DNA of 42,180 bases. Origin: Paraglomus brasilianum. Lineage: Eukaryota. Shown here in pieces: positions 1 through 42,180 of the stretch. The position numbers were made by a program, and so were the translations under genes. The stretch is taken from positions 1 through 42,180 of the forward strand of contig CAJVPI010000213.1 in assembly GCA_910592345.1 (NCBI GenBank). The letters are read 5' to 3'. Below the pieces are notes generated by a model. That model had not been told where the DNA came from. It saw only the letters and a program-made list of their open reading frames with translations, and ran no database searches. Within the stretch, counting starts at the first letter, position 1. Every line of letters starts with the position of its first letter.

Positions 1-187
1 ATTTTAGAAAAAATTTTTCTTAAAAAATTTATTTGCAATAATCTGAGGTATCTATCTTTTTGCACCGGACCATATTAACCAATCAGTTTTTGAGATAATC
101 TACACGTTGCGTTGATCTCTGTCTAAACAGGCATAGTGTTGACGTTACATTTGTTATGCTTGAATTATATTCCAGCTTCACTTTCAA

Positions 188-846
188 AATGGTAGAAACA
201 TGTTCTCTCAGACGATGAAGAAAGTGACGTTTTCTTAGGGGGCCTAATATTTTCAACGGCACAAAATTTGACATGTTCGCGATGTATAATAACTAGATAT
301 TAGGAAAAACCAAATATTATCGAGCATCAGAATCGGCACATAAAATAGGAACTGAAAAACTGGAACAGTTTTATTGCTTGGGGGCTCTTTCCTTTCCCCA
401 TTTTATAATCGCATTCTTGACTACATAATATCTGCGGACAGCTTCAACTTGCTTTGACGACCCTCCTGCAGTATCGATAACGATAATTGAGCAAAGCTAA
501 ATATCCGATCAATATACAGTACGTGTAAATTCCACAATGAAGGCAGAATGTGCCCACTTGATCGATAGCTTGCTGTCCTCTGTAGCATTACTCGATATAC
601 TTTAACCAGAAGATTTATTCATTATCATTGGCCATATATCTCAAACCTAACGAACAACAATGCCAAAATTATGAACAAAAATGAGAGACAGGTGACTCGA
701 ATATTCTGTATGCCTAATATCAAGTTTGCCAAGAGATTCCTTTTACCGGTTTCATATTATTAAAGGCTTTATTCAGCAAATCCGGTATTTATTAAACTGA
801 CATTGGCATTTATTATAAAAGTTGTACTGAACGTAAAGTACAACTA
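188..846 (+). repeat. Diverged direct copy of about 3434-4223, the 3' flank of the clathrin-kinase gene
   Basis: Co-linear shared blocks include 'gatgtataataact(a/t)gatattaggaaaaacca', 'ctgaaaaactggaaca', 'gagcaaagctaaatat..gatcaatatacagtacgt', 'aggcagaat..cccacttgatcg' and 'tgaacgtaaagtacaacta'. Confidence 0.9.
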
Positions 847-847
847 T

Positions 848-1204
848 GCTGATCGACTGTCTAATTGTCGGTTTTCTTGAACAGTGCGTATTCCTCCGAT
901 ATTTCTGGTGAGCACTGACTACGATAATGATGACTCCGACGAGAGTGAAAAGGCGGAATAGGAGTAATGAATGATAGAACCGGTTTATATTGGTAGATAA
1001 ATTAATGTATGAGAAGCAGATGCGTACTGGCAAACTTTGAGATCCTGTCGCGTCCTAATTAATCGCGCAAGTCGAAAATGTGGAAAAAACATATCCCAGT
1101 TATTATTTCGAGATTCCTTTACTCAACCTTTTGTCAAGTATCATTTGCTTACTCGTTCGTAATAAAGAGCTAGTTAATTATAGACGCTATATTGGTTTAT
1201 TATT
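848..1204 (+). pseudogene. Orphan duplicate of the last intron end, last exon (885-961) and 3' flank of the YJU2B/CCDC130 gene (parent 13731-14091)
   Basis: Near-continuous alignment with 13731-14091. The exon copy reads (V)RIPPIFLVSTDYDNDDSDESEKAE* versus the parent VRIPSISLVSTDYDNDDSEESEETEEG*. No upstream exons are present. Confidence 0.9.
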
Positions 1205-1539
1205 CGAAAAGAACACATAGGAAAATTGTGTAGCCACATGATTTGTGCGATAAACTTCGTTGATTTTGTTTGTCCCCGTATGAGTAACAGATCATCTTTA
1301 CTAACTTCTATGGCGTCATTATGGTTTCGTTTTAGTGTTGTTTGAATGGTCACTATCAATTTCCGCATTAGTAAAAGAAGAATTGCTTAATTTGGTTTGA
1401 CAAATGTCACTGTCAGTTTTTATATTTAATACATTATTGACTATCTGCTTTTTGATAATGTGTTGCAGAAGGAATGATTATCATTTACACATTGTAATGG
1501 TAATTTGTAGTAACTGATACCGAGTCAGCTGCACCAATT

Positions 1540-2537
1540 CTTCATGATGTCATGATTCCCCAGATTAAGATACAGGGGCCTATGTTCAAGGTGGAGCCAC
1601 CACCAAAAGACACAGGCAGTCTTGATGTACAATGGTTGCACGTAAAATCGCCATTTTCAGTACCTATTATAACTATTAATTAAATCAATGCTTTAATTAA
1701 TTAATTCTAAAAATAGAAGGTAGCTAGTGAACGATAGAATGTATAGCTAACATCATCTTCATAATCAACATATTAGGTCCTTATTTATTATTATCAGAGT
1801 AGCTCTTTGGTACTCAATAATTATATTTTTATCGGAATAGTAAATAATTCGTATTCCGCCTCGGTAGCGTGACGTGCAAAACGCAGATTTTGCTATCGAT
1901 CTTCTGTGTTGGCAGAATATGATTGCTAATTCATTGTCTACAAGCGCGTTTACTTTAATATACTGCAAGCTGTCGAGAGTAACAGTTTAATAAGCAACCG
2001 AGAATTGCGGGACATACAAGCCTTGAGTCAGTATTGAACTCAGTTAAAAGGTCACTAACTTGTTGTTTACAGATTTACCTTAGTAGAGATTTGACAGCCT
2101 TGCTTGAAGAAACTCAATCATAGGGTTGATGTACAATCGCTCTCTCATGGCAACACAATCGCTCTCTCATGGCAACGACTCGACACTACTCAGTTAAAAT
2201 CTATGATTATTATAATAGTATATAACGTGTAGTGAACTGTATCTATCATTTTATAACATTATTGAAATATTTATCTACGTAATGGTAAAACTTTACCATA
2301 GATGTTATATTAAAATGCAATTTCTTATTTAACAACATATGTTTTTTTTCTTTGAATATGAAACATTTACATATGTTTTGACTAACAATATAATCAACAA
2401 TGCAAAGCACTAGTACATACTCATACGTAGTAGTAGTGTAATAATTGTTTAAGCAAGTACCATGACCTCTGCCGAAACCAAACATGGAAAACTAAGAACA
2501 AAGAACTTCGACAAAATAAGTTGATTTGTGCGTTCAT
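1540..2537 (-). pseudogene. Possible decayed multi-exon gene for a small secreted or surface protein
   Basis: Hydrophobic start MNAQINLFCRSSLFLVF; a frameshifted MFGFGRGHGTCLNNYYTTTTYE followed by GTATGT; further AG/GT-bounded pieces with stops; a last piece GTENGDFTCNHCTSRLPVSFGGGSTLNIGPCILIWGIMTS. No family recognised. Confidence 0.25.
2133..2176. repeat. Perfect 22-bp tandem duplication (acaatcgctctctcatggcaac x2)
   Basis: Read directly from the sequence. Confidence 0.95.
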
Positions 2538-3205
2538 TTTTGTGATAAAATTTTTACCAGTTTTATTTTTATCAAGTTCCAAATCACTAAGCAGGCATGC
2601 AAAATGATCTATCTGATTAACTCTGGACTTGTTTATAACCGTCAAATATTAAAATTAATAACTATCTGTTTACTTGACAAAAGTATTCTATATTGTCGAT
2701 GGTGGTTGTATCCCCGAAATTTGAAAAGAAAATTCTCTCAAGTTTTCAATCACAAGTACACTATCATATCAGTCTTAATTATTGTTTAGCTTGTGGCTTT
2801 GAGTTGTAAGCTTTCTCCTTTCCAACAATTCGAATGTTCTCGATTGCAAATTCCGTTATTACGTTGTTTGCAACTAGTAGATATAGACAACGTATAAAAA
2901 TAAATCGCGTTTCATACAGTCTAAATATAACATGGGAGTTTAATTAATAATTTAGTCCAAGCAGTTTATGTGCTGCACATCGATATGTTTACCTCACGCG
3001 ATAATTTAAAGTGGACAGTTCCGTATTATTAGTAAAGAGAGTCTTTGCAACGTCTAATAAACAAAAGATAAGACACGGATAGGCTTGATGCTGGTGTAAA
3101 GAATTTATTATGATCCCAAGATTATGATATATTTCGGTACTATGAAGGATATTTGCTCGTTTCTGAGACAACAAGCGGTCAATGCTCAATACGATACTAT
3201 TATAA

Positions 3206-3290
3206 CGAGTGGCTCTCGATATAAGAGATTTTCAATATAAGAAAGTAAATTTGTTGGGCCCGACTCACATTCTATATCAAGAGCCACTTG
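3206..3290. mobile_element. Miniature TIR element (MITE remnant, pogo/Tc1-mariner-like ends)
   Basis: 18-bp terminal inverted repeats cgagtggctctcgatata / tatatcaagagccacttg with 2 mismatches. TA on the right flank. A related terminus 'ta-caagtgggtcttgatataac' occurs at 21106. Confidence 0.6.
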
Positions 3291-4256
3291 TACTATATTA
3301 ATATTAATATTAAAACAATGATCATAATAAGCCATTCATACCTTGTATTAATACCTTCTTTTTTTTTTTTAGAAATTTAGGATGAAAACTACATATCGAA
3401 CTGCCAGCATGCTATAATCATGCAAATTGAATTAATGTTAGAAACATATTGGTGAAGAAAGTGATCTGTATCATTATGTTTTCTTATGGGATAATATTTC
3501 ATCTGACGTGTTCACACGATGTATAATAACTTGATATTAGGAAAAACCAATTATTAAGCGTCTCACTCTCGGTGAATCGAGCATCAGGATCGCACATAAA
3601 ATATGAGCTGAAAAACTGGAACATTTATGTACATGTATTTATTGCTTAGCTGCTTTAACCATACAAGATCGATCCTAATGCCCGGTCGATCTACGGTCGC
3701 TCTTTTCCCTTTTCCCATTTTTATAGTCGCTTTAGGTTAAGATCGGATATTAGATCTTCTGGTAATCTGCGGACATCTTCAACTTGCTTGACGTGTTTGC
3801 CAACCCCACTCGCAGTACGATAACGAGAATTGAGCCAACCTTTAGAGCAAAGCTAAATATTTGATCAATATACAGTACGTATATTGACCTATAATATAAA
3901 TCCCACAATAAAGGCAGAATATGTCCCACTTGATCGGTAGCATTATTCGATATACTCTAACCGGAGGATCCATTCATTGCCCATATTTCTTAAACCTGAC
4001 GATGCAAAAATTATGAATATCAATGATGGTAACTCTAATATCACGTTTGTCAAGAGGTTCTTTTACCAGACCGAGGAGTGTGGATGGTAGTTTCATATTA
4101 TTAATGGCTAGACATGCTCATTTAGCAAGTCTGGTATGTAAAATATTTATCAAAACTAAGATTCGCATTTGTAGAACTCAAGGTTGAAATAGAAAAACTT
4201 ATATTGAACGTAAAGTACAACTAAAACAATCATTTATTATACATTCTAACATCTTA

Positions 4257-7002
4257 CTATTGGTCAATACCATATACGGTTGGTTGCCGGTGAGACAAAA
4301 ATGACAATCTTCTATGTACTTCTTCACTGCTTGGTCTGTTATCAGGCATTTCATCCCAGCATTCAGTATATAACGCAATGTAACCTTCGGGTGTCCCGAC
4401 AACAGGATCATGGCGGACACCCTGAAATCTGAGCAGCTCTATCTCGGTTTCACGACAACCTTTGAATGGCATTTCTCCACTTGATATTTCCCACAAAAGC
4501 ACGGCCAAGCTGAAAACATCAGATTTTGGTCCACGGGAGTAGGATATATTCTTCAAACTTAGTGGATCCATGTAGGCTGCTTTCCCCTTCCTATCGGAAG
4601 TGGGCATTATTTGAGTAATATCCCTTCCACAACCAAAATCAGCCAGTTTCGCAGTTTTATTAACCATGAGAATATTGGTGGAGCACTAGAAACGGTAACC
4701 ACGATTCAAGGTCACTAAATAATAGAAGTATCAACCGACAGAGACAGTTGGAACCATACGCAATAAATACTATACCAGATCTTTATGTACTATTTGCCGC
4801 CCATGTAGAAATTTCAATGCGTTGGTAATATCCAAGCCTAACTTATATTTGTCTTCCCATTCCAGCGACGCGTAGTGTGTCGCCAAATACGTGCGCAATG
4901 TTCCTTCAGCTGCATACTCAAGAAGCATACCATATTTACCGGCATTATCTGTCAGTATGAATTGATGCGATTATTAATGTGTTCTCAGATAGTAAAGGAA
5001 ACAATGAAACTGGGAATCAGAAATACCCTTGCTCAAACCATATAATCGAATAATGTTTGGATGATTGTTCACAACACTGTGAAGTCTGAGCTAGCATATT
5101 ATAAATGGGTCATTGTTATGTAACATTTCGTTAGGAGAACAAATCTGTAAAAGGTGACTTGTAACAAACCTCTTGAACGAATGCCTCATACAACTCCGAA
5201 TCGGTATCATCGTTTCTAGGTACCAAGACTTTCAACGCGACTATGAGTCCCGACTGTCTTATCTTTCCTTTGCATACCACACCAAATCCACCGTGACCTA
5301 TAATTACACGGTCCAAAATATCTGCTTCTTCATTATAGTGTGGTAGATACATCTGGCTGTTTTTCAAGTATTCCTTGGATGATGATATCATGGTGCTGTT
5401 ACTTTCTGAAATGCCGGGCGTTCTTTGGTTGCTTTCTGAATATGTCTCTGACAGTTTAGTCATTAGCACAGACATGCTAGGAAATTCGTGACGAGCAGCC
5501 AGACGTATAGCAATATCAAGTTTGCAGAGAGATTCTACAATGTATTGCAACAGCGTGGAATCATCTACAGTCACAGATAATACCTGAATGCGAACGTAGA
5601 TAAATCAAATTCAATATACTAATAATAATACAAAATAATCCTAATTAGTATCCTGAACTTACGATAGACCAACCTAAATCTTCATACCTGTCCTCCATCG
5701 TTTACAAAAAGTAATCCGTTACTGTCTTGAAGCGCACTAACATTAAATATTTCCGTCGTACTAATTCGGCCCGTATATACAAGAGCTTGGGACCCAACAT
5801 CAACAAGGTGGATGAATCCGAACTTGGTAACAAGAAAGAAGAATCCGTACTCCTTACTGAATACACAATCGATAAAACAGTCTCCTGGCAAGAAATTTAT
5901 TGGAATTTCATCACAGTATTTATCGGTACGGGATAATTGTGACGTTTCGATTGTGTTAAATATACGAAGCTGTTGATCGGTAAAATCATTCGTCAATATA
6001 ATGCGACTGTATATGTAGACGTTTGTTCATAATCTTATTGCTTAATTTCTCACTCACACTTCCGGTATTAGAACTGGTACTTGATGCAACTGCGAACAAC
6101 GGTTTGTTAACATTAATCCCGTTAACTTCTTCAGAAAATACGAAAAATGCAACTGCAGTTCCATCAAAGTCCCGACTAATTTTATGCCGCCTGTTCCACA
6201 ACTGTATCTTGCCAACGTTTTCGTGATCCTATTGAAAAAAAAGCGCTCAATAAATAAACTCGTCAAATATTATGGGCAAATTTTGTTATTAGTAATCATT
6301 ACCTCACCAATCTTAGTTCCAATAACAGCAGCCCACGCAAGATTTTCGCTAGCCACATAGTTGATGATCTGAGTGTATGCCAATGATTCATTTCTGTTAA
6401 ATTCCTTCTTGGGTTTTATATAGTCAGCCTTCCAATAGTATATTGACCACTTCGTTACGATTACTAAAGTGGTGTTGTTAAGCCACTTCCAATATTCCAG
6501 TGCGTCATCCAACGTATGATCTCCAGTTTTAGTTTTGGTAATGCAACTAAAGATTTGGATTACTTTGTTTGCTGGTGAATATGAAGATAGACAATATCGA
6601 TTTTGAATACAAGTATGCGACAATTAAATCGACTCAACAATATTCAATACATTTACATTGCAGAGCTATGAACTGTCCGTCGTCGCTCAGAATCACTCGC
6701 TGAGCACTAATAGCATGTCTCTTCACGTTGTCTGTGTCCTGAAGATCTATTATTATCGCCTTGGTTTTTCCTTGTTCTTTGTTGGATACGACGATAAAGC
6801 GGTCTGATGCAAGGTTACAGGTTTCAGAACGAATGTATTCGTCGTCTATAGCGTAATTAGATAACTGCAGAGCAGCATATGCTAATCATATAAACATACA
6901 ATTATACGATGAATTTTACGAAAGGTTGAAATGCTACATTTATCCAACCTCGAGTCTCTCTTGTAGAGTTATGGGTATCACTTCGTTTGTAGCTGTAGTC
7001 AT
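4257..7002 (-). CDS. Clathrin heavy-chain terminal-domain (beta-propeller + linker) / TKL protein kinase fusion, 687 aa, 9 exons
   Basis: Exons 7002-6949, 6864-6657, 6571-6303, 6228-6058, 5969-5688, 5583-5170, 5090-5027, 4948-4776, 4685-4257. All introns are GT-AG (74-104 nt); 2064 nt, no internal stop. The N-half parallels clathrin HC: PITLQERLE, ASDRFIVV, IIIDLQD, AISA, IALQ..VIQIF, YWKWL, TQIINY, GKIQLW, FLVTKFGFIHLVDV, RIS, NDGGQVLSVTVDD, IAIRLAAR. The C-half is a kinase: GHGGFGVV, VALK, HPNII, LLEYA, HKDLCSTN, DFG, YMDP, SDVFSLAVLLWEISSGEMPF, CWDEMPDNRP. Confidence 0.92.
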
Positions 7003-7596
7003 ATCGAAGTTTCAGGTAAAAAACGATAATCAAAGATTGCTTTATTTAGCCGTTCAGGGTTATTGTTACACCAATCAAAGTAAACAGGGGTAGTAGTAGG
7101 TGGTCGCGCATTCATAAATACTGTAAACAAATACTATGCATGTACAGAGAATGATAGTGAAATATACTGGAGTTGATCTACTTTCTGGGCTTAATTATGA
7201 TGTTAATGTCTATCCTGGAGCTTAACTATTAACGCCTTATATTTATAAGATGAGTCCTTGAACGCATATAATTTATAACATTCTCCAATTATGACATCAC
7301 ATGACGCGTAAAATCACCAAAAATTTTAGATAAAAAAACCCCCAGAATTTGTCTTTATATTGATTATCTCTCACAAATGCGACACTGTATTTGTTTCCAA
7401 AGAGAGCGCTCCTCTGCATCCAAACTGTACTATCCAGTACGACATGTAAGTAAGACCACTCGCAATTGGCAACGCTTACAACGACACTGACTCAGTAGTC
7501 GACACCCTCTCTTCAACCTCACGTCCGAATAGTACCTTCCTTCGTCTCCTCTAATCTCCTCTACTGTTAAAAAAGTCACATGAAACTTCGAACCGA

Positions 7597-8925
7597 ATGG
7601 CACGAAGAACCATCTCCCCACAACACTTTTATCAGAATAGAATTTTGGATCAGTATGCATCTCAGTCAGCAAAAACTATAACGCTTCGTCAGCTAGCGTT
7701 TTTCGGAAGGAACCTAAACGAAGATAAATTAATACAAAGTGGCAACTATGTGAGAAAAGAACTCCCCGTGAGGCTTGCTCACAGAATACGTGACTTTCAA
7801 AATCTTCCATTCATAGTTGGTACCAACTCTTACATTTCCACTGTTTATGAGTTATATTGGTCGGCATTTGATCGACTACGTAGTATTCCTGAAATAAAAA
7901 CTATCGAGGACAACCATATGTTTTGTGAGACATTGAAGGGCCTTCTACGCGAACATCTTGTTGCACTTCCGCAATTGGCAAGAGGAATGATGGAATGCTC
8001 TAATCACATATCGCAAGGGTTAATAGATAGGTTTATGTATACTATGCTACGTTCTCGCATATCTAGAAGAGTGTTGGCTGAGCAGCAGATTGCTTTGACC
8101 GCGAACTGGAACAAGTATGGACATAGTGGATTCTATTCCGATGGGCGTATTGGTGTTGTTAATACGAAATGTAATGCAAGGGACACAGTGGAGAGATGTG
8201 CGACCGTGACAAGAGATGCATACCGTACTTACTATGGAGTCGAACCTCCCGAAGTTGTGTTTGATGGCCGTGAGAATGTCGTGTTTACGTATATTCCAGA
8301 TCATATAGAGTATGTCCTGTATGAGCTGTTGAAGAATTCTATTAGGGGAGTCATTGAAACACATTCTTCAGAGGTTGTTAATAATGTGATGGAGGCCACG
8401 AAATCGGATGTAAAAGTCCCGGAGGCTACGCAGGATACCAACGAAACAGAAGAAATAGAAGCTAATCCTTCATCTGCCCAACCGTCTTCTCGTCCTCACT
8501 TTGCACATGAAAAGATCCCTCATTCGCGTCCACTTGCGCCCTCCTCTACTTCGGCATCCAAAACATCGCCCTATCCACATATAAGCGTGACAGTTTCGTC
8601 ATCCCCTACCGATATATATTTCCGTATCTCGGACCAAGGAGGTGGAATTCCTGAATCCATATATCCACATATCTGGTCTTTTCCTTCTTTGAAATTCAAC
8701 AAATTCACCAATCTCGACAAAGTATCTCAGATGGCTGCTACGTTGAGAGAAAGACAGGAGGAGATTATTCCACCGATGTTGAAATTAGGCATTGGTTTGC
8801 CTATGAGCAAAGTTTACTGCGAGTATTGGGGCGGAGGCTTGATAGTGTTTAGTATGGATGGGTATGGGACGGATGCCTATATTAAGATTACAAGATTGGG
8901 AAACAAGGAAGAAAATTTAGTGTAA
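7597..8925 (+). CDS. Mitochondrial alpha-ketoacid dehydrogenase kinase (PDK/BCKDK family, GHKL ATPase), 442 aa, single exon
   Basis: BCDHK N-domain motifs TLRQL, ELPVRLAHRIRDFQNLPF, SRISRRVLAEQ; N-box ELLKNS; G1 ISDQGGG; GIGLPMSKVYCEYWGG; GYGTD. An in-frame stop at 7552 supports the ATG at 7597. Confidence 0.93.
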   Translation: MARRTISPQHFYQNRILDQYASQSAKTITLRQLAFFGRNLNEDKLIQSGNYVRKELPVRLAHRIRDFQNLPFIVGTNSYISTVYELYWSAFDRLRSIPEIKTIEDNHMFCETLKGLLREHLVALPQLARGMMECSNHISQGLIDRFMYTMLRSRISRRVLAEQQIALTANWNKYGHSGFYSDGRIGVVNTKCNARDTVERCATVTRDAYRTYYGVEPPEVVFDGRENVVFTYIPDHIEYVLYELLKNSIRGVIETHSSEVVNNVMEATKSDVKVPEATQDTNETEEIEANPSSAQPSSRPHFAHEKIPHSRPLAPSSTSASKTSPYPHISVTVSSSPTDIYFRISDQGGGIPESIYPHIWSFPSLKFNKFTNLDKVSQMAATLRERQEEIIPPMLKLGIGLPMSKVYCEYWGGGLIVFSMDGYGTDAYIKITRLGNKEENLV

Positions 8926-9340
8926 GTTGGAATGGACAAAGTATGTCAACCTAATAACAGACTCAGCATCGACAACCTTGGTATCATACGGCGATAATGG
9001 GATTTGACAATGATGCGATCCTGACATCATTTGGTCTATTATAACAAAGGAGTTATTTAAAAAGAAACGTATCTCTCTTTCGATCTTTCTTTGGATATTC
9101 AAATATTAACCCTCTGCCGTAACAGAGATACCATTTTATTTACTTAATATCATTATAATGTAAAATAAATATAAAGGTTTGTACCAATTTCTATACCCAC
9201 CACCTTTCGCTTTGTCTTGTAATTACGATCGTAACCTGTCGATATCATCTATGGGATATTGCACACCTCTACTCTACGTTCTCTTAATCATAACACGGCT
9301 TCTGTTTGCCTTCCTCTCCTATTTCAATAGATTTACTTAA

Positions 9341-10713
9341 TTAATAATTTACTACATTCGTATAAATAGAGTCACCTATCTTCCATTTATCTGATAAGAA
9401 CTTAGGGTTTGTGTGTTTTACAAAATGCTCTCTCCATTTAATAACGAAAGATTCTAAATTGGGCCAATGATCTCTTTTGTCAGCTAAGTCATGTCTCGTC
9501 TCATCAAATATTTCTCTGCCATTCTCAGTAACCACGACGCTTTGACGATTTCTCATTAGTTCACTCACAACGAATTTTCCGTGCTCGATAAACTCGTCTG
9601 ATAATCGATAATCAAGCAATTGGACAGCTATCTCAAGAACAGAGTCAGGAATATCAGACATGTCATCCAAACGTCGAATAGTAATTGAGCTATGTGCTAT
9701 GTCTGCATTATCATGACGAGGCGATAACGAGTCGCGTTCCATTTGGTTCCACCATTGAAGGACGATGCTCTCCAACTCTTTTATTCTTTCTCTCGGAATA
9801 AGCTTTACGTTCCTCTTAGTATCGCTCACAGTAATGTTCACCAAGTCTTTGCAACTTTGCCTATGCCTTAACAGTGCGGACGCGGCCTTTTTCACCTTTC
9901 TGTTATGTGGAAGAGGAATTCTTCCTCTCCCATTCAGCGAAATATTATATTCAGCGGATATTTTTTGTTTGAACTCGAATGCATTACTTTCGTATAGTGT
10001 ATGACAGGCCTTACACATTGGAAGTACATCGTGACTCTATAAAAGAGAGGGAAATATAATATTAGTACCTATATATCGAAATAGGTTACTCTATTTGTCG
10101 CTAGTCCTTACCGCATGAGACTTAATGGCAGTTGGCATATATTTTCTGTACATTTCCGGGACTGTAAAGGGAAATAACATACAGACTCGCATTGGAATAA
10201 ATTGTGATTCAGGATTAACCATCATCTTAGCGGCTTCTATTGCAATCGAATTAAAGTTTATTTTTGTTAATAATCCCACCTACCGACATGGTGCATAGTC
10301 AAATCCTGACTGGCTCCACAACACACACAGATATTCATCTTCTCTTCTAGATGATACCTATCTCCGTGATGACCAAGTCCTTTGGGTTGGAATTTCAATC
10401 CAATGGAATCATCACTTAGCTGTTTAGCCAATCCTCTGGTGAGGTACCATTGAGCCTTCTTGCTAGGCGCGAAAAAACAAACCGATATTTCACTATTTAT
10501 ATACCAAGGAGAAGCATTGGTTCATTATTTAACATACTAGTTGCATCTGAACATCAGATGTCCTTCCTTGGAGAACACCTTCCAGTTTTCATAGATTGTT
10601 TTGGTCTTTACTGGAAGTCCTCTATAACGAGAACTGCTTTTCTCCTCATCCAAGAGATTTGCTTCGATGTGATCCTTTTTGTACAATTTGTTACAATCCA
10701 AGGATTCACCCAT
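9341..10713 (-). CDS. Stand-alone EXD2-C-terminal-like Zn-binding HNH-fold protein, 366 aa, 4 exons
   Basis: Exons 10713-10538, 10462-10284, 10161-10112, 10036-9341, all GT-AG and in frame. Motifs IYENWKV..GHLMFRC..KKAQWYL.RGLA, NICVCCG, TMHHVVPEMYRKYMP..IKSHASHDVLPMCKACH, VKKAASALL, HGKFVV and FVIKWREHFVKHTNPKFLSDKW match the C-terminal half of EXD2. No DEDDy exonuclease domain. Confidence 0.85.
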
Positions 10714-11090
10714 CGTAAACGTGAACCTTGTTTTTAAAGCAAGAAACCGAAAACGAATGACCAAAAATGCCAGTTTCAGCAAATAAAACATCGAGTTTAC
10801 AGACTGATTATCAAAATCTCTGACAAAAAATTTTATTATAAATGGCCAAAGGATGATCAGGAATGTTCTCTATCTCTTGTACGGCACATGAACGCTGAGG
10901 GAGTTTTCATGCCTTTAATGCGAAAACACCGCCTGTCGCAGAGCGTTTTGCTCCTAGAGAGGATTGTGCCTCATTGAATTTGCTGTACATATAATAACAG
11001 TGGCGTCATAGTGCATAAGGAACTAGAGCTTAGATGCTTTATTAGCCTTCCTTCTGTCTCTAACAACCACTACATTGACAACACTAAACA

Positions 11091-11833
11091 CTATTCCAAA
11101 GGTACTTGTGTAATTATATCTTTTATACGCCTAAGAATTATTTCGCTATCACATTGGATAGAGTCCGGAACGTATGGCGGTGATATATGTGCTCTGTCCA
11201 TTATATGAATATCAGGGTCTTCAGGCGTATGTGTAATTTGGATTCTATTCTAAAGGGGGGGGGGTTTCGATTAGGAAAACACAAGGTTATTTAAAGCATT
11301 GGCTTTCTTTTCACTAACCTTAGTAAATGTAGATATTAGTTTCTCTTTTCGCTGCTGAATTTTTTCTGAATTTTGAAAATAGCCTTTCGCCTCATCGGAT
11401 ATGACAGAGTCAAGAACTGTCTGCGAAAGACGATCGTCTCCGTCTTGAACTAAAAAGTTATAGAATCAATAAGTCAGTTTTATAATAAATAGAATCAGAA
11501 ACGAGCTCAGCTTTTCCAACTTTGTAATGCCGCAACAGCGTGACGCATGATTACTGAGAGCTTGTATTTTGGAGGAAGAGTTTCCTTGTCCATGGATTTA
11601 CTTTCCAACTGTCGAGAATTTCGGGGAACATTAGCACTGTAATTGACACATTGCAGTCACTGAATTCTGCTCACCCTCAGTAGAAAAATTGTATGTGTGA
11701 TTGGGTCAACATTGTACAAATAGCCGTCGATTTCTTCTCCACTTGCAAGCCTTACTGTGGTCCGTTGACCCAACTCACGTTCTATCTGATCGACTGTAAA
11801 TCCGTATACCGGCTGTATTGCATCGAGCGACAT
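11091..11833 (-). CDS. GEMIN6: Gemin6 (SMN-complex Sm-like protein), 178 aa, 4 exons
   Basis: Exons 11833-11675, 11608-11521, 11449-11319, 11249-11091. Sm-like GYLYNVDPITHTIFL and VIMRHAV; C-terminal QRKEKL...KNRI and ISPPYVPDSIQCDSEIILRRIKDII resemble the Gemin6 C-terminal domain. Confidence 0.8.
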
Positions 11834-11970
11834 TATGATCAATGCGTTGAAAACTCAGAACGTGATTTCGACTAAAATGTTCATCACGCTAACCAACCAA
11901 TCATGATAGGATGTAAGATGTTTATGAGCAAAACACTTGGTGCGTAGCATGCGTTCTTCCCGGAATTGCA
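11834..11970. promoter_or_regulatory. 137-bp bidirectional promoter between GEMIN6 and YJU2B
   Basis: Divergent start codons at 11833 (-) and 11971 (+); CCAAT-like 'aaccaatca' near 11895. Confidence 0.6.
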
Positions 11971-13850
11971 ATGCAACCTTTTAATAAATACTATCCGCCA
12001 GATTGGGATCCGAGCCAGGCTAGTACAGTTCTCTTAATACTAGATCTATTAAAAAAGCTTGTATAGGTACTTATCTACGGCTGGCTGTAGGGCTCGGTGA
12101 ACAAATTTGTGGGGAAACATCCACTTGGCGACAGAGCCCGGAAGATAGATCAGGGCATTTTAATCGTCAGGTTTGTTTTATTTTACCCTATTGCTGTTCC
12201 CTTCTTGTCGTGTTTTTTCTGGTTGTTAACCTAAGTTGCGGGGCTTGGCGCTATGATGTCAACGTATCGTACTCAAGATTCGAATTACCATTTAACATCT
12301 GGTGTGAAGGTTGTGAAAACCATATTGGCAAAGGTAAATTGTTAATTGACGTATTTCTGGTCAATCAATTCCAGCAATTGCGCTCACATTTTACTGTCAC
12401 GTCTGTTCAGGGGTTCGCTATAATGCAGAGAAGAAGAAAGCTGGGAACTATTACAGTACGCCAATATGGAGTTTCCGTATGAAATGTCACTTGTGTGATA
12501 ATTGGTTTGAAATCCAAACGGATCCAAAGGTATTATAGATTGTAATTATTCTTGATTTCACTTTTATATGGGTATGCATCTAACATAAACCAACTTGTTT
12601 ATAGAATGCGGAATACGTAGTGGTGTCGGGAGCGCGACGGAAAGAAGAAGAGTGGGATCCAGAGGATACGGGGACAATAAAACTGAAAGGTGATTAGTAT
12701 TTTCTAGTTCGTGCAGCATTCGTCTGACAATCCGTAACTAAATTGTTCTGATCTGTATGCAGATGACGATGAGGCACGAAAACTTGCAGAAGATGCTTTT
12801 TATAAATTAGAACACGCAGTCAAGGACGAGCAGAAGCATGCTGCAGCCGTTCCTGCGCTGACACAGTTGCAAGTATGCGTTATGAGACAAAAACACTCGA
12901 GGAGATATATTCAATTGGAGAGATTGACTGAAATTTAATTTTATTGATGACAGCGTTTGAACGAGCGGCAGTGGGCCGACCCATATACCCTTTCACAGAA
13001 AATGCGCAAAATATTCAGAGCAAGTATTGGAAGCATCGGTTTGGGCTTACGCTGTTCGGTTGTATTGACAGGAATTGTCGAATTTATTAGAATGATAAGA
13101 AAGTGCGGGAAGTACAGAATCGGCAAGATGAGGAAATACTTGATCGAAATGGGTTATCGATAGCTTTGTTGCCTGAATCACATGATGACATCATAAAAGC
13201 AAAAACTACACAATTTTTAGGTGTTTTCCATTACCTCAATTTATTGGACCATTATTTGTTTGTTTGTGAGACCTCAGAATTAATACCACTCAACTCTTTT
13301 ATGATTCAGACCCTGTACTAGAACAAGCGCAAAAGCGAAAGCTGGAAGTAACAGCATCGTCAATATTCGAACCACGTTCTTCACGAAAAGAATCCAAGAA
13401 AACAAAAGTGTCGGCGCTGGCGGCTAAAGACAAGATTGCCCAGCTTTCCGCAATGGCCAAAGTTAATACAAAGTTGAAAATCGATCCGTTTTTGAGGAGT
13501 GACACTGTGGTCAGTAAACCAAATAACGTAGGAAGCGTGTTGGGTATAGTAAAAAGAAAGAATGCAATTAATCATGCCGAAGCTAGTGGCAGCAGCGAGT
13601 GGGAAAATATGGAAGAGGAAGTAGACGAACCGATCGATGAAGTCATGAAAAATATTTTGCACAGTCAACGGGAAAGGGCCGCAGACGGTAATTGTATATT
13701 ATTCGTTTTATTCGTATATGCAATACAACCGCTGATTGACTGTCTGATTATCGGTTCTCTTGAGCAGTGCGTATTCCTTCGATATCACTGGTGAGCACTG
13801 ACTACGATAATGACGACTCTGAAGAAAGTGAGGAGACAGAAGAGGGGTAA
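11971..13850 (+). CDS. YJU2B: YJU2B/CCDC130 (Saf4, CWC16 family) splicing factor, 384 aa, 10 exons
   Basis: Exons 11971-12018, 12091-12170, 12278-12333, 12411-12529, 12605-12689, 12763-12872, 12954-13019, 13091-13220, 13310-13687, 13768-13850. Motifs NKYYPPDWDP, HPLGDRARKIDQGILIVRFELPFNIWCEGC, GVRYNAEKKK.GNYYSTPIWSFRMKCHLC, EIQTDPKN.EY, WADPY. Introns 1 and 7 need GC donors. Confidence 0.93.
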
Positions 13851-14163
13851 TGAACGATAGAACTGGTTTATATTGGTAGATAAATTAATTTATGAGAAGC
13901 AATTGCGTACTGGCAAACTTTGAGATACTTGTCGCCTCTTAATTAATAGCAAGTCGAAATGAGGAAGAAACATTTCCCAGTTATTATTTCGAGATTCTTT
14001 ACTCAATCTTTTGTCAAGTGTCATTTGCTTACTCGTTCATAATAAGTAATATTAAGAGCTAGTTAATTATAGACGCCATTGGTTTATTATTTGTAAAGAG
14101 CGTAATATAATGTCGTTTAGAAGTCAATCTTAACAACAATTTAACGGCACGCTATTTGCATGT

Positions 14164-14681
14164 TTATTCGGCTGGTGGTTCTCCGAGATGGAATAATGGC
14201 TTTCCGGCCTTATGACTGATATATGCAAGAGAATATTTGTGAGCGTTAATATCAGAATAAACGAATTCATACATTGTTACTTACTATTGCCATGCACCGG
14301 CTGTTCCAATGAAGAATCGTAAGATTGCATAGTATGGAATAAGGAGGAAAAGTTAAAAGACGGTAGCAACAGATCTAACGACACAACCGCTTTGTCTGAT
14401 GGTATACGTACCAATAAATGGAAGAGAGAACCCAGTCCCAGTATAGAGGATGAACTTTACAGCAAAAGCACCTTTGTTTGCAGTACTGAAAGGAAGGTGC
14501 TAGAGAAACCCACATACAGTGAAAGTTCAGAAGCCTATGGTCGGTATTCCAAGTTCTATACTTGATGACAATATATACTCACAGAACCATTTTCATTTTC
14601 CCAGTGATAATACGACCCACGTACGGGACGTGCGAATGCACGCGCACGAATGGCCGAACGATTGAAGAGTGCGCTGTTCAT
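14164..14681 (-). CDS. COX7C: Cytochrome c oxidase subunit VIIc (yeast Cox8-type), 84 aa, 4 exons
   Basis: Exons 14681-14583, 14499-14412, 14300-14285, 14215-14164 (GT-AG) give MNSALFNRSAIRARAFARPVRGSYYHWENENGSHLPFSTANKGAFAVKFILYTGTGFSLPFIAGAWQYHKAGKPLFHLGEPPAE*. Arg-rich presequence plus the H..E.G..LPF, GF..PF and WQ signature. Confidence 0.85.
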
Positions 14682-15878
14682 TTATTCTGAGTCAACCGAA
14701 ATTGGTCTTATAATACTAATACCCGTCTGAATTTTTCGGCGAAGAATAAATTATCACATCTATATGGGGCGGCACAACCGAAATGTGTGACAGGTTATGC
14801 CGATGATGTGGTACAACTGTCAATTGATCTGACTAACTCTGCCTCATCAACAAACCTCGTGTTTGCTTAAATAATAATAAGCATAATAATAATAATAATA
14901 TCTCCTTTGTTTAGTCGAAGCAAATATTTTTCTCTCAATCAAAACTTCTCTTTCCACTTTCACCATACGAAACTCTTTTAACGTTCATATAATAATAAGT
15001 ACCTTTAAAATTAAAGTTTATAACAGTTACACAGCTTGTGATTATTGAACAATATGGAAGTCGAGAATACAGAAAATACTCGACAGGTTTGTCAATTATG
15101 CACCTGTTCGGGTGAACTTTATTTTGAGAAAATTTTTAAGTTTTATTAAAGTTTATCGATAATGTTTACCGTTATTTAGTTTATGATAATTTTTACATAG
15201 TTCATCAATAATATAAGTTATCTGCTATTAAAGAGGTTTTTTTTGTTTATGCAAATTTTTTAATGTTTTATTATACGTGCTATTCCCTGGGCCTCGACAG
15301 CAATAGTGTTGTAAGCTAGCTTGAGGAGAGTTGACATGGTGGAGGTAAAAGGGGAGAAATTGTGTGGGGAATAGGGGAATATGGAAATTGGAGTTGTACG
15401 ATCTTTTTCTAGCATGTTCCAGGACATTCAGTCATTCGCGTAATGAGTAACTGTCGAGACTTACTAAAAAATAGTAGCTTATTCGTAATAAACCAAGATA
15501 ACTTTGTTTCCTATTAACGTTAAAGCTTTATTTCCATTTCATTATTCTGTTCGTAATTTCTGGAAATAACGATAATGATGTCACCAGAGTTTTAGTTTTC
15601 TTTTTTTCATTGGCTCAGCCAAAATGCCTTGCATATTGTCACCCTTCAGCCAATAGGCATGTATTTATCTGAAACGCCATCAAACTTTTTTTTTTCCTCA
15701 ACTTTATTGCTATTTCTTAAACATTAACGCGTCAAATCACATGTAAGTACCATTCTGAGATTTACAAGTGGCAGAACCCCATTCGTGGAGGAAACCAGTC
15801 ACAGTATTGTTTTGGTATAGAAGGGACGCCTTTCATCACTAACTTGACAATTTGTTTTTTCACCGCTAGATCACAATA

Positions 15879-18251
15879 ATGTCTATGTCTACCAATGTCC
15901 ATTACCAAGTCAATGATGGCCGTGCAGTATCTAGAGTCGAACTTTCGAAAGGAAATGGCCTTATCGACTTACGCGATTCAATCAAGGAAAAAGAATTACT
16001 TAACGTGGCTAGCAGTACCCTGAAGCTTTTCGTAACGCCTGGAAATACGGGTCGTTTTGAACTTGATGGACCTCTGTTTCAAAAGTACAATAAGAAATTT
16101 GAAGACTTAATACAGAATGTTCCCATTAACAAAGATAATCCAATTATAGTGGAGCTTCCTGGTGTGTATTTTGTTCTCTAAAAAATAAACGCTTTCATAC
16201 TCCACACCCTCCTTGTTAGTATAGCTTTAAATAATGCCTTTATAGTAATGTCGCCCACTGCTTTTTTCGTCGCATTTGCCAATTACCGCACCGTTTATTA
16301 CTTATGTCTTAGATTATTATGTTTCGTTTCACAATAATGTTCTTTTTTCTAGGATGCAAATTCATCATATTCTGTCTACATTTTCTATTTATTTTATTTC
16401 ACAGCTCATCGATTTTCTACTAAACTTATACTTTCCACTTGCCCCTCTTTATGGTTCTGACTTTCTACCTGCCTTTCCATCTATGATTGTGACTGGTTTG
16501 CCGTGAAGCCCCAGAGCCTGGTATGTTATTGGCTGGCAGAGTAATTTTGACAAAGTTAGAATTTTTATTTCATCTTCTTTATATCTTTGATATTTCTTGT
16601 AGAGGGTGAACCTTCAACCAAAAGGCAAAAAAGAGCTCTTTCTGAAATTCTCAGTGAATTGGGTTTTGAACATGTATATACTCGAAATCGCATTGATTTG
16701 AATAAGCTGAGCTGTGAAGAGCTTGTGCGTTTCATCACGAAACTTGGTCAACCACTGATGGATCAGGACTTGTTTGGTGTGGTGTTTGATACTGCTTCTT
16801 CAATCAAGGACAAAAAGGTTCCAGTGCCCAAAAGCAATGGCATCATCACGTCAAATGAACCTTTATCTCTACCAGTAGTTTACATGCATCAACTCTTTGT
16901 AAGGCCTGATTATGTAAATCTCTACAACATCATCGTCAAGAAAGGTGGTCGCATACACCTCACAGGCACATCCGGCATTGGAAAATCCTGCTTTCTTGTG
17001 TACTTTGTTATCCGCCTGTTGAGTGAGAGCAGAGATGAAGCCCCAAATGTCATCGTCTTCCAAACCAAAGATCCTCTGCAGAAATGGTACTGCTTCATGG
17101 GGACAAGTGCTTTGCGTTGTGGAAGTTACCAGGATTTTTATTCTGTTTTGACCTTTAAAAATGCATGGTATTTAGCTGATGACATCGTGGATCCCCGTGT
17201 CCTCAATGTAAATACTCTCGTCACTCTTTCACTGAACAGTCTCTATGAGTATGGCAATAAACAGTTCCAAGAGTATGCCAAAAACTGTATGACATATTAT
17301 ATGCCTCCCTGGAGTATTAATGAACTGACATCCTGCCAGCAACAGATCTTCCCAAATTTACCCCCTGCTTTGATGAGCAAACTTTTCCTTAAGGCCGGAG
17401 GTATCCCAAGATACATACTGCAGCAGGGGCAAATTCAATGGGATGATCCTGCCAACAACCAAAACTATGATCTTGTTGAAAAAAAGGCTTTGCGACGTTT
17501 CTTTCTGGCTTTTACAGAACTTGGTAATACGGTCAAGCTTTTGGAATGCTTTCGTGATGGAGGTCATTACATGAAATACAGTAGCCGTTTGATCCATACT
17601 TGGAATAGTGATGATTCGTACACGGACTGTTACTTTAAGTTTGCTTCACGTTATGTCTTCGACAAAATCCAGGATTGCTTCACAGAAGAAACTGCACGAT
17701 ATATGTTACGGCAATTAGCTGATCATACTTTCTATGGTACCAACTACAGAGGGAAAATGTTCGAGCTATATGTTCTCTATCTATGGCGATCAGGTGGCAG
17801 TCGATACACAACTAAAAAACTTGGGGTCGCGAATAGTTCATCGGGAGAGCTCTGTACACAGAGAAACCCCAGCATTCACCGAGTTCAAAATGTAGATACC
17901 TTCAAAATACCTGACAGATCGAAGAATGAGCTCTTTATACCGCTCCACTGCAATTTCCCAACTGCTGATTTTATTGTGTCACCCGACAAAATCTTCCAGA
18001 TTACAATTACTACAGATCATGGTGTTAACATGAATGGATTGGTGAAAATCATGAACGAAATGCGTAGAGCAAATCCCGGGACAGATAAAATCAAAATTTT
18101 TTTCGTCGTCCCAGAGGATATTTACAATAACTTTAAATTTCAAAACTACATGACAGCTAAAAATCAGAAGGCTCAACACCTGGCTTATGAAACAAAATAC
18201 GTTGAACAATGGGCATTGAAAATTGACATTGCATCTGCGCAACGTCTATAG
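15879..18251 (+). CDS. Crinkler (CRN)/RHS-like protein: ubiquitin-like header + NLS-like motif + P-loop NTPase + restriction-endonuclease-fold domain (about 643-647 aa)
   Basis: Exon 15879-16161 has a CRN-type header (IDLRDSIKEK..LKLF..NPIIVELP). Probable 12-nt micro-exon 16509-16520. Exon 16603-18251 has KRQKR, LFVR..Y, Walker A GTSGIGKS, WYLADD, YMPPWS.NEL, GGIPRY, GKMFELY, NFPTADF, QIT...H and FVVP. Likely 5'UTR intron 15743-15869. Confidence 0.85.
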
Positions 18252-18717
18252 AGGTGTGCAACCTCAGGTCACTGTTTTTCGTGTGTGCATTTTTCCCCCC
18301 TGTCTGATATTACGTTATTTGCATTTTAAGATGTAAAAACTCCAGCTTTAATTGTAATTTCTGTAACGTATCAAATTCGATATTCGTATATCTAAAAAAT
18401 TATACACATGCACACCAAGAAATTGATTTTCTTAACATGTTTGAATTGTTGTGCGGTAGAGTAAAAAATTAATAAATCCCTAATTATGTGCCATAACACC
18501 AAGCGGCTGCGGTTTCTTCTGAATTAGGTGCATGCATCCTCAGGAAATGCTGGAAAAAATTTTTTGTTGTACAAATAATTTTACTATTAATAATGGTCAA
18601 TCTTGTGCATCTATATACACCGGTGTCTCAACCTAGCGTCCTGTGTAACTTTTAAAAATTTAAGTCATAACAGCGCGTGCTGTAGGTCACACCTTTATTC
18701 CTGGAACGAGTAGCCTT

Positions 18718-18793
18718 CGAATCTGGGAGAAAGCGGAAACTTTAACTTTTCGACTAAAAAATTGTTAAACAGTTCCGCTTTCTCCCAGATTCG
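18718..18793. repeat. Perfect 21-bp inverted repeat / hairpin (probable MITE)
   Basis: cgaatctgggagaaagcggaa (18718-18738) and ttccgctttctcccagattcg (18773-18793). Outer 8-bp IR gtcataac (18664) / gttatgac (18802). Confidence 0.85.
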
Positions 18794-19035
18794 CCTATAA
18801 GGTTATGACACTATACACTACGATACAGAAGCATTTTAACATACGCTTTGCATTTTTGCTTGAATAACCAACATGTCGATTGACCGGGAAATTTATCACT
18901 ATCTAACATCCACTTCACCAGCCGAAATCAATGTCCACGCTGTTATCTATAAGGCCTTTGTAGAAAATTGTTGGATATCGCAAGATGGTTTAAAATCAAT
19001 TATACAGAGAGCAATAACCGCAACTCAGTTTCATT

Positions 19036-19814
19036 ATGAAAACACCTTGTTATTTTTTTTCCCCTTCTCAAATTGGGATATCTCCGGCCGATGAAAATTT
19101 AATCCATTGGTCACGTGGTTTCGATAAGTCGGCCTACCATGCCCGAGGTTATAAAATCGGTCAGTTTCGCTCTCAATGGTCTTTGATTACTATTTGGATC
19201 TTGTTCTTGCTTATTATCGTTCGAAGCACGAAAGGGGAGAACATCACCTCTTTCTGCAATTGTTCTTGCATTGGTAAACCGCCAGAAATAATACCTTTAA
19301 GTCAGACGAACGCAAACAGTGAATGTGCAAATTGCACAAGAGCATTCTGTGAAGAGCAATTAGGAAAAGATTTCTGTGGACTAAAGACTAGAGAAGGCAA
19401 TCCTATCGATGACAACAGTTGTGGGACAGAGTTAACTGCAACATGCACATGCTTTGGTAAGTCGTTGACTGTTTTTTCTGTCCTGTAGTTGTTAGTCCAC
19501 CGGGGATATAATCACAATTGAGCAGAGCCTGTAATGGCTTATTATTATAGCGATCAAATAAGCAAAAGCACGAGCGTGATATACTATCATTCCTTTTACA
19601 GAGCGTGATTCATACAAAGATAAAGCCATTGTTTATATGTATATTGTCATAACGATTGGCTTGCTGTTTGCTGCTATAGCTAAGCCGTTCCTCTCCCATT
19701 GGCGGAAGGTTTGTTATCTCAAACATTGTTTCAATCGAAGAGTCTCTTAATAATTATCCAAATATGTAGGGTCCGAATGCCGCACATATTTATACGTCAA
19801 TGCCGAATAGTTGA
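19036..19814 (+). CDS. Small Cys-rich membrane protein of an uncharacterised fungal family (C.C.C...C..C...FC...CF.RDS.KD-TM); start codon uncertain
   Basis: Exons 19036-19456, 19602-19708, 19770-19814 (GT-AG, in frame). Hydrophobic segment LITIWILFLLIIV, a domain with 10 Cys, then CFERDSYKDKAIVYMYIVITIGLLFAAIAKP (TM). Confidence 0.75.
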
Positions 19815-20630
19815 GCGCTTCTAGTTATTCTGAGTTGGTTATTGTTGAAATCTATTTATTCGCTAGAATTACTATCACACGTGATAAATACCAATACTGA
19901 TAATAATATGAGACTTGGCTTTCGAAGACTACATTGTACAAAACGTGATCGCTTTGAGAATTTTATTACGTGTTAACCTGTACTGTGATATTGCTGACAG
20001 AGAAAATAAAAATACTCTGCGTTATTTAAGCACTGAAGAAGCGAGCTGAAGGGAAAGTGTATTGTTTATCTTATTACAATGATGACTTCACGATTAGTAT
20101 TAAGCATTTACATACCACATAAATACGCATTATAATTAGGCCAAGTTTCTTTATTGATTCAGTTTAGTCATGTACTAGCTGTCTAAAAGCAGTTTTATAT
20201 TTAGTGGTTTTCAATAAAGATTCTATAAAAACGAAAAAGCCAATCTGTGCTTTAAAGATCTTATATTAAAATTAAAAGCTAGTAATATGGGAACCAAAGG
20301 CGATTGAGAATTTGTAACTACACAAATTATTCAGATGCAATGAAGATTTATTATTATACTTTTATGTGTAGGAACAGCTGACATTGTAATAATAATAAAC
20401 AATAGGTAATTTTCAGACATGAATACTTGGAGGGAGCAACCAAGCTTTGGAATCACAGGACACATCCATGGTGTGCAATACCTGAAGAGTCAATCCAGCA
20501 GATGGAATCTCAAGGAATACTCTCAAAGATATCTTCAACTGTTTCACCAACCAAATCATACATTCTAGCTTTACTACTAAACATCCTCCTATCTGTGTTT
20601 ACTGGCCCAAATTGCAAATATGTACTTTAC

Positions 20631-20690
20631 TATTACGGTCGGATGGCTTCCGACCGGGGGATGTTTCCAGATTTAGCTTCGCGTTACCGC
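20631..20690 (+). repeat. Dispersed repeat shared with 40446-40542 (TGTTACGG start, LTR-like end)
   Basis: Both sites carry 't(a/g)ttacggtcggat' and 'ttc(c/t)gaccgggggatgtt..cagattt(a/g)gcttcg(c/t)g'. Confidence 0.6.
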
Positions 20691-21729
20691 CCTTATTACG
20701 GTAATTGTTCAATTAAGACTGAATTCTAAATCTACAAGTGACTTAATTTAACAATTAAAATGCGCGCTTTCTAATTCCCTATAACTAGAATAACAACAAC
20801 GAAGGAGATAAATCTATTTATAATTTAAACAGGATTTGGTGTTTCGACTAGTCGGAAAACGTCACTTGTCTCTAATTTGTTTCAATAATTAGTAGTTGAT
20901 CAGCGGACAATTTATACAGCTTGGTGGAGCCGTTTATTAGTGTGTCCGATCAAATAATTAATGAAAGAAAGTGAAATTTCAATTTCAAAGGGAATTGTTT
21001 ATTTGGTTACTAATATTCCGTGGATTAGGTATTTACGATGGGATAAGGGTCGCTTATATACCTTAGCGACACTGAAAACCTGAAACAAAGCTAAAAATAT
21101 CTAAATACAAGTGGGTCTTGATATAACGACACGCTCGGTTCCAATACAAAATTAAGGTGGGTTTTGCTTTGCCAAATCAAATCTCGCTTTTTCGTAACGT
21201 AACAAGTTTCTTCCGACATCGGACTGTCCATATGTCCATGCATCCATTAGGGCCGAACGAGGAGAGAATTCACTGAATAATTTCACGCTTAACTAGATTA
21301 AAACATAGATTCAATAGCAAGAATTGCAAAAATATAATTTCATTATAAAACTTGGGAAGATTTTACCATGTGACTTGCTTATCAGATCAGCTTGCCGTTA
21401 CAAGAGGCAAGCTTCTTGATTTTTGCATCAGCACTTACAACAAAGGGCGCTACTACTACAATAATACAAGACTGAGTATATGAATTGTAAGTACATAAAC
21501 CCAGTTTAAAGATCACTAATACAACGATTTAAGCAGGAGGGTCAATTACTGAATGTTCACCTGCAGTAGTTGGCACAACAACACCAGCAATAACAACAGT
21601 ATCAGAGACAACAGGAATATGCCTATAACATGGGGTATGCTGCAACAAAAAACCAGACAAAGTGAACATTTGAATATGTGAGCTAAAAATTGCTAGTGTG
21701 GCCACGCTATAATAATAAACGGTGACGTA

Positions 21730-21895
21730 CAGTCGTACCCCTCTATAGTCACTCCCTCTATAAGCACACATATAAAAAACCTCTTTATAAGCACACCATG
21801 TTGAGAACCAATTACTATTAAACTTATAGAAAAAACCCTCTATATAGTCACAACCTCTTTATAAGCAAAAGTTGCATTGTTCCCAACAGCGTGTA
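21730..21895 (+). mobile_element. Left part of a pogo/Tigger-like MITE
   Basis: TA-cagtcgtacccctctatagtcac terminus and repeated subterminal motif cctct(a/t)tata(a)g(t)ca. No right TIR seen. Confidence 0.6.
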
Positions 21896-22412
21896 TTCTC
21901 CTAAAAATTTCTGCGGTACAGTAACACCAGCGCGCATGGTGCAGTGATACAAGCAAGCATCGCTGTAAAAAACGTAACAACGTATACTGAGAATAATAGT
22001 TAGATAATTGGTAATAGCTGCTAAAAATAGATCAATTAGTCCGCTCGAAAGATATATAAGTAGCGTAGATTTCAGTTAAATAGAGGGTCAGTCAATAAGT
22101 GCATGTTTAGAATGTTCTATTACTCTCGATTCCTTTATTGTAAATAAATGAGTAGTTCTTTATACTCTGAAATACATTGTTAATGATTCATTCCCTGGCT
22201 GGTAACTTATTGGTATAGCTGAGAAACCGCTAATCCCTATATCGATGGAGAATAATCGCGATTATTCGAGTGGCAAATTATGATAATTAACTGTTATGTA
22301 GATACGTATTATATAATTAAAATACCAACTAACGGTAGAATAAGAATTAATCCCATCTTGGGACAGTAATTCTAACCTAGGCGGTGGTGTACTTAAACCA
22401 TTACTTTCATCA

Positions 22413-24834
22413 TCACAGTTCTGTAGTGTTTTGAGCCGATAAATCTTCTTCCTCCATTAGTTTGATTACATTTTTCACAATTTCCTTTAAAGATGTTTAC
22501 AAATAAATGAATGAAGACAAATTATAAACCACCTAAATGACACTAACCTTTGCTTTCCATACCAAGCTTATTATTAGAAGTACTTTCGCACCGAATTCAG
22601 AAACTTGAGTTGGTATCTCAAAAAGCCGTGTTCGTGACAACCTATAGACATGCCCCGCTGGTAAATCTACCCTTATCAGTGATATCCTCAAACCTAAAAT
22701 AATAAAATCGAGTTATACAAATCAAGAAATAACAAACATAAAAGCTTATATACATACCCGCGATGATAAACCCGATTGTTTCCAATTTTCTAATTTTACA
22801 CTCCTGCATTTCCACAGCCTCACAAAGATCGTTGAGCATGTCTCGAAGCATTTTTGGCATTTTCAAACCTCCTTCTTTAATGATCTTTGTACCATTTTTG
22901 CCGTCAAAGTTTTTTCCAGCTTCACTACACCCGTATTCCAAATGCCCTTTTCGGATTATTAGATCTCCACGCCGACCCATTGCCTTTCTTTTAAGTGGAC
23001 TTGTTGATGGGACTGTCCGTTGTGAATTTTTTCGATTTGACGAAGCATAACTACATGATTCACCTCTGCAAAAAAATAGTGAGAAAAGATAACCACAATT
23101 ATAATAGTAAACCAATTTTAAACCTACCTAGTGATTTCCATGCCATCTATGTCTAAGAAGGCTTTATCAATAAATGTCCATATATGTAACATGATCCATG
23201 CTTCAAGATGATCCTTTGTAAGATGATTCGCTTCATACTCAAGCACGCTATTATAAAATAGCAACTCCCTTAACAGTCATGTCACGACACAATCAAAATA
23301 ACGTTTACTTACAGATTATATATAGTATTTCGTATCTAGTCATAATCGAAATTTTTTGATCGGTCAAATGGTTGATCATGTAAACTAGGATGAAAGATTA
23401 ATTCGCGCAAGTCGGAAATTTTGGACTATTTTGTACAGTACATTGTCTTAGTGAGTTATATAATGTGTGTAGAACAATTGCAAGCTCACCTTTCGGAAGC
23501 CATTAAGATACTTCAAAAGATCGGCTGGTATTAATGGTGATTTTTTCTTGTCGAAAATTTTAATTTCTTTTAATTCTTCAAATGTGAAGATGCCTTGTTG
23601 TATGTAGTTCTCGTCATACGGGTCGATTAAGAAAGAATGGCAGAGGCTTTCAAAGAAAAATAAGAACAAATTGCCATTAAATTGTAAAAAGAAGTACAAG
23701 TAAATACTCACTGTTCGTGTGAACATTTCATTCCAAATGCATATAGTGCATCTTTGACGACTTTTCCAGTTGACAAAGTCCATTTACTTTCTTGTGGAAT
23801 TTTTTGATATTTATCCGTGAATTGTTGATATGCCAATGATGTCAGTTGTAGAGGGTTTTCGGGAATGTTACCGCTGTCAACTCCCTCGACATTCACGTTT
23901 TCTTCATCAGGCTTTAACTGTATACATTCGAAATGTGAGGAAAGGCGAAAAGGAATTTAATTTTTCGGGACTATTTGCAAGTATTTAGTGCTAACCTTCT
24001 TAGCCCTCGCAGGGGGAATTAAATCTGAATCTAAAGTGCTATCACGTTTATCGCCCGAAGACGTCGCATCCTCTTTGTATGGTAAGCGCAGTCGTTTCCC
24101 ATAAAATTTACCTGCTGCACCAAACGTCTGAAGGGTTTCCTTATCGTAGATACTTTGAGTTTCACTCTAATATTAATTATAAAATGTTTCTTTCAGGAAA
24201 AACGTAATAGTAAATTATAAGCTAACGCTGATACTGTATTACCTGTAGTCTTTCAATGATCACTTTCTGCCAAAAAAAAGACAAGTTGAAGTTGGTATGC
24301 TCCAGCACCTTGTTAAATAGAGTAGATAATTAATTGTTCAACCACCCCAACAAACCAAACTGAAACAAAACAAACTGAAACAAAACAAAGCGGTTCGCAA
24401 TGGTGGGACCAGAAAACTTCTGATGCTCCAAGCGCAGGTAACACCTGTCAAGGAGTTGCCTCACACCATCACTCGGATCAGAAAACTTCTGATAATCCAA
24501 GCGCAGGTAACACCTGTCAAGGAGACTCCTTTCTGCCGAACTAAACGAAAAAAAAAAATCACCTTTCTTCTTATATCGTCAGCTGACTCTGAGCTCATTT
24601 CTTCTACAGCTAGCAGGAAACGTTTGGTCCACGCGCCGTCAAGGCCTTTCTGATTGTCCAAATGCGGTAGTGCTTGCACAATAAGGGTACGGTTTAAGGT
24701 TAAGAAATCTATATACGACCAAAGACTAGGGTCACGTTCTTCCAAATAATCTACAAGAACTAAAAGCGAAGTGATTAATAACAAGTCCTTTTCTAGTCTT
24801 TATTACAATACTTGCCTGTTCGGCCAGGATACAT
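22413..24834 (-). pseudogene. Multi-exon (about 11) gene of a Glomeromycota/Mucoromycota expanded family with a C-terminal PD-(D/E)xK-like domain; premature stop
   Basis: Spliced product MYPGRTDYLEERDPSLWSY...FWQKV...KWTLSTGKVVKDALY..G..C.HE.LCHSFLID...FDYD*IRNT (TAG at 23336-23338, where Trp is expected)...RGESCSYASSNRKN...MGRRGDLI...EYGCSEAGK...GTKIIKEGGLKMPKMLRDML...ETIGF...DLPAGHVYR. Probable frameshift in the last exon. First intron has a GC donor (24815). Confidence 0.75.
24410..24524. repeat. Two 46-bp direct repeats (period 69) inside an intron
   Basis: cagaaaacttctgat(gc/aa)tccaagcgcaggtaacacctgtcaaggag at 24410 and 24479. Adjacent 15-bp tandem aaactgaaacaaaac x2 near 24357. Confidence 0.9.
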
Positions 24835-24944
24835 TTCGGAGGACGCGTTATAACTGATTAACAATACATGTACATTACCCAGTAAGTCGTGCAAGGTTGC
24901 ATATGGTCATGTGATTAAGATTATATTATTAGAAATGCCAAGTA

Positions 24945-25057
24945 CACAATGATTTTGGTACTGTTTTGAAGCTAATTGACTGTATTTAAAAGAATGATGA
25001 TGGCACTTACAGCTTTGATACAATCAATTAGCTTCAAACAGTACCAAAATCATTGTG
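24945..25057. repeat. Long inverted repeat (about 40-bp arms), foldback/MITE-like
   Basis: cacaatgattttggtactgttttgaagctaattgactgtat versus atacaatcaattagcttcaaacagtaccaaaatcattgtg (1 indel, 1 mismatch). Confidence 0.85.
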
Positions 25058-27052
25058 GGTTGCATAGTACGTATGGACAATAGAGATTTTCGAAATAAAG
25101 AGTTTTCATATGTTTTACTAGTAAATTTTCGTCTTGTACTTATAAATTTTAATGGGGGGAACGAGTTATGGATGCTTTGATTGTTAACAGTAGATACTCT
25201 ATAGAAAGTATGAATTTCTCATTAAACTAGTTAATACTAATAAAGAACAATAGTTGAAGGTTTTATAGCATTATTATGCTTTCAGACCTTTTTTCCTAAT
25301 GTTCTGTAATTAAATCTAGAAATTTCTAGAAGAATATCAGCATGGAAATCTCTCGAACATAGGTAAACGCTTCACATTAGCCCAGCATGATGCATAAACT
25401 TGTCTCCACCTAGCCCAATAGTACGTCTGGCGGGTGATGGGTACGTCCTGCAACTAAGCGATATGATACCTGTTGCATCAATAAGTGTGGGATTGTTAAA
25501 TAAAGAATAGAGCAATCCACTGGCGATGAACTAGCAACTAAGGAGCATCGCGTGAAAGAAAAATAACCTTGTATTGTAGTCTGTAGTCATTTATTATTAT
25601 CACAGGCAACGACATGGTCTGCTATTGAGCCGAATTTCGTTTCAGTTGAGGTCACATAATTTTTCAGGAAAATATTAATTTCACTATTTATATTTTTAGA
25701 CCAAGACTGAAGTTTTTATTGTTGCTATTTGAGTTACTTGCCAAGAATATCGTACTGGCAATATTTCTTTCACGTTCAATGAGAAAAGAGAATCCTTAAT
25801 CGATCCAAATTGTGAATACATCTAATGGTGGTTATATTATTATGATTAAAATTTTATGGTACTAAATGTGTGGTGGTACTGTAGACATGAGCCACAGCTG
25901 TGCCACTAAATCAAAACTTTATTACATCAGATTATAAGCCGGGGGGGGGGAGGGGGGATTGCTCCGTATGTTTTTAAAGTGTATGGTCCCAGGAATATCT
26001 AGAAAATTATTTATCAAAAAGAACAAAAATTAACGCCATGGGAGAGCAACCCAGATAACAAAAGATCATTCCTTGCAGTAGTAGTGGTGGACTGCTTGAG
26101 TGCGTCAACAATGATTCGATTTTTGTAAGCACAATTTTATCATTTTTACTATCAAATATGCGATTGCAAAATTGAGGGTCACAACCTTTCATTATCTTCT
26201 CTGTCTATAGACACTCATCGTTTAATCAATCTCGCTGGTATTTTTCCGTAGCTAGACCCTTCTTTTACGTGAATTTCAATAGCCATTTGTTAAACGAAAA
26301 GTTCTTCCCACAAGTTTTCGATGGTCACGTTTGCTTACCTATTTTTTTTCTTGGGTTCCATCAATATTGAATTGATTATTTTGTCAATTTTCTGATTCAT
26401 AATAATACACAGAGTTGATTTTACAATAAAGGGAAGACCCAAGGAGAATTCCGATCAACAACCCAAGAATTTTAAAATGGTGTAAGTCTGTTGGATAAAG
26501 TTCGCAAAGCTTTCTCTTTTTTTTGTGTGTGTAAAAAAATAGCTCAATTTTCTGTCGTTTTTATAGCAAAACCTTGTATTCGCAAATTTTGCGGAAAAAA
26601 AGATTTTACAACCCGCATTAATATTAATTGACTTATATGAGAACACACGCGGCGTATGGCAGTGAGTGCTTTTTGTCATTTACTGGGTACAGATTGATTA
26701 TACTAAATTTACAGTCATGAATCAAGTCCTCACAAGAAGAAAAAGGATGGAATGATAGTAGATGCTAGGAATATGACCTCAAATTCTTGAGCTTGTATGT
26801 TTGTTGCCTTGGAAAAATACATAATTCAACTTGGTTAGAAATCTGTCTGTCTGTCTAGTTACGTTATAAATGATTGACCTGGGCAGATATTTACCAGAGA
26901 AGCCATCTGTCTTTACGTCTAGGATTTGGAAAATCAGATGATGGTCGAGAGAGAGAATCAGTGTCTGACTACGTCGGATTCTAAGAATGATAATCATTCG
27001 GTAATAGTGTCAATATAAAAAACCGTTAGTGGACAATGAGGAAAATCAAATC

Positions 27053-27130
<78 letters not shown>
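27053..27130. repeat. (ATA)26 microsatellite
   Basis: Read directly; it generates the spurious poly-Ile ORF 27029..27718. Confidence 0.97.
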
Positions 27131-27132
<2 letters not shown>

Positions 27133-27138
27133 GACACG

Positions 27139-28816
27139 TCACCAAGAACGATGGTTTGACCGGTTTTCGTTTGACCGATTTTCGTTTGACCGATTTTCGT
27201 TGGATCGATTTTCGTTGGATCGATTTTCTGTTATACGCATTCGTTCTACTTCAGCCAATCGAGCCTCTTCTGCTTTCGCTATCGCTTTCACAGCTAATCG
27301 CGTGCTGCAAAGAAACGTAAGCTTAATAAAACATAGTATAATATCAACATTGAAATTGATCACGACCAATACCTTCGACGACTATTTGCAAGAGCTTCTT
27401 GACGTCTCTTTTCCTTCTCTTTTGCCTTATGCAAATCAAGACTGTAAGTATCGAATCGATAATAAACACGGTTCACATGTCTGTTGGTTAATTGATACTA
27501 TTCTACCTCGAGATAATCAAGGACTTCGGGTAAAATCTCTTCATTTAGAGTACGGTAAAGTTCCTTCTCTGCCTTTCCTCTTGATTTTACCCACTGACGT
27601 GGAAATTCTCGCCATTCTTGCAATGTCACGCATACCTGCAGGCAGATCATATAAACGAATAAAAGTAGAAAACATTATGCCAGCAATATTAGCATTGGTC
27701 GTAGTGATAAGAAATTGATAAAATTTGAATACTAACTGTCTCCCAACCAGTTGATTCGGTGGTCGCTTGTGCCTCTTCTTCAACTTTTGGTTTACTTTTC
27801 TTGTCGTTCTTTTTGCCGCGTCCCGCTTTACCATTTGCAGTTGCCTTTGTTGACCTCTTGGATGGTTGTGGCAGCTCGCGATATAGGCGGTTATCTAGAA
27901 TTAACGTCGAGAGAATAAACAACAAACCTCGATTCGACGAGTAATCCAACATCAAGTCAAAATTCATCAATTACCTTTGAATACCCAGTATTTGTTTCCC
28001 TTGGCGTCTTGTCCAACGGGTTCTGATCTCTATGTGAAATAATACATCGGATTAATTAATTGCTTTACGAAAAAAGGTTAACTTGACAAATCGAGTAATG
28101 TACCCAAGAAGACACATCGTCAGGATTTTTTAGACGACTACGAAACTGTTTTGGGTCGCGCCATTGCCAATCTGTGAGGTCTTTTAGTATCGCTAACTGT
28201 TGAATTTATAATGATTAGTAAACCATATCAATTTGGTACGAATTGTAAACAGCGCAGCCTACCTGCGTGGAGAGTGAAAGATCACTAAGATGTTGCGGGG
28301 GCTCACTGTCGGGCCATGGATTTTTGTGTGGGGCATGTTTAACATATTCGGCTCGCAAATAGCGAGTTAGGTTATCGATTCTGAAACAGTTCAATATGAA
28401 ATGAGTATGTTTACCCGTAAGAAGCTGAACCAAAACGCGCGACAGAGTCAGAGATTAGGGGGCAAGCAGTCGCAACCAAAGATGGGCAAAAGTTTTACTT
28501 ACGAAATTTTCGTGTTTCCGGTTAGCTTTATCAATAGTCGACAACACAAGTGAGCAACTTCGATCTTGTTTCCCTTCACCAACTGCTCTTCAAATTGCTG
28601 AGAAAAAAGACCAGCTTATATAACACAGACGTTTTTTACAGATAATTAAGACTTTTAAACTACAGCGTCGCTTACATCCGTGTCCCATTCTTTCATTTGC
28701 AGGGCACTATGGAAAAGGTGGAAGAACTGAGAAATAGCAGCAAATTGCCAGTTGGTTCGTAGTTCTACGAGTAGCTGCTGTTGGACTTCGGGAGGTGGTG
28801 TCGGAATAGACTCCAT
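27139..28816 (-). CDS. DDT + WHIM-motif protein (RSF1/CECR2/Ioc3-like ISWI accessory subunit), about 335 aa, 9 exons
   Basis: Exons 28816-28676, 28597-28503, 28380-28263, 28196-28104, 28029-27975, 27894-27737, 27635-27507, 27425-27373, 27304-27139. DDT-like LRTNWQFAAISQFFHLF; WHIM1-like LAILKDLTDWQ; WHIM2 WRSEPVGQDAKGNKYWVFKDNRLYRE; WHIM3 GWETVCVTLQEW; RRSTRL; C-terminal (ENRSN)5. Confidence 0.82.
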
Positions 28817-30558
28817 TGGGTATTATTATGTCAGTCTTTTCAGGTATTAACAAATCAAAGAAGAATTCTCGTGTGGAGAGAGAGTTGTATGCGGGAAACC
28901 GTGTCGATCAATGAATGAACTGTAGTTGTCAAAAGTGAAATTTTCAGGGGATGTTTATTCCAATTTTCTGTGATACAAACTTTTGAAGCTCCGTTCCATA
29001 TGCCCGGAACCATGCAATCCGTGTAGTTATGAGATAAGATAAATATTGTAGTACATTGATTATGGCATAGTAATAGTGTAGTGTTACTGTCTGCCCGTTA
29101 GACAAGATAATCTTCAAATACCTGCTATTGTTTGAATTCTAAGCTTAAATATGCAATATTGCATCATCGGTTGATTTAGACCCGTTCAAGTTAATAATGG
29201 GGCGTATTAATATATGGGAACGAGCTAGTCTGGAGCAACAGTCTCGTGACTAGCACGATCTGTATTTAATTGGGGGAAATGTCTGTCTTTTACCTTCGCT
29301 CAGTTAAGCAAGTTTTACATAATAGGCTTCGGTGTTGTCGATTGTCCAATTCAAAGCGCTGTGCATTAACTATTTGATTTTTCATATTGAAACTTGTGTT
29401 TTTACCAGACAGCCGACTGAGAAGTATGTCCACTGTCAAAAATAGGTTGGATATCATAATGCTACGCGTACTGTTACGCGTACTGTTATAATATACTTAT
29501 CTTTTTACGCGTTGCAATTGTCCAATAACCTTCGATGCTTATATGTACTGTATATGCAGTGACAGTACAAATAATTAATTCTACCTTTAAATTACGTTAA
29601 TAAACCTGTTCACGCTGTCACAAAAATATTTTTCGCTTGTCTTATTGAACGTGAACGAAGTGATAGATACAAGGGGGTTGTAAAAAATCTTCTTCTACAT
29701 TACGTTTATCAATCGTCTCCTTGATCTAATATTAAGAGTTAACAAAGAAAACAATGTCGCTTCGGTAGCAACAATTAAATGATACTGTACACAGTTGGGA
29801 ACCCTCATATGTGAAAGTACTGATAACTGAATGCGATCATGAACGTGTCTATCGTATCTGGTATAGAGTTTGTCAATGTATCTCTTTAAAGGGCATTTTG
29901 CACGTGCTAAAATCCTATAATTCGATAATCTTTACTGTTTTTATCACACTAGCAACTATTCTTGGTAAAATCACAGGACGGTTTCAGTTTCTTGATGGCC
30001 CAAGCTGATACATAAAAATAACTTTTACTGGTCACCCAGGTACACGTGTATATTGATGTACAGTACATATGGACATTTGTTTAAATTGCTCTAATTTTAC
30101 AACGAGCAAACCGATTAGAATATATAACATTTTAAAGCTTGAAAGCAACATGATCTTTTTGTAATAATTCCCAACGTATTAACTCTCAGCGATTAAACTT
30201 ATAATAATAATTACGGCGCCTTTCCTGATGGGGTGTCTTACAGAATACATTTATTCATATTACAATTGCAGCGCACACATTCACACTATATCCGTAAAAG
30301 CACTTCTATATTTTTTATTGTTTACAAACTGGTGCAGTGCGGAATAACAGTCCGCAAAAAGTGCAAGTATTTTCGCGATTGTCTGGGAGTTATAAGTGTT
30401 CAACGGTTGATGGTCGGTTGGTTAAACTAGATATTTCATACAAACTAACCAAAAAAAAGTTTGAAAATATATAAAGCACAAAAATAATACACAAAGCAGA
30501 TAATAGTAAGGGGTAATAAAAATTAATTCACAGTAAGAAAGATAAATACAAAAGAATA

Positions 30559-33500
30559 CTAGCGTACAAATGGGATAGAAGGAAATTGGAACCACGCAAG
30601 AGCAAGCATTGCTGTGAATGAAAAATGTGAAAAATATTAGAGTTTAAAATTCACCAGAAGCATCCATCTAGCAGGTAATTCATCGCACACATTCTCAATA
30701 ACTTACCAAACAGCATAGGCACCCAGAACAGAAACAGCATCCGGTCTTTCTTCAACCTTATAATTTTTTCTCTGTACCTTCCGAGAGCAGCCTCATCCAC
30801 ACGTGGCATTCCATATACATGTCCAACTAACCTCTTGGATCTCTTTATAGTAGCTGGCGTAGCATTCGAAGTACCCTCTCCCGGCTGGTGTGGATACATA
30901 GGAACGTGTTGCTGTCCTTCCGAGTTATACCATAATGGCCACGTATACCCAAACACATTACCGCCAAACATGTTACCGCCAAACATGTTACCTCCAAACA
31001 TGTTACCGCCAAACATATTACCGCCAAACATGTTACCTCCAAACATGTTACCCCCTTCTTTCTTATCTCCATCACTTCCATCCGATTGTTTCCTAGTAAA
31101 TTTGAAATAATGTTCCCAAGCGTTATTAACAGATGTTACTTGCTCAATAGATGGATCCGAGGATGGTCCATTTGTTCTATCCTCGCGACTGAAATTAGCA
31201 AATGGCGACGACGCTATCATCGCAGGGAAAGCTGCCATCACTGCCGGGAATGCAGGCATCTCAAACATGTGCAAAGACGGTATGCTCGGCATAGACGGCC
31301 TGGGAATCGACATTTTTGAAGTAAACGTCATAGTCGAGAACTTTGGTGATGTGAATTTGGGAGATGAGAAATTTTGTAGATTGGGCATCTGCAAATTAGG
31401 CATTTTGATGTTTGGCAGCGGAATATTCAATTGTGGCGGTTTGCTGATATTTGGCATATGCATGTGAGCAAAAGTTTTTTGAAGCCAGATGGTCGATGCT
31501 GACGCAAGGTCATTGGCAAAGTCGGTCAGCGGTTGCTTGGACTTTTTGTCGTCTACTACTGGTTCGGCATCGACAATTTCATCCGTGCCAAGAATATTCT
31601 CTGCCGATAGACTGTTTTCTGTGGGAGTTTTGGGATCAACCCATGTAATTGGAACGCTTGGAATATCTTTGCCTTTCATATCACTATCAAAAGCTGCCAT
31701 CTTCTCAGTTTCTCGCATAATATCCGCTTTATGTATAGCCATTTCTATACTATTTCTCTCTGATATATCTCTCTCATTCGAAACATCCGAGTCACTCATA
31801 CCGCTCTGTTCATCTTCACCCTCGCTCTCTTCAATCTCTATCTCACTGTCAAAATCAGGCCAACTGTCGTCTGACTCGACAAAAGAAGCATCTTCTTCAG
31901 ACGATGACGGAGAAAGAGAAACACCAGAATCGTGTTGTTGTTCAAAGAGGAGGTTAACTATTTCCTCATAACCACGAGAAGCAGCTAGGTCCAATGCACG
32001 TTGGTCGTACACGTTACGGATATCATCACGTGCCCCAGCTGATAGTAATTACGAAATGTGAGAAGACAGTGACAGGAACAGCACAATACAAGTATTAAGG
32101 GAGACAAACCTGCTACAAGTAATCTAACAATATCGGTTCTTCCAGTCCAGGAGGCATAGTGAAGCGCTGAAATTGAAAATTTAGTTGTCAACATGACAAA
32201 CTTTACATTTCCAATTCTTTTCCCCTTTTCTCTCTCTATCATTAACAAACGTACCAGTAAATCCATAATTATCCTGTGTTTCCCAATTAATCTCTCGTTC
32301 AATCAACACATTACACAAATCTGCGAATCCTAGCATAGCCGCCAAGTGCAACATTGTATGTTTCGTACTATTTTGTAGTGAAATGCAATCCTCAAATTCG
32401 GTCTCGACGTCCAACAAACCAATCGTTTTAATAATGTGTTCCTCTAGATTATTGGACATTGAAGCATTTCGAACGATTGCTGATATTGTGGAGTTCATGG
32501 AGTGAGTGGTGCCTGATGGAGATGCAGATGGCGAATGGGATGAGTTGGTGGAAGTGTCACCAATGATGCGCATGGCAATGTTGCGTGCATCGTCGAGCTT
32601 CCCGGTCATTTTCATTCCGACTACTTGTAGGGCTAGTTCCATCAGGGCTCTATCAGAATCTACAAGTTTGTTAAAGGTTTTCATTGCCAAAAAGTATATG
32701 TTAGAAAAAAATTCTGCCCCCACCCCCTCTTCCAATACAGAGTTTTCATACCATCATTATATGTGAACACCACAACTTCTGAATTCTGACTGTCCATCAG
32801 ATTTATCGGGAATTCTTTGAAAGATACGATAACTGGACCCGGCGCCGGAGATGGAGGTAAAAGACAGACTAAAGTATTAGAAGACCAGAATTGTGTCGGG
32901 ATGGCAGGTGTGTCACCAAATACGCATGTCAAGCCATCTGCGAAAAAATGGGGAAGGTTAGGACATCAGAAACAAAACAAATGGGAATTTATGAGAAGAA
33001 GAAAAAGATTGATATTAGTGTCTAGCATTAAACTTTTGAAATTTGAATTGGCAGCTTGAGCTGATTTATTATTGTATGTATCTTTACATATTATGTGGTC
33101 GGTTTCCAATTTGTTATCAAATCGGTTCAAACCCTCCGTAATCTAAATACTCACTATAAAAATTATTTCCAAGAACGGTGACCTCTATGCCACCATAAAT
33201 TGGTCCCTCGCTCGGAATCAATCTACTGATCCTGGAAACGGGTCCGAACCCCACGTTCGGATTTTGGAACATGGTGTTTCCGTAGACGCTCTGTGGCATT
33301 ATGCCTGGATTATTCGGTATGTGGTGTTGGAGATTGAGTGAAAGTTGAGTTGGAGAGGGAGAGAGTGGAAACGCGGTTGGTGTTAAAGGAGAGGATATGG
33401 ATTGATGTAGAGTGAGCGGATAGAGGTTGTTTATGCCTTGAGACTGTAATGTGGCTGGAATGAGATGGAAAGTGAGATGAGAAGATTAACTGAACAGAAA

Positions 33501-35366
33501 TTCAGGGCTTTATCTAACCACTCACCATTACGATCATATTTGGCCGGAATGTGATAAGGTGCCGACGCAGGCCGGGGGGAGCTGGGAGAAATAGGCGACA
33601 AAGGCGTCGATGGGGAAGTAGAATAGCCTCCCAAAGTCTGGATTTGCCTTTCATTCTCTACTTTGAGTCCAATTTGTCCATCTTCTTCCAATTCATGTCC
33701 TCCTTCATCATTACCCTGCATAATCCTGCCTATTTGAGGTTCTTGCTTAATAATTTGTCTCTTTTGCTTCCCGGAAGTTCCCACCCCGAAACACCTTGGT
33801 TGTGCAAAGGTATTCGTAGCCGACGCTGCAGAACCATTAGAAGTAATATTAGAAGGTAAACTCGAAATCGATATCGGCATTGTGTTTGATCTCTCTTTTG
33901 ATCTATCCACAGTTCTTTCGACCATTCTATCTGCTAATTTCGAGTTAGAGCCCCGACGATCGTGTTCAGCCCGTGATCGCCGTCGCCCGACGCCGTTAGC
34001 CTGTTTTGTTTTTGATGATTTGTGATCGTCGGTTATCATTATTGCTGGTGAGACTCCGCGGGCTATTACTTGGCCGGAGCAGTCTTTCATTACAAAAATA
34101 ATGCAAAATCCAACTTTTTCGTTGTGGTGGCGGCAGTAGCAGGTAATGCGTGTAGGAAGAATAGTATCGCCACTGCTAAAATCTACGATTTCGCTACAGT
34201 TGAAAAGAAGAATCTTGCGTTGTTCGAGTGCTAGGGATTTCTCATCGTCAAGGTCCATAGATTTCGATGCTTCCTCCTGCTGCGCTTGTGCTTGTGGGTT
34301 GGACTTGAGTTTGTGTTCTTTTTTGCGTTGCGATCGTTTTCTCTAGTGATATTGGATGGAAAGGTTTACAGGTAAGCCAAAAATTGAAAAAAGAAAAGGT
34401 ATATCCAACATAAATTTGTTAATCATAATGTATGATGCATGTCCAATTTGATTAGCGTAATTAAATCTCAATTCCTATCGGAACTGAGATTTACAAAAGC
34501 TTCACTATAATTCAATTTCGTTTTACCCTTGATTTCCCACCTAGTCCCAATGTATTTTTTTTTTTTAAAACATGTTTCTTTACCTCTCTTTGCACACATC
34601 CCAGACAAGTGGTAACTTGCTTAAGCGTCTCACTAGCACAAACAACAGTCGCCTCCAAATTCAACACACCCTTTTCAGCAATGTTCACACTCTGATCCTG
34701 ACCATTTCTAGAATTTTTTGTTTTTAACTTTTCTTTTGCCACCATATACTCTGGTAATCTTAGATGCGACCACAGTGGCACTTTTTCGCCCTTGTCAGTA
34801 ACCAACTGAAGACATAATTTTATTTGGGTTTCTACGCGAGATTTGGCTCCAGTTTGTGGCACTCCAAGGACTTGTATCTGAAGGTTTTTCATTGAATGTG
34901 ATAAGGCTGAAGGATGGACATTCTTTTGATATGGGAGAGATTGATGTAACGGAAGGTCTGTAAGTTGTTGTTGTTTTTTAATTTGCTGCTGTTGCTGCTG
35001 TTGCTGCTGCTGTTTTTGCGGCTGCTGCTGCTGCTGCTGCTGCTGTTGTTGTTGTTGTTGTTGCTGCTGCTGCTGCTGTTGCAGTGGTTGCTGACTAGCA
35101 GTAGCAGCCGCGAACGCAAGACTTTGCTGCAACTGACCAACAGTATCAATCAATCCCTGACTATGCTCGGTGTGTACTTCATGGTTCGGCGTTCTCTGAG
35201 GAGTAAGAAAGAACAGCGGGTTGTCATTATCAAGGACCTCTAGTTTTGGATCGAGAAACATTGTTTCTGGATTGTCATGGTAATAGTAAGAGGCAGAAAG
35301 AGCATAGTCTTCAGAATGAGGTGAGTATGGCGAAGAACACTGAGTTTCTTCTTCGGGTGAGGGCAT
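30559..35366 (-). CDS. MGA2: Spt23/Mga2-family ER-anchored transcription factor (IPT/TIG, ankyrin repeats, C-terminal TM), about 1310 aa, 8 exons
   Basis: Exons 35366-34584, 34342-33526, 33454-33155, 32937-32752, 32659-32255, 32166-32110, 32038-30707, 30611-30559. Motifs KSRVETQIKL, C.GCVQRE.KR, LPTRITCYCRHHNEK.GF, IMITDDHK; IPT LIPSEGP..GGIEVTVLG; LMELALQVVG.KMTG; ankyrins HTMLHLAA and GFTALHYA; TM DRMLFLFWVPMLF. Confidence 0.95.
30951..31055 (-). repeat. Coding 15-bp minisatellite, (GGNMF)6-GGNVF, in Mga2
   Basis: Seven units with synonymous variation, in frame in exon 7. Confidence 0.95.
34984..35081 (-). repeat. CAG/CAA poly-Gln tract in the Mga2 N-terminus
   Basis: Read directly; it explains the antisense poly-Leu and poly-Ser/Asn ORFs. 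Confidence 0.95.
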
Positions 35367-36520
35367 ATTATTGAAAATAGTGCGAGTTGTGTAGAACGAG
35401 TCTCAGCACTATATTGAGTGACAGTATTATATTAGCAGGTATATTGTTGTTATATATGGAGCGGGGGGAGGGAGGAGAGGGAGGAGGATAGTTCTGTTGT
35501 CTATTCACTTAAGGTTGTTGTTTGTTGTTGCCTGTTCTATTGTCTCGTCTCTTGTTTACTTTCTAGAATCCTGTGTCGTACAAGGTGGTTCGATACTTTT
35601 CTAGCTGGCTTTGAGGATAGCAGCATCAACTATTACTACTTTTTCAACTCAACCGCAACAATGTAACTTAATATCGTAGTAATATTTATATCTTGAAAGA
35701 TATATCTTACTGTTTTTTGGTCAAAGAGTTGTTGAAGGGTCTCCCGAGTCACACTGCCGTCTGTGTGCCCGTTAATGTCCAGAAATAGAGGAGTGGGTAC
35801 GCCGATATACGGAGGTACCGGCAAGTTATTATAGAGTGAGTAGAATAAATAATACAATGTATGACATATTGTATAATCCTACTTATGCAATTGTCTGCGC
35901 ATGTTGTGTCTCTCTCGTTGTGTTATGCCTGACTAGCGCATTTATGATGGAAGCTTCCTTTGCGCTAGTATTATTTGTCAACGCACAAATGCGCGTGGTA
36001 GTCATATGATAGAATTGGATGCGATCGGATCAATATGGCAAATGGTGACATATCGCATACTAATCGGAAGTTGTGGAAAACGAAAATATATTTAGTAAAC
36101 AAACTCCGATATTTTATTCCACTATTAACTATCACACAGTCGTTTTATAAATTATTTCATGACCCGACAAGAATGCGACGTTGTTTTAATTTATATTCTC
36201 CGTTCCTTTCATCATTACAATCGTTTTATTAACACCCGATTATGTTCAATCACATTGTTACATGGTTTCACAATGTTTAGATAGTTAGTCCTTATTAATG
36301 GCGCATTATTTGTACAGTCACGGAAACGTCACATGAGCTACAATTTATGAATTTGTTGACTTGCTTTGAAACAAACATCTCGAATTGGCGTTTCTAATGT
36401 TTGGGAAGATCTAACGGGAATTTTGGAGTTACGTCATTGATCCGCTGCCCATTTTTGGAACAATCATGCACACAACATTATCAATCTTGAAAATAATAGG
36501 AATATTGTATCGGCATGGTC

Positions 36521-36592
36521 CATAACCATCATAACCATCATAACCATCATAACCATCATAACCATCATAACCATCATAGCCATCATAACCAT
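36521..36592 (+). repeat. 9-bp tandem repeat (cataaccat)8
   Basis: Eight units, one variant catagccat. Confidence 0.95.
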
Positions 36593-37737
36593 CATTAAAG
36601 CAGACATCGAATCATCGCGTCTTATATCAGTCACAACAAATATCACACGCATGTGTTTCCCAGCTATGCTCGATTTGCACTAAGTCTAACGCAACGGTGG
36701 CCAGAATTGAATTGGTTCCGAATTCAAATATGCAAGGCGGGAAATTTCTCATAGGACTAGGTAATAATTATTACTCCGTTAACGTTATTCCAAACTGGGT
36801 AAAGTATTTCATTTCGTAACAAGGGACAGGCTGATGGCAATCGTCAAGTCTTTGAAAATCAGGTCAAAGGAAAAAAAAGGGGGGACTAGCAATCTATATA
36901 AGTAATACAGCGGACTGAATGCAAAATCTTTTATAAATTGCATCAGCCAATTGTATGATGCACCGTCGCCAATTGTAATCTTGTCTTTTTCAATCAGCAA
37001 CCTTACACAAAGCTATAGCTAGTACAACGGATAGCAACGATTTTCAATTATCAATAAATAGTTCATCGTCAGGCAAACTTTCTGCTAACTGAAACCCACA
37101 ATCTCGCGTTTATCTATTAACTCGTAGACATCACGGCCAAGCGGTTTACTTATTCTAATAATAAGACTAATATTAATATAGCAAACTGTTAACACCATAC
37201 GTGGTAGCTCCGAGAGTATGAAACGCTAGATAATTCTCGTATTGAGTCCGCAAGATCGAAGATTCTGACGTCAAAAATATTTACAACGTGTATTTAGCTC
37301 ACTCAGTCAGGTACCAAAATGGTTCTCGAGTACAGATGCATTCGGCGATAGTTTCCATTTGCGAACAAGAGAGCGTCAGATGATAAATTGCTTCGAGTGA
37401 TTATGGGAATCAACTACAGTGAGGAGACACCAGCGACTAAAGATAGCTACAGGAATCAGCGCTTCTTGCCGTATTCGATGCAAGTGGAGGGTTTAAATTT
37501 TATAGACTATCCTTTTCTCGTATAGGAAAGGATCTATATAATCACAAATTCAGCGCATAGCATAGCGGAATTGCTATCGACAGTATGGCAAAGTGAATGC
37601 CTGGGTCCATACCTTAGTTTTAGCGATCTGATACCATTATAAATTTGGGCATTTCACTATTGAAATTTTGGAACTCGCCCACCAACTCGACCGAGTAAGA
37701 AGCGAGTTTTCGGGTACTATTTGTGTTAATAGATAAA

Positions 37738-37795
37738 TCATGTAGGTGTGTCGGAGCTTCTAAATTGATCTCTAACATATAGCCTATTTCCGCAA
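37738..37795 (-). mobile_element. Tiny relic resembling a Polinton/Maverick-type family-B DNA polymerase
   Basis: AEIGYMLEINLEAPTHLHD resembles the GY(I/L)LEVDLE(Y/A)P..LHD motif of these polymerases. The expected downstream DYPLAPE is missing. Confidence 0.45.
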
Positions 37796-38412
37796 TCTGA
37801 AGCGGTACCTCACCCAGAACTTTTGTTGACCAGTTATAAGGCATTTTCGTCGAAAAAAAATATATTTTTTTTTGCGTATTTCAAGTGTTAATAAGCTCAT
37901 TTGCTATCGCTCCGTCTCGCCCCTCAATATTAATATGCCTCATTTGATTGCGCGCGGACCTCTTTTAGCCTGATATCTCATTTGGTAGTAACAGCGCCAA
38001 TCACTCACATTCACAACTTTCAACGTTGTATGCTAGCGAAGTCTGGTCGAATTGAACATAACTTGATGAATAATTCCGATGCTTCAAATAGTGCTAAAGG
38101 CTACTACATAGAATTACAGGAAATGAATTTTGGGAGACAGAATAAATTGCTTCGGACGTCAGGCTACTTGATAATTTAAAGCGACCATCACGTCGTACAT
38201 CGCGGTAATTCTTGCGTTGAATTTTTATGAATTTGACTTGGTTATTCGTTTTTGCTAATTATCCTCTTTTTTTAAAAAAAGCCCGAGAATTTGCTTTCTA
38301 GTCAGGTGTCGAAAGTAGGAGTATGCGCGACGTCGGCACTTGTTTGCGTCGTCTTTTTATTCCAAGATATTGAATCAATCATTAAATTATGGGTGCTACT
38401 ATTGTTGCAATT

Positions 38413-38535
38413 AGCTCAGACAGGTTGGGAAATTAAACGTTATTTCGCACAGATAGAGCAGTCCTCGGCACATATAGCAATAGTTAGCACACTTGTGTAT
38501 TAGTATGGCAAGTTTTATTTCCGTTGTTAGGATAG
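38413..38535 (+). repeat. Dispersed repeat shared with about 41086-41168
   Basis: Both have gctcagacaggttgggaa ... gcacacttgtgtat ... tatggcaagttttattt. Confidence 0.75.
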
Positions 38536-38725
38536 ATGGCACCTGATCTCAATTATTAAAATATTCTTCCACTTTGGCAACGTTATTCAAAGCATGCAAT
38601 TTTATTGGTTTGACCGTCTAAGCGTCGAATTATATTACGTATATATCTTAAAATTTTTAGCTAACTTGAGAGCTTCTCTTCCCGTTTGTACAGAAATAGC
38701 AGTCTCCTCTTCGTCGCTTGATGTA

Positions 38726-39893
38726 CAGGGGGGTGACAAAAGTATTGCACGATCGATTTAATAAAATTGTTAATATGTAACTGCCCATGTGATTCTTATA
38801 TCATATTTGCCTACATATTATCTAAATGGATTGTTGTTTGTTGTTTTGATTTAATCTGTTATGGATTGTAAAAATCTCTATCATTTTCAATTTTTCGCGT
38901 GATGGGTCTTGCTGCACAGGAAAGCATTATTACAGCCAAAAATTAGGCCACAATAATACAGAAATTGCAAAAGCTGTAGTAGTAGAATGTCATCGAACAA
39001 CAGTTGCGGCTTATGAATCAGGAGAACCTTCCAAAAAACGATCAGGTCGACCACGCTTGATCGGCAGTCAAAAAAGGCAAAGATTGAAGGCTATGGTTCT
39101 CAAAAATAGGAAACAAGGCGAAAAAATCTAGCAGAATTACTAATATGTTTTCAGTACGAACAATTTGTCGAGCACTTCATAAGAAAAATTTACATTCCTG
39201 TATTCCAATTCCAAACGATTTGGGCAATAGAAAGAAGACATTGTAAATTGGACTTTGGAAAGAATAATCTGGACAGATGAGTCTACGTTTTCACAGTTTC
39301 AAAAATCTGGTTGTGGAGAGAGCCAGACGAGAAATTTCATAAAGATTGCATTGCATCAGCAGTAAAACATTCTCCGCAAAGAATGTTTTGGGCTGCTTTC
39401 CTTTTAAAATTAGGTCCCATTGTTCCACTTACAGGTTCAGTAACTGGAAATGTATACAAAGAAATACTTTCTACTTATGCAATTCCCACACGTAAAACGT
39501 TTTCCCGGCAAACCAAAATTATTTTTATTTTTCAGGAAGACAATGCACCGGTTCACACATCGAATGTTGCACGAGAGTTTCTTTATTACCAAAATATGGG
39601 GGTGCTTCCATGGCCTATTGAGAACTTGTGGGCTACAGTTGAGGTAGAAATTCGAAACCATAATCCTCAGCTATCAAGCATTGGTGAACTTGAAAGAGAT
39701 TTGGGGGCGATTACGCAAAAAGTATATCGTGACTTGGTGCGATCAATACTAAATAGAATTCAGGCTGTGATTGCTGCCAATGGAGGACATACTAAATATT
39801 GATGTATTAATTCCGGATATAAATAAAATTGACTGTGATCTTAATAAAAATTTTTGTTATTGCTAAAAGCAATACTTTTGTTACACCCCCCCG
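38726..39893 (+). mobile_element. Decayed Tc1/mariner DNA transposon (about 1.17 kb) with TIRs and TA duplication
   Basis: TA-cagggggggtgacaaaagtattgc ... gcaatacttttgttacacccccccg-TA. Transposase remnants RSGRPRL, IIWTDESTFSQF, WREPDEKFH.DC, FQEDNAPVH, PWP-IENLW (SPDLNP motif deleted), AVIAANGGHTKY. Stops and frameshifts in the 5' half. Confidence 0.93.
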
Positions 39894-39906
39894 TACTTGA
39901 CTTATT

Positions 39907-39985
39907 TGGCCTGATTTATGTGGCCTGATTTATGTGGCCTGATTTATGTGGCCTGATTTATGTGGCCTGATTTATGTGGCCTGAT
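39907..39985. repeat. 14-bp minisatellite (tggcctgatttatg) x about 5.6
   Basis: Five perfect units plus a partial, starting 11 bp after the TA flanking the Tc1 right end. Confidence 0.95.
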
Positions 39986-40039
39986 AATATTTCAATGATT
40001 GACAAAGATAATATAAATAGAAATGGCATGATATTTTGT

Positions 40040-40162
40040 GCAATACAAGCGGAGGTATAATCATTATGGAAATCGAGTGGGATACAAATGAGGTAGATAT
40101 ACAATTGGGGAAATCCGTCCAGCTGATATAGCCGAGGTTGGGATACAAATGAGGTACGACTG
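40040..40162 (+). mobile_element. Right part of a pogo/Tigger-like MITE
   Basis: Ends gaggtacgactg-TA, the reverse complement of the 21728-type terminus. Subterminal repeat tgggatacaaatgaggta at 40078 and 40139. Confidence 0.6.
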
Positions 40163-40542
40163 TATGGGTATTTGAGCAAACAAATACAGTTATTACAACA
40201 CTTGTCGATTTAACCGCGCGACACTAATACATTTGCAGTTTAGCACAAGATAATTTACCTGATAAAAATCCAATAATGTTCGTCAACTATCTTTTGAATG
40301 TCACACCATTTGTTGTCGGTTCTAAACATTCTGCCATATGTGTGTAATTATGTCATTTCTTGTACGGTTGTCAATAGAGAGTATTCAATCCTTTGTATTT
40401 ACGCATCGCATTCACTCGTCATATTTCCATTACCTTAGTCTGTAGTGTTACGGTCGGATAGTCTGGGGTTTGGGAGAGCGATTAATCTTTCGCGTAAGGT
40501 GTTCTTCTGACCGGGGGATGTTACAGATTTGGCTTCGTGCTA

Positions 40543-41079
40543 TAGTCAACTGCCGCTAATCCGAACCCGGGTCATCGTTCGAATTATCGTGGTGGGGTCG
40601 AATTATCGATTTTCGGTTACACAGAATTTAATTTTATTTTATTTGATATAAATTCAATACATCGTAACTACAACAATCATAGGTACGAACAGTTGCTTTC
40701 CTACGTGTTGAAATACTTGTCTTGCATTTGCATACGCTCTGTTTCTGCACAGCAGTTAGATGTTTATAAGGTTTGGAACGCTTGCAAACAGACATGTTTT
40801 TACGTTGCATCATTAATCTTATCTGGTTAACTTGAACAATCGAATTATATTAAGTTCGAAAAGTGAGAAAATTAACAATAGTAATAGCGTTCGAATTAAC
40901 GTAACGTAAAGAGGAGATATCTTATATGGGCAAGATCAACTTGTTGATCGAATTAAGGAAAATCATACATGTCGTTCGAATAAGAAAAAGTAATACAATA
41001 TCGAAAAACGGTTCCAACTCAGGCGTTCGCATTACCGGAAAATCGAATTAAAAGGGGTCGAATTATCGGCAGTTGACTG
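40543..41079. mobile_element. Complete 537-bp non-autonomous MITE (pogo/Tigger-like), TA-flanked
   Basis: TA-tagtcaactgccgctaatccgaaccc ... ggggtcgaattatcggcagttgactg-TA, with many internal tcgaatta subrepeats. Confidence 0.85.
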
Positions 41080-41610
41080 TATTATTGCTCAGACAGGTTG
41101 GGAATGGCAAGATATGATGACAGAGATGGCACACTTGTGTATGGCAAGTTTTATTTGTGTTGTGGATATCCGTTAAACTTGCATCGTTACGCGCGTCAAG
41201 GCTATGCAACAATATCATGAAAAGAGTGGCGATCATGAGTGGATTGATCAAATGAAGGCAATCACAGTGAAGAGTTGAGCAAGATAATCTTGCCTCATTG
41301 GCCGACTGCATGAGTCATTTTGGGGTATAAAAACATGTCAGGAAGCACACGGTGCTGAAATTGACAATGAAGCTTCACCGTCCAGCGAACAGAGCTCGAA
41401 TGTAGCTACGCACTTTATTCAGGAACGAACTCATTACCAGTTTCATAAACTTTAAATAATGTACTCTCTATATATTCAGTAAACGTGCACGATTTTATTT
41501 CAGTATCTTTTAACTCAACCCATATGGAAGCATATCGTATTAATTGAAAGAGGAGTAAATCGTTGAGTAAACCGTTGAGTAAAACCTGTAATAAACCGCG
41601 AATCACAAGT

Positions 41611-42180
41611 TTATTCAAAGAGCGTTTGAGTCACTAAATCATAAGAAATGCACGGTGTTAATATTGTAAATTGACTTTATTTGTACCAACGTGCAACCAT
41701 ACCTGCAGCTGAATTCATATCATAGCTATTTGTCGGTTTAGGCAAATCTCCAGTAGGTAAAAGCCTACTAGAATATTTACTCTCCTTCTCGAGACGTGAT
41801 AAGGGTTTTACATCATTATGATAGATGATATTCCACGTGTTGTCAGAATTGTCCATCTTTTTAATAAGCTTGCCAATATCATCCAAAAGTGTCTCTGCAT
41901 CTGGACGCTTATCGGGATCAGCATCATAACACCGCTCGGCAAGTTTCTTGTATTCCTCTGGTGCGGAATCAGGCATCAATGGTCGTAGTCCGCTCATAAT
42001 ATCGCATACTAAATCTCTATCGAACTGCCTATCTCTAAAGGGTGGTTCACCAGTAGCAATCAAATACATAATGATACCAAAAGAATACACATCTGATTTC
42101 TTCGTAAATTTGCAGGTATGGAAGACTTCCGGTGCAATAAAGGGTAAAACGCCTCGAATGGTTGAATTTGACTCGCGTGA
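41611..42180 (-). CDS. 3' part of a TKL protein kinase (continues beyond the window)
   Basis: RGVLPFIAPEVF..KFTKKSDVYSFGIIMYLIATGEPPF..GLRP.MPDSAPEEY..C.DADPDKRP...KYSSRLLP. Intron 41634-41702, then a last exon VTQTLFE*. Confidence 0.9.

Follow-up and report, generated by a model that had tools for sequence, protein, structure and literature searches.

A clathrin terminal domain joined to a tyrosine-kinase-like domain in Paraglomus: an apparently undescribed protein design

Gene structure and transcripts

We analysed a window of 42,180 nucleotides from the arbuscular mycorrhizal fungus Paraglomus brasilianum (GenBank assembly GCA_910592345.1, contig CAJVPI010000213.1, positions 1 to 42,180). 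On its minus strand lies a gene of nine exons and eight introns, all of them GT-AG (8/8) and 74-104 nt long (Table 1). Splice sites were taken from a six-frame view, checked, and the exons were then joined by script; the resulting 2064 nt form a single 687-aa frame whose sole stop is terminal, which reproduces the nine exons and unbroken frame of the original prediction. The clathrin and kinase motifs quoted in that prediction were all located where it placed them (VLSVTVDD at residue 329, DIAIRLAAR at 351, GHGGFG at 424, VALK at 443, HKDLCSTN at 542 and DFG at 561). The window also carries BCKD/PDH-kinase-like, Saf4/Yju2 and SPT23/MGA2 genes, and no functional link was found from these neighbours.

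Table 1. Features of the fusion gene (positions in the window; residues of the 687-aa frame)
Feature	Positions	Strand	Remarks
Whole gene	4257..7002	-	9 exons, 687 aa: clathrin terminal domain, linker helices, spacer, TKL kinase
Exon coordinates	7002-6949, 6864-6657, 6571-6303, 6228-6058, 5969-5688, 5583-5170, 5090-5027, 4948-4776, 4685-4257	-	
Exons 1-5, clathrin terminal-domain beta-propeller, aa 1-328	5688..7002	-	PDB sequence matches, predicted fold
Core of predicted clathrin-box groove: Q93, F95, K100, K102	6528..6557	-	Equivalent to clathrin Q89, F91, K96, K98; kept in window and P. occultum
Exon 6 5' part, clathrin linker helices, aa 329-381	5425..5583	-	Alignment to residue 379 and predicted helices; clathrin homology ends here
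Ser-rich spacer with fusion point, about aa 382-415	5323..5424	-	Sequence
Exon 6 3' part, kinase N-lobe: G-loop aa 424-429, beta3 Lys446, alphaC Glu466	5170..5322	-	
Exon 7, kinase	5027..5090	-	Both flanking introns spliced in contig X4 record 18
Exon 8, kinase hinge to catalytic His-Lys-Asp aa 542-544	4776..4948	-	PF07714, E 2.4e-9
Exon 9, catalytic Asn, DFG, activation segment, C-lobe, stop	4257..4685	-	PF07714, E 4.2e-18

The switch from clathrin to kinase takes place inside exon 6, as predicted. The clathrin part had been thought to end at about residue 365, but the alignment continues to residue 379 and a predicted helix to 381. The clathrin-derived part thus reaches about residue 380, and the true spacer is about 382-415; the region of residues 366-415 contains 11 Ser.

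Transcript evidence came from contigs of four runs of one study (X1-X4), which were taken as RNA by the tool's guess. The contigs splice six of the eight introns (2, 3, 4, 6, 7 and 8) exactly at the predicted sites, and contig pieces cover at least 1830 of the 2064 coding bases (20 of the 26 pieces listed). One contig (X2 record 10) matches positions 5170-5525 with 0 differences, spanning the junction from the clathrin linker to the kinase alphaC (aa 348-466), and a second (X3 record 14; 5237-5488) also runs through it. Exon 1, 5688-5808 and 5526-5583 were without cover among the listed pieces of X1-X4, none of which bridges intron 5 or splices intron 1; from such contigs a feature's presence can be read, but not its absence. 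Intron 8 is retained in one contig, where it introduces a stop directly behind the catalytic Asp-Leu, and another contig continues into intron 1.

The deposited P. brasilianum protein model (P0002; 427 aa) is identical to the 687-aa frame over its first 389 residues; there it exits exon 6, jumps to an exon at 3840-3724 and omits the kinase. We rejected this kinase-less model because the X2 and X3 contigs are unbroken across its donor site and because it needs a 1.5-kb intron, compared with 74-104 nt for the others. Misassembly was also rejected, since the exon with the junction has an open frame in all three independent assemblies, at 77-78% identity. The original prediction had argued that the junction is no splicing artefact; this was borne out, and an assembly artefact is contradicted as well: the junction lies within exon 6, is present again in Paraglomus occultum and in a contig from a metagenome, and is read through by contigs. 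We conclude that the fusion is real.

Homology of the two halves

The N-terminal half follows clathrin heavy chain, as had been predicted, in both sequence and predicted fold. In a phmmer search of P0002 against the PDB, all 18 matches were clathrin heavy chain, the best being 1bpo (E 2.8e-54; query 7-379 against 3-375), and exon 5 alone matched clathrin chains in 18 of 19 cases (best E 1.6e-7). The AlphaFold model of this half (mean pLDDT 88.8; 82-row alignment including clathrin relatives) is a strand-only propeller up to residue 334, followed by helices at 336-346, 350-359 and 365-381. Its top Foldseek matches were clathrin (E 9e-37), other propellers reaching 1e-13. The alignment behind this model leaned toward clathrin, so that the Atlas model of the P. 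occultum protein (P0001) is the more independent check; against a clathrin cluster it gave a TM score of 0.83 over 338 residues.

The Pfam matches expected in the original prediction were obtained in part. The kinase family PF07714 was detected, and the propeller only weakly: PF01394 scored 27.9 bits in P0001 and 18.2 bits in P0002, respectively above and below the cut-off of 21.3, and clathrin families matched none of the five clathrin-side exons when these were scanned singly. Clathrin-link and Clathrin_H_link had no match in P0001 or P0002; alignment and helices stop at about residue 380, and the rest of the clathrin linker is absent from the fusion. The leg repeats and the trimerisation domain are likewise missing, as predicted: the frame continues into the kinase and ends at 687 aa, and P0001 has no leg match. 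Judged by sequence, the N-terminal half is a clathrin terminal domain with the first linker helices, and the protein as a whole is not classed as a clathrin heavy chain.

The strong divergence from clathrin that had been predicted was also evident. Propeller identity to pig clathrin is 95/295 (32%), and the Paraglomus pair sat on a stem of 2.08 changes per site with no resolved sister in a quick terminal-domain tree of 30 rows, which held no named fungal clathrin, left the pair unplaced and did not indicate a donor.

In the C-terminal half, PF07714 scored 37.3 bits for exon 8 and 66 bits for exon 9 (cut-off 23.1). The predicted G-loop, VALK Lys (Lys446), alphaC Glu (Glu466), catalytic Asp544 and Asn549, and DFG were all located in the frame and are present in the metagenome copy as well. 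Exon 9 was nearest to kinases of Rhizophagus irregularis (41%) and Glomus cerebriforme (39%), the two relatives returned, and over the whole kinase domain identity to these was 39% and 36%. The word-based homologue searches returned two proteins each and missed known clathrins, which makes them weak evidence of absence, and the kinase tree, with eight rows, is good for a nearest-neighbour reading only. Against the PDB, the C-lobe matched MLKL and MAP3K-type TKL domains best (E about 1e-13 to 1e-11), level with many kinases. The sequence places this half as a tyrosine-kinase-like domain closest to Glomeromycota kinases, in line with the predicted Glomeromycota origin.

Ser/Thr kinases usually have a Lys two places after the catalytic Asp. 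The catalytic loop here, HKDLCSTN, has Cys at Asp+2 and Thr at Asp+4, with no basic residue at either, and its R. irregularis and G. cerebriforme relatives read H[HR]DLHSxN, with His at Asp+2. This lowers our confidence in strong activity and leaves the family assignment unaffected; with the core motifs retained, kinase activity is plausible.

Related copies, selection and peptide-binding sites

Besides the window, the junction is carried by two further assemblies, those of P0001 and of the metagenome contig (L001). Exon 6, comprising linker, spacer and kinase N-lobe, is 78% identical in P0001, which has Pfam clathrin and kinase matches in a partial model without exons 7-8. In L001, the one hit among 142 candidate stretches, exon 6 is 77% identical; exons 6-9 are open, the three kinase introns agree with those of the window in position and phase, and the stop is shared. 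The propellers of P. brasilianum and P. occultum share 272 of 328 residues, and the activation segment is the most variable kinase part (60% identity between copies).

A simple pairwise count over 358 codons of exons 6-9, window against L001, gave dN 0.091 and dS 0.155, hence a dN/dS of 0.59 (bootstrap 0.40-0.92), with introns diverging by 0.09-0.16. The ratio was 0.52 (CI 0.32-0.97) for the kinase part and 1.2 (CI 0.4-5.0) for residues 366-415, and no region within exons 6-9 was significantly above 1. These values suggest modest purifying selection on exons 6-9 of the fusion. An 82-aa metagenomic fragment (P0117) is 51-54% identical to the Paraglomus copies and 40% to pig clathrin, a hint of a more distant relative of the Paraglomus propeller. 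Across the homologue and metagenome searches and the best 150 of 831 HMMER matches, the fusion gene itself was seen in Paraglomus-like sequences only.

Site residues of the clathrin propeller were taken from PMC5182127 and PMC11543927, and the yeast numbers of the latter were converted by us to mammalian numbering. Both Paraglomus copies keep R63, L82, Q89, F91, K96 and K98 of the clathrin box (6 of 10 site positions), with R64 changed to His, I93 to Cys and T87 to Val. The W box keeps 2 of 6 positions (Q152 and I154; F27 is Ser), the arrestin box 3 of 8 (Q192 and K245 are lost) and the Royle box 2 of 7, against 75 of 264 background columns. Retention at the clathrin box exceeded this background (P=0.037, four sites tested), but not significantly when family conservation among 32 full-length clathrins was allowed for (6 observed, 3.64 expected; P=0.094); other family-conserved polar positions were kept in 9 of 27 cases. 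We read this pattern as a lean toward a kept groove, not as proof. The protein has no clathrin-box motif of its own (L-hydrophobic-x-hydrophobic-[DE]; 0 matches in 687 aa).

A HMMER search with P0001 gave 831 matches at E<=0.001, the best 150 all through the propeller and P0002 first. Two of the other 149 among these best 150 carry a kinase: P0129 of the glaucophyte Gloeochaete wittrockiana (propeller, linker, EF hands and TKL) and P0013 of the sponge Oscarella pearsei (propeller, part of the leg and kinase), both predicted proteins from single transcript-derived records. Like the Paraglomus protein, each is predicted to contain a clathrin terminal domain together with a PF07714 kinase, but the breakpoints differ and so do the domains in between. 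The Paraglomus kinase has 25% identity to that of P0129 and 30% to that of P0013, lower than to the Glomeromycota kinases, so that the origins are probably separate. Of 33 matches with at least 100 unexplained residues, 23 were scanned, the 10 of full clathrin size being left out; in seven of the 23, a Pfam domain from outside clathrin exceeded its cut-off (two kinases, MSP, SAM, VWA, Kelch and SH3). Most of these propeller fusions rest on one gene or transcript model each, and chimeras may be among them.

Possible functions of the fusion

Several known systems resemble the fusion in part. Clathrin heavy chain (1bpo, 5m5r and yeast 9ex5) shares residues 7-379, the predicted fold and the clathrin-box anchors; the fusion differs from it in its 32% identity, the missing leg and trimerisation domains, the changes at F27 and Q192/K245, and the appended kinase. 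Glomeromycota TKL kinases (P0171 of R. irregularis; P0172 of G. cerebriforme, a kinase with Sel1) have 36-41% identity, the HxDLxSxN loop and C-lobe motifs in common with the fusion, which differs by its N-terminal clathrin propeller partner, the Asp+2 change from His to Cys, and His-Lys-Asp. Glomeromycota Ser/Thr/Tyr kinases are described as forming high-copy families (PMC8647823). Among described chimeras, the tumour fusion CLTC-ALK comes closest; it also joins an N-terminal part of clathrin to a kinase domain but, as described in PMC5742812, is somatic and includes clathrin to exon 31 with the leg. The Paraglomus fusion, in contrast, is germline, conserved between species, ends after the first linker helices and carries a fungal TKL.

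In the usual logic, it is the kinase that carries a clathrin-box motif. AAK1-type kinases do so, whereas the fusion lacks the motif and has a putative receptor groove, so that the logic is inverted. As the simplest origin, we envisage that part of the fungus's clathrin gene was duplicated and became attached to one of the many mobile kinase genes of the expanded family. The leg-less propeller would dock on clathrin-box peptides of trafficking adaptors and thereby recruit the kinase to the coated-pit membrane without entering the lattice. The fusion may then compete with clathrin for adaptors, and docking would concentrate the kinase so that adaptors or nearby signalling proteins are phosphorylated. 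A free terminal domain is reported to be recruited to membranes, kept out of coats, to bind AP2 and SNX9 and to inhibit endocytosis (PMC7480105); the engineered TD/TDD constructs described there are leg-less like the fusion, but artificial, of unmodified mammalian sequence and without a kinase. This published behaviour and the kept clathrin box make adaptor docking the most likely explanation, and to that extent the targeting to clathrin-box proteins proposed in the original prediction is supported, although the enrichment of kept residues did not reach significance (P=0.094). Several findings count against this explanation. The stem of 2.08 changes per site is large for a module reading conserved host motifs, and a dN/dS of 0.59 (exons 6-9) is high for a housekeeping trafficking regulator; the Cys in the catalytic loop, the His and Cys at R64 and I93, the intron-8-retaining and intron-1 contigs, and the restriction to Paraglomus-like sequences add to these. 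On balance, we see about an even chance that the propeller binds clathrin-box adaptor peptides and brings a likely active kinase to coated-pit membranes, outside the lattice.

In plant kinase-fusion resistance proteins and integrated decoys, a kinase is combined with the duplicate of a hub domain from the host, and the Paraglomus gene, a kinase joined to a copy of the clathrin propeller, is built alike; no clathrin example among such proteins was found in the literature searched. The original prediction had offered an immune sensor of this kind as its other reading: the propeller would be bait for clathrin-binding proteins of endobacteria, viruses or mycoparasites, and the kinase would trigger defence or cell death. 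Such a sensor would use the same docking groove with a different ligand. The long stem and the relatively high dN/dS fit this proposal, as do a second propeller form in X2, with four codons changed in a rim loop adjoining the W box that differs in every copy seen (HENV to VRAI, similar to P. occultum), and two diverged kinase C-lobe contigs in which 13 of 19 and 9 of 11 changed codons alter the amino acid. However, the variant contigs are of low depth (2.7-6.3) and may represent alleles, paralogues, other strains or errors. Viral peptides are reported to bind the clathrin terminal domain (PMC5182127), and propellers fused to other signalling domains recur (7 of the 23 scanned proteins). Similarity of the C-lobe to MLKL and MAP3K-type TKL domains would also suit a defence kinase, but the similarity to MLKL is weak and no greater than that to many other kinases. 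Non-RD kinases have been linked to immunity (PMC8463890); an argument from this for an immune role is weak, because His-Lys-Asp is a conservative change from His-Arg-Asp, Arg being replaced by another basic residue. Against a decoy also stand the overall dN/dS below 1, with no region of exons 6-9 significantly above it, and the ordinary genes on either side, with no visible cluster of copies. The hints in favour being indirect, we regard a decoy as possible but rather unlikely.

It is also conceivable that the clathrin link is historical only, the propeller having acquired an unrelated ligand, a scaffolding role or that of an autoinhibitory lid; the kinase may then be only weakly active or a pseudokinase. 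The altered W, arrestin and Royle site residues, the 32% identity and the non-significant clathrin-box test are consistent with this, as are the missing catalytic-loop Lys and the variable activation segment. Both copies nevertheless keep the anchor Gln and two surface lysines in the clathrin box, against 9 of 27 other family-conserved polar positions, and neither complete kinase copy (window and L001) has lost any of the core catalytic residues; we consider this reading improbable. That there is no working fusion at all, but a misassembly, two genes or a decaying duplicate for which the deposited kinase-less model is right, could be argued from that model, from the partial P. occultum model and from the retained-intron contigs. 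It is hard to reconcile with a junction exon that stays open in three assemblies, a dN/dS below 1, the shared kinase introns and stop of L001, contigs that cross the deposited donor site and a 1.5-kb intron out of range, and we consider it very improbable.

To our knowledge, clathrin's terminal domain has so far been known solely as a coat component. The literature searched yielded no paper describing a clathrin-propeller kinase that occurs in nature, and the word "clathrin" has 0 occurrences in PMC5909441 and PMC8778642; supplementary domain tables of Paraglomus genome papers could list the P. occultum architecture. The deposited model hides the kinase, so that domain surveys would miss the fusion. 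The original prediction knew of no described protein with this architecture, and with respect to the literature searched this stands, whereas the predicted proteins of a glaucophyte and a sponge suggest that clathrin-propeller kinases are not confined to Paraglomus. The clathrin-propeller kinase is apparently an undescribed protein design, a domain-shuffled Glomeromycota TKL with an unprecedented input domain.

A wider view, which we hold tentatively and consider doubtful, is that eukaryotes have repeatedly lifted the clathrin terminal domain as a signalling input and that the Paraglomus protein, converting the docking of host adaptors or intruders into phosphorylation, would be the first fungal clathrin-decoy receptor. 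A natural protein, conserved and expressed, in which the propeller serves as the input to a kinase would represent a novel means of regulating or monitoring endocytosis. The soluble domain of 380 residues makes the idea testable by peptide binding and expression in yeast. The fusion gives one member of the functionally dark kinase expansion of arbuscular mycorrhizal fungi a concrete, testable input, and comparable fusions, likewise without annotation, elsewhere among eukaryotes suggest that this theme recurs and has gone unstudied.

Surroundings of the fusion gene

The fusion gene and a BCKD/PDH-kinase-like gene lie head to head, with ~550-600 nt between their starts. The gene with a P-loop motif, which we take to resemble Crinkler-type genes, had no match in a Pfam scan. 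The same scan gave no match for the open frame near the end of the window, presumably resembling a Tc1/mariner transposase remnant. The SPT23/MGA2-like gene has a poly-Gln tract, and it also bears a GGNMF repeat. The two dispersed repeat pairs are diverged (68-86%), and one of them sits directly downstream of the fusion gene.

Features of the window and variant forms matched to it
Feature	Position	Strand	Remark
Dispersed repeat pair	266-684 vs 3501-4026		
Dispersed repeat pair	848-1212 vs 13731-14099		
Kinase C-lobe variants	4252-4509		contigs X1 record 1, X2 record 7
Alternative propeller form	6216-6227		start of exon 4; contig X2 record 11
BCKD/PDH-kinase-like gene	7555-8925	(+)	without introns
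Gene with P-loop motif	15870-18251	(+)	short N-terminal exon + 563-aa open frame
SPT23/MGA2-like gene	30651-35402	(-)	DNA-binding, IPT, ankyrin
Open frame	39281-39802	(+)	
C-lobe fragment of a further TKL kinase	41893-42099	(-)	at window end

Related architectures and kinases

Clathrin terminal domains were found joined to other domains in P0129, P0013, P0026, P0055, P0107, P0125, P0010, P0056, P0011, P0012 and P0049. In two predicted proteins, each a single transcript-derived record, the partner includes a kinase: EF hands and TKL in P0129 from a glaucophyte, and a kinase in P0013 from a sponge. Elsewhere the terminal domain occurs with MSP (Heterodera, two copies), SAM (on one contig), VWA (Nonionella), Kelch (Closterium), SH3 (Glandiceps), a second propeller scoring below the cut-off (Dermamoeba) or tails of no recognised kind (Pristionchus).

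The nearest relatives found of the kinase, P0171 and P0172, are tandem-kinase proteins in which repeated helical segments separate the two kinases and the second kinase is missing canonical motifs. The TKL C-lobe fragment in the window shares 36% identity with the fusion gene's kinase.

Relatives and variant forms of the fusion gene

P0117, a metagenomic fragment of 82 aa, matches exon 3 at 51-54% and terminates close to that exon's splice point; it is a probable distant relative of the fusion gene. In sequencing run X2, record 11 is ~99% like the window apart from four swapped codons, and the residues encoded by these replacements are those of P. occultum. This propeller form may be an allele, a paralogue or a copy from another strain. 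X1 record 1 resembles the kinase C-lobe at 88% and X2 record 7 at 94%; both contigs are of low depth, and their differences from the window are for the most part amino-acid-changing. They are probably close paralogous kinases.
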